From the NCBI GenBank assembly GCA_022813865.1, contig JALDZX010000008.1:124001-188000 (forward strand): 64,000 nucleotides of DNA, read 5' to 3'. The stretch is from Xylographa opegraphella (lineage: Eukaryota). The first letter of the stretch is position 1; every line of letters begins with the position of its first letter. Made by a program: the position numbers and the translations under genes. Shown piece after piece: positions 1 to 64,000 of this stretch. The notes under the pieces are model-generated. The model saw only the letters and a program-made list of their open reading frames with translations. It did not search any database and was not told the DNA's origin.

Positions 1-1
1 G

Positions 2-421
2 GCTCACACTCCCACTCCCGCAGGGCCTTCATCTGGTTCGATCATAGTCACTAAGTCGATCAGACACAACCCCGTACCGGTTGAACCATCGCTACAATTA
101 TCCATGGCAGACATCCTGTCTCAACAACAAACCGAGAAGGACATCATCAAAGAAGCGGCGGCAAAACGTAGCCTGCAGGAAATTCAAGAGGAGCAAGCAT
201 TCCAAGAATGGTGGAACCAAGAAGAAGCGGCCACTAAAGCGCGTTTGATCGAGGAGGAAGCCGCTGCAAAGACTACAGTGGGAAGTAACAGCAGGGGCGG
301 CAAGTCCGGAAGAGCAGGCCGGGGTCGTGGTAGGGGAGGATCGACCCGAGGAAGGGGCCGAGGCGGCCGCGGAGGGCGCGAAGGACACGACAGTGCTGCT
401 GGTTCAGCAACCGTTAGGTGA
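2..421 (+). CDS. 3' end (partial) of a BTB/ankyrin/RCC1-repeat protein (IBTK/btb1-like), RGG-rich tail
   Basis: Frame open from the window edge to TGA at 419-421. Reads EPSLQLSMADILSQQQTEKDIIKEAAAKRSLQEIQEEQAFQEWW, recalled as the conserved C-terminus of this fungal family, then RGRGRGG repeats. Confidence 0.65.
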   Translation, partial: AHTPTPAGPSSGSIIVTKSIRHNPVPVEPSLQLSMADILSQQQTEKDIIKEAAAKRSLQEIQEEQAFQEWWNQEEAATKARLIEEEAAAKTTVGSNSRGGKSGRAGRGRGRGGSTRGRGRGGRGGREGHDSAAGSATVR

Positions 422-730
422 ATAGAGTTGAAGTGGGCATTCCTCTTAGTGGTGGACTCATATACGTTGATTATAATACAGAGATATAGACTCCTTTTAC
501 ATCTGGTCTCTTAACAACCATGTCAGTTTTTCGGCTCGCCCATGCTTCCTCGCTACTCTTCCATGCCCGCTTTGAGAATTCATGGTGCCCGCCAGACTCC
601 GTTCAAGCGTTTCTCAGCAAGACGGCTTTCGTCGCTAGCTGCTATCCATCCGGGGCGTGCATAATACCGAGCATTCAACGTCCACTGCTCGACAGTCCTT
701 TGCAAAGCTTCCACCTTCTCCAGTGTTTCA

Positions 731-806
731 AGTAGTCTGTGGCAAGACCAGTAGTCTGTGGCAAGACCAGTAGTCTGTGGCAAGACCAGTAGTCTGTGGC
801 AAGACC
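731..806. repeat. Perfect minisatellite, 4 x 19 bp (AGTAGTCTGTGGCAAGACC)
   Basis: Identical units at 731, 750, 769 and 788 with no spacers. Confidence 0.97.
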
Positions 807-878
807 CCCGACTAAAAATCTACAACGTGATACACTCCCAAATTTAGTAATAATGAGTCCTCCATTGTATATAAATAA

Positions 879-2700
879 TCAATATAAACTACAGCTCTGC
901 GCGACACGGCTCCCTCGCGCCCCAGCATCCATCATGTGCTCGATATTGACCTTCGGCCCCTTGAACCATTTGTGCGCATCGATGGCGAATGAGAGGAGGT
1001 CGAAGCCCCTTGATAGTGAAATGCTCATCAGCCTGTCGCGCAACAAGGCTTCTGCATTGGCGGTAGTGGAGGCTATTTTATAAAGCCCAAACGCGCCAGT
1101 GATCTGCCTCAGTGTATGCAAACGTAGCTCCTGACCCCCGACAGCATCCCTTAACGACAGGCTGCGGGCCGATGTAGGATCTGAGCCGTGGGTGGAGGGC
1201 CCGAGAAGCCTGGAGTGTTCGCCAGCGCCGCTCGCTGGAATAATATAAGTGTGGTATATGCAGAAAGGCGATAGCAAGAGCGCCAAAAGACGCACGTGAG
1301 CCCAGCCAAATGATGACCCTATCACCCATATCAACACCACTCTGGCGAGAGGGACCCTGCCGTGTTAGGTCTGTTGCCGTCTCTCTGGAGATCATCGTTA
1401 CGAAGGCTATAGCTGCCTTGGCCGCTGTCCTGTGTATCTGCGTTGTGGAGTACTCCTCCCAGGGGGGATATAATAAGAGCTTCCGGTATTTTGTGTTCGG
1501 AAAGATATAAATTGCAAATTTGCTGGTCGGATCTATTTAGCTTCATGCACCATCGCCATTCTACGATGTGGCTGAGTTGGAACATGTATATTGATAAGCA
1601 GCGCTCTTCTTCCGTGCGGTCTTCTTCCGCGCTGGCTGGCGCTGCGACGCCCGGCTGCTGGAATGCGTTCCTAGTTGATTTTTTATATTGGGTGCTGTTG
1701 AGGCAATAATGTGAGATAGAGGCCGCGTTTCTGTGCAAAGACTGCTCTTCCTGAAACGGTGCTTACGAGACCTTCCTGTGAGAGGGATGTTCATATCCTA
1801 ATGGAAGAATGCAAGAGGATCTGTAAATCGGATCAAGGTAGCCGCAGTCCATAGCGGTTCCAATATTCGCAGAACAATTCAATGCAGTTTTGTCCTCTCA
1901 CGAACCGAGTGGTTCGATCCTGTCGTTCTCGACTGCAATACCTCCATTGTGGCACGGGGACTAGGCATAATGCCGTCCACGTAACAGCGAGCACAGATGA
2001 TGGTGTTCTCGGTTTAAGAGTCGACAGAGCTCCAGCTGAAAAGCGACGAATCATAACAGCAGGCTCTCGAAGCCGTTGTGTCCGCATTCCGTTCTCGCAT
2101 GGATGCAACAACTTAAGCATTGCCTGCGTTTGGGGATCGGCGGTGCACGATACTGTTCGAGTTTAGTTTCCAACCTCCTGGGTTTCGTATACAGGTCATG
2201 GAGGCTATCCATCGTAGCGTACATCACACCTTCGTATCGTCTGGTTCCAGCACAGTAGGTACAAAAAAGAGAAAAGCGTTTGGCTATATATTCAATCCCG
2301 TGTATTTTCCTGAAAATGATATAGAGAAAATAACCATGGGCGTCAATGTAGGCTCCGCAGATGCGCCGGATCTTTTCGGAGAGTGATACGAGTCTGGCAT
2401 TGTATATAGTACCGGCTGGTGGGTTGCGATAGCCCACAACTGCTACATTGAAGGTTTTCTGGCCTCGGTGAGTGACTTACCATGAGCCGGTCTCTGTCGT
2501 CGCTGTGGACCATCCACTGGTAGAAGAAGGATACACAGTTCGGTACTGTAATATAGGTGCAACTCTGCACGGCAGTGATTCTGCTGAAGTGTGGTGAGAT
2601 AGCGCCCAAACACATAACGATTCGAAAAAATATATCAGTCTTTTCCTCGATAGAACACAATCCGTGTAACGCCGTCTCTTTTGAGTTTCCAATCTCTACT
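879..2700 (-). pseudogene. Probable decayed HET-domain (heterokaryon incompatibility) gene
   Basis: Fragmented minus-strand ORFs keep HET-like remnants in the expected order but in different frames: LLCWNQ (cf. LCINQxD), MDSLHDLY (cf. M..IY) and EYWNR(L)WT (cf. YWxRxWTxQE; needs one base restored near 1851). Boundaries approximate. Confidence 0.3.
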
Positions 2701-4747
2701 GTTACACATAAACAGTATATCCTCCTGCGTCAAATCTCTCGTAAGATGATGGCAGGCGCTCGAACTGCTTGTTACATACGATCGGCAGGACTCTGATTTT
2801 CAAAGACAACTCCTCGACCCCATCCCTCTATCGAAGCCGCGACAGTGCTATCGTGTCAGAGGTTGATTCCGATAAGTGCCAAAGCCGTAGCTAGGGGTCC
2901 GTCCGACCTGCGGACTTGAAGCGAAACAACGTGCTGGTTCTAACGCTGAAATGGGCAATAAGTACGGATCTGTATTGATCCTGAATTCCTGATAAGTACG
3001 AACTGTGTAGCGCAGCTGCATTGAAGGCGTCACATTCGCCCCGGCCCAGCCCTTGCGTTCCATCAAAGTCCACAAGCCCGCTGCCGTTTCGTAGACACCA
3101 CTCCATTGCAACTTCATTCCAATACCCGGGGATCGTGAATTTACTCGAAGCCACTATATTCCAGCGGAACCCGGCAGCGTCTGCTACTGCTATGCGCGTA
3201 CAGTAAACTAGCGGGAATATATTTCGTGGGACATGTATACTGCGCATGCACAGTTTCCCATCGACAATAAGGGTTTTGCTATCTCTCAACCAACTCTCAG
3301 ATTACTGGTATAGTATGGTTGGGTGGACTCTCTCTCTAGGGGACACTCCAACTTGACGCGCTTGAGTGCTGCATCCACAAGCAAAACGATGCGGACGCAA
3401 TAACGACGCTTTCGATGCTGGATCATGCCTTCCGCGTTCTCAATTGTGTTTCGGATAACGTCGGCTCAAGGCACCACCGTCGTCCGCAACGAGCCTTTCT
3501 ACGTCTCCTCGAACAGCGTGTCCCACGTCTGATGCAGTGGGACTGCAGACGGCGTAATTCGCTCGTCAGCGTTTGGTGCCGGTTTCCATCTCATTCTACT
3601 CGTCTGCACGGAGTCCTTTGTTATGTATATATGCGTACAATTGCTATAATTATTCATAAAAAAAATAATAGAGTGCTGCGAACTCAATCCGACTCAGAGC
3701 CACACGAAGCAATACCAAGACGAATCACGGGTTCCACAAGTTATAGCCACGCAGGCAGACCCGACAAGCAGCACAGGGATCAAGTCAATACGAAGCGCGA
3801 AGAGGCCAACAAAGATAAGAGGTGAATTGATCAGAACAATGGCTATCCAGTGGCGTCATGAAATCGACTCGGACAATGGTGATGGAAAGTGGAAAGGGTT
3901 AGAGGCCAATTGGATATTCTTGCCAGTATTGTCGTTGAAATGATGTAGTCGCAACAAGAAAAAGACATCGTATCCGTATCGGTGAGATACAATAGCACGT
4001 GGTGAAACGAGGTACTGGCACATAATCATACAATAGCATCTAGAATAGCACAAGTTTCATAGATAGTACCATGTTCATATATACTGACAAGAAATCAAGA
4101 AAGAAAGCAGTGCGCAACGACAGAACCAAGAGCAATGATATTGGTTCAATGTAAATATGACTGAGATATTGACATCCATGATATCCGAAGCAGCTGGATC
4201 ATTTCATATAAGACGACTTCCAGGTCCGTTGACCCAGATTCCGTTCAGACATGGTCCTCCCGTAGTCTCATATCTCGAGACGGAAATCCCCTTCTTCTGA
4301 GCTCTTGTAACATCAAAGTGTTTGAAAGATCCTTGTGGTCAATGCTGCAATGTCGAAATCAAGATGAGACCACGGCGTCCACAGTCAGACAATAGTGAGA
4401 CAGTGGTGAGACATGGTAGAAGCTCTAAAATGATACATTCAAATTGCAAATTGCTGTATTTGAAAAAGGAACTGGCTTTATTGGAGACAATACTGGAGTC
4501 GTAGCTATCTTGTCGGCTGGAGACTCGATCGGAGATGCATTGAAGGGTAAACAAAATTACTAGGATAGCCGACGAAAGAAAGCGGCATTCCAAATCACGT
4601 TGGAACATTTCGGCCCCTTTGAGGAACTTGTAGTCATCAAGACTGGAAGAGGTAGCAGCATTAATGAAGTTGGAAGGAAACACCAAGGATGAGAAGATTG
4701 TGGAAGGGGAAACGTGAAGACGGAGAAGCACCGACACCGGAGCTGAT

Positions 4748-5894
4748 TCACAGGCCTATTTTTCTTCCAACAGTGTCCGCAATCTTCACAAAGGCTTGGC
4801 CACGCGGACTCGCGGGCTCCGAGACAACAGTGGGCTTACCTCGGTCCGCATCGTCACATATGCTGGCATGTAAAGGGATATCTCCCAGAAAATCGATGCT
4901 ATGCTTCGAGCATTCACGCAACACCCCCTCGGAACCAAAGATGTGGGTACTGTGGTTGCATTGCGGACAAGTGAAAACCGACATGTTCTGAATCATACCC
5001 AAAATCTATGGTGAATCAGCACTCATAAAACTTCAAGGCACAAAGTACTTCATACTGGCACGTCAACTTTCCGAAACATGGCAACTCCCTTGACCGCGTC
5101 CTTCAGAGCGATATCTTGCGGCGTAGACACGATCACGGTCCCTGAGACGCGATTAACTAGAGTTTGAGTAGCTTTTGCATACAGCGACACTTACCATCAA
5201 GCTTGATCTGTTGCGTTATAGTCAACTGCGTATCGCCTGTGCCCGGCGGCAGGTCCAGAACCAAGACATCCAGACCACCCCAGTCAACGTCGTGCAAAAG
5301 TTGCTGTAGCGCTTTCATGACCATCAAGCCTCGCCAGACTACGGGAGCGTCCTCATTGACAAGAAAGCCCATAGACATCGCTTTGACGCCATAGTTGGTA
5401 AGCGGTATCAGCTGATTGTCTACGAGAAGCAGTATCTTAAATCAGCTTTGCTTTCTAAATAAGCAAATAGTAGCATAGCATACTTTCCGACAGCCGAGGT
5501 TCACCGGAGAGATTCAGCAATGTTGGGATTGATGGACCAAAGATGTCGGTATCCAGAATTCCTGCTCGACGGCCTTGACGGCTGAATGCCAAAGCGAGGT
5601 TCACTGGATCGCCGTCAATACTGCGTGAAGTGCGAAGAAGGATGGCAGACCGACCTGCAATGGTGGATTTACCGACGCCGCCTTTGGCAGAGGAAACAGC
5701 GATTACTTTCCCAACATTGCGTATGTTGCGCTTTTCCGGCAAACCTCTCATCCGCCGCGGAAGCTCTGGAGGGGCTCCAGATCGGGGAAGACCCTACCGC
5801 GCATTTAGATATATTATACTCACCTTGAGGATGAGCTTACCAGCGGATTTTCATGCTGCAAGAATCTCAGAGAAGAGAAGAAACGTGAGGACAT
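4748..5894 (-). CDS. IND1: Mitochondrial Mrp/NBP35-family P-loop NTPase (Fe-S cluster assembly for complex I), multi-exon
   Basis: Exon 1 (5894-5841) [18 protein letters not shown] splices via GTAAGC...TAG to GLPRSG. Later motifs: [45 protein letters not shown] and CPQC. Stop at 4748-4750. Confidence 0.93.
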
Positions 5895-6129
5895 TGGATT
5901 ACTTTCACATTATCTGCTACGACGAAGCAATTCCCAGGGATTATTCTAGTTAACTAGTGCTATTAATGACTAAGCTACAAAGGCCTCGAAGCCCCTTTCC
6001 ATCGGACAGTCCCCACAATCTTCAGCCTCTCGTGGAGAGGGCCTGCATGCTCGATGAATCCGATGGATGAAGCTCTACATTTCTATTCCTCACAAAGCAC
6101 TACTTGGCAATCGCTGATACTTCTTCTCG

Positions 6130-8482
6130 TTACTTCTTCTTGTTCAACAAATGTGCTCGGAGCCTGAGGACAGAGGTTGCATGATCGACAGACAGGGGCT
6201 CTCGCTTCCGCGCGGCCAGCATCTGTGCTGTTTTGACAGCGCTCTTGATTTGACGTCCATTGAGCGGAATGCTGGCCAGAGTGTCGAAATCGTTCCCGTC
6301 AATCTCCCGCTTCTCCTCGGGAAGGCGCATGACGAAGTTTTGCCATATCTGTCGACGCGAGGCAATGGAAAGCTCTTCGTAGTTTAAAGCTACGTCAATA
6401 CGAGACTCGAAAGCCGGATCGATGGCATCGACACGATTGGTTGTCAGGAACATGATGCCTTGATAATATTCCAGGAGGCGCAGGAAAACTAGTGGAAACA
6501 GATCGTTAGTCTCGGGCGATCAGGTCACAGCAGAAACAACGTACTCGACACCATGGCATTCCTGTCAAGATCAGAGGCGCTACGCGTTTCCAGAAGAACA
6601 TCGGCCTCGTCAATGAGCAGCACGGCCTTCCACATGGTGCACCTGTCCAACACATCCTTGAGTGCTCTCTCAATTTCGAAGTTCGCAGTCCCAAGCTCAC
6701 CGGCTGACATGACATACAGCGGGACTCGCATCGTCTCCGCGACTGATTCCGCAGTCAGCGTTTTCCCTACTCCAGCGGGTCCGTATAAAAGCAAAACTAT
6801 TCCCTTGCCCTTCCCCTGTATGAAGTCATCGAAGTTCGAATCTGGATTCGCCTGGCCTTCAGCAAATGCGAGCAAGAGATCCTTCTCTCTGTTAGGTAGG
6901 ACTAAGCTGTCAAACGCAACATCGTTCCAGGGGATATCTTCTATATCATCAACATTAAATCTCGCCCACTGCTTTCTCTTGAGCAGGAATCCTTGTACGC
7001 GAGGAACACATAATAGAAGCTGGTCTTCGGTGAGTGGCGGCCCACGATAGCTCTCCGTACGTTGCTTATTGACGCGATTAGTTTCATTGATGGGGACTAC
7101 TGTTTCTTTGAAAGTGCGAGATCGAGATGTGGCGAAAGTATGATGACTTGACCCATGCGCGGATGGTGGAACTGATTCTGGAAGCTCATTTTGGTTCCGC
7201 TGTCTCGCACGTCGGAATGAACTATCCACCAAATCGATGTCGAGTGGCATCAACTGTGCATCACCTTCACCCGTGAATTGGTTATGTGCAAGGGTGTCGA
7301 TGATAATGCGCTCAGCCACATTGGCTCTTTGATTCTCGGTGCCCCATTCCTGATCAAACATGGTAACAGAACCCTTGTATGCTTTGATGTTGTATCCTCG
7401 CAATTGCTCAAACTTCCTTCCCCTTCTGATCAGTCTTTCCTTGATGTTAAGCTTGTCGGTACACATCTCAAGCGGCATTGCCACAAGATCTTTTGTCTTC
7501 ATTGTCCCTCGATAATTATCAATAAGGATATCACTGGCTCCAAATCCAAAGACATGGCCATCGAAGTCAACGTTTTCGGACAGTAGTTCAAAGTACCTTT
7601 TGCCTTGCGAAGTGACGTAGGAAGCTTCGTTAAGCCGTGTGATACACTCTTGTCCATCAACAACCCTGTACACCAAATCGCCCGGAGTAAAGATGAGCCA
7701 CGACGACTCAAATGTGACGACGCCATGTGTACGACATTCCCGAAGAATGTTGCGAGATTTTGCGAATTCGGGTTCAAGGATGTCGATCAATATCTTCAGG
7801 TGCTTTCTGGCTTCAGTGCTTGATTCATCTCTGCTAGCCTTAAGAAGTGAATCCCAACGGTGAAAGAGCGGTTCGAATGGTGCATCGAAGGTAACATTGT
7901 CGAGCTCAGGAGAGACTCCAGGGTAACCTTTGAGAACCTTTTGCAGCGATGATTTGATCAGGGGGCTCTGTACAGTTATCGAATGCATCACGAATGGATC
8001 TTCTCCACCGTGCCCGTTCCGCTGCCGGATGAGGACGGCGGCATCCCCGTGAACATTGTTGGTCATCACCTTGGCCAAGTCGACTTAACTGCGTTCTTGC
8101 TCACCCAATTGATACAACACATACACTTCTCCGGACCCTCGTACAGAGACACGGCCTTGCACGCCATACCTTCCTCGACCATTATTTTCATCTTCGGCAG
8201 CGAAGTTTCACCAGACTTGGCCCCAAGGGTGGTATGAGGCAAGGGTACCATCGCACCAGTACTTGTCTTTGGAGAATCCACCACTACGACGGTCTCATGC
8301 ACGGATTTCTTCGATTACAAACCGTCTGATTGCAAGGCTTCCTCTGATATAGTAGCATAAGTACTGGGCTTGGGTTCAGGATCGACAATCTCAACCTCGG
8401 AATCATCGTTGCTCCAGTCCAGGGACAAATCTACACGACCGTCAATAGCAGACACATCTTGGTTAGGTTTCGCTGGGACCAT
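6130..8482 (-). CDS. Fungal AAA+ ATPase with long N-terminal domain; 5' part disrupted (possible pseudogene or N-truncated allele)
   Basis: Walker A GPAGVGKT, Walker B LLIDEAD, and FLRLLEYYQGIMFLTTNR after one intron (~6546-6489). The upstream family motif LYEGPEKCMCCINWV is out of frame with the main ORF (shift near 8085), and there is an in-frame TAA at 8315-8317. Start codon uncertain. Confidence 0.85.
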
Positions 8483-8809
8483 GGTGTCACGACTTCGATG
8501 CGGTCGATGATCAATTAACAGTAGTTCTTCCGAGGATACTTCGTTTTTGAGCAGGATTCGTGAAATACTCATGATCTGGGGCAAGGTGGGGAGCATGGGC
8601 TTAGATATATGCACATTAATACCATAGATTCAAGCGACCAACCAGTCATTTTGATGCATGCAGCAACAGGCAGCAGCGTGCCCGAAGGATTCCAGGGCGA
8701 CCATTCACCGGCAGCGAAGATTCAGCTCTCATACGGTTCTCAGCTAGCCTTGGCATTGCTGGCAACGGCGTGCGAACACACGAAAGCGATTTGCTACAGA
8801 AGCAGCGCA

Positions 8810-8847
8810 TTTCATGCCATCTTTCATGCCATCTTTCATGCCATCTT
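8810..8847. repeat. Tandem repeat, 3 x 12 bp (TTTCATGCCATC)
   Basis: Three identical units upstream of the AAA gene. Confidence 0.9.
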
Positions 8848-10943
8848 GTACAGAGGCACTCGCCACCGAGTGACACGCCGTACAGCGTAGGCATCAGGAC
8901 ATCTCGCTGGACTCAGTACTCGGCATCAAGAGCATCTCCCCGACGCCTACTTACCGCCATACTGAGGAGTGAAGCATGAAGAGAGGAAGCTTTGTTTGCC
9001 CCGCACTTGGCGGCCTCAGGCAGCGACGACATGACAGTATCCCGAAAATGCGGTGAGTGACTAAGAAAGACGTTGCAAAACGGATGCCAGGCTGTCCTGA
9101 GCTCTGTCCCACCTTTCATAACGTTAAGTAAAACCGAGGTCCTCGTCGGAGTGACTGGTCTGCCAATATTGATGGCTTCAGACGGTCGGTTACATGAAAG
9201 GCAGCCAGTCAAGCAAACTCGAGGTGGTGCTGGGCTCCCAGTCATCTCCAGACCATGATTTGGTGGCCTAGGCCAGAGGCTCGAAGAGTGAAATAGAGGT
9301 GGGATTCTGAATCCTGCGCGGCCGTCGACCTTTGCGGTGTCGCCGTCGAACCTTTGTTTCCTGTCTGCATCCATGAACGGGGACAAAGGCGCTGCGAAAG
9401 GCAGCAGAGGTGGTGTGACAGAATGATGGCAGGTAGCAGAGATGTTCATAGGCACGACGCTATCAGAACTTGGGATCGGTCTTACGAGAGGAAACACAAT
9501 GCAGGGAGGGTGTGCAAAGAACTCGAGAAACGCGCGATAGCCTGGGGGTTGGATGTAGAACTGGTGATCAGTCTGGGACTCTAGCCACGATAAGAGGGTG
9601 CTACCGAGTAGGTGTATGCGGTCCGCATGAGCATGGATGGGAATGGAAGGGAACTCGCGTGACGAGGTGTTCATAGCATACGACACAATGATAACAACCG
9701 TTGGGTAACAAGTATCATCCCAGCGGATCTTGACCTGCGGTGGTATTGGGCTGCACCCTCCGCCCGAGTTGATTCATGACCAGAGAGCAGCGACTATGCA
9801 CAGACGTCGAGTGTACTTGTCCATTCTCGGTGATAGATTCACGTTCGAGTATGAGAAATCGACATCGACGGTGACTTGACTCAATCTCTCGTCTTGAGGC
9901 CTCAGAGCGAGAGTTGTGCTTCTCCGGTGTATCGTTCTTGCGCATGCCACCTCAAGCACACACTGATCGCGGGAGGTCTGCTGTAGCTAGACTTCCAGAA
10001 GTCGTCCACAATGTTCCTTCGGAGAACAGTCTGCAATCCGGTTCTAAGCATATCGGACGCAGGTGAGCATGCGGAAGGTGGCGACGCAACCTTGAACTAG
10101 GTAATGTTCCACGGCCTGCGGGAATGCATGATAAGGTTGCATCACATCATGGTGAGGCACCGCAGAATTACGCATCCGTTTGTGTGACATCCGCCGGCAT
10201 ATGCTATCGATTGCAAACCAGACGTCGTGATAAGTGGTCGATCACGATGGTTCGTGCCTTGGATATGATCCATGCTGGAAAAGCGCACAGTGTACACGTC
10301 TTTCTCGAGCTGGCCACGAGCGACGAAGCAGTGTGGTATGAGGATCATGCACGTTGATTGCCAGATCCCAGTAGTTGAGGTCTGGTCCTATGGACCCTTC
10401 GGTCTGCTGGGCTTGAACGTTGTCGCCGTGAAATGTCATGCCCGGTTTGGAGAAATTACATGGCTACCAAAACCAAGGTTTTTTGTGCCTCAAGTTGATT
10501 GTGCGGACAGTTTTGAGTTTGTCAGAAAGCACGGCAGCAACAAGCTTAAGGTACTTCGTAAGCGTAGGATCTGTTCAATCCCCGCGTGCTGGCTCGTCCC
10601 CCTGACGGCTCTGAACTGCCATGTAAGCCCGGTAACGGTAACCCACTGGATCCCGGTCAGCCGCGACGCTTGGGATACTTGTGACTGTCTCTCAGCGTCG
10701 TTCCTGTCTGGATCAGGGTTCATTGAATCCGACAGGATTCGGCTTACGAATGCATTCACTAAAGGATCAAACGTGCAAATCAAGGGCCCGACCCGGACTG
10801 AGTGGTGAGATCCCAGTGTCAGGAAGTTTCATGCTTGCGATCGTCGTCGAAGGTCAATCAAGGATGCCGACCACTCTTTCGCAATGTGCTGTCGCATTCC
10901 GCCGTGGGGATTGGTCGACGTTGCAAGCTTCCATCAGGGTCTC

Positions 10944-11078
10944 TCTAAGGTAGATAGATACCTTAGACCAAGGTACTGAGTAAGGTAACGTAGCTCGGCG
11001 AGCTCGGGTAGGTACCTACCTTAGGTAACTTACCTTAGCTTGCAAGCGAGCTCTACACAGTTAGGTAAGTTAAGGTAG
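10944..11078. promoter_or_regulatory. Cluster of AGGTA/TACCT palindromes and inverted repeats in a long divergent intergenic region
   Basis: TCTAAGGTA-N6-TACCTTAGA (10944-10967), GGTAGGTACCTACC (11007-11020), AGGTAA-C-TTACCT (11023-11035), GCTTGCAAGC (11038-11047). The repeats are seen directly; a regulatory role is inferred. Confidence 0.45.
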
Positions 11079-12345
11079 TCGTCGGGCCCGTCTCCGCCCC
11101 CGCCCCCACCCTTGCCTCCGCGAGCTCGCCAGGCGCCCCAGGCCGTTAGGAAGTAACGACCTGCAACGCTGCTGGCGGGAGTCTCCCAGACGCTCGTGAC
11201 TCAGAAGCAACAGACATGGTTTCGGATATCACCGAGCACATCGATTATTGAATCACACTCGCGGCGGTTTTCTGGATAATTGGACGAGCACTATCGCAAG
11301 CAGATATGGACCACTTCGCAGTGCTAGTGAGCAGACGGATAAGGTAGGTACGAAGTAGGGCAGGGAGGAAGAGAGTTTCAGGGTCGGTGCTACGCCGCAG
11401 AACATTGGTGGTGTTGTGAAGCGTGGGATGTTGCAGCGTGAGGATGATGCTTACCTCAACTCAAGGTACCTTCATCTGCATCGCACTAGCAAAGCTTGCC
11501 AAGACGCTAACTCCCGCCCCACGAAGTCCGCAATGGGCTGTAATCAAGGCTTTTGATGTGTCTAGGAGAATAAAGGAATCCGTGGTGTTGGTCTGCCAAA
11601 CCACACGTGCTGTTCCTCGGAAAGTATGCAGACGCCCCCCGAGCACTGGCGTTCAGAGCATAAGCACTGCTGCAGGTCAAAGGCTCCGGCCACGGCCCTG
11701 GAGGCGTGCGAGGCACGGTACATCGCGAGGCGCTGCGCTAGATTGCAGTGACCACTCAGCGCACACTTCCAACTGGACCTCACGCCCATGATGATGTCAA
11801 GAGCTGCGACAGACACGACATTCCTCTTCCCTTGGCGGTGAGGTGTGTCGGGTAGGACGACCTGGAGCCTGGGGGGTGGTGTTGAGCTCGGGCAATCCAT
11901 GCTGGATCGCTCTCGACAGGAGTGGCCCGGGGTGGTGAACCCAGAGCATGGTCCTAGAGCAACAGAGGTTCAGTGCTCGCTCAGCCAATGCTGCTTATAT
12001 GCCCCCCGCATGGTGCTGCTTCTTCCTCTACGGGCAGCGTAGGCTATCATCGTCCTCATCGTCTCCATCGTCAAAAGTCGACCTGTGACATCTGGTGCAA
12101 AAATGTAAAGAGCGTCCGTATAGGTCCCCTCACTGCGGCTTTGTATTTCTTTCTTGTGCAGGTGAGGTCACAATATCCATATCCGGCGTTGTCGGACATG
12201 AGCCATATCTTCTTCGTTCGCCCATGACAGAAGCCGCTCGAAATACGAAGGACTCGACCATCTAGGAGCTGTTGCAGTGTCTCGCTTGTCACCTCTCACT
12301 ATCGTCACGCTCATGTTTGCGTCCATCTCCCGGTCCGTTGCTGCG

Positions 12346-13775
12346 ATGGCGTCCCTCAGTGCCCATCAACTCCTCGCGATTGTCGTTACTGAACGCATTG
12401 GCGCATGTATCTCTTTCATAAGCAGTCTCTCGGTCATTGTTGCGTATGCCTCATTTGGTTACTTCCGAAAGCCAATAAACTCTCTGGTCTTCTTCGCAGC
12501 CTTCAGCACCATTGGCATGACATATCCGAGTCTCGTGTCCGAGTCTGGGCCGAATGCTGGACAACAGTCGGCGCTATGTCTCTCACAAGCTTTTGCGGTG
12601 CAGATGTGAGTGGCCTCGCCCAAGAGCATCTGCATACCTTCTGATCTTTGGCGACAGGTTCCTCGGTGTGGATGCGACTTGGTCGCTGTGCATGGCTGTC
12701 AATGTGTATTTGGCTTTCTTCCGCGGCTGGACGACCAAGAATCTAACAAAACTGCACTACCCGTACCTGCTGTTCTGCTATGGCATCTCCGGCGTCCCTG
12801 CCCTGGTCTACCTGGTCCTAAGTGCGAAAGGTTACCAAAATATCTATGGTCCAGCAATAGTAAGTCCGATTGGAAGTGGACTATGAGACCACCAACCTTT
12901 GCTAAGAGCCTTCTGTAGATTTGGTGCTGGATTGATATCGAATATGACGCCGTTCGAATCGGAACCTTATACGCCATTGTGTGGTGAGATCCATTGTCCT
13001 TCTGATGTCTCCAAAGACTCTACTGATAGCTGAGTAGGGTCTCTCTACTAGTAGCTATGACAATATACTGCATTGCCGGAAGAGTGATATGGAAGAAACG
13101 CCAGCATATAAAGGGAAACTTTCTCAACCCTTTGAATGAGAACTTCTTGAATACTGTGACTACAACGGTAGATGTCTCGGCCTCGGACCGTCGTGTAGTT
13201 TCTATGCTACGGAACGACTCGGAGGCCCAGTATGAAGACTATCAGCAGTATACCGTGGAGGTCGAGACGCAGCCAGAGGACAAAAGCCAGCTCCCAGCAA
13301 TCCTGCACATGCCTCGTATTACACGAGAGGTTGCCGAGAATGAAGTCAACCCGGATGCATGGCTCTACGCTCGGTCCGCTGTGCTTTACTACCTCGCGCT
13401 ACTTATAGTCTGGGTAAATATCACATCTACAAGTATCACAACCAGAACCAAGCTCACATTCAATACCAGGTCCCATCAAGCATCAACCGCATCTACTCTC
13501 TCGTCCATCCTGACGAGGTCAACTTCGGTCTCAATTATGTTTCGTCCCTGGTGTTTTCGCTCCAAGGCTTGTTCTACGCTATAGTCTTCTGCGTCACCAA
13601 CCAGGCTGCCTGCAGCCGACTTTATAAGGATATTCATCATCGACTCTTTCCCCGCAAGCATAGCATGCTGAACGAGGCCACCAAGAACGATGTGACGTTG
13701 GATCGCTTCGCTCGCCGCACCAGCCAGAGGCTGGACAGCGATATCAATAGCATTACCTCACTCGCGGGCCATTAG
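12346..13775 (+). CDS. cAMP-receptor-like (CAR/Crl-type) 7-TM G-protein-coupled receptor, 5 exons
   Basis: TERIGACIS...FRKPINSLVFFA, DATWSLCMAVNVYLAFF, YGPAI|IWCWI, W|VPSSINRIY, LQGLFYAIVF. Canonical introns at 12606-12657, 12860-12918 and two more. Confidence 0.88.
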
Positions 13776-14457
13776 TCTAACAATCTCTATTCGAACGGCA
13801 GCTTGATTATCTGTCGACGGCGTCAACCTTTGCGAGTATACCCCTGCAGCGAATGATCTCTGTGTCTTATTTCTGATAACTGCTTTGTTCTTGTACAGCG
13901 GATGAAGAATTCTGTATCTCTACAATGTTGAGAAGCACCACAGCCATCTGGCGATGACGGTGCGCAACTTTGTGATTTGCCCTTGTTCATAGAACGAGTC
14001 TCGAATATAGTCCACAAAGACCAATCCAGTTTCTAAGATAAACGTTCATCTGTAGCCGGCTTATCGGTCGCGTGAAGTAATCGCACAACCGTGACACATC
14101 TCCCCGGTTTGCCTCTTCACGTTGAACCAATTATTCACCCTTTGGGATGGTTGGGGCGGAGTGTGAATTACGCATACCTCTCAGTATCTGCTCCCAAAAA
14201 CGATGTGAAGCATAGTGTAAAGGCGTGAATCGCAGATTGTCATTGACTACCAATGGAGCATACGGTTGGTCCGAGGTCGTTCTGGCCGCATTAGGAGGCA
14301 GGGATTGGTCTTGGCAACGCTTCGATGCTGGCTTCGGACATGCAGCACCGCAACCTCAACCGTCCTGCTGTGTAACACTCGGCCCGCTTGTTCCTGATAC
14401 ATCATTCAATGATCATGCTCCATATCCACATTATAATATAGATTCTACGACATCAAC

Positions 14458-15809
14458 ATGGACGCTGCGTATGATCATATCCAGGAGGAAGTCTTGCGGC
14501 CCGAGAAAACTGGCGGGCAACAGGTCCAACAGCCTGAGGGTAGCTTGAACACCGAATTGCAGGAAGCTTACAGGTCCTTCTCCGCGAGTCCATGGGGTGC
14601 ACGGCTGGGCGGGTTTCTCGGCAGCGTTAAGAAACAAGGCGAGAGCTACTATCAAGGGGCTCGTCAAGAAGCAGCGGCCGCCAGCGAGGAAGCTCTCAAA
14701 GGATTTTCGGATCTCAGATCAACTCTCGTGAGCCGGGCCCGGTCTATGTCCACGGGCGAAGGCCCCTTGTCTTCGACTACAGCTTCACATGTCACCGAGA
14801 AAGGTCCCACCGAGGATGAATCGCAAATAGGCAAGAAAGAACGTTCAGATGACGCAGCTCTCCGTGAATCGGAAAGTCTCATTACCCGCTTCCAAAAGGA
14901 AGCTGCCAAACGCCTCAAAGATATTGAAAAGGCCGAGGATGCAGCAGATGAAGCGCTTTTGAAATTCGGCACCAACATCCGCAACTTCCTCCGTGATGCA
15001 GTCACCATCGCACCTCCTACCGATGAGAAGGATAAAGATGGCAACAGTAAAGTTCTGTTTGAAAGTAAAGACCAAGACGGGAAGAGGGTTATACATACTA
15101 CACGCTTTGACGCGCAGCTACATGCCATACACTCCTCTCTCGAGAGTTTCACCAAGGATCCGGTCAGCCCAGAATACGAGAAATGGGTCACTCAAGGCTT
15201 CAACGTGGAACAAAAGACAAGCGATATAGCGGCAGATCTGGATAAGTATGAGGAGTTGAGGAGGGCGATGGAGAAGCTTGTGCCAGAGAAAGTCGAATAC
15301 GAGCAATTTTGGAAACGGTACTACTTCTTACGAATGGTTGTCGAGAGTGAAGAGCAACGGCGAAAGGATTTACTGAAAGGTACGCGCGTATTTGTCTCCT
15401 TTCGAGGTAGGCCCTGTCTATAACCACATCTAATGAACTTATAGGTGCAACGCTTTCCAACATCGAAGAAATAGGGTGGGACGAAGACTCCGACGACGAA
15501 CCCTCTACCCCTCAAGCCAAAGTCTCCTCTACCTTACCCAAGCTATCGAATGCTACTTCTGCGTCGACTTTAACAGCGTCAACTACAATCCCTCCCAAGT
15601 CGTCTGCGACAGAGACTTCTACCGCCGAGACAGATACACTGAAGCCCAATGAACCACGCAAGTCCCAAGACCAGCACAGTCAGCCGGATAGCGACGCTAG
15701 CTACGACCTCGTGAGTGGCGCGACAAGCCAGGCACCGCCCAGTCCGCGGGACGATAAGAGTGATCACGCTTGCAAGAACGACGACGACGAAGAGGAGGAT
15801 TGGGAATAA
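14458..15809 (+). CDS. BSD-domain protein (DOS2-like), 2 exons
   Basis: MDAAYDHIQEE start, TTRFDAQLH, LRRAMEKLVPEKVEYEQFWKRYYF (BSD core). Intron ~15380-15444, then EIGWDEDSDD, SDASYDLVSG and terminal EEDWE*. Confidence 0.9.
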
Positions 15810-16507
15810 GACAACAATTCACTTCAGCGGGCGCACTGGGGTTAGGGTCGGAACACTGGATGATGGGTGTTGTTGGAGCATATCGGTCTGTATGATTGGC
15901 AGTTATAGTTGAGCATTCGAGTTGGGACTCCAGGCCATTGCCTTTCTACTTATCTTATCCTATCTTCAGCGAGAATTGTTTACAGTTGAGAACTTCTTCT
16001 AACGTCGCCTTTTTTCTCTTCTCTTGTGCTTGTTCGTCTACGAGTTTCATATATATATATATACCCCATGCAAAATGTCCCCGCATTAAGCAACATTTCC
16101 CGTTCTTGCGACCTCTACCATCCCTCCAAGCTCAGCTTAACCCTCGTCCCTCGGGGCATTCCGAAATTGGTCTTCCGGTTTATATATGAGGTGCCATCAC
16201 ACGCCGCTGGCGGTTCATGTGAATTCATTTTCCTTCAACATTACATTAGAGATCCTACGGCCTATTCGCCCGCACCATCCCTTGAAGCCCAATATCTTGA
16301 AACTCCCGCTCCCCCATCCTGGGGTGGCCGGATAGAACGAATAGAGTAAAGGAGTATTGGAGCAGATGTCTCGACTTTAGGGATTTTTTCTGGTTTGGGA
16401 CGCAGAGGTGGGCACGCTCTTTTTTTTTTTTGCAGAAAGAATAAATCGCGTTGTTTGGAAAGCCGGATTATTAGGGTTGGGATGTTTGTGGTAAGTGCTA
16501 CCATTTC

Positions 16508-16527
16508 AANAAAAAAAAAAAAAAAAA
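16508..16527. other. Assembly gap (N at 16510) within a poly-A run
   Basis: Single N followed by A17; contiguity across this point is uncertain. Confidence 0.9.
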
Positions 16528-16531
16528 GGGT

Positions 16532-16750
16532 CGACCACGACCCACCAATCCGCCATCAGTGCACGTGGAAGGAGACACTGAGTTTGATAAAAGCTACAAT
16601 CTCGACAAGATCGTGGGGAAACGAGTGACACCTACGGACCTGGTTCGACATTTAGTGAAATGGAAAGGATACAGCCCACATTTCGATCAATGGTTGCCGA
16701 TATCACAACTCGACAACGCAACTGAGTTCATAAAAAAATATGAGGAGGCG
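16532..16750 (+). mobile_element. Ty3/Gypsy (chromovirus) integrase C-terminal chromodomain fragment
   Basis: RPRPTNPPSVHVEGDT...YNLDKIVGKR...HLVKWKGYSPHFDQWLPISQLDNATEFIKKYE is a chromodomain with the Pro-rich linker typical of fungal chromoviral Pol. No RT, integrase core or LTR is visible. Confidence 0.8.
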
Positions 16751-18476
16751 GAGCACCGCGAGGAACAAGCGGACAAGTCAGTGACAGTAGGACCTGCAAA
16801 GTTGCTCTGTGCTACAGGGATTATTTGCGACGGAAGTCGTGGGAGCATACTTCCCCGAGCGGAAACGATTTAGTGAGCGTATGTTGATGGACGAGGAATT
16901 CGGTTTCCACGACACTAAATACCTTACGCGTCGAGGCAAACCTCTACATCAGCAAGCACTTACGAATCGTTCTTGCGGGGGCGGGAGGTCGGTGAGAAAT
17001 TTAGGGCAGCTGGTGTCGACGTCAAGGCATCCCGGGATGCTGTTGTACTATGAGGGGGCAAAAAGACATTGCAGTGCAAGTCGACGGCAAAATTCCGCTG
17101 ACCTTGGCGCGCGTATGGGGTCGCTGGATCCTGGTCCGGGGGGTAGTCAGGGGCGCTGAGGTACCGAGATGTTGAGGTCATGATAATGGGGGTCTGGGAA
17201 TTTGTCACCTGGGTTGGATAGATGAACAGGCTGGGGAGAGGGCAATGCTGGTATCAAATTGCTTTTCTTACCAGGTTGGGAAGGGTTACGGGAGGGCGTG
17301 GAGTCGCCTGTTGGCTTTGGTGGTTATATTCAAAACAACGGGATTTGGGATTCGCCCCCGCAAAATTATACAATCAGTTCCACCATCGGCTGAGCTCAGA
17401 AAGATATCAGAATGGGAGGGCAACATGCATCATTCGACCTATAAATGAGAAAGCTGGCTACAGCTATCTGGAGTTCTGAGGCTGTGTTCGAAGTTCGGTG
17501 TCTCCGCCTTCCGGTGAAAGTTATTATATTCGACCGGCATCTACAGTTATTAGACGTGATTACCGAAGCAGTTGGGTGCAACAACCAAGCCAGTGGTGCG
17601 GGCATACAGAGTTTCTTCTCCGATAGAACGATAGTGTTGACAAAGAAAGGACAGCTTACTTGTTCTTAGTCTTGCGCCGTACAAAGGATAGATTTTTATT
17701 GGCGAGCACTGATGTTCAAGACATCGGCTTGGTAAAAATTGTTGGTAATGGTAATGGCCGAAGACTTGGAATGTGCCAGTGCCTGAGAGATACAGGTCAG
17801 GATGTTAAGATGCTGAATTCATAGAAACCGCTACCTTAGGCAGTCCAGATGCTCCGCAGCCCGAAAAAAAGAGGGGAAAAGACCGTCGTGTACGTGGGCA
17901 TTCGGCTATCCACTTTCCCAAGAGTCTCCATTCCGTGCAAGTGGACTCATATCAAGGGTACTGAGAGGGTCACTAATTCTTGGAACCAGTGAGATGGTAA
18001 CTTGGCAGGCAGATCGGAGATTGTGGTATTCAGATCTGCAAATGGCCATGTGGGCATCTTGGTTTTGAGAAATCCTACACTGGGACGAAGCTGGCATGGT
18101 AGGACAATCGGCTATTCCGACGGCTTGTCAAGCTCGAAAACCTGGCGCGGTCGAGCCTGAGCATTTCTCTACTGGGTGGGCTCGTCGCTCATTCAAGGAA
18201 TTACTTTCCGGAAATAATTCTACCGTCTAGCTCTAACATCGTCGTCCGAGATACTCGGCTGAGACGATCCATCTGCTCAGGAATGACCTCGACAGTTCTG
18301 TTCTCTCTAGTAATGTGTCTGACGGGAGTTTCTTTGCTTGACGGACTTCTCGCGAGTATTATATATTCGTTGTTTATTAACTATTATATATGACATTTAT
18401 ATCTTTAGGAAGTCGCTGCAGCATCGACGAAGCGCATTTTTCATGAGTAAGGCAACAAAACTTGGAAGAAAATCCA

Positions 18477-20300
18477 ATGCAATTTGAGAATAAGGAACTT
18501 TTGACGGAGATGTCTGCTCTTCAAATCGAGTACATTACCAATTTCTTCCAAAAGCCGCATTACGTGACTTATCACGAACTGAATGCGGCACTAGAGCGGC
18601 AGCATAGGATGGCTATCACAGGCAATTCAGAAGCTTAGTGCAGAAAGACGTAAGCTGATAGAGGAATATATATGCACTGGGCTAAAGCCAGGGATTGCTA
18701 TTACAGAGGGCCTCAGTGATATTTGGGTAAGACAGCACAACTTCCAAGCGAAGAAACGGCATAATTCCCGTGATATATACAACTACCACTCCTACTCGCT
18801 TTGATATATGAGCGAAGACGCCACTTGGTCAAGGAGATGTGGACGTCAGCTCGTCCGAAGCGCAGCTGGGAATGATACTGGTGGCACACGAAAGTTCGGA
18901 AGTTCACCACTCTGTGTCCATGACCGTCGACACACCCGGCGATGCGCTTAATCAGACAAATATGCTACCATCCCGTTGGTAGTATTAACTCCGGGAGAGC
19001 CTTGATGCAGAGATCCGACGGTACCAGCGTGACACGCTGGATAATCAACAGAAAATACTGGATCTGATTAATAACAACAAGCTTTTGCCAAGTATAGCAG
19101 AAGGCGTGGACGTCATTATAAACGACAGTATTCCCGTCTCACGGGAATTATCATCACCTTTATAACGGTAGAGAGTACAATCTCCTGTTCTACCTAGACA
19201 TCGACCAATGATTTCAAATAAGATACCCAGCCTCGATAAAGGGGCCGTGGTCGATATGGAGTATGAGTTCACTCTGCAGGTCAACATAGATGCAGGGAAC
19301 AAGAGAGTGGAGGAGGCAGTGGCATGAATGATCACGTTACGTTTGTGATAGTACAACCGGCAATCTTCGGCATCCGCCAGAAGTCGAGCAATGATCCTAA
19401 GCAGAACCTCCGGCTAGATAGAGGGGCTGAGAACAGCGGGAAACATGAACTTGTCATCCAGGCTAATCAAGCTGTAGAGAACAAAGGAGTCAAGGAGGCT
19501 GCTGCTAGAAATAGTATGCCACAAGATTCACATTTTATGCTTCAACTTAATACGATTTTGAGATAGAGGGAACTGCAAAAAAAGCACTGCAAAAATGAAA
19601 AGCGCCGGTAGCTATTTTACCATCTCTACGCGGCTGGCCACGACATGTCGAGATAATGCTGGCTTATCAAAAATAAATGCGGTCAACGTGGCATCCCATA
19701 GATTACACGCGACGGAGGAAGCCTCGATTGACAAAGCACAGGCACAAGGGATGCCGAGAACCCGCGAATATGTCGGTCGAAAACAACATTGGACCTCGAG
19801 TCAAGCAAGGTTCAATACTCGACAAAGAGTCTTTATTTGACATGTCTCTAATCAATGGAGGTTGCGTAATTGATAAGAATCTCGCAGTCCGTTCAAGACA
19901 GTTTCAGCGCTGCTGATGTGTATGGTTGAGCGATGGCTCACCATCGCTTTTGCCGACTCTGCAAGATGCTGAATTTTACATTTCACTGACGTGGGTCGAC
20001 TAGATGCCTATGGAATGCAGGAATTGTTTTGTCTTTGGATGAGAACCAAGATGCTGGTCATCGATTACCTTTATCAACGGCATAGCATAGATTCAGACCG
20101 CGGGCGGTCTGAAGATTATCAATCTCCGAGGAAGATAGCAACCCATATCCACTTAGCCATCGGACAGCCGTCGTAACACGAGCCAACGCTGCCTCGCTCA
20201 GAGCTTATACGGACGATCCCTTGCTGTACAAAAGTCGCTCGGACGGGTTAGCTCTGGCTACAGCCTCATTTACGTATTCTACAACAGATCTCTTCCCCGA
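18477..20300 (+). pseudogene. Probable decayed NB-ARC-type STAND/NLR gene
   Basis: RMAITG...AGA AAG ACG TAA then, after a shift, LIEEYI, matching a degenerate P-loop GKTQLxxEY. DTLDN...LLP...G.DVII (~19030-19120) resembles the Walker B to LP..G.IITxR segment. Many stops; boundaries approximate. Confidence 0.35.
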
Positions 20301-22666
20301 TAGAAAACGTCCCTCGAGCTGGAGGTATTCGGTAAGGAGGAAAATTTATGGTGGTTTCTTCCTTCAACAAGGGAACGCCGGCCACGTCGCTCGGAACGGA
20401 AGCTTGCTAGAGGGGTTGGGCATGGAGTTCACGGACAATCCTGACGACCACAAGTGTTCTTAGTGGTTTGCTGATTACACTTTGCCCACTATTATTGGAG
20501 TATATCCTTGGCTTCCCTGTTTGCACAATAACCTCGATACTGTGACATGGTCCAAGCAATACGCGTACACCTAGGGACCACGGGCATGTTGCAAGGTATG
20601 CAGCAGGAGGAGCCATGTTGCTGGATGTGGTCGCTCTTATTAATTTACAGCCGTCAAACAATATCGGACGGACCCTTACATATCAAACTACGTTGACTGT
20701 TACTAAGGGTTCTCGCTCTTGAATCCGGATTTTGGGACCGGTAGATACAAGGAGAATGGCGACTTATGACTCCAGCTGTCCTCAGGACGTTCTGGTGGGC
20801 GTGGTAGGTGACTTCGTATTGTTGGAGTGACGTGTGTTACGTCCACGTAGAATGTTACAGAGGCTTGGTTGCTGGGATATTTGAGATCTATCATCCATGT
20901 CTCACATGATGATTATACAACCGTATGGTATAGAATACTTTGGGCTATATATAAAGTGTGCCATCTGTTTTGAATAGCGCGATTGACTCCCATCCTGGAC
21001 GCTTGCTTGAACTAGATACCTTTCTCAGCAAATTATCTGCCGATCCGCTCGAATCACCGACGAAGCAGACCAGGCGCCCATGAACAAGCCGTCCTTCCTA
21101 CCCACACAACTCCTCCCTCCGCATCAAAAACCCCAAATTGCCCCCGACATCCTCACCCTCCACGCGACTGCACCCAATCTCCATAGCTGGCCATCCAATC
21201 CCCGCTATGGAGGCCATGTCCTAGGTTAATGAAACGTCGTGCAGCGCTAGTTACGCTCAAGTGCTTGGGAAAGCGTTTCCAATTCTGGTTGCCCCAGCTC
21301 TTCTCTGTTTGAGCGACCGCGACTTCTTCCTCGTTGCGGAAGTACAGCAGCCGAAGGACAGGTTCAGGCACAGGCTCAGGCATAATCGTAGAAGCTGATG
21401 TTCGGTGTGACGCTCAGACATTATCTCTGATGCAGTGGAGCTTTGAGGATAATGGTGAGATGAGGGGGGAGATCGCGCGAAATTTCGGTCTGGTCAGCAT
21501 TGAAGGAGATAGGCAAATTGGCTGTTACCAACGCGAAGACTGCCACCAGGGATGATACGTAAGATATAATGGCTTGTTGTGGGGCTAATAAAAGCTTTCA
21601 AGCGAATGTTCAGGCAGAGCAAAGCGGATGAGGGGGAAGCAAAGTGGCGCGATCTAGGGAACGAGAAAGTGGGAAATGGTTGTAGGAAATGTGCATTGGG
21701 GAGGGAGAACCGTGAGTTGAGATACTATAAAAATAGGAGAATTTGCCTATCACGCAGCGGGTGTGATTTCACAGCAGAAGGATGTAAGAACACTTCGTCT
21801 CCGAACTGGAGATATTCGAAGTGGGAAAAGCGCCACGGGCTTCACTGGTGTGTAATAGACTGTCATGTTGATTCGAAGAGATGTTACTGATAGAACAATA
21901 CATAAGCCGAGATAGTAATCTTCGAATGTGACAATAGAGCCGATCACGAAGTCAATCCTCTCAAAACAGTGGTTGAATCCGTACCTAAGAGGAAGAACTT
22001 TGTTGTGGGGACAGGTAAGCATTTCCACTTGCATCTAAACAAGCGGCATCGTGATGGTGAGAGATGAGTGAAATGAGCATTGAGATGAAATGTAAGTTGG
22101 ATAGGAAAGACGGAGGTGCTTACTGCCCGATCCGGTAGTCTAGCCGAATTGCGCTAGTCAGTTGAAGGGCCGACTTAGGCTACCCGTAGGCTAATAATGC
22201 CGGATCTTCCATTCGCGTGGTTGGCTTCAGGCGGTGCTTGGCTCTTACAATGTTGGATCATGCCACAGCTACAAGCGACCAACTCACTGGGAGACACCTT
22301 GCCTTTGAGTATGGGGCGTGATTGTCTGCCTTTCTCACCTCATGGCTGGACCTCAACGAGTACACGTGCAGGCGTTGGCTGGCCGAGCCGAAGAATCTTT
22401 CCCTGTACTGACGTGCAACAGTTGTACAGAATAACAACAAACGGGCGGTTCAACCAACCCCGATCCATGGCTAGCTATTACTAAGTGTCTGTTCAGCTCA
22501 AGCGTGATAATATGGCAAGCTGTCCCTTACCTTGCGATCCTCTATTTTTCTGTTTTCCTACCTCTGGTCTTTGTATTCTGATTTTATGCATATATTTCTT
22601 GGCGCGAATAACAAGCAGGCTTGTCGTCTATTGTCTAATTGACCTTCCTCCGCCTTCTGATCCTCC

Positions 22667-24944
22667 ATGTCTTTGCCAAAGCATAGGCCTGCAGGCTCGA
22701 CCTCCTCAATGTACAGCTCAAACCCATCCAGTCTGTCGAGCGAGTACATAAATATCGCGCCAAGTCCATCGAAACTACAAGAAAAACGCCAAATGTTTTC
22801 CGATGAGGGAGTTTCCAACTCCCGACCTTCCATCACATATCTGCCACCTCCATTTCCACCTCCCACCTACGATCCCACCGTTACCGCTCGGCAATCCTTC
22901 CTGCTACGACATCGCAGATTCGTGAAGACTATGGCATATTTCACAATTCTTTTACTCGTGACGTTCGCTCTTGCAGTCCCCGTCTTCCTATGGAGGGATC
23001 GTTGGGCCGAGGAAAGGAAAGGTGCCAGTGATCTTCGGTTGCATCTGGCCATATGGATCTTCGCGTCTTGGGGCTTCTTTATACTCTCCAATCTGCTGAT
23101 CAACATACTCCCATACGTTTTCAAACTATATGCTAGGTTGTTCAATCCGGGATGGATCAAATATTGGCGAGTGTTTCGATTCATGAGATTTGCAACCACT
23201 ATGCTTGGTGGTGTTCTTGGCATGTATTGTTCATTTGTCTATGTGAGTTATGTGTCTCTAGTTGACTGAGCTCCACTGATATTCACCAGATTATCCATAA
23301 CGACAAGGCTCTGTTCAAAAAAGGACCTAAGAAACCGGACCCAAAGTCTATGGATTGGGACGACATCCTCAAAAACCTAGCTATCAATGCGAATAAAAAA
23401 TTGAAGAAGCCGTCTGAAGCCGATTGGAACAAGATTGTAAACGATGTACTCACAATGGCAGTAGTATGGGTTGTCCTCTTCTTTCTGGAACAAATTGCGA
23501 TGCTGTTCATCTCCATACATTACCATTACCGTGCCGACGGTGTCCGAATTGATGAATCAAAACGCAGAAGAAATGCTCTTCTAACTTTATACGAAGCATC
23601 GATCTCATTGTATGCTCCATTTCAGGAGGAGTTTCATTCTGAGGATGCCATCATTCGTAGCGGAAAGGGAGCCGGTAAAGGAAAATTCTCTTCCAAATTT
23701 TCATCGTCCAACCCGAAAGTTATTGTTGATCATGCTCTTGAGGACCAAAGGTCTTCAGCAGCCATGGCCAAAAGGATATGGATGTCGCTTGTGCCTGAAG
23801 GTAGAGATGTCCTAACGGCGCAAGATGTCATTGAAGTTCTTGGAACTCATCGACGAGCAGAGGCTGAGGCAGCGTTTGATAATCTTGACAAAAATGAGAA
23901 CGGTGACATCAATTTGAACGAGATGGTTTTGATTGTACTTGAGACAGGGAGGACTCGGCGAGTCGTCTACCAGGGCATGACAGATATCAACAGAGCCATC
24001 AATGTTCTTGATTGGATGTTTCGGTGTCTTATCACGATGGCTGTTGTTGTCTTTGGCAGTAAGTAATACTGAATTTCCTGTTCGTCAGCTTCTAGTACTA
24101 TACTGAAGTTCGAACAGTTGTCCGCTATATTCCGAGTCTCGCCAAGATGAAAGATGCAGCTGGGTTTGCCGCGTTTGGTCTTACGTGGGGTCTTGGAAGG
24201 TCGCTCTACGAGTTCATCAACGGAGTCATCTTCATCTTCTTCAAACATGCTTACGACGTTGGGGACCGCGTTGAGGTCTACAATATGGCAGCGACCCTTT
24301 CAGTACCGGTCACTGTGAAGCATGTCTCCCTCTTGTACACTGTCTTTCGACGTGTCGACAATGGCAAGGACCTTCAGATAGGTAACGACCGTTTAGCTCT
24401 GAAGCGCATAGAGAACGTCTCGCGATCTGGTGTAAACCGTGAAGAAGTTTCTGTAGTTGTGGATTTCAACACGACTTTTACCGACATCCAAAACCTGAAG
24501 CTTGAGATTCAAAGATTCTTGACAAGCAGAGAGAACAAACGGGATTATCAACCTGACTGCGATGTTCGCGTCGGCTCCATATTCGAGATGAACAAACTCG
24601 AGCTCAGAGTCAAGTTCACTCATAAATCTAATTGGTCCAACGAAGAACTGCGGGCAGCACGATCTTCCAAATTCATGTGCGCTCTTGTAGCTGCGATCCG
24701 ACGTCTTTCGACACCAAAGCCTGGCTCAATTCAGTCGGCTCCAATGAGCCGAGATGAGTTCGAGGAACGGAGTGAACAAGCGGCTTTCAGGGACTTGACA
24801 CTAATACCGGTGACGTCTGACGAACTTACTCAAGACAGCAATATTGCCACTGGGGCCGAGATTGGTAGCTGGATCGGGCAAGCATCAACCGGCTTGAGGA
24901 GAAGGACTGATCAGACGAATGGAGGTGTTTACTTCGGCACTTAG
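22667..24944 (+). CDS. MscS-like mechanosensitive ion channel with EF-hand (Msy1/Msy2-type), 3 exons
   Basis: TM segments, ISIHYH, SSAAMAKRIWMSLVPEG, EF-hand DKNENGDINLNE, IFIFFKHAYDVGDRV, SLLYTVFRR, IENVSRS, HKSNWSNEELRAARSSKFMCALV. Confidence 0.92.
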
Positions 24945-25149
24945 ATTTGGCATCTAAAAGGATATCCACTGCTGGTGTAACGACACGGTATAGAATCCAT
25001 ACTGGACAGCTCACCTCAACTTTCTTGGTTGATCAGGTTATTGCCCCAGTGTGGTGACCGCACTAGGGCTCTGGAAGGGTTGCGAAATACCCCTACACCA
25101 CTTTGCACCAGGATTTAAGATCGGCAGCTCTTCCAACTCGAAGGAATCG

Positions 25150-26060
25150 ATCGATCTCGAAGCGACTGCTCTAGGGCAAGTGAAAACTACGGTGCTTCTG
25201 ACTTGATAAATGTCTACTTGTCCATCTCCGGAGCTTCGTCGATGATGTACCTACCCTTCACACATCGTCGAACGCTCGATTTGCTTGATCCATAAGAGCG
25301 TGTCGATACGTGACTTGAGTTTGAAAACAATCAAAGAGCTATACCTGACTGAGGTGGTGGAAAGTATGATCCCACACCTTCCACAATCCATGTTTGTGCC
25401 TCTCTCGGACTTACTGTCAAAGATCTACGACGCTGTAACCTCAGTCCTCACAACATTCTTGGCGTCGTAGACCATCAAGCTTGTGAAGCCAAAATCGAAT
25501 CGCTTCGAGCTTCACGATCGTGGGAACCACAATAGTAGGACATGAACTCGGGCCTTCGAACAACATAAGTCAGAGTTATTCTCACACTAACAATGTCGTG
25601 GAATAGTGTCTTGTGGGTGTAGGCTTGAAGGAAGTTGGGGTGGTAATTCTGGATGGAGACTCAAAATAAAGGAGTTTGCAGCACATGAAATTGGCCACAG
25701 CAAAATTTGAAGATTTATGTATTTTTGTAGTTAAAGCCATAGGGAGTGAGCTAATTTTCGGCAAATCATGAACAACTATATTCATTAGAGTCTGAATATT
25801 TGCCGGCACACACGGTGTCTACACCTCATAGGGGACACTTCCCTTCGCGCAAGTCCTAGCACACGTGACTGCGCGTTAAACAGGCGCATAACGTCATCGT
25901 CGGAGTTGGCAAAACAGGAGGTTTCTACGGCACAACAGTCGAATAATGATCCAGAACAATATCGTGCTAGGTTCATAAGTCTATTTGAGGACGAACCTGC
26001 GACCATTATGCCTTGTTGTTTTCTTGTGCACATTCTGAGTGAGATCGTTGTATTGCACAC
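25150..26060 (-). pseudogene. Probable decayed protein kinase gene
   Basis: Subdomain remnants in order on the minus strand: CAVET (VAVK-like), NIQTL (HxNIV-like), HD..*CEN (HxDxKxEN-like), FDFGF (DFG at 25488-25496), TAS* (APE-like, 25425-25433), D.GRCGIIL (DxWSxGxIL-like). Stops and frameshifts present. Confidence 0.45.
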
Positions 26061-26170
26061 TTTGTGATTTCGTGTTAGATGTAATCATAAATCGTGTTCT
26101 ATTCATCCTCTTCAAAGCCATTGCATGATTCGGGACGGTACTAGCGAAGATCTGTGCTGTATTCACACTG

Positions 26171-29100
26171 ATGGCACGTACCAGCAGACGTGGTGCTCAG
26201 GCCACGGCCTCCTCGTCTCATAGAAGACCCAGAGATGCAACAGTACCTGACATTCCTGACGTATATCATGAGATGCTCGTAAATGCTGTTTCTTCGTCCC
26301 CAGGTGCTTTCGATGCCGACGGACGACCTCCAAAAAGACGTCGGGTTGCGGGTCGGCTGGTGGTTCGGCAAGATGGTCAGGACAAGTCAGCACCAAGACA
26401 AGAACCTGGCTTGGAAACTGCTGTCGATACCGGAGGCCATACTGATGCCACCCAGCGTTCGAAACTCCATCAGCAAGTAGCGTATGATGACTCTGAAGAT
26501 TCTGCAGAGAGTGACATGGATTGGGAAGAAGTCGGGTTGAGAGATAATGTTAAGCATGAGGATACGACTCCTGAACCGCGAGAGCTCAATCTTGTCTTGG
26601 GTGGGAACAAGGACTCTTCCCCCAAAAACACTGTCGAAAGGCGGAAACCCTTGAGTGCAGAGGAGCGGAGATTAAGACTTGAGATTCATAAAATGCATTT
26701 GCTGAGTTTGCTTGTCCATGTTCATTTGCGAAACCACTGGTGTAATGACCGTGATACCCAGGTATGTAGTCATCATCCGAACACTAAGGTAGATTTTGAA
26801 CTGAATGTCTCTAGAAACTATTGAGAAAACTTCTGCCGAAGAAGACACTCTCATATCTCGAGGACGATGAGAGCCAGTCCCAATTCCAGAGGTCCAGGTC
26901 TTTCATTGACGGTCTACAACAGGCCAGCGAGATCTTCCGGGCCAAATTCAAGATCACCGCCAGGGGAATGAGTAGGTCTTACTGGGCTGAAGATGCCGAA
27001 CATCTCGCAGAAGTAGGTGGAACTTGTTAATTTTCCATTGACCTTGAAATCGCCACGAATTGAACATTTAGCATTACCGGAAAATCAAGTACTTAATAGT
27101 CAGCTGACATGGTGTACACAGTCTGATATCCCAACCGACATCGACTTACCCATATCCAAGTCCGATTTCCGCGAAGCGGCAGCGGAAATGCAAGCTTCCC
27201 GTGACGTAGGCGCTCAGCTATTCTGTTCAATGCTTCGCTCTACCGGTATTGAAGCCAGGCTAGTATGTTCACTGCAGCCATTACCTTTCACCGCGACAAT
27301 CAAAGGGACAACTCCGGTCAAACCGAAGCCAGCCTTCACGGTATCCTACGTAGATACTCGCATAGGTATAAGTGACGAGGAGAGTGCCGCCGATGCTAGC
27401 AGTGACACCTCAATCCGAACAGCAGGATCTACAAGCACGAACGGTGCACTGAGTCGTATCAAGTCAAAACTAGGTACACGATTAGGACGATCCCAGCCGA
27501 TCAGTGCCAATGTCAAAATCGTCCCTTCACCACCACCAATAGCGAGTTAGTAAGCTCATCAACCCGGTTTGTGCTTGGTGCTAATATTGTCCAGAGCCTC
27601 GTCGAAAAGCCATTCGAGAATCCTCATACCCTGTGTATTGGGTCGAGGCCTTCAATGCCGCTTTACAGAAATGGATACCGGTCGATCCCCTCGTCACGAA
27701 GACAATTGCAAAACCTTCCAAGTTCGAACCGCCTGCTAGTGATATCGAGAATCACATGACCTATGTACTTGCTTTCGAAGAAGACGGATCTGCTCGTGAT
27801 GTCACCAGACGTTATGCAAAGGCCTACAACGCGAAGACTAGGAAATCCCGTGTTGAGATTACTAAGGGTGGCGAGAAATGGTGGCGGCGAGTGCTACGGA
27901 TCTATAAGAGAGGTTATATACTGGACAGTGATCAGGTCGAAGACGCGGAATTGACAGCAAAGGAAGCTGCAGAGGGTATGCCACGAAACGTGCAAGATTT
28001 CAAGGATCACCCATATTATGCGCTTGAGCGACATCTGAGACGCAACGAAGTAATACACCCAAAACGTGAGGTCGGTAAGGTCACAGCCGGCAAAACTAGT
28101 GCGAATAGTGGCAAGGCTCTGGAGTCAGTATATCGAAGGCGAGATGTGCACATGGTCAAGAGTGCCGACAGCTGGTATCGCCTTGGCAGGGAGATAAAAA
28201 CTGGCGAGCAGCCACTTAAGCGGGTGCAACCACGACGGAGGCGTGATGTGTCCGAAGATGAGCTTTCCGGAGATGAAGAAAATGCTGGAACAGGAATGTA
28301 TGCAGCTTTTCAGACAATTACCTACGAAGCGCCTCCGGTAGTAAGGGGAATTGTCCCTAAGAATGTATATGGCAACCTTGATATCTACGTACCAAGCATG
28401 GTGCCTCCAGGCGGCGTCCATATTGCTCATACTGATACTGCCCGTGCCGCGAGGGTCCTTGGAATCCATTACGCCGACGCAGTGACAGGCTTCGAGTTCA
28501 AAGGCCGCTTCGGCACTGCTGTGATCAAAGGAGCGGTGGTCGCCCAAGAATATCAAGAAGCCGTGGAGGCGGTGATAGGCGGATTTGAGTACGAGCGAGC
28601 GGAAGCCGAGGAAACCCGGCGTAGTCTTGAAGCGCTGAGGATGTGGCGACGGTTTTTGGCAGGATTAAGAATCAGGGAGAGGATTGATGGGTATGAGATT
28701 GAGGGTGAAAGGGACGCTGTTCAGCAAGAGATGCAGAAAATAGACGACGACATGGAAGAGGATGATGACGGTGGAGGTTTTCTGCCAGACAGAGATGATG
28801 AGGGTGGCGCTGAGCCTACGGCTGGGCGGGTATTCCAACCACTGCCCACATATGACTCCGAGGATGGTGGTGGATTTATGGATGAGGCTTCTGATGGAGA
28901 ATCTGATGGTGGTTTCGAAGACGGAGAAGACCATGCCGTAAGGGCAGTGGCAGAAACTGCCATCAGCAAGTTTGATCCTCCAGAGTACGCTGGTGGGGGC
29001 GGCTTTATCGAGGACAAAGAAATGGATGGTAACGACTCTGAAGATAAAGATGCTGAAGATGCTATGCGCGAGGTCGAACTATCGACTCGGGATGTTGAGG

Positions 29101-29597
29101 CTGTCTCCGAGGAACATCCACTAGGCATTACAAACGTCGATTCGGCAGAGGACGAAAAACCAATGAACGGTCACAATTCACCAGACCTCCACACAGAGCC
29201 CTCTCCCCATCCTGATTTCCCCCATGAGCTTAGTGAGCACGAGTTCGAAGAAGCCCGCCTGCTCCAGCAGATACACGAGTCCGAACATATGAGAGAACCA
29301 AGTCCTCAGAAGGATGCTACAGAGCAATTGAACGATGACGGCCCTCCCAGCTCGGCTCCGCCAACAGAAGGTGGCGCCACACCAATCGCACCCAAGCAAC
29401 CGCTTACCCAGCCTCCTCCCCAAGACACAGAGGAGGCGGGAATCTCAGTAGAGCCAGAGACAGACGGGGTTGAGTCGGGGGTGCTGGAAGAGACTGCAGT
29501 GTCGGACGCAGAGAGTGAGATCAGTAAAGGATCTTTGCTGTCTCATGATCCCTCTGACGAGGATGCGGAGCCGGAGTGGATAGCTCAGTTTGAATGA
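26171..29597 (+). CDS. RAD4: Nucleotide excision repair damage sensor Rad4/XPC, 4 exons
   Basis: HKMHLLSLLVHVHLRNHWCND, SRDVGAQLF...RLVCSLQPL, YWVEAFN...WIPVDP, ARDVTRRYA, DFKDHPYYALERHLRRNE, VPKNVYGNLD, YADAVTGFEF; acidic tail. Confidence 0.95.
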
Positions 29598-30244
29598 GAA
29601 TGAGTGGGAGGGGTGCTATTTGTGGTTTTTAGATAGGATGTGGTTACATTCACAACGAATTTCGAGCAATTTGGAGAATCCAGACTGTTTAGTGGGGGCG
29701 TGAAAAATGGATATATTCTATATGTATTAGCAAGGTTTCTAGAGCTCGTACAAGTAGTACAGGCTGGATTTCGAGGGAGCTAAACGCGGTATTCGCAACG
29801 AATGTTTCCATGCTGCCAGACGAACTTGTGGAAATACCAGAATCGGGCCGAGATGAGAGAAATGTAACAAGCTGTTAGTCAGGTAGCAGCTGGGGGATAC
29901 TTGGTAGGCGCAAGCAATATATGGTGGTGTGCGGAAGCTCTATGGGACGTGTAGACACAGAACAGCACGGCCAGGGCTAAGCAAAATCGCATAACAAAAG
30001 GAACACGAGACATGAAGATAGCCCTAGGAGTCTGTGCCGTACAGTTGGTAAGCATTTCCAGTTCTCAACTTTGATGGTCGTGTAAGCTCCGAATGCGGTC
30101 CAGAGCTGGTTGCCAAATGAACATACAAATTGGGTTTGCTTGGCAAAATGAAATCTCACTAAACGTGAAGTCGTGACGCGTCGAGCTTCAACAATGCCAT
30201 ACCCGTAAATTCCCGAAACGTCATTACCCGTGCTGCAACAGTCA

Positions 30245-32269
30245 ATGATGCCTCCCAAGGCGCGTAGGAGGCCAGTCGTAATGCGAGTCTACAAGACAAT
30301 TGACAGACCCAAGCAGACATACTTTACGCCTCGAAATCGTACAGTCCTGAACAGAAATCCGTCGCTCTCCGCCCCAACTACGCGGCAGCAAACCCTAACT
30401 CAAATCGACTTTGTCTCCCGTTTACCTGTGGAGGACGTGGATATGGACTTTGATTATGTGCCAGAAGAGACGCCTAGGGCGAAGAAGAAACGAAGAGTTT
30501 CCAAAGCGAGTGACGATCAGGATGAGGATGCTTCTTACGAAGAGCCTGTACCGAGGAAGAGGAAGAGAAGGAAGACCGCCCCGGTTACATTCGAGGGCAG
30601 CAACGACGTGCCTGATTTCACCGACCAAGCTTCTCCAGTACGCCCAAAGCGAAAGCCTGTATCCAAGTCCACGGTTGCACCGAAAGTGAAGATACCGCCA
30701 AGCAAGGAGAGTGCTAAGAAGACCGCAAAGAAGTCAACGAAGGGAGGGAAAAGCAAGCCTGAAGAGGTTATCAGGATATATGAGGAGTCACCGAACTCGC
30801 CACAAGCCCAATCGCGCCGATCGTCAGAAATCATGATGCCTCCTCCGCGGACGCCAAAAACCGCCATGAAAACCGAGATTCCATCTTCTCAATCTCCTGG
30901 CAACACGCCGCTGTCTATGCATAGCCGACGATCGGTGCGGGATATTTCGAGATCGCCTCTGAAGGAAAAGTCAAGTAATAGATGTATGACCAAGTCCTCA
31001 AAGGCTGACGGACGGAAAAGCGTACTGTGGACTCCGAGGTTGGAGGTCAAGGATACTTACGAAGGAGAGCCATTGAGTCCTGTCAAGAAGATATCCGCTC
31101 CACGAGTACCAAAGCTTGTGATTCAGGACACCTTTGACCCAGGTAGTGAGGGCAGCGAATTATCTACAATCACTCAATCGTCGAAAAGTGACACGATGAG
31201 TCAAAAGAGGCGGGTAACACTGGATTTGGACTTTCCCGCGTCTGATTTACAGTCGACGAGCCTCCCTTCGGATTCCGTTCAACTACGCCAAGTTTCGACT
31301 CGGAACACTTCCACCCCGACACTTGAGACCATTCAGTTAGACCTATCCATCAAAACAGAAATCCAAGATACCGATGACGAGCATCATGAGGGACATGGCG
31401 ACGAGGACGAATTTGACATCGGACTTGATACCCAAGCCGCTCTCGATGGCGCGCAGACTCTCCCACCAGATGAGTATCTGGAGCATGAGCGAGTACCGAA
31501 CATTGTTGAAGATTTCAACAACGCCATGAGGGCGGCTGCCAAAGGCGTTGGCGCAGCTCCTCTGCAGTCGGAGAGGAGCATCACAACAGAGCATCATCCC
31601 AAACCTGTCATCAATCCAACCACTCCCCACACGCCCCGATCGAAACATCCAGCAAACAACCAATTCCCACTCACCACCACTCAAGTACCACGCACCCCCC
31701 TTCGCCATCTCTCCGACTCCGACCAAGCCTCCGCCCAACTAACAGCCGACCTCCTTCGCCAGACTCAGCAACTTACGAACCCGCTCCTCAGCAAAGGCCC
31801 CCTCTCAAAAAGCACCCCCCGACCCAGCTCCACCCCTATCCTCATCGAAGACGACGACGACGACGCTCCCCCCCTCCCTCCTCCCCCCACCACCCACCCT
31901 ATCAAAACCACACCCACCCCCCCCACCCACCGCCCCCCCGTCCCCTTCTCCCAAGCCACCACCGTCGACATCACGCAGTCCTCGCCCCGACCCTCCTACA
32001 CCCAAGTCCCCAGCTCGCCCCAACCCACCGCCCTCCCACGCTCTCGGACATCCTTCCTCGACAAACCGCCCCGCGCTGCCATGCCAGCCGTGCCGGCGCT
32101 TATTTCCTCCTCGCCGCTGGGAAGCACGGCTGAGCGGAGCAGCCCGGTGCAGCTGCTGTGGGACGGCAGGCCGCTGACGGATAGCCAGTTGCTGCCGGAG
32201 AGTCTGATGCAGATGACGGTGCCGCGGCCGCCGCGGGGGCTGTCGCAGGAGAGTTTGGTGGAGGAGTGA
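30245..32269 (+). CDS. Hypothetical, largely disordered Ser/Pro/Thr-rich nuclear protein
   Basis: Uninterrupted ~674-codon ORF from ATG 30245. NLS-like KKKRR and RKRKRRK; short motifs QQTLTQIDFV, EIPSSQSP and LTDSQLLPESLM recalled from fungal hypothetical proteins. Confidence 0.8.
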   Translation: MMPPKARRRPVVMRVYKTIDRPKQTYFTPRNRTVLNRNPSLSAPTTRQQTLTQIDFVSRLPVEDVDMDFDYVPEETPRAKKKRRVSKASDDQDEDASYEEPVPRKRKRRKTAPVTFEGSNDVPDFTDQASPVRPKRKPVSKSTVAPKVKIPPSKESAKKTAKKSTKGGKSKPEEVIRIYEESPNSPQAQSRRSSEIMMPPPRTPKTAMKTEIPSSQSPGNTPLSMHSRRSVRDISRSPLKEKSSNRCMTKSSKADGRKSVLWTPRLEVKDTYEGEPLSPVKKISAPRVPKLVIQDTFDPGSEGSELSTITQSSKSDTMSQKRRVTLDLDFPASDLQSTSLPSDSVQLRQVSTRNTSTPTLETIQLDLSIKTEIQDTDDEHHEGHGDEDEFDIGLDTQAALDGAQTLPPDEYLEHERVPNIVEDFNNAMRAAAKGVGAAPLQSERSITTEHHPKPVINPTTPHTPRSKHPANNQFPLTTTQVPRTPLRHLSDSDQASAQLTADLLRQTQQLTNPLLSKGPLSKSTPRPSSTPILIEDDDDDAPPLPPPPTTHPIKTTPTPPTHRPPVPFSQATTVDITQSSPRPSYTQVPSSPQPTALPRSRTSFLDKPPRAAMPAVPALISSSPLGSTAERSSPVQLLWDGRPLTDSQLLPESLMQMTVPRPPRGLSQESLVEE

Positions 32270-32544
32270 GTGTGGTTTAGAGGGGTGGATGGGCTGGCAG
32301 GTAGGGTTTTGTTAGGGTTGGCTGAGGATTGAAGGGGGAGGAGATGATGGGTTTATTGGCTTGCAGAGGCCGATGGTCGAGTACCCACCTTAAGCGATCT
32401 GGTAGCTGGCTACTCTAACCAAGCGCGATCCATGCACACCGTACACAGCATTCTATAAGAAGAAGAATTGCGCCCTGTATTCGCCACTGCTCGAATCTCG
32501 CAATGCTGCATAGAAGCAAGATCCATAGAAGCAAGACCACACAT

Positions 32545-34470
32545 CTACACCCCACCCCCAAAAAGCCTCAACCCCTCCCCCTCCTCCCCATCCCCACCCC
32601 CATCCTCATCCCCATCCACCCCATCCCCCTCCCCCTCCCCCAACCCCCCCACGACCCTCCTGCCCAACAACCCCCCAAACAACTCCCCCACCCTCTCCTC
32701 CGTCCACCCCCCACCCTCCTGCCTCGCCATAAAGTTCTGCAACCGCTCCATAACCGTATAGCGCATCTTCCGGCCCTTACTAGCCTTGGTATCGACCTTC
32801 TTCCGCACCTTAGCCGCGCGAGTCAGCGCGCCGGCGTCGGCGAGCGCAAGGGCCCGGTCGTGGGAGCGGTGAGCGGCGAGACCGCCGCCGGTGGTGGAGG
32901 TGGCCATTTTGCGCTCGACGAGCTCGCGCAGGAGGAGGGCGTAGAAGTCGGCGTCGTCGAAGATGGAGGGGTCGGAGGCGGTGGTGGTGGTTGCGGCGGA
33001 TTGTGCTTGTAGCGGGGCGCAGGAGCGGGGGAGGCGCGTGCGGGTGAGGAGGCGGGGGAGGTTGGGGGCGGAGAGGTGCGTGTCGAGGACGGAGAGGAGG
33101 GGCTGTGTGCCCTGCGAGGGGGCGAGGCGCGAGCGTGGGGGTAGGGTTAACGGGAGGTTAGTCTTCGCGGCCCACTTGGCAAGGGTGGCGCGCTGGGGTG
33201 GGAGGGCGGCGGCAGAGAGGGCGGAGACGGTGCTGGCGAGGGCGGAGGTAGGCGTGGTGCGTGTGGCGGGTTGGGTGGACGGGAGCGAGGGGTGGAGAGA
33301 GTGCAGTAGGGAGGAGAGGCTGCTGAAGAAGGCGAGGGCGGCGGTTTCGGCGGCGTGGATGGTGGTGGTGGGTGGGGGCGTGGCCGGGGGAGGGATGGCG
33401 GAGAGGGAGTTCGTGGCGATGAGCGCTTTCTGCAGGTGGATTCGCGTGTTGAGGAGGGTGTCGAAGGTGGAGCGTTGGCGTTGCACGGCGCGGCCTTTGG
33501 CGACATCGGCTTTGGCCGCTCGCGTGATGGTCGCGAGCACGGTGGTCTGCTCTTCGGCCATCATTTGGCGGAGGGCTGCGCGGTCGGAGGGGAGGGGAGT
33601 ATTGGAGGGAGACGGGTCTCCGGTGCTAGAGGCATCGCTGTCGTTGTTGAGTTCGTCGTCGTCATCATCCGTGGTGCCACTGTCGTGGGACGTCGAGTCC
33701 GCGTCTGACTCTGGATCGTTGTTCCCATCAAGCCGATCATCTTGCGCGCTCGTGTTCTCCGCATGCATGGCGTCCAGTTCGGAGCCCACATCCTCGGCTT
33801 CATCCTCCTGTGTGTTCGTTCGGGCATCATCTGTCTTCCCAGATCCCGCAGTCTTATCCCTGGGCATTGCGCTCCCCCTGAATGTAAACCTCTTAAAAGC
33901 CTCCTCGTCTCCCTCCCCAAATGCCTTGTCACTATCAATGTCCTCGTCCTTGGCCTCTCCCCCGGTAGCCATATCCACATCCACCTCATCCGGGTCTACC
34001 ACGGCATCCTCATCTTGCCTTATATCTTCATCTTGGCTCATTCCCCCCTGCCGATTCACCCCGCTCCCAAACGGATCATCATCGCTCTCCTCTTCCACCA
34101 GTAGATCCTCACGGCCAATCCGCAACCCATCGTACCGCGGCCCGAGAGAAGGCTGTTGCGGCTGGCGCAATTTACTTACCCTACCACGCATTCAGCACAC
34201 AGGCCATCAGAACATGCGCTCAGTTATGGAATCACATACCCGACGTCCTCGTAATGCTCCCGCGCGTTCTCGTGTCCGACGTCTTCGGCGCTGGAGTCCG
34301 AGCCCCTTCTGTGTTCGAGCGGACCACCGAATTCTTCAGGATCGATGTCTGCGACTTTGTGTTAGAGTGGAGTCTTTGATCTGGAGGGGCGACTGCCGAC
34401 CTCTGCGGGCTGGGTCGTCGAGGTCTGCGATTTGTTCTGCTAGACTCTTGAATGGACGGGGGGTTGCCAT
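32545..34470 (-). CDS. BFR2: BFR2/AATF ribosome-biogenesis (SSU processome) factor, 3 exons
   Basis: MATPRPFKSLAEQIADLDDP, REHYEDVG|.SKLR, KGRAVQRQ..FDTLLNTRIHLQKAL, IFDDADFYALLLRELVE, VDTKASKGRKMRYTVMERLQNFMA (TRAUB domain). Confidence 0.93.
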
Positions 34471-35028
34471 TATTGTTGGACTGTGTGCGGAGCTACTATG
34501 GTAGGAATCAAATTTGATATTGTTCTTCGCTTGGCGGCAACCGTGCGTAAAATAGCCTTTTCTCCGATTCCATCGGCAGCGGGCAACTTTTTACGAGGCT
34601 TGGCACAATCAGGAGGACGCTGAGATGATGAGGAAAGTCTGGGGAAGAGTTGAGCCACAAGGTCATGAATAAGCGTAGAGCACACATGGATCACACGCTT
34701 TTGTACAAATTATCTAACTATGCTAAGATAGGCATACATCGAGTGGGAAAGAGCTGAGAAGCCATCCTTGTTTTCCATTAAACCCTCTTGCACCCGGACC
34801 TTGATCTCGCCGCTATCAATCCTTCTTGACACTGATCCCCAATATCTGCATACCAGGCATGTGTGCTATTCTCCCTCAAGCCAGAGAAAACACTCTTGTG
34901 CCCTTCGAAGCCCTAGAGATACACTCGGGCCAGGAACAGTCCCAAACGCCAGGTTCACTTATCATAAGTACCTGAGCAGCTCATCTACCGACTCGTGACG
35001 ATGAAGCTCATTTCGTCTTCGCCATGTA

Positions 35029-37094
35029 TCACTTGAACATCTTCAAAAAGTCTCTTTGCTCTTCGGGTGCTGGGCCGAGGATGGCATCAACATCCTTCTG
35101 GTCAATGACTGCACCCGATCCGGAGCACTTGGCCTTTGACTTCAATTGCGTACATAGATCGTCCATGTCGACCTCGCCAGACCGAATTTTCTCTGACCTC
35201 TGAACACGATCCCTGAAGATTCTGTTAGCATTTAATCAAGTGTAATTGTTTCACGCGGCTTCAGGGATGACCAGGCGACAATACTGACCATAGCATATTG
35301 CAGGTCAAGAATTGCTTCGGACCTTCACCAGGAACAACCTCATTCTCCTTTCCTGCCTGCTGATCTTCTATCTGTTGCATCAAGTCGCGCTTCCTTGGTA
35401 GCACTGGCTCGAGAGCATTGGTAGACGGGCTAGCAAAGTCAAGTGCTGGGAAAGCTTCGTCAAAGAAAGCACCAAAATCGGCATTCATGATGTTGTCTTG
35501 TGGATCCCTGTAATCGGCAAACAGCACAGGGTCGAAAGCTCCACCATTCTGAGCGGCCATCCAATCGATGCCCTGAAAGTTACTAGGAGGTTTGACCGTG
35601 GATGAAGCTGATGCGTCGTTAGATTCGGACATCATCAGAGGAACCGGATTCGCGGTTGTCCCGCAGGCCTTGGCAAACTCATTGCAGAAGCTTTTCTCAC
35701 CTTCGTCCTTGTTACTGGGAAGCCCACTTTGTATTGATGAGAACGCCGCTTCGCTAGCCTTGCGCTGCTCAGGAGACTCTGCAAAAGTCTCGGGCGTCGT
35801 CACGCATGAGGAACCAATACCATTATGCGACATCGAAGATGCCGATGGCGAAGCCCCGTTGGAACTAGTCGAGGCCCGAGTGCGTTCTGCATTATCTGAA
35901 TTTTGTCGTTGGTTCTTGGCGAAGCCCATGTAGTCCGTTGATGTGCTGCGATTGACAGCCTGAAGGATTGAAGGACTGAAAATATCGCTCAGAGCATCTA
36001 CACTACCACCGCTTAGACTGCCATTCTTTGGCTGGCTTGCGGTTCCACTTTGACCAGTATTTGATTTCGGACTCATGTTACTTGAGCTGTGTGTGAGATT
36101 TGGTGTAAGAGACAAATTCAATCCATTCGTATTTGTAGTACTTCTTCTAGCCGGATTCCCACTGAGAAATCCTGCATCTCCTTTATCCGCGGCATTACCG
36201 AACATGGGGAATTCAAAATGAAAGTTGTTGTTGATGTCCCAATTGGACTTGGAGGTCATCGACTGACCCATGATCTGAGGCGGTGATCGGTTTGCAGCAT
36301 TCGGATTCATCGCAAGGCGTTTTCGATACTCTTTCACCTCCGTTTGAAGACGATCAACTTGCGCACGCAGAAGACCATTTTCGTGATTCGTAGATTCGGA
36401 TGCTTTTTCAAGATCCTCGACTTTCGTCTCGAGTTCCTTCAGATGTCTCTCTTTCCTTTCTCGGAACGCCCTCTGAGCGGCTCGATTTTGTGCTTTGCGT
36501 TTCTTAACCGAAAATTAGCTGCAGTCTCTACACCGACAGAATGAGACTTACCGAGGTAGGTTCCGAAGTCAGTGGCTTCCTGCCTGGCTTCTTTGTAGAT
36601 TTGTCGTCGCCTTCGCGCCTCTTCCCACCACCATCAATGTCCTCGACATCATCATCAGATATTTTCCTTTTATCGTGAAGATCCGCTTCTTCGTCATCAT
36701 CAAATGAAGTTCCCGGTAGACTCCCGATCATCAGGTCACCGCCGATATCCCAATCGAAGTTCCCATCATCCAACTCATAATCGAGGAAAGGGCTTTCGTT
36801 GACACCAATGGCGCCAGACCCAGGCATGTTCTGGACAGGTGAAGCATAGACATCACTGTGATCGAGCGATTTCCGACCCGCTTGTTGAAATTGTAAGGGA
36901 TTGCTAGTTGAGCGAAGTCCACTGGGTCTCACGGCGTTGGTCGACATTGGAGGATCTGACCGTTTGTTGTTTGCTTGACCAGATTTGTTGGAATTTAGAG
37001 CAGTCAAAAGTAAGTCTTGTTCTTTGGGCGACAAGTACAGGTTTGCATCAAATGCCGACTCGTCGTGTAAGGCAGGCGTCATATCGAAGGCCAT
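35029..37094 (-). CDS. yap1: AP-1-like redox-sensing bZIP transcription factor (Yap1/NapA/Pap1), 3 exons
   Basis: KKPGRKPLTSEPTS|KRKAQNRAAQRAFRERKERH bZIP; FCNEFAKACG; QNGGAFDPVLFADYRDPQ; C-terminal Cys-rich domain TCNMLW|DR...LCTQLKSKAKCSG. Start at 37094 or 37082. Confidence 0.95.
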
Positions 37095-37460
37095 CAGGAT
37101 TTTGCCAATCAATTAGCAGGATAGGGTTGGTAATGGAAGTTCCAGATAGTGTCAATGGAGTTTTTGGTCCGAGGCTCGAGGTCTCTGTCGATGGTTGATC
37201 CGGGACACAGAATTGCTCGGGTTTGCGCAGATAAGGCTTCTCGTGCAACGGTGAAGAGATAGAAAAGCCTGAGGTGTGCAAGTAAGCAGAACCAGGCACG
37301 TTTCAGCCTGTGCCAGTCAGTCTCTATCTAGTGTCGAGCGAAGTCCGGCAAAGACCGGTAACCCCGCGATCCAAAGTGGTTGGAGTGGAGAGACGTCGAT
37401 GGTAGTGTGGGCTGATCGTCGGACGGTCCAATAAGGTCTTCACGTCACAATCGACGGAGA

Positions 37461-37467
37461 TGAGTCA
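37461..37467. promoter_or_regulatory. AP-1/Gcn4-type site TGAGTCA upstream of yap1
   Basis: Exact TGA(C/G)TCA match ~370 bp upstream of the ATG; a 7-mer can occur by chance. Confidence 0.3.
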
Positions 37468-39973
37468 AAGGGAGCTCGTTGGTGGCGGGCATCGCAACGT
37501 GGTTTGGAGGAGAGAGACGAAGGAACAGACTAGAGCTCGAGAGCGAGATGATCTGTGGTTGGTGGGGGCTAGGGAGGGGGGAGGGGAGGTTCTTGCTACT
37601 TTCTTGCGCACACACCACCGTTTAGGATTACTGTAACTGGCGTCTTCTTGGCCACGAACTGGCGGTCGAGCATGGACGAGATATTTATCTAGTCTACTCA
37701 CCCTACAGAAGTCCACGGTTCAAAGCTGGCCAGTGGCCTTTATTCGAAGCATGCGTTCGGCTGACCGAGATACCTGCAGCCTCCACGGTCGGACACTACG
37801 GCGCATCAACGTCACTCGTCTATGAGGGACGGCGGTGATGATTTGGTCAGGGGCATGACGAGTGATGTACAAGCAGCACTGCGCTTCACGAGGCTTCCGT
37901 GCAGCCTCGAATCCTGTCACGACCACTTGAGGGCCAAGTCGTGGCCTTCAGATGCACGTCGTCATCTGGAAGCCTGCTGAACCTTGCGCCTGAGCCTTGA
38001 TCGAGTTTAGGTCTGACGCCGTGGATTAGAAATCAATCCCCTCAATCTAAAGCGGCGAGTGGCAGCTTTACTGACCCGCAGAAGAAACATCATCACCCCG
38101 ACCGAATCGCGACGAGGAGTCAACGACCGAGCCCTTGATAGCGTCGCTTTCGATCCGGCCACCAAGAACGAGTTCTTGTTGGAAAGGTTGACTGTCTCTG
38201 GACAAGAAAGGCCTTGGAGGGCTACAATTCGAAGAGAGACTGTAACAGCGGGAGAGACAATGCGTGGAGCAGCGGTCTGCATTCTTGACCGTGGAAATAA
38301 GAAGGCCATCAGCATGTGCTCGTCCTGAGAGGATACTTCGTCAATTCGTAACCTCGTCCAAGCCCGAGGTATATCTGGCCGAATGGCTGCATTTCTCTGA
38401 AGGAGGAAATCAGAGAAAAGCGACAGATGAATGCAAAGGCCTCGCCGTCGTCAATCTCATTGGACCGCGTGTATGCGCACTGTTCAATAATGTCTTTTGT
38501 ACTGTGTCGTTCAGAGCATCATATATGAAAACCACTGTACAATAGAATGGACTTACCACAAAACTGTCTTGTCCTGCCAATCGAGAATCTGTCCCGCCTG
38601 AGATATCTTAGTATTTTCGATCACATCTACAATTCTAGTGCATGCATTCGTTGGTATCACTTTTTATTCGTCAAGTATTCAGTCTCTTACAATTCTTTGG
38701 CCAGGGTGACCCTCCGGTCCACGAGTGCTCCACTCGAGATCCTATAATCAACATACTCTCTATTGGTTGCCTACGGAGGTACAGCGTTCCCCTCGTAAGT
38801 CACTGGAGATCGGACTGGCATCAATCCATTCGCCTCGGTTGTCATGGAACGAGAAGCTGGGCAAAGATCTACAAACGGCAGACACGGAACCGGAAGCAAT
38901 ATTGCCAATTTTGGGTGCGGCACTGCGTTTCATAGCAAGGTACGTATGCTTCGTAGCAAGGAAGCGTCCCGAGAAGAACGCTTCAGAGCAAGGATCGAGC
39001 TGTGCTCTGCGGTTTCTATTTTCGCCCATAACGGCTTTGCTGTGGAACTTGTCAATCAAACCTGTCACTCACGGTCTAAATCACTTGTCAGCGCAGGGGC
39101 CTACCGATCATAATCTATATACAATTCACATTGCTTTCGTGCAATCCATAGTTCACAAGCACGTCCATTTTTCGGGCCTCATGTTCATCCGTCGGCCGTG
39201 ATATGTGATAGTAGCGTCGTCGTTATCAGTTTGCCACAGTCCACAGTCTTCGCTCCCTCCTCCAGATGTGATGCGAGACCTAGTCAGCAGGAGGAGAGAA
39301 GATGCTCATGGTCCACATCGACTTCCAAGCCACGCTCAAGCTCTAAACGTCTCACGATCGACAGTCAAGAAGACCTACGCTTCCCGTCTGACGCATGAGA
39401 GCATCTTTAGAAGACTCACAGCTATACCTGAAAGCCTGGGATCGCGTTCGCTCCATCGGAAAGAAGTTATTGTTCTTGCCTCAAAGCAGCCGTAATCACG
39501 ATAGTCTTCTGTTAGTCTGGTGGTGTAAAAGACGAGGCGATACAGGACCTGATCCCACCTCTCCCATTCATCTACGAAAATCTTGGCTCTCGGTTTTGTT
39601 GTCATTGTCTTGACATACCTTCATTACCTCTCTTCGCATACTGGCTGTCTTCGACCTGGTCGAAGTACACTAAGCTATGAAAAATGAAACGTTCTTGCGA
39701 TTCTCGGGAAATGAAGATGAGTTCAGCGGCTGCTGTAGTTCATGTGTATATGTGGATACTCCTCAATTGTATCACTTGACCCTCGATATTAGGGTGAGTA
39801 CGGCGACCCACTGGAGGTTGGTCCAGCCACTCCTACCAGGAACCAAACAAGCATCAAAACAGACATTGGCAAGAAAAAGGAATAGCAATACGCATCATAG
39901 TGAGATGCAGTAACAAGGTATCTCGGCTTATTTTCAAAGTACCTACTCTACCTACAGCTCGAGCAGCGCGTAC

Positions 39974-41536
39974 TCAAGTCAAACGCTTCACAGCAAAAGA
40001 ATTGGGCGTAAAAGTCCCATACGGGTCTGCCGCCGCCCTGGCCCTCTGCAATCTCTCGTACTTCTCCCGATCTTCATAATAGTACATCCACACACTATCC
40101 AAGTCATAACTGCCATAGCTTCCCCAGAGCAATCTCCGATCCTGCTTGCTGAAAACACCACTCGGCCCCACACCCCCTTCATCGTTGCCCCTTTGCCAGT
40201 CATTGGCACGCATGACGGCGTCAGGGTCCGTTTCATCGTAGAAGCAGTCGAGCGTGCACACGAGCGTGGAGTCGCGCCAGCTGTAAGAGGTGCCGTTGTT
40301 GGCATTGGTGGTGAACTTGGAGAATCTGCCACCGAAATATTGGAGTTGGGCGGAGAGCCAGAGGCCATTATCGTCGGGCCCGACGAGGGTGTCGATGCGT
40401 CTGGTGACCCAGTCCGCCCAACCATCTTGGACGAGCGTGGTTGATTTCGTGGCGTAGGTGCGCTTGACGTACGGGTGTTCGAATTCGCGTATGTTTGTGA
40501 AGATCCATTTCTTCGTCAAGGTCGACATGGGCTGCGGGCTGAGCGTCTCGAGATCGAAGCAGTTTTCACTGAATTGGTCGAACCATTTTGTGTCGTAACG
40601 GTCGTCCTTAGAGAATGGAACCCATTGCGCATATATGATGATCGAGCGAGGCCAGAAGATGATCCCGTCTTCGCCATATAGCTCCGGGTGTTCCCGTTTC
40701 ATCTTCGCGTCCAAACCCGGTTTGTGCCATAGGTCTGAGAGTCTGCACGAGGAGCTGAGGACGCTGATACAGATGTCATAGTTGCGAGGGAGGTCGGGGT
40801 TGTCCGACATTTCTGCTAGAATGCTCAAAAGACGCTTCAACGTAGACTCTTTATATAGATGCAGGACCTTCATGCCTCGGGAGCCTTGGTAGTCTTCATC
40901 ACGGTTGACTTCGAACGTTACATGCGTCAATACACCTAAGTTTCCAGGACTGCCTCCCAAGAAAGCGTAGAACAATTCAGCGTTGGTGTTCTTGTTTATT
41001 TCCCGAATATTGCCATCGTAGTCCACTATCTCGAGTGAACGAGCATAGTCTCCCAACAGGCCGAAACTTCGACCTAATTGCCCATATCCGCCGGTCTGGA
41101 CGTGGCCACCGAGATGGACATGTGTACACTGTCCGTGAGGCAAGAACACATTATGTTTCCCAAGAAAGGCGTTGAATTCCCCTAGACTCCAGCTGACGCT
41201 CGTGCGGAGAAACGTTTTGTCGTCTTTTTCGAAGATGACTCGATCGTCGGGTCCTTGGAAAGTCGTGTTTAAGTCCAGCTGAATATTGGGAGCGCTCGTG
41301 GAGGAAGCACCGCTATATTGGTGACCTCCAGTCCTGGTTGCCACTGCGAGCTTCTCGTCTCTAGCAAACCGTAGAACTTTTGCAATGTCGTCCTTGTCTC
41401 TGGGGGCTATTATCAAAGCGGGGTTCATATCGTGGTCAACCCCATGAGAAGATGTTGCATATTGATATTTCTGATCAACATAACCTGGTGTTGCTTGTGT
41501 GTATTGCTTGCCTGTCACCCCTTGAATAGTCGCCAT
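39974..41536 (-). CDS. FAD-linked oxidase (berberine-bridge-enzyme/PCMH family), intronless, no signal peptide
   Basis: P..II.P..KDDI, RTGGHQYSG (flavinylation His), GQCTHVHLGGHVQTGGYG (Cys), LGGSPGNLGV, C-terminal YY..KYERLQ....DP...F. Confidence 0.92.
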   Translation of the reverse strand: MATIQGVTGKQYTQATPGYVDQKYQYATSSHGVDHDMNPALIIAPRDKDDIAKVLRFARDEKLAVATRTGGHQYSGASSTSAPNIQLDLNTTFQGPDDRVIFEKDDKTFLRTSVSWSLGEFNAFLGKHNVFLPHGQCTHVHLGGHVQTGGYGQLGRSFGLLGDYARSLEIVDYDGNIREINKNTNAELFYAFLGGSPGNLGVLTHVTFEVNRDEDYQGSRGMKVLHLYKESTLKRLLSILAEMSDNPDLPRNYDICISVLSSSCRLSDLWHKPGLDAKMKREHPELYGEDGIIFWPRSIIIYAQWVPFSKDDRYDTKWFDQFSENCFDLETLSPQPMSTLTKKWIFTNIREFEHPYVKRTYATKSTTLVQDGWADWVTRRIDTLVGPDDNGLWLSAQLQYFGGRFSKFTTNANNGTSYSWRDSTLVCTLDCFYDETDPDAVMRANDWQRGNDEGGVGPSGVFSKQDRRLLWGSYGSYDLDSVWMYYYEDREKYERLQRARAAADPYGTFTPNSFAVKRLT

Positions 41537-41610
41537 GGTTTTAAGGAGACTGTACCTGGAATACGTAGTATGAAGAGTTTCTCTGAGGACCTACCGACAT
41601 GGAATACGAC

Positions 41611-41620
41611 TTATATATAA
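41611..41620 (-). promoter_or_regulatory. Candidate TATA box of the FAD oxidase gene
   Basis: TTATATATAA ~75 bp upstream of ATG 41536. Confidence 0.5.
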
Positions 41621-42457
41621 GAAGCCATGCCGGCTGCACCACGTCTGCCTCGTCTGACCTCCTCTATATCAGCCCTGTCAGCTCACTCAGCCACTTTCAT
41701 CCACTTTCATCCACTTTTCCTCAGCTGGCCCTTCCTATAAGAAATGGAAACGTCCATCTAACGCCGCCGTTCTTTGGATTCCCAGAGATCCTGGTTCTTC
41801 TCCATGTACGGTAGAGCATTCGCAGTATTTCTACCTATAGGTCCCAATTCGCTCATCCTCTTCGGGTGGTCTAATTGACCTTTTCTCGACGCCGGCTTGT
41901 GTGGCTGGCTTAGCAGCCGCCTGAGTATCGGACGGACCGCTCATTCTAATGAGGATGATACTAGCAACAAATGAGATAATTCTGCAGCCGTAAGATACAT
42001 ATCCTGGCTGCCAGGCCTAAAGTGTCTAGAGTCGGCGATGCGCCTTCGTAATTATCTAGGATCAACTTAATCATAGGCTTGTGTCCTTATTTGCTGTGCA
42101 TATCGGTCGTGTTGCCCTTCGGCTTCTCAGCTGGAGTTCTCAGCTGCCAGAAATGGATATTTTAGCTTGCGACCAGCCGCCACCCGCTTCTAACGCTCGA
42201 TGCGGTGTAGTCTAGATCTGTGCAAATTGTACGCGTGCATGGCACAGCCCTGTCAATTTACGGACCCAACTGGTTCTGCAGACTTGGCTCCGGACTGCGC
42301 GATCAAAAGCAGCCAATACTCGATTGTAGTCAGTTATCACTATTCCGACCAGCACAGTATTGGATACCCACCACAGTTAGAATAAGACGTTTCAAAGGTG
42401 GGGTCCAAGTAACTCCGCCTCAACCCTCCTTGGGATTGTTTCTTTAGCACATCAAGA

Positions 42458-43460
42458 ATGAGCAACGAGGTTGCAGCCTTGGAGGCAGAGGTGAAGGAAT
42501 ACAGACTGCAGGTCCAGTCTGATCCTCCTTTGTAACCGGTAAGCCACTGACTGATATTTATTTTGTTTCCAGCTGGAGACAGTGCAGTCCGGCCTCCAGG
42601 CAGATCCGGAAAATGCAGAGCTGCAGAATCTCAAGATTGAGCTTGAAGAAGTCATTACCCTCACCGAAACCGCGATCGCAGAGCTAAAGCCAGCCCCAGC
42701 ACCAGCAATCGTTTCCAATTCATCTACACCGCCAGTGAAGGAGAAATGGTCCAAGGAGAACCACCCGGCTTTCCAAGCGGGCTACCGTCGGCCTGCAGCA
42801 CCTCAAAGTCCCATCGATGAACCCGAGGCCCCAGTTACCTTTTCCGTCAACGACAACGTTCTGGCAAAATGGAAGTCCGGAGACAGGGCTTTCTATCCTG
42901 CTCGAATAACGTCAATAACAGGATCGTCGAGCCATCCAGTCTACATCGTCACCTTCAAATCATACGCCAACACGGAAACTCTATCTGCCCACGAGATCAA
43001 GCCTATTTCGACCGATTCAAGAAAGCGCAAGGCTGATGGTACGCCAGCAACGCCGAGCATTCCAACGTTGCCCAAAAACACGAACGTCATCTCAGCAGCC
43101 GCGGATATAAACCCAGAGCTTGCCAACCAGGCCAAAAAGGAGCCAAGTAAGGTCAGCGATGGACCCGCCAGACCAGCAAAGATACCTCGTAAGGTGAAGG
43201 CAAATAAGGAATTAGAAGCAGGGAAGAACAAGTGGCAGGACTTCACTACCAAAGGCAAATTGGGGAAGGTAGCTAAAAAGGACAGTATGTTCCGAACGCC
43301 CGATGGTGTGAACGCTAGAGGTCAGTTGTGTGGCGTTGGTACACATATAATATGCTGACATTGTCCAGTGGGCTTCACAGGATCCGGGCAACAGATGCGC
43401 AAAGATCCGACCCGCAGTCGGCATATCTACCAGCAAGGTGCTGAAGAAGAGGGTCTTTGA
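42458..43460 (+). CDS. SPF30: Splicing factor SPF30/SMNDC1 (Tudor domain), 3 exons
   Basis: EYRLQ|LETVQSGLQADPENAELQNLK, Tudor VLAKWKSGDRAFYPARITSI, KNKWQDF, KDSMFRTPDGVNAR|VGFTGSG. Stop at 43458-43460. Confidence 0.88.
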
Positions 43461-44034
43461 AATGTGAAACCTATTGTTGCGTTATGGGGGCACGCGACTG
43501 GTAGAGCGGATTTGAACATAATAGGGTGAAGTACTGCTAGCACATAGTACGGGCCGCTGACTTGGACTTTCTGAGTCAATTGCGACTCAATCACAGATTT
43601 TTGCTGTTCATAGAGGCTAGAAGGTTATGACGGAATAGCTTCAATATTATATGCTTGGGTCGCTCTATGGTTTGCTCCCTCCGCTTACTAAAGATTATAC
43701 TGAGATACCCTTATCAGCAGAACTTCGAGCCATTGCATTATCGTTTGATGGAATTTCTTTCCCCATTTACTGTTTTACGCGACTGTTCACGACTTATCAC
43801 TCGTCTCAATTCTGCAGGTCAATGAAGTCAAGCAACGCCTGACCTATTTTAGTTGTGAACACTGGGCGCCGGTACCCATGCAAATATATTGAACCACGCA
43901 ACCATCTATGGGAAGCCTGATATAGAAGATTTGACTTCGTAGATCATGAGACGTCCATAATCTCCATGCCAGCAATGGTGTCCTTGCAATAATCATGACA
44001 AGACTTTTACCCTTACCTCGCAACTGCAGCATGC

Positions 44035-46219
44035 TCAAGTAGATGTTGGCTCCGTAATGAGCTTCGTAATCTTTCCGATGGCGATTGTTTGTCCCTAAGT
44101 ATACTTTTAGCCTGCAAACGATGCCTCCCGTTCAGAGTTACAAACTTACTTGATCCCGTAGTGTGAACCGTCCCATCTGCGCATAATCCTCGAACCTTTC
44201 CACACACACAGCCCCAGCACCGCCAATAACCTTCAGCCTCGCGATGATACTTTGGCCCTTTGCCGCAAAGGGTGGGGGCTTCTTGCTCTTTCGGCCTGTG
44301 CCCTTCTCTAGCTTGTGCAGCAGCGCATCGAAGGTCACTTCTTCGATGGCGGAGTGGACATGCAGGACGCAGTTGAAGCCGGCGCTGAGGATGCTCTTCA
44401 GTTCAAGAAGCACAATCTGCGCCTCAAACTCTGAGACACAGTGCACTGGCCGCTTAGGCGAGCAGAGCACGAAGCCAGGTAAAATATCTTCTTCTTCGAT
44501 GCCTCGCAGACGAATGCGGATCTGCTCGCCACAGGTTGCTTGTGTGATTTCGTCTTCCGTCTCGCCGTACAGAGCGGAGACGGACACTTCGTCTCTGTTG
44601 GGCATCACCACATAACTACCGCCCTTCTTGATGGCACCAGCTTCGATCTTGCCTTCTACCATCGTGCCCATGTCTCGGTACTTGCCTGCAACAGGCATCA
44701 TGAAGGGAGCGTTGACTTTTCGTTCGAGGGTCTTGAGGTTATCGAGATATTCGAGCAAAGAGGGGCCGTCATACCAAGGAGCCACAGATTTGGGTACTCG
44801 ATCTTTGATGCCAATGGTGGTTTGCGCAGAAATTGGCATGAAAGTGAGGTCGTTCTTGGCATATCCGAGACCTCGCAGGAATAGGGTCAGCTTGGTGGAG
44901 CATTCGTCATATCGTTCCTTGCTCCATTCAACCGTAGGATCGTCCATCTTATTAATAACGACGCACAGTTGGTTTACTCCTTGTGTCTTCGCCAAGATAG
45001 CATGCTCCCGGGTTTGACCACCTTTTTCAAACCCGGTCTCGTACTCGCCTTTTCGAGCGGAAATAACCAGTATACCAATATCTGCCTGCGAAGCTCCTCC
45101 TATCATATTGGGGACGAAGGTTTTGTGGCCTGGTGCATCAAGGATAGTGTATCTCCGCTTTTCTGTCTCGAAGAATCCTCGGCCCACTTCTACAGTCTTT
45201 CCTTTAGCTCGTTCTTCTTTGGTCAAATCAAGTGCCCATGATAGATACCATGTCTCACGCCCAGCTTCCTTGGCTTCTCTTTTGTACTTGTCCATTGTCC
45301 GCTCGTCAACCATTCCTGTAGCATACAGTATGCTTCCTCCGAGTGTAGACTTTCCTGCATCAACATGACCTATGAAAATAAGGTTCACATGTTCTTTTCC
45401 GTACACCTCTTCCAAGATTTCCTCGTCAACATCTGCCGCCTGCTCCTTTGCAACGGCATCCGCCTCCCTTGCGGCTGCCTTTGCTTCTGCCGGTGTAGGG
45501 CTCGACTTTCCCGAAGACGGAGTAGGTGATGAAGTACCGCTATTAGAGGCTGTGGCCTTCTCGGTCTTCTCAATTGCCTTAGTTGCGAGAACCTTAGCCC
45601 CATATGCTGCAGTTCCAGTCTCCTTTTTGGCGGGAGTCGTAGAGCTGATCGTGAGAACTTTGGCCTTCGGAGCTGTAGCTTCACCGCCAATTGAAATGAC
45701 CTTCGCCTTGGGGGGTATTGAGGCTTCCTGTGTGCTCTTGTTTAATGTCGCAGGACTTGATACGCCATTTGATTGACTATCGATTCCTGTAGGTCGTTTG
45801 GCGATTATGGGCGTTTGTCTTTGTGGTACCGTTTGGCTCTGAAAACCTGGCTGCTGGTATGTGCCTCCATACTGCGATCCGTACACATCACTATAATTGT
45901 TCACCTGCTGGCCATAACCTCGCCCCGGCTGGCTGTAACCTGTTTGAGCGTAGTTGCCTTGCCCATATTGTTGATAATCCCCGTACTGTTGTTGTTGGTT
46001 ATAATATTGACCATACTGTGGTTGATTGTAGCCGCCGTATTGTTGATATTGCTGTCCAGGCTGGAAAGACTGGGCGCCTGGCTGAAAGGAATTGGCTCCC
46101 GGTGTGAAATTACGTGGCTGTCCACCTTGCCCATTGAGGTTCATACTCTGCTGCGTCTGTCTAGAAAGATTCTCATCTTGTGCCGCTGGGTCATCCTCCC
46201 ATGAGTCGAGACCCGACAT
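44035..46219 (-). CDS. SUP35: Translation termination GTPase eRF3 with Q/Y/G-rich N-domain, 2 exons
   Basis: GHVDAGKST, DAPGH, NKMD, ETWYLSWALD, GRFTLRDQ|GQTIAIGKITKL; terminal exon ends with TGA at 44035-44037. Confidence 0.98.
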
Positions 46220-46733
46220 AGTGGCTGGTACCGGATGCTCCCCGCCTTTCGTAAGCTACGTAGAATCTGTTAACCTCTTTGCTCTTGTATACCTAGAATT
46301 TGAAGGAAAAGATTGTTCAGTATCTTGTGGTTTGTTGTAGGAGACGAACAGTCAAAGATGACTCTATACTCCTCTCTGTAGACGCAGTCTGATGTTCATA
46401 ACTCTGGAGTTTGCGAATATCCATTTTTGGGCTTTAGCGAAAAGTACGCTAATGACGTCGTTCCAACCAATCGTATGCCTCGGAAATATGCTGTTCCGTT
46501 TTCGGTAGTCGTTTTCCCATTGATATTGAGTCAGAATGTGTCACGCCTAGGCACGCTGTGGTGCTCCAGCTCAGAACAAACACGAGCAAGTCAATATTAC
46601 AGATGATAACACTCAGAGAACAGAAACTGGCGCGCTTTGAATCATGATGCCCGCTCTTGAGGACATATGTTCTTGCTATGATAAGCATTGAATAGTCTTA
46701 ACAACTATCCCTTCGTATAAGTCTTGAAAGATC

Positions 46734-49359
46734 ATGGACATCCTCCTAGGAAAGGTACCGAATGACTAATCTATAGGAGCGTGAAGACATGATTGATACT
46801 TTCGTAGGTCACTCAGCAGGCTATGAACTATGCCATACGGTAAACAAGAATGCGAGCTCTGTTATTGCTACCTAACAGCGCCATAGTTCAGGCGTTGCCA
46901 TAACTGCCAACTATGCATTCCGACAATCATCGAGATTGCTCCAGGTCTGTACATTCTGTACAGCTTTCCTGAACGGAGCGTGCCTAATCAATTAGTATAG
47001 AATGTTGAGGATAGCAGTGTGAAGGATGAGTTAGAGGTTTTACAAGAGCGGCTGCGGAGTAAAATCAATGTCCGTGAATACTTTACTATTCTTTGATCTT
47101 TTTCCATGGTTCTGGCCACTTGATGTTCACTTTCGTGGTTATATTCGTCCTTTAATCCAATCTTGTAGTTAGCTTGGCATGCTGTTTCTGACTGTTAATG
47201 GAACAGATTATAGCACCTGCTATTGACATGATTGAATTAATGTATGTCCGTCGATTCGACATCAGCTACATATACAGTGTCTGACATGGCGCAGCTCCGC
47301 CCGTGGAAACACATCCTTAGAGTCTGCTGTCAATCTCACACAATCTCTGCGGTGGGAAATCCAGGCGATTTCCCAAATGATGGCACATGCTGCAAACGAA
47401 AACGATGCGGTGGGAGCGAAAAATAACAAAGCTCAACTTAAGGCACGAAACGAGCTCGAAGTTAGAAACGTTGTCAAGCAGATCAAGAAGTTACTGGCTC
47501 AGATCGAGGATGCTGTTCCCCTCATAAACCTTGCAATTACTACATCTGGAGCCAGTTTATCTACAAGCCTACCACCAACTGTTTCTCCATCTCGCCTTCT
47601 TCAAGCAAGCACATTCGTAACCACCGGAGATAGAGAGTACTGCCTGTCCTCTGCCAGGAAAGTCCAGATTGGACCCACGTTCACACTTTCCTTGTACATG
47701 CTCTTTTCTGGGCATCTAAGGCCGGAGTCGGAAGAAGAGATAAGACAGAGTACTTGGAAGGAGGTCATTCACAAGGCAAGACTGAAGCTTGTGCGTGTAC
47801 CGCTAAGTCGTTTAGACAAGCTGCCAAACGAAACATTGCAGCAGGACCCTGACGACTTCGGCCGTTCTGATCGTGCGAATATTGATCGACAGCACATTGC
47901 AGGCGAAGACAGAGCCGATGAATTTGGGTACCAGATTATTATTATCGAGGACCTGGATGATGGTCGTTTCCATGAAAACGAAGATGACGAACCACAGCCA
48001 GGTCCTTACGACGGTGTCGGACTTGCGGGTATTCGAGAAGCAATTCCTATCCATGAGGTTTCCAAAATATTTTATGCGGACACTGGCAAGATTTTAAACA
48101 TCGGGAGCGGCGGTGATACGAATAGTCCGGTACTACTGTTGAAGCGCGATATCAACGCTATACCTCCCAGACGGCTGAGTCAAAGATATAGCGAAGACCA
48201 AGAGGAGACAACTCAAGATCACAGTCATCGTCTGTATGAATCGACAACCAGACGGCGCGGCGAGGATTATCAGACTCTGATTGATGCCCAACTAGTACAA
48301 GATCAGCGCGTTTCATCAGCGTCACCCACAGAAGCAGCCGTGTCGATTGGTGAGCCAAATTCCTGGCGCCTTCCGCATAACCTTGACCCTGAATGGCTCG
48401 CCTTTGAAGTGTTTACAGACCCTGTGGACTCGGACGACGATTCAGAGTTCGATACGCACACTGAGAGCTCCTTGAAATCGGCCCGGGCTCGTACTGCTTC
48501 CCTCATTCCGCAAATGACATCGGAGCTTAGTAATCTCCATGTCAGCAACGTATCAGATTCGAATCTCACCCTTCCTGGGCAACTCCAGTTAGCATCAACC
48601 CCTACCACGCATGCGCCTAGTATGCCAGTCGTTCGTACCTCCCTTTCTCTACTTGAAATGATCTTGCGACTTCTCTCTCTTCAGCAGTTTCAGCAAACGT
48701 CACACCTAGTCATTCCTGATGAGTTTCTCAACTTCTTCCTTGCCGAATCGGCCACTACAGGAGCTGCTAGCGGAGACGAGCGAGAGCGAAGACGACTCCG
48801 GAATGATGCGCGAAGGAAAGTTGGCTTCGACCCTTACGACGAAAGCCCTATGAAGCGGCGAGGTGAAGATTACCAGTACCGAGGTGGACAGAGCCAGGCT
48901 GGCTGGAACGAGGATGCGATCGACGATGCAGGACACGAGTTTTCCCCGAGACAACAGGTGTACAATGGCTACAGCAGCCCACGCTGGGATGAAGGCTATG
49001 AGACCCATCAAGTATACTCGCCCTCTCACTCCAACGCTTATGCTGGCCAAGTGGCCAATCCTGAAACTCCTCTGCTGCTCAAAGATCATCCGCAATCATT
49101 CCGCAGCCCTGCTCCGGGTGGACGGATGCCATCTCTTCCCAGGTCTGGCAGTAGCGAGAACACTCCGAATGGTCTTCCTTCTCCCAGCACACCTTCTAAT
49201 GGATTTGGTGTGAATGAAAGAATTGGGCACCTGAGACACGCCAACGTTGGGCGGAAGGAACGGTGGGGAAGTCCCTTGGCCAGGCCGACGACCGACATGA
49301 CCGACGAGGGCCTTGGGACCAGCCCTTCTGCAGTGCTGGAGAGTTTAGAGAAGGATTAG
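46734..49359 (+). CDS. YRB30: RanGTP-binding protein (Yrb30-like), 6 exons with short 5' exons
   Basis: MDILLGK|VTQQAMNYAIR|SGVAITANYA...|IIAPAIDMIELI|SARGNTSLESAV, IEDAVPLINLAITTSGA, SPSRLLQAS, WKEVIHKA, SLSLLEMILRLLSLQQFQQ. Confidence 0.88.
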
Positions 49360-50410
49360 GGAACAGCTCACGGCGGAAGAAACAGACTATCCATGATTTC
49401 TGGTGTATTGCATCTGTTTTGGTGGCTTCACACCCTTGTCTCTTTACTTTAGATACCCATGGGCTGTCAGGAATCGACACAAGTACATTGCCTCGATATC
49501 GGCCAACACAAGGAAGTAGATTGCAATGAAACCGAAAGATTCCTCGTCGGGGACATCAAATACCGTGTAACTTCTCTTAGCTTCTTCGCCGCAGGAACAT
49601 CAAAAACATGGTGCGTCGATGCAGACCCTCCATTTTTGCTGAGCCTGCCTAGAGTTCTCTCCCCAAGCATATCAAGAGCGCATCCGCGGCGGACGCCTGC
49701 TACAGCTCGTAACGAGACATTACGCGGCGGAACTGGCCAGCCCGTGCTGTGGTCCGACCATGCGAAATGGAAGCTAGCCTTACTATACAGCCTGATCAGG
49801 CAAATTTCCAGCTAACTTGACCAGCCTGTACCAACAGCGCCCTTGATATGCTTGGGGTGCCTTGAGATGCTTGTAGTGACAGTTTCCACGCGCTGGCTCG
49901 GAGTTTTTGGAGCAAACACACCAAACTTGCCAGTCAGCAAAAGCACTAGCACTAACCCGCAGGGGCTTAGTGCGCCTCGTCGGAGATATACACAGTATGC
50001 AGTACCTCACTGAGGCAATGTGATGCGGCTGACCGACAAACAAATCATCTACATCCAAATTTCACTTAGTCTCGTTCACATTTGAAGGAACTTCGTCGTA
50101 ATGTAGTAAGTATCTACCATGGGGGCCTGTCACATAGATAAGGCACCCCTCTCCTCTGGTGGAGGCTGGGCATGTGCCAAGCAGTTCGCAATGCCCAAGG
50201 CGCCGCCATTTATTGTTAACTTGGCCGTAACTGGCTGAGGCTTCACGATCGCCACCAATGAGGCATATTCTATCGCCAGCCTGATGGTGGAAAGTCGACT
50301 ATGATAAACACATTGACTGTGCTACATCAACATGCCTCCTCGCTGTGTTTTCGTACGCATATGCTGCGGTATCTTTCAGTATCCTTCGCTGAAAAAGCTT
50401 TTCTTCAACA

Positions 50411-53385
50411 ATGCAGTTTTGGTCTGTAATTTTGAGTGTGCTCTATGTCGTTGTCGTTGTCTCTGTAAGTAAATCGGGCGCTCGGTCCACTGAAATTTAT
50501 TGCGATGACTATCGGCTTTGCAGCGAAATATGCCATGAAGAAAATTTTGCAGCATCTGACTGCCTCATGGAGGATGCTTGTCAGTGTATAACAGTGACCT
50601 TGCAAGATGCTGCCGCCGCCGGTATAGTCGTGAATCATTGCTCGAGCCAGCTCTCACGGTCTGCTCTGACAAGTGAAAGTGCTTGTGCACGTTCCAATAC
50701 TCCCATGAACATTTCACCACGGCAAGTTACAGATGCGGGAAGTTCCAATATGTCTATGGCTATGACTAGTACTCCGGTTGATTCTTTGCTGCCTACGACG
50801 ACAACAAGTATAGAAAGTCGGCCTACATCACTCAAATCACCCACCAGCAGCTTTACTCCGAGTCCAACAATCAATTCCACTCCGAGTCCAACGATCGATT
50901 CCACACCGCATCCGACAATCAACTCTACACCGAGTCCGACAAGTGACATTACAACGGATTTGATGAGTAGTTCTACAGCAAGTCCGATGAGCAGCTCGGC
51001 GCGGAGTTCAATCAACATCTTCACACCGGATCCGGTGAGTAACTCTGTACCAAGTGCGATCAGCAGCTCTACGCCGAATTTGATAAACAGCTTTACACCA
51101 AACCCGACAAGCGTTTCTCCACCAGGTCCAACAAGCAGCCCTGCACCAAATCCGATAGGCAGCTCTGCACCAAGTTCGATGACGAGCTCTGTATCAGATC
51201 CGATGAGTATCGCTATACCGAACATAATTAGCAGCTTTACCCGGGATTCGGTCAGCAGCAGCTTGGCACAGAATCCGATTGGAAGTCCTGAAACCAGTAC
51301 AAGGACCGCCTTTGCTGCTTCTGGTCCAAGCAATTCTCCATCGGCTTTGCTAGGCTCAGACCCATCGATTATAGTATCGTCATTCACGCCGGGTTATTCA
51401 TCCTCAAGCATGCCAGTAGGAGCCACACCGATCTATATAAGTACAGCGACTCAAGGCTCTACACTTCCACAAACTACCCCTCCACCCTGCAGTGATCTCA
51501 GTTGGACAGTAACTCCTGAACACTGGCTAGATATCGACGTTGACAAGAGCCTCGCCGATTGGTGGAACAACATTGTTACTTCTGGGGAGAAAAGCTCAAA
51601 TACTTTCGTGGGACTGTTATTCAACATATCGGGAGACGGAACTGTGCAATGTGGATTAAGTTCCGATTCTACCTGCGTGTTGCCGTCTTGTCAGCGTAAT
51701 CTCCCCCCACACCAACAACTCAATTCTCATATCTAATTTTGCCATGGCTAGATTTCTTGGATACTGGCCTGCCTAAATGGGCTTACTTTGCTCAAGTAAG
51801 TGTCGTGGAGATGAGCAAGCTTTTCAATAATATGGATGTAAGTGTACCTTGATCAAGTGGTGGCTCTGAGGTGGCTCTTCGATGGATGCCCTGAGAATAA
51901 CTAGTAATCTAGCAAGGAATGACTAAAGCAGAGGCCCAAATGGACCCCTTGATCACCGACATGGCCATAATATTTCCTTGGCAGAACCCTCAAACTCAGC
52001 TCAATTCAGCACTGCCATGGATCGAATTCGCCGTGACTGCGGTGCTCTCCTTCGTCCCTTTCTTCGGAATTCTTCTCGGGGCTGGTGCGGAAGGAGGCGC
52101 GTTCCTTGGTGGAATAGTGACGACAGCCGGGGAGTTGGCGAACGGCGGGCTTCAGCAACTGCAACAGGAAGATCCAGTGTAAGTCCTTCAACGCCGTCAC
52201 TGTAGGAATGAGGCTATCAAAATGGGGACTTACGACCATGCAGTGCACAGATTCTAGGCAACATTGAAGATCTTGGAATTTCGATAGAAACAGATTTCAA
52301 ACATGCTCGCACTATCCTAGATTCCTGGTCAACGACGATATTTAGTGGGGCTCAAGATGCGTCAAACAGAACAATTATGTGAGCTATTTAATACTGATGG
52401 CCACGATCTCATTCCATCCTTCTCGATCGCTAACAACGTTCGCCTTTGAAGCGACTATATGGCCTCCGGACGCTTCACCATAAACTACAACTCTGACCCA
52501 CCTGATTCGACCGCAATAGCGGAATTCTATTTCCAGATTCTGGTTTCCCAGTATGCAAACCAGGAGTGGCTGTAAGTACATCTTAGAACCTTTCCCATCA
52601 TTCCGCGAACACAGACTAAGCCTAAGGACAGGAACAACTCCAATACCTATGTCATGTGCACAAATGCTACAGACGTTGCCTGCGAGGAGAACTCGTTGTA
52701 CACAAACTCAAATCGCAGTTGCTGTCTCTATAGGTAAGGCACTTCACCCCGAGAACCCTAAGTAAGCCTACCAGAAACCATCTGACCCCAAGACCGTCAG
52801 CCTCGATAACGACGCGAATTATATCGATCCCCCACCAGGCCTTCCCGAACTCGCCAATTCCACTTACGGCATCCCCCCACCAGTATGCCATCCGTGCCAT
52901 CACTACCGGCAACCCTCTCACCCAACCGTCCCCTACTGACCATGACCACCTAGAACATCACCGCCTCCTCCCTCGCCTCCTACCTCGCGGCCAAGTACAA
53001 CTACACGGCCTCGACCTTCTACTCGACCCTAGACACCCAAGTCCTCCTCGACCCCTCACAGCAAGCCTTCGCCCAGGGCGCCAGCTTTCAGGGCGTCTAC
53101 ACCCTGCCCGTCTGCGACGTCCCGGCCTCGCATTCCAGCTGGGTGGCCAACTACTCCGCCGACCTTCTCTCCTGCTGCTGCGGCGTCGATTGCAGCGAGA
53201 CGAGGGCCTTCTTCGAGGCGACACGGATGGCGGGCTCCCACTCCGTCAACAGTAAGTGCCAGTCGCAGTTCCCGGGCTTTACGCCGATTAGCGCGGCTCC
53301 GCGGGGTGCTTGGGTTGGGGGGTTGGGCGTCGGATTGCTGGAAGGGGTGGCGCTGCTTTGGGTGGCTGTGTTTTGGTTCTTGTGA
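50411..53385 (+). CDS. Secreted, putatively GPI-anchored protein: Cys-rich N-domain, S/T/P repeat stalk, uncharacterised Cys-containing domain; ~8 exons
   Basis: Signal peptide MQFWSVILSVLYVVVVVS. Exons join in frame through GT-AG introns to GVYTLPVCD and SCCCGVDC, ending in SAA plus a hydrophobic tail (GLLEGVALLWVAVFWFL*). Confidence 0.8.
50852..51283 (+). repeat. Degenerate coding repeat, ~17 x 24 bp (octapeptide, e.g. STPSPTIN)
   Basis: FTPSPTIN STPSPTID STPHPTIN STPSPTSD ... FTPDPVSN ... FTPNPTSV ... keep an 8-residue register. Confidence 0.75.
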
Positions 53386-54100
53386 GCGAAATTTTTGACA
53401 GGTTGGGAGCGGCGTTCATGGGCGGTTGGGACGGGGTAGGCGTAGGGGTTTCTTTGAACGGGGGAATTCGGAATGTTTACGGTGGATAGAGGATCTAGGC
53501 TGTGGGGTTTCTCCATTTCATACACCGTCGCTCTTCTGCAATTCCTCCTTTCCAAGCGACTGGGATGACGCAGCGTGGACGGATCACTCACGATAAGATG
53601 CCCTCGCTGTCGATACCGCGAAATCGCGGACATCCTCGGCGGGATGAATCCTCTTAGAGAGTTGAGACTAAGTACCGTGTCATACCTCTCGAGCATTGTC
53701 GATCCTGTCTCCCTTGCATGTTTGACAAGGGGGCAGGTGTGTCGAATGAGAGATCCGCTGTTACGGAGAAGCAAGACCGATCTCCTAGCACGGCGCACTC
53801 TTTCTGCTTTTCCCGCTCCTGCGACACTCCCGGTGCGTATATAGGCCAGCCATCCGGTGGTATCCGCGGACGGCTGCGAGGGCAAGGCGGGAGCATGCAG
53901 CACGGGTTCATGGAAGACGCACGATTCAGCGCCACACACAGCGCCAGGCCTCGACATAGCGCAACGAAATCCGTAGTTGCGTAACGAGCGAGATCTAAAG
54001 ACGAATCCCACGCCGCTATACTCAATGCGTAATACAGACAGCGTCAAGATAAAAGTACACAACGAGCCAGCTGTCCACATTCACTCGACCGCCGTCCGCC

Positions 54101-57100
54101 CTAAAACTCCCTCGCGGTCTCGAACCGCTCCACCACAGGCCTCCCCACCTCTCCTTCCTCAGCGCTATGCAGGCCCTTCGCCCGGTCTGCATCATCGCCA
54201 TGTCCCCCGTCGTCTTCCATGCCCACGATCCCCGACTGCCCCGAAAGCGTGACCGTACTGGCGTTTCTCCCTTCCTCATCCAGGCGGGAGCCCAGACTGA
54301 ACGGGAAAGCCACGCCTCCTTTCGTCGGCCTTATCTTGCCGGATGCGCTCCGTGCAATGCCTACTTCCTCTCCCTTGTGTTGGGCGCCACTCCCGCTGTT
54401 TAGCACTCTCTGGTCTTCGTCACCGGGACTCTGCAGCGATGGCACATATGTTGGGGATAGCGGATTCGGGTCGCTGGGCGGGCGGAAGGCTTCGTTTGGC
54501 TCGTTCCGCCTGTATGAGAGTTGCCTGTCTGAGGGGTCGGAGCCGAAACCCGCGTTGTGATCAGTGGTGGTCTGTCCTAAATCAGAGACATTCCGTTGGC
54601 GGGAGCGGGATCGCGATTTCGGAAGTTTAGCGGAGCTCATCACTGGTCTGGCTTTGTCTCCGTCGGTTGCAGGTGTGACCTTGTCGGTTTCGGCGTTGCG
54701 GTCGGCTTGTTCTTCGCGGTAGATCTAGATTAAGGATAAAATTAGAGTTTGTTAACTCAATTGAGCAGTATATTGAAAGAGTAAAGGTGAACGAACCGTT
54801 TTTTCATCGTGCTTGCTGCCCCACAGGCTCCACAAGCTCATACCCATAGATCTGTGCCTCTTCATTTCCTTTGGCATGCTAAGGCCTCTTCTGCCAGCAA
54901 GAGCCGAGGGTGGTGGAGTATCGTCGTCGGCAAAGTCCTGATACCCTTTTGCCATCTCCTTAACTCGCTTTTTCTGTACTCTTCGTTTCTCGTGCGCATA
55001 TTTCTTGTCCCACGCTTGCTTCGCATTAAGCCACTTCAACAAAGGTCCAGGCTTGATGACACCTATCTCGTTGGCAGACATTTGCAGTGCTGGAAGACTG
55101 GATGGGGAATCTAGGGGGTAGATACGACCATGGCGGTCGACCCTCTGGCGAATCATGTGATTGTGAAATGGTGGGAGACTATCGCCAGCTTTTCCGATTT
55201 GCTTACTGGAAACAGTACCGCCTTTCGCCATGCCATTTTCGGTCATCTGGAACTGCTTTCGGGGCTTATTCAGATCTGAAGAAGTATCGCTGGTGCCTTC
55301 TGACTCTACAGATATGACTGAGACGTCATCATCATCCATAATGTCAATCTCGGTCTTCTGGGCTCTAGCGAGTGCCCAAGCACTGAATTGCGCTACGGAG
55401 CGATACATGTACTTTGCAGGGCGTGTGAAGCTAAGAGTGGGTGCGACGTGACACAGATCATCCCAGACTTGAAGCTGGACGTCTGTTGGTTTCCATCGAT
55501 CAACAAGAGCTCGAGCTTGTGGATATTCGTCAAGGTAAGCCTCTCCTGGGGGATATTTGGATGGGTTTGCAGCCTTGTGAGCAAGATAAATTTGCTCATC
55601 GCGTAGCATCTCTCCGCCTCCCGTAAGTACTAGACATCCCAAACGAATAAGCCAGCTGGGAGATAAAGCAAATATGATTGGAATCTTACTTACTGAGTAG
55701 AGGTGGCAAGCCACCCAGAGAGGGCTGTAGGACAGGTGACACGAGTGGATGCGAGATGAGCTGATTTGTGGTATAAAGTTGAATCTGGTCCTTGATGTCT
55801 ATAAATTTCCCGTCTATCATGATTGATAGATTATGACCTGCTCCAGGAATGGTATTGCCAGGTCTCGAACTCGCACCATCGGTTCCTGCTGGGTTGTCCG
55901 GATTGCCTACTGGGTTGAGGTTCTGCGGATTATGGTCGATTGAAAAGCCTCTTACTGCATCTTCTGCCGCCGCCTTGCGTTCCTGCTGTGTGGATTTTCT
56001 AGGCAAAGCTTTCTCTGCTACAATCTCAACAGCGTGCATTGCAATCTGCTCAATATCTTCGGCATTTGGTGGGGGCCAGGCTTCCGAGGGCCTCTGGAGG
56101 AAGCCGTGCGATGGAATGTAGTCGAACGTGTTATCACCGGCAACGCTTGGAAACGAATGAGTGAGATCCACCCAAGGTGATATCAGGACCGCACCAGCTG
56201 GTAATGGAATCCCTTGGTCGCGGAGTATGACAAGCAAACTATCTCAAATCATAAGCACATGACTTCAGATAATTGGATCCGAAATGCACCTAACTATCAT
56301 TCCACCCCCTGCAGAGTCACCTGCAAGAATGATTGTGGATGGATCTTGGACTGCGAGAAGATAAAGGTATGCCGCTATGCAGTCATGCAGACCGCATGGA
56401 AATGGAAATTGAGGTGCCAATCGATAGCGAGCTATGGGTCGTAAGCTTCTTGAGCAATTTGAATGAAGCCGTCATCAGAACTCACTGCGCATATTAGCAA
56501 TGTTACAATTGTCTCCAATCTTACTTACCGAGCAAATACTCTTGCCTTTAACTTGCGCGCGTGCCTCTGCATTTGATAACGGTGTTCGTCCACGCTGCCG
56601 AAGAAGTAGGCTCCCCCGTGCACGTACAACATGACCCTCTTGCCATTGTCTCCGCTCTCCTTTCTCCGCTGATGATCCCCTCTCATCTCGATCCATTCCG
56701 CCTTCAGGTTTGTTCCATCCCTTCTCCACTGCCACCAAGCCTTGCCTCCAACCTTATCAATACCCCTATGTCCTAGCTGGGCAATGAGCGCATCAGCTGC
56801 GCTGACGATCGATTGGTTTGGTATTATAACTTCGTCGACTTTGACCCACGCGGGTGTAGGGACCCATTGAGAAGTGAAGGCTTGGATCTCTTCAACGGTA
56901 TGGTAGGAGGCATAATGAAGGAAAGAGCGAATGAGGTTAAGGCCTTCGTCATAGGAAATGTGTGCTGTGGGTCTTTGGCGGCGTGGCTTGCGATCAAGGT
57001 ACTGGAACTGTCAGCTGATAGGTAATGACTTGTAGAGGCTCATGAGCTTACATGTGAAGTACAAGTCTTGATAAGGGTAGGGGCAATAGCGGCAGTGACG

Positions 57101-57120
57101 GTGAACGTGTTCAAAACCAT
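54101..57120 (-). CDS. Alpha/beta-hydrolase, hormone-sensitive-lipase-like lipase/esterase, multi-exon
   Basis: TAHISYDEGL, LYVHGGAYFFGSVDEHRYQ, YRLAPQFPFPC, GDSAGG nucleophile motif, ISPWVDLTHSFPS, GGEMLRDE, DDLCHV. Confidence 0.92.
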
Positions 57121-58592
57121 GGTTCGTGAAAGACAAAAGAAAATCAAGGTCGCAACTGTAGCTGTGTTTTGCGTAACTGAGTATCTGACAGTACAGATCA
57201 AGATCCTAAGGTATGCAACAGTTTGACAGAACTAGTATTAATTATTATAATTAAGCACACATATATTAACATTTTGCTAAAGAGTCGAAACGCATCACCG
57301 TGTACCAGTTTTGCTACTGCACATCTTTACCGGTACACCGTAGAGCACTCATTTCCGAAGAATATCGTCGGCGTCATTCTCAAGGATCATAGCCGGGTAG
57401 CTTCAAAGCATCGACAGTGATATTTACGGAAGACTATCCCTTAGTGCCCGCGTCCAAGGAGCTGCTTGGTAGAGTTGTCGTTCCCCAGGCGTGAGCTTCC
57501 TAAAATGCTAGGTCATTATTGCCGAAGGTGGAATTTAGGACTCCATATAGTCATCAATACAAGACAGTTTCGCGGTGCCTATGAGATCCGTAACTATGAA
57601 AGCATAGCTATTTGATCAAAAGGGAATCCATTTGAGGCCGTATAAGCCGTCTGGCTTTCAAAGAAACTGGGCTAAGTAAGGACGCAATGTACACAGGTAG
57701 AAGTGAAGGATGGCGAAGCTGGCCTCGTTGAGGGCGAAGCGCGAATTAGTAAGAACACCAAAGTCAGGAAAGACTCCTGACTAGAATCTACCCGATCGAA
57801 CTCATGCTTCTCTTCCTCCAGAGGTCGGAAAATCCCTCCACTCTAGCCTGTCTATCATCGGGACCTCCCCCGGGAAGTCGACTTCAGCTACTGCTAGGTG
57901 AGATGCCCGGGGGTTCGATTGTCGAGATTTTGAGCGTATGCTTGTGAATTTCGTAAGGGGTAAGCAGAACCCGCAGGAGGGTGAGGACAGATAGGATCTG
58001 TCACCGGAACAGGAACATTGGGAACACGTACCCAGAATGAGTGTAGCGAACGACAAATGAGTGGTAGGGAAGGGCATGAGTTCACCGAGCAAACAACCAG
58101 CACAGGTTATTGATTGGAGCCATTAAAAATTGCTTGTCCCGCTTCAATTTGGGAATGCTTGATGACCTGTATGATACATGCTGGATATCTTATTTTTCGG
58201 AATCAACTATGCAAGATATGTTATGGCAAACTACGCCAACAGGGACGATTCAGCGACGTAAGAAAAAAATGGGTAGAACCAGATGTTGTCAGAAAATGGG
58301 TTTCAAGTACCACAGCAGTAGTTTGATGAGTTGTGGAATTTTCAGAGAGGTGTTCCTAGTTCCACAAAAAAACGTTTGCGGCGCTGTGACAATATCAGAG
58401 CGGTTGATGTTTGATCGGCGCACACGCTCGTCGAGTGAAAAACTACCGAAATATATATGTTCGTGTGAGCTTCGGTCTTCTATTCCAGAATAAGGAACTG
58501 AACGGTCAACTTCTTGCAGGCTACACAAGCAAAGTCTTTTGTTGACACGGTGTATTTGACACATACTCCTCAACTCGCTCTGCAATATCATC

Positions 58593-59924
58593 ATGATGAC
58601 ATCAAATTTCACAGATCTGCTCGTCTCCTGCAGCAGTAACAAGAGCAAAGACCAAGTGACAGGGAATTCATCGACGGCACGTATATCTTTCATTCGCAAT
58701 GGCTTTATGACGCATGTCGTACCGATGGCCCGTCTAGAAACATTGACACGGCATTCTGTCAATCGATCTCGCCCTCATATGCCGCAAAGATCCAGATTTC
58801 TGGTCATGGAGTCGATCAAATGATGAATGTTACCTGGAACACTGGGAAGACCTCGACGTTCCCCACGATTTGGTTGCGTGTGATCGCTCCCGTAGTAGCA
58901 AGTTCCCAGAATCCTCCGCCATCCAATCAGCCTTCTATGCTTGATGGTTGGTTAGTAGACACTCTGAGAATTCCCGAATTTCTTACCGAGACATTTTCCC
59001 TGAAGAGCCGTCACTCGAATATCGAGATGAGATTCGGCTGCGAGTCCTGGATCCAGTCATTGGCACAAAGGAACCAGGAATAATCAAGGTCGTCGATCTC
59101 CCAACCCCCAATCTCGAAGAAGAGAGAGGCACCAAGAGCAATCTTGTAACTTCGATACTGAAGCAGCTCTTTGGAAGTACTTGGGTACACCCCGCCGCGA
59201 TGCTGACCCGACATTCAATGTGTCCTCCCATAGCGATGATTTAAACAGAGCTGAGCTGCCCAATTATGATACCAACCAAAGTCTTTTACCTCACACTGAC
59301 CATACAATGTATGATCAACCCGTCCAGATCATGGGATTCTATGGACTCGAGGGCAAGAGCGAAAACACATGGGTTTCTGCTCCGGCAGTACTGAAAACCC
59401 TCAAGGACGAAGACCCTCAACTCTTCACAGAGCTCGTACGCAAAGCCCCTATGACTGTCGGTCGTGTCACACGCATTTACGGTGAACCTTTGTACCAAGG
59501 AACAGTAGGATCAGCCATAATCACAGAATCTGGCATTCCCGACAGGTTCAAGCGAGTGCGCTAGCATCCTAACAACATAGGGTTCTTGACAGCACCATTC
59601 GACGACTTTAAGCAAGCCCGGCTGGCGCATCAGAAGTTCCAGCAGATTATGCGGCGTGACACTCACCAGCTAAAGCTGGTGCTCAAACCAGGCGATATGT
59701 ACATCTGGGACAACTTCAGACTTCTTCATGGGCGGGAACGGGTCTTGGAGGTTCCGCGAACCGGCATTGGACAAACGGTGCCTGAGCAGGTTGTGGCCGA
59801 CCTGTATCGAGATATTCAGATACGACATCTGAAACGATATATTGACGAGAAGTGGCTTGTTCACTTGCCGGCACAACAGCTGCGCGAGATGACTAAAATG
59901 ATAGAGACTGGCAGAACATTGTAG
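58593..59924 (+). pseudogene. Gamma-butyrobetaine/TauD-family Fe(II)/2-oxoglutarate dioxygenase pseudogene
   Basis: FHSQWLYDAC, VTW..G..S.FP..WLR, PHTDH (HxD), DNFRLLHGR (distal His). Three 1-nt frameshifts (~58663, ~58979, ~59191) and an in-frame TAG at 59562-59564. Confidence 0.85.
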
Positions 59925-60057
59925 AGTATTTCCTTCCATAGCGTCATATTAACAGCGTGCAATGCTATGTAACATAATGTTATAGCTACCCAGCCTTTCA
60001 GCATAATCTTCAATTCATCAACAGTGATAAAACTTTTGGTGACTACAAACACTTGAA

Positions 60058-60119
60058 TAAATCATAAGTCAAGTATGATACGCGAAGGATAAATCATAAA
60101 CCAAGTATGATACGCGAAG
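60058..60119. repeat. Tandem duplication of a ~32-bp unit with internal inverted repeat ATCATA-N7-TATGAT
   Basis: TAAATCATAAGTCAAGTATGATACGCGAAG and TAAATCATAAACCAAGTATGATACGCGAAG. Confidence 0.85.
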
Positions 60120-61263
60120 TAAACTTGAGAACTTTCGATGGGTATTATGAACGGGCTCTGACGGTAAGAATATGTATAGCTCTATTTGTACCTCGCCTGT
60201 GATTGTGAGACGCTTCGATTCTCAAAATATTAACCTCTGCTTCCGGTAGTCTTGCAGAGAAGTACACCAAAAGTCTTCGCACGCGTTGATGATAGTGAGA
60301 TACAGCTTTGCGAGCTGCTCAAGGATTACCGCCTAGGAGTCACAGTGGCAATATCCTGAAGATTTGGTGGTCTGTTCCACAAAACAACTTCTAACTCCTT
60401 TGTTTAGCCCATAGTTGAGTCCCCTGTAATTACATTAGTGAATTCTAAGGGTTTTGGACGTACGGAGTATGGCTCCATGGACGATTTGAAAATGAACAAC
60501 CAAAAAAGAAGTGGTTGATGTGATGTTGTTACGCGAGTCACGGTCTTGGCTCTCGATCCCCTGAGCCGCCGTAGGGCTCAGCGGCACTAGCCAGCAGTCA
60601 GCCCTGCCGACCACTTCATTGTTTGCGCATGCTTCCAACCTACCTAGACTTCTTCATAGATGAATTTGGACATGACCAACCTGCGAAGTATATTTTGATT
60701 ACAGCGAACGAATCATGACAGATGTACTTCTACTCCGATGGTTCTAGAAGTGTTGGCCCTGAGAGGGAAATTCTCCTCCTCAGCGGTGGAACATTTTCCC
60801 TTTCGCGGTGCCTTCGAGATCGATCGAGAGACTGATTGCAGCTTCAGAGAATAATTGGGATCCACGCCGTCCAAAGAGTGATATCCTAGTAAAAGCAGTA
60901 TTGGTAACGCCAGTCTCATGACGCATATGTACCCACCAAAGAAGTTTAATGAACTCCTGTGAATGTAAGTTTGCTGAAATTTTGACTTGAACTTTGCTCC
61001 ACTCTTGCAAAGCCTTCAAAAAGCTCACTTCCCCACCTTTTACTCCCAACTTATCTTCTCTTTCTCAATACCACTTTGGCTATTATTCTGCATCCTATTT
61101 GAAAGTCTTGTTGAAGATATTATATATCATGATGCGCTTAGCCAATTATCCTTTTCATCAAGTCTGAAGATTGTTGTTATCCTATCTCTATCCGACTACA
61201 GTTACTCGTAGTCTACCTTGTTCTCTGAAACTACTCTGTGGTGGAGTTCGGGGTGGTGTTGTT

Positions 61264-61431
61264 CTGGGGGGTGCTTCGCACCCTCCCCAATATATTTATC
61301 TTCCTTCTGGATTCTTAGATATTGAAGCAATCAGCCACTCGTTCAAGCAATTTCAGTTCAATTCGGTTCCTGGCTGCGAAACAGCTATTATAGCCGTGAT
61401 TTCAGTTGTATAGGGTCGCTGCGCTCCCCCA
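61264..61431. mobile_element. Possible small transposon remnant bounded by imperfect GC-rich inverted repeats
   Basis: GGGGGGTGC-TTC-GCACCC hairpin at the left end and AGGGTCGCTGCGCTCCCCCCA at the right end are loosely reverse-complementary, in AT-rich context. Confidence 0.25.
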
Positions 61432-61518
61432 CCTTCTTTATTTATTGGTTATTCATCGTCCTTACGATAGGATATTACTGCGGAGCACACTTAGTTCCAT
61501 TACACACTCCACCACATC

Positions 61519-63090
61519 ATGGTTGTATCATCCAGCACGATCAAATCAGCACAGTATGGAGGGTTCGGTCAGTTAAAGGAGCCTATGGGTGGTCTGAAAG
61601 ATTGTGCATATCCATCTTTATGCCCTCTTGCAGTTACCAAAGACACTATCATGGTCGCAGTGTGCGGTTCAAATGATTTCATGAATAATGCAAGTCCCGA
61701 GAGCGACTGATGGTTCTTTACGATTTCTTTCTTTTCCATCACTTATTGAAAGGAACGGCGTCTGAATAAATCTGGATGACCTGCGTGGAGCCACAAGCAC
61801 TTGTTAAAGAATACACAGAGTATGTACATGGTAACTCAAGATCAATACGGAAGGATGTACTGGACTCGGAAATAATAGCAGAGAATCAAGACATCGATAT
61901 ACGATCTTTCAGAATGACCATTGCGGATGTGTCCAAGGAAGTCAATCGAACGCAACGGCCCGTTCTGGTTCTCATATTTGGTCACGGCGATGTGGGAACT
62001 TTTGCTATTACTAGCGAAGGGATTGGTGAGAATTCTGACTGTTCAATGTTAACAATCGAGAGAGTCAAAGAAGCTAGCTTACGACACAATACCGACCCAA
62101 ATATTACATTTTTAACTACCTCTTGTTTCGGAGGTGGTTGGGTGCAATCCCTTTACCTAAATACAACCGGGGTTAACGACGATCAAGAACTTCTCTCGTG
62201 GCCGATATCCGAGTCACTGTCTCGCTGCTGTGGGCCTAGATTTGCGAGTGGTATTGCATGGGCGCTGATAAAGCAAGAGATCCAAGGCATTCGGCGGGCC
62301 ACTGATGAAGGCGAAGAGTTGAGACAATCCCCTACATTAACTTCACTAGTAGCCACAACCCACCAGACTTTGAAGGAAAAGGTTGACCCACGAGAACCTT
62401 ACAACAGCTCATATTCTGCCAAAGACGATCTGTGGGGTACTGACTATCGGGTGCGAACTGGACTGCCGCTAGCCAGCTTTGAGCAGCGGTATAATACCTT
62501 AAAATATGTTACCGAAAGGCAGCATGGATCTGGGTCAAAATATCCCACTGTTAGATTTACAGAGTTAGTGAATATATTCATATATGCAACAGAATACCGA
62601 CTCAAGCGCATGGCCCTGGAGTATTTGAACAGCAAGCCAGGACCCGAAGAAGCAGCGACGAACCACTCTGTGCACCACAACTACAGACATCATAAACAGC
62701 AAAAGCCTACCGCTCAAGAGCTTGGATACCTGTTGGCAGAATTGATATATCGCCTCAAGACTGTCATTGTACGTGCAACGGAATACAAAGATCGCCTTGG
62801 CCTGATTTACCCAGATTGCCTCGAGTGCGACGTATGGGAATATGCGTCGAGAAATGCAACAGATCCAGAAACGGATGCCAGATGTGACGAAATTTTTGAC
62901 ATGATAAACCTCCGAGAGCTCTTCGATGAGCCGTCCGACCACGAAAGTCACGCCTTTGCTTAGAGCTGCAGTTACCTCGCTATGGTTTGGACCGAGTCCA
63001 GGTGGAGCACCACCCAGATTGAAGTGGCTATGGACGGCTTGGCCGATTTCAACGAAGAGCAGAATCGCCACCTTCGCTGCGAGATGCTTT
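61519..63090 (+). pseudogene. Pseudogene of an uncharacterised fungal protein with a caspase/legumain-fold-like motif layout
   Basis: Reconstructed VAVCGSND...PESD(G)WFF.DFFLFHHLLKG..E(Q)IWMTCVEP, LVLIFGHG, FLTTSCFGGGW. Lesions: TGA 61708, frameshift ~61720, TAA 61767, TAG 62961. Confidence 0.7.
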
Positions 63091-64000
63091 AGGTTTTGGC
63101 AGAACCAAGATGTGCGGGCCAGGCTCGGCACCTTCAAGTTGTAACTGCAACAGTATTTCGAGTATAAGAGAGAAGTTCAGTCAAAGGCGAAGGAACTCAT
63201 CGTTGACACGCCTCTTCTGTGGATTTTCCCGAAACAGCATATAGAATAAGTTGTGGAAGAAGAGTAACGCGTTGAAGATCCTAGGGGGCTTGGAGGTCTA
63301 TTTTATTATAGCAGCAAAAATAGATGATCAAATTGCGGATTGGTCCATGGAAAGTCTATAGACTTACGAAATATATAACTGTACGTTTAACGACTTTTCC
63401 AACTCGCGTATTGCAGAAAGAAATATATAACTTATTAATAAATTTTTCGATTACGAAATTCGCGTACATGCTCGGACATAAGCTGGTGCGGTTAGATATG
63501 CCGGTGCAGGTTGTGGAGAACGCCAGATCAAAGAGATGTCTGGGGAGTTGGGTTCGATAGAATGCTATTGTTGGGGCGCTTGGTATCCACTGCAAGGGGA
63601 TCTATCGTTGCTGGATTCTATAAGTTAACAGATACATAATGCGTAGCTTTACGGATATCATTACGGTGTTTAACAACTGTATGACATTGTATTATGACAA
63701 GAGACCCCTTGTTCCATAACGAGCTTCTTGAGCACGCGAATATGGTCGAGCCTAGTCCCAATAAGGCTGAAAAGGCAAACCCGGAGCGGAACAAATCTCC
63801 TCCAGTAGATAGTCGTAGCTTTTTGTATTCCCCCATCGTCCGCCTGAAGACATTCACCATCCAGCGCACCTTGCCAAGCCCAAGACTCCAGCTTCTCGAG
63901 GTTCAATGTCACTCGCCAGAGCACCAACTGGCCCCCGACCAGCCCAAGAACTCCAAGGCGGTGTGACTCTTCCGCCCACTCCTGGTAAATTCTGCCATGC

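Follow-up and report, generated by a model that had tools for sequence, protein, structure and literature searches.

An unusually strong C-to-G strand-skew switch at the 3' ends of two convergent genes in Xylographa opegraphella

Why does the coding strand of two neighbouring genes, C-rich further upstream, turn G-rich a short way ahead of each stop codon, strongly enough to alter codons and amino acids? The question is raised by a 64,000-nt stretch of the Xylographa opegraphella genome (contig JALDZX010000008.1, positions 124,001 to 188,000; hereafter the window, with positions counted from its first letter), in which the 3' ends of an unnamed gene (gene A) and BFR2 converge within 31600-33650. 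A model's reading of the letters alone, hereafter the sequence-only reading, had attributed the change to a position-specific mutational or selective process at gene ends, with fold-back, G4/R-loop-linked termination, and a recombination or replication initiation site as candidates.

Strand-skew blocks around two convergent stops

GC content in the interval 31600-33650 is 0.58-0.73, whereas it averages 0.50 (sd 0.057) over the window. GC skew recomputed on the + strand alternates through four blocks (-0.6/-0.7, +0.3/+0.9, -0.8 and +0.3/+0.6), which sit where the sequence-only reading had placed them: in 31600-32100 skew is -0.60 to -0.72, in 32100-32400 +0.30 to +0.51 (up to +0.87 at 32270-32350), in 32500-32800 -0.73 to -0.81, and in 32800-33600 +0.28 to +0.64. 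Absolute skew exceeds 0.45 in 18 of 639 sliding 200-nt windows, 12 of which lie within 31601-33500. GC3 is approximately 0.8 in all four blocks versus approximately 0.5 in the rest of the window. The stops of gene A and BFR2 are 275 nt apart, and a neutral spacer of 170 nt (32351..32520; GC.51, skew -.07) lies between the two gene-end blocks; around it the block pattern is mirror-symmetric as a reverse complement. The two changes from negative to positive skew are only ~700 nt apart. The C-rich blocks have more A than T on their own strand and the G-rich blocks mostly more T than A, with AT skew near zero across most of the BFR2 G-rich block. GC content was rejected as a predictor of absolute skew in the window (Spearman rho.12, p.04;.05, p.35, without the island). 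Tandem-repeat expansion was also rejected, as the interval holds just short C-run microsatellites (31846-31937 and 32572-32690), a small fraction of the 2 kb.

Logan contigs from run X1, possibly the source sample, cover 31400-33900 at a depth of 134-161 with no differences; the skew pattern is therefore not a consensus error. This re-assembly is split into separate contigs at C-runs. In runs X2 and X3, from other organisms in the same study, all matches were short and either of low complexity or confined to conserved patches, and they yielded no usable orthologous DNA.

Gene A is a conserved ascomycete gene on the + strand (ORF 30242..32269, TGA at 32267-32269), and our guess for its start is the first ATG at 30242. 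Its C-terminus carries a conserved motif of the form WxGRPLTDSQLLPESLM. Attempts to name it were abandoned, since no Pfam family matched and its Atlas neighbours are unnamed 'hypothetical protein' clusters of Ascomycota, of low recognition value. The C-block of gene A (31620..32085, + strand) is C-/A-rich on the sense strand (C3.64, G3.08) and encodes a P/T/S/A-rich segment; cumulative C3-G3 reaches its maximum at ~32078. The G-block that follows (32086..32350, + strand) comprises the last 61 codons (G3.72, C3.15) and the 81 nt after the stop, where skew is +0.87. Sense AT skew in the proximal 3' UTR is -0.26.

The main exon of BFR2 (32545..34191, - strand) encodes AATF-Che1 and TRAUB domains, and more 5' exons appear to extend out to ~34470. 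The protein is 100% identical to P0001 (rRNA-processing protein bfr2, Xylographa opegraphella) over 99% of the query, and this match, with the domain matches, confirms the gene name given in the sequence-only reading. The BFR2 C-block (32790..33649, - strand; GC up to.75) has C3.68 and G3.17 over 287 codons, which span the AATF-Che1 domain and the linker, and cumulative C3-G3 peaks at ~32832. The BFR2 G-block (32521..32789, - strand) comprises the last 81 codons, which encode the conserved TRAUB tail, and ~24 nt past the stop. It has G3.73, C3.07, A3.00 and a sense skew of up to +0.94, and carries short C-run/G-run microsatellites and three G4 motifs on the sense strand. The 5' halves of both genes had been called ordinary. 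This holds for gene A, in which the four-fold sites are evenly composed (A.26, C.23, G.27 and T.24), but not for BFR2, whose acidic 5' half already has a G-skew of +0.24 to +0.53.

Silent sites, codons and amino acids

The codon strings cited in the sequence-only reading are found in the sequence, and four-fold sites follow the C-to-G switch in both genes, as had been claimed. In gene A, they change from C.66 and G.08 in the C-block (n=107) to C.11 and G.78 in the G-block (n=37), with C:G counts of 71:9 and 4:29 (Fisher p 5.6e-15). The corresponding values for BFR2 are C.72 and G.15 (n=211) in the C-block and C.13 and G.72 (n=39) in the G-block, with C:G counts of 152:31 and 5:28 (Fisher p 4.5e-14). 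The claimed change of residues away from P/T/A/S is also real, and leads to G/E/D/V: between the C-block and the tail of BFR2, P+T+A+S falls from 0.49 to 0.09 and G+E+D+V+W+M+K rises from.14 to.66.

Protein composition and ordinary codon preference might produce such blocks by themselves. P/T/A/S/L-rich middles would bring C at codon positions 1-2 together with C-ending preferred codons, G/E/D/K/V-rich tails would bring G at positions 1-2 together with G-ending two-fold codons, and no gene-end process would be needed. The BFR2 amino-acid profile, kept across Lecanoromycetes (P+T+A+S is.41-.53 for the middle,.26-.30 for the 5' part and.08-.17 for the tail), is consistent with this explanation, as is the acidic 5' half of BFR2, where a four-fold G of.47 means that silent sites track local non-silent composition in three segments of the gene. 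However, the last 61 codons of gene A keep more C than G at positions 1-2 (C.39/.31 vs G.28/.23) while G3 is.72, so amino-acid content does not explain the gene A switch. The same amino acids also change codon: between the C-block and the G-block of gene A, proline CCC:CCG goes from 22:2 to 0:8 and leucine CTC:CTG from 10:0 to 0:7. The strong skew in the non-coding DNA past the gene A stop and the recurrence of the four-fold effect in unrelated ORF families (see below) also speak against composition. CpG avoidance, a candidate for coupling silent to non-silent sites, was rejected because the window has an observed/expected CpG ratio of.91 and the gene A G-block is rich in NCG codons. At synonymous sites, the composition reading is largely refuted by the four-fold and same-amino-acid comparisons, and we consider it improbable as an account of the locus.

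Orthologues and unrelated genes

The BFR2 orthologue set comprised 52 non-redundant metagenome loci and the window (53 in total). Codon comparison with orthologues, a check proposed in the sequence-only reading, located a C3-to-G3 switch 66-129 codons upstream of the BFR2 stop in 38 of the 53. The amplitude of the switch (its rise) is 159 in the window and 167 in locus L076, and four-fold G/C in the BFR2 tail is.68/.06 in L003 and.83/.07 in L016. The same switch is found in BFR2 and gene A orthologues of distant lichen and other fungi, and is common to orthologues of only 28-46% identity. The skew switch is old, as this distribution shows.

A recent strand-coordinated hypermutation (a cluster of A-to-G or T-to-C changes), or a sequencing or assembly artefact of this assembly alone, was considered on account of the opposite-sign AT skew. 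An excess of A over T in the C-rich blocks and mostly of T over A in the G-rich blocks is expected from T>C or A>G changes on one strand, and such changes create no sense-strand stop codons. This candidate was rejected: the orthologues contradict it, since six other named Xylographa species and Lambiella have matching BFR2 protein composition and distant orthologues share the DNA pattern, and so does the re-assembly free of differences, perhaps from the same sample. The pattern is common to Xylographa proteins and distant orthologue DNA, and the lineage specificity of a kataegis-like cluster is absent. We regard such a recent or artefactual origin as scarcely credible.

Gene A orthologues carry the C-block followed by the G-block both where they are convergent to BFR2 (loci L001, L003, L013 and L076) and where they are in tandem with it (L006 group). 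The convergence stressed in the title of the sequence-only reading is thus unnecessary, and the pattern is tied to the 3' end of each gene rather than to the convergent layout. This bears on another explanation, in which GC is lifted and the skew set from within the convergent spacer, either by a local GC-biased gene conversion hotspot or by a site where replication or recombination starts. The high GC3 of all four blocks relative to the rest of the window and the reverse-complement symmetry about the spacer agree with such a site. In contrast, the spacer is the least constrained DNA of the locus and yet has neither raised GC nor skew, so that the W-to-S peak in an unconstrained centre, a feature of gene conversion hotspots, is absent. 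Moreover, gene conversion is strand-symmetric and predicts no difference between C and G on one strand, whereas the blocks are strand-asymmetric; two changes from negative to positive skew within ~700 nt fit no replication model; and each gene retains its own pattern under a different arrangement. A recombination or replication initiation site, one of the candidates in the sequence-only reading, is unlikely given the neutral spacer and the tandem orthologues, and we consider the hotspot explanation as a whole very unlikely. On the evidence, neither a recombination or replication origin nor recent hypermutation is likely.

The generality of the switch was assessed in stop-to-stop ORFs of the window and of the flanks of the metagenome loci. 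Of the 18 further long ORFs in the window, 13 have a higher G3-C3 over their last 40 codons (p.009), as do 46 of 60 ORFs in the locus flanks (p 8e-7). Restricted to four-fold sites and counted by family across the window and other fungal loci, the effect is present in 39 of 54 ORF families (p 1.6e-5), and in 28 of 42 after removal of ORFs with a splice-like motif near their end. No comparable G3-C3 effect was found at ORF starts in the same sets. Unrelated genes carry a milder form of the switch. The sequence-only reading had named two outcomes that would speak against it, skew switches that are not enriched at stop codons and four-fold sites that do not switch; G3 exceeds C3 at the ends of unrelated ORFs, and four-fold sites do switch. 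Its general inference of a position-specific process at gene ends, reaching synonymous sites and amino acids, stands. The idea of such a process is already published for fungi (PMC3315797).

Described skew systems and candidate causes

We conclude that the locus is probably a local and unusually strong example of a known feature of fungal genes, the intragenic gradient of GC skew. In the body of the gene the coding strand would be C-biased; within the final 60-100 codons and the initial tens of 3' UTR bases it would become G-biased, and the bias would reach both synonymous sites and amino-acid usage. McLean and Tirosh (2011, BMC Genomics 12:638; PMC3315797) described, for 64 fungal species, 'opposite GC skews' between the 5' end and the 3' end of genes; in the part of the paper available to us, the species include many Pezizomycotina and no lichen-forming fungi. 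According to the same part, the skew acts on four-fold sites, amino acids and UTRs, AT skew is uniformly positive, and skew shows a negative correlation with GC content. The present case resembles what is described there, in particular a 'fourth group' of species, in involving many genes across Pezizomycotina, here 13/18 window ORFs and 39/54 families. As in that account, the coding strand is G-biased at the 3' end (sense skew over the last 150 nt, +0.30 in gene A and +0.94 in BFR2; G3.72-.76), four-fold sites are affected, with C:G reversed in both genes, amino-acid usage tracks the skew, as in the P+T+A+S values of BFR2, and the G-bias continues past the stops, for 81 nt in gene A and only ~24 nt in BFR2. 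There are also differences from the available account. The amplitude is far higher than in the average profiles (skew from -0.7 to +0.9, at a GC of.70 vs.50 for the genome). The C-bias, strongest at the 5' end or promoter in that study, is strong here as well but confined to the 3' halves (31620-32085 and 32790-33649), where it begins mid-gene with a jump in GC; the 5' half is flat in gene A and G-skewed in BFR2. On the sense strand, AT skew is positive within the C-blocks but negative at the gene ends (-0.26 in the proximal 3' UTR of gene A and -0.29 in the last 150 nt of BFR2), and skew is greatest where the DNA is richest in GC. The finding exemplifies a published pattern, is not a new system, and is not specific to this locus.

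As to the cause, we tentatively favour, at somewhat less than an even chance, a transcription-linked, strand-asymmetric substitution bias that would change sign ~200-300 nt before the stop, where RNA polymerase II may pass from elongation to a termination-competent state. The extreme amplitude may reflect weakly constrained, compositionally biased protein segments in both 3' halves together with a GC3 near 0.8, and the bias would therefore be visible at nearly every free site. Several observations count against a cause that is mutational alone: in BFR2 the G-block ends ~24 nt after the stop, with a skew of only +0.16 over the next 100 nt; mean skew downstream of other ORFs is only +0.05 to +0.12; the switch is sharp, with a position conserved over deep time; and the young variants of ten related lichen-metagenome loci (L006 group), which contain 879 biallelic sites, gave no visible W-to-S or strand-biased flux, at very low power, since only 7, 5, 21 and 14 variants fall in the respective blocks.

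Selection on the transcript or on transcription is a serious though doubtful alternative. G-rich, C-poor 3' ends could slow, pause or terminate Pol II through R-loops or G4 structures, or reflect CTP-limited avoidance of C, and C-rich, G-poor bodies could keep GC-rich mRNA unstructured. The G-block peaks within the coding end and declines fast in the BFR2 UTR, and the position of the switch is kept across deep divergence, both of which agree with selection. The 275 nt between the two stops call for efficient termination, and the BFR2 G-block has its three sense-strand G4 motifs. An adaptive C-avoidance model is proposed in the Discussion of PMC3315797, as far as available, and terminal GC skew in closely arranged human genes is associated with 3' R-loops in the consulted part of Ginno et al. 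(2013, Genome Res 23:1590; PMC3787257). The two genes studied here, which are likewise close together, share with them a positive GC skew at the 3' end on the non-template strand. The human elements reportedly lie mostly in non-coding DNA downstream of the poly(A) site, whereas here the skew peaks within the last codons and has a C-rich block upstream. Against selection, the pattern stays when the downstream neighbour lies in tandem instead of converging, and hybrid-prone regions of S. cerevisiae are described without a GC-skew pattern in the portion of PMC4911931 at hand.

Predicted secondary structure also counts against selection. The skewed interval holds 9 of the 13 G4 motifs of the window, but 6 of these 9 are on the template strands of the C-blocks and the gene A G-block has no canonical G4 motif. 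G4 potential thus tracks skew, not the gene end, and the motifs look like a by-product of skew and high GC. Predicted mRNA folding energy equals that of shuffled sequences, with no excess or deficit (MFE z +0.37 and -0.32; 20 shuffles each), and a search for long inverted repeats found none, the 19 pairs detected being all ≤29 nt, 75-93% complementary and of low complexity. The fold-back proposed in the sequence-only reading is not supported by these results. The sharp switch, the codon change for the same amino acids, the independence of gene arrangement and the unaffected spacer together argue against protein composition, against gene conversion or replication origins, and against fold-back of the RNA.

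A more far-reaching view, which we consider unlikely, is that gene-end skew in lichen-forming and related Pezizomycotina is a maintained positional signal rather than a passive mutational trace, and might mark the change of Pol II state. A sharp C-to-G switch would then be fixed ~70-130 codons before the stop, its place in BFR2 being conserved over deep time, and Pol II pausing, or an R-loop on the G-rich non-template strand, could be an example of how it works. If so, tightly packed genes could terminate within a spacer of <300 nt, and loci of this kind would offer the strongest natural tests of a question that is 15 years old. Since 2011, the models for the fungal C-to-G gradient have been mutational regimes tied to Pol II phases and adaptive C-avoidance. 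Our literature search on the mechanism of 'opposite GC skews' found no paper that resolves it, and among the papers found to use that phrase none seems to take the mechanism further. Compact, extreme and conserved in evolution, the locus and its orthologues lend themselves to testing the cause of the gradient.

A C-biased coding strand around transcription start sites of plants and fungi was described by Fujimori et al. (2005, BMC Genomics 6:26; PMC555766). To the extent that the paper was available, the present locus is similar in its sense-strand bias of C over G as a transcription-linked fungal trait, and differs in that the C-block is in the 3' half of the gene and not centred on the transcription start site.

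Blocks of this kind distort codon-usage statistics. Long spurious antisense ORFs also arise from them, for example at 32945-34504 on the + strand. A weaker third case is present in the same window in a putative gene model on the + strand (52780..53480): its sense strand is C-rich at 52780-53250 (skew ~-0.5) and G/T-rich at 53260-53480 (skew +0.59), the latter segment spanning an apparent stop at ~53385.

Compositional blocks at the ends of two convergent genes

The locus holds two convergent genes whose stop codons lie 275 nt apart. BFR2 is encoded on the - strand, and its main exon (32545-34191) contains AATF-Che1 and TRAUB domains and shows 100% identity over 99% of the query to a protein of X. 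opegraphella, a lichen-forming fungus and the source of the window, named rRNA-processing protein bfr2 in its source. Gene A, an ORF on the + strand (30242-32269), matched no Pfam family. It is a conserved ascomycete protein with the conserved C-terminal motif W-N/D-G-x-R-L/P-T-D/E-S-Q-L-L-P-E/D-S-L-M, and it adjoins BFR2 in Lecanoromycetes in one of two arrangements, convergent or tandem-upstream.

The compositional feature at these gene ends is real and very strong. A composition profile reproduced the four alternating + strand blocks described in the sequence-only reading, with GC skews of -0.60 to -0.72 (31600-32100), +0.30 to +0.51 (32100-32400), -0.73 to -0.81 (32500-32800), and +0.28 to +0.64 (32800-33600). 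The GC content of the blocks is 0.58-0.73 vs a window mean of 0.50 (sd 0.057), and |skew| exceeds 0.45 in 18 of 639 sliding 200-nt windows, 12 of which fall within 31601-33500. On each sense strand, a C-rich stretch (C-block; 31620-32085 in gene A and 32790-33649 in BFR2) is followed by a G-rich stretch (G-block) that crosses the stop codon, in the order that the reading had given. The 81 nt directly 3′ of the gene A stop have a skew of +0.87, and beyond them comes a neutral 170-nt spacer (GC.51, skew -.07). In BFR2, the G-block reaches ~24 nt past the stop.

Silent sites follow the switch, as had been claimed. At four-fold degenerate sites of gene A, C.66/G.08 in the C-block (n=107) becomes C.11/G.78 in the G-block (n=37; Fisher p 5.6e-15), and in BFR2 C.72/G.15 (n=211) becomes C.13/G.72 (n=39; Fisher p 4.5e-14). 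Between the two blocks of gene A, proline codons go from 22 CCC and 2 CCG to 0 CCC and 8 CCG, and leucine codons from 10 CTC and 0 CTG to 0 CTC and 7 CTG. The last 61 codons of gene A have C>G at positions 1 and 2, yet G.72 at position 3, and the synonymous switch is therefore not explicable by amino-acid content. We looked for CpG depletion and found none (observed/expected.91). The reading had also called the 5′ halves of both genes ordinary; this holds for gene A, where four-fold sites are flat, and fails for BFR2, whose acidic 5′ half is G-skewed. Apart from this point, its description of the feature was correct overall.

The skew pattern is not an artefact. Logan's independent contigs of sequencing run X1, possibly made from the source sample itself, show 0 differences over 31400-33900 at a depth of 134-161 and cover this interval in three pieces with breaks at C-runs. 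The only N in the window is at position 16510.

C-run/G-run tracts ~84-90% like the BFR2 tail tract (32576-32659) were found on other contigs of run X1, and tracts ~80-88% like it on contigs of run X3, which belongs to the same study but to another organism, indicating that these genomes carry such low-complexity tracts at several loci. Because stop codons are rare in the skewed GC-rich blocks, long spurious ORFs, antisense or out of frame and with as many as 519 codons, extend through them (32945-34504 on the + strand and further frames within 31500-33650) and constitute a trap for gene callers.

Conservation of the switch in orthologous loci

A P/T/A/S-rich middle and a G/E/D-rich tail of BFR2 are common to six other named Xylographa species and Lambiella, and Trapelia, Lasallia, and Cladonia show this profile in a slightly weaker form (P+T+A+S of the middle.41-.43 vs.46-.53 in Xylographa and Lambiella). 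A scan of metagenome contigs yielded 80 loci with BFR2 orthologues (identity at most 46%), 56 of them non-redundant. In many of these loci, G3 in the BFR2 tail (VDTKASKG to stop) is far above C3, with G3/C3 values of.61/.03 in L003,.66/.10 in L016,.71/.08 in L076, and.67/.01 in L056, and the 700 nt upstream of the tail in these strongly G3-rich loci are C-skewed (-0.26 to -0.49). Other loci have weaker values, around.3-.4/.2. Cumulative C3-G3 peaks 66-129 codons before the BFR2 stop in 38 of 53 sequences (median 112; 94 in the window), and the amplitude of the switch in L076 (rise 167) matches that of the window (159).

Orthologues of gene A are convergent with BFR2 in L001, L003, L013, L016, and L076, and lie upstream in tandem in the L006 group. 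Both convergent L001, L003, L013, and L076 and the tandem L006 group retain a C-block, 100-200 codons long, ahead of G-rich last 50-100 codons. In gene A of L003, the skew passes from -0.76 to +0.67 and four-fold sites from C.61/G.03 to C.06/G.65. In these sequences the switch is not tied to the convergent arrangement, and the feature is evolutionarily old. Fresh one-strand A>G/T>C hypermutation was our first hypothesis because AT skew and GC skew have opposite signs in each block; it is contradicted by the orthologue data.

Stop-aligned composition of other ORFs and the published fungal pattern

With gene A and BFR2 left out, and using stop-to-stop ORFs rather than verified gene models, C3/G3 in 18 other long window ORFs is.325/.203 at codons -160 to -120 vs.218/.336 in the last 40 codons, and 13 of the 18 shift toward G3 at the end (p.009). 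Among 60 non-BFR2 ORFs of the same stop-to-stop kind in the locus flanks, C3/G3 goes from.38/.22 to.214/.371, with a shift in 46 (p 8e-7). The starts of these ORF sets show no similar effect. When only four-fold sites were considered, 39 of 54 blastp families had a higher G-C over their last 60 codons (mean difference.19, p 1.6e-5), as did 28 of 42 once families in which a splice-like motif lies close to the end of the ORF were excluded (p.0017). The stop-aligned comparison of C3 with G3, which the reading had proposed genome-wide, thus gave an enrichment of G over C near the ends of these ORFs, and the C-to-G switch is probably a general property that occurs here at very high amplitude.

A third case is located at 52734-53480 on the + strand, where the sense strand is C-rich at 52780-53250 and G/T-rich at 53260-53480, a stretch that includes an apparent stop near 53385. 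The tail of this gene reads like a hydrophobic C-terminal anchor, and one of the 13 G4 motifs of the window lies in the gene (53303-53327). In a Rad4/XPC homologue (27585-29597, + strand) with a Rad4 transglutaminase-like domain and BHD1-3, the last 150 nt have G3.44 vs C3.10, and the 300 nt 3′ of it are still G-skewed (+0.53, +0.29, +0.27) despite the next gene being in tandem. ORFs at 35261-37112 on the - strand encode a protein of the bZIP type, with a basic region that presumably resembles the Yap/AP-1 type, and show a mild G3 excess in the last 150 nt (.38 vs.12).

A pattern already published for fungi occurs at this locus in extreme form. McLean & Tirosh 2011 (PMC3315797) treat 64 fungal species, among them Aspergillus, Fusarium, Neurospora, and other Pezizomycotina, describe skew that affects four-fold sites and amino-acid usage, and propose either Pol II phase-specific mutational regimes or an adaptive C-avoidance model. 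A position-specific process at gene ends, as inferred in the reading, had thus already been published for fungi. Compared with that pattern, the amplitude at our locus is much larger, the C-bias begins mid-gene with a GC jump, and the sense AT skew becomes negative at gene ends; furthermore, high GC accompanies high skew here, whereas a negative correlation is described there. The kind of feature is already known; what is new is its occurrence in this lineage, its amplitude, and the way in which the locus constrains the explanations.

Candidate explanations

Fold-back, one of the candidates raised from the sequence alone, is not supported: inverted matches are short and low-complexity only, and 3′ folding energies equal those of dinucleotide shuffles (z +0.37, 13/20 shuffles as stable; z -0.32, 6/20). 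A recombination (break) or replication initiation site in the spacer, also suggested there, is unlikely, as is gene conversion, because the composition of the spacer is neutral and the pattern stays with each gene in a different arrangement. Nine of the window's 13 G4 motifs are at this locus, and six of these are on the template strands of C-blocks, suggesting that they are a by-product; the local G4 motifs would follow from skew and GC and would not mark 3′ ends.

Our best guess at the cause, offered tentatively, is a strand-asymmetric, transcription-linked substitution bias whose sign would flip ~200-300 nt before the stop. The strong skew in the gene A UTR and the breadth of the effect across unrelated genes argue for such a bias. 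Selection on transcription or on the transcript, the other explanation left, is somewhat less likely; in its favour are the quick fading of the skew past the BFR2 stop, the weak mean skew downstream of other ORFs (+0.05 to +0.12), and the sharpness and conservation of the switch. At ten related loci, young variants within the blocks were too scarce to tell mutation from selection. Hybrid-prone regions of the S. cerevisiae genome lack a GC-skew pattern (PMC4911931). The nearest functional analogy to the locus is found in closely arranged human genes, whose terminal GC skew is linked to 3′ R-loops and termination by Ginno et al. 2013 (PMC3787257).
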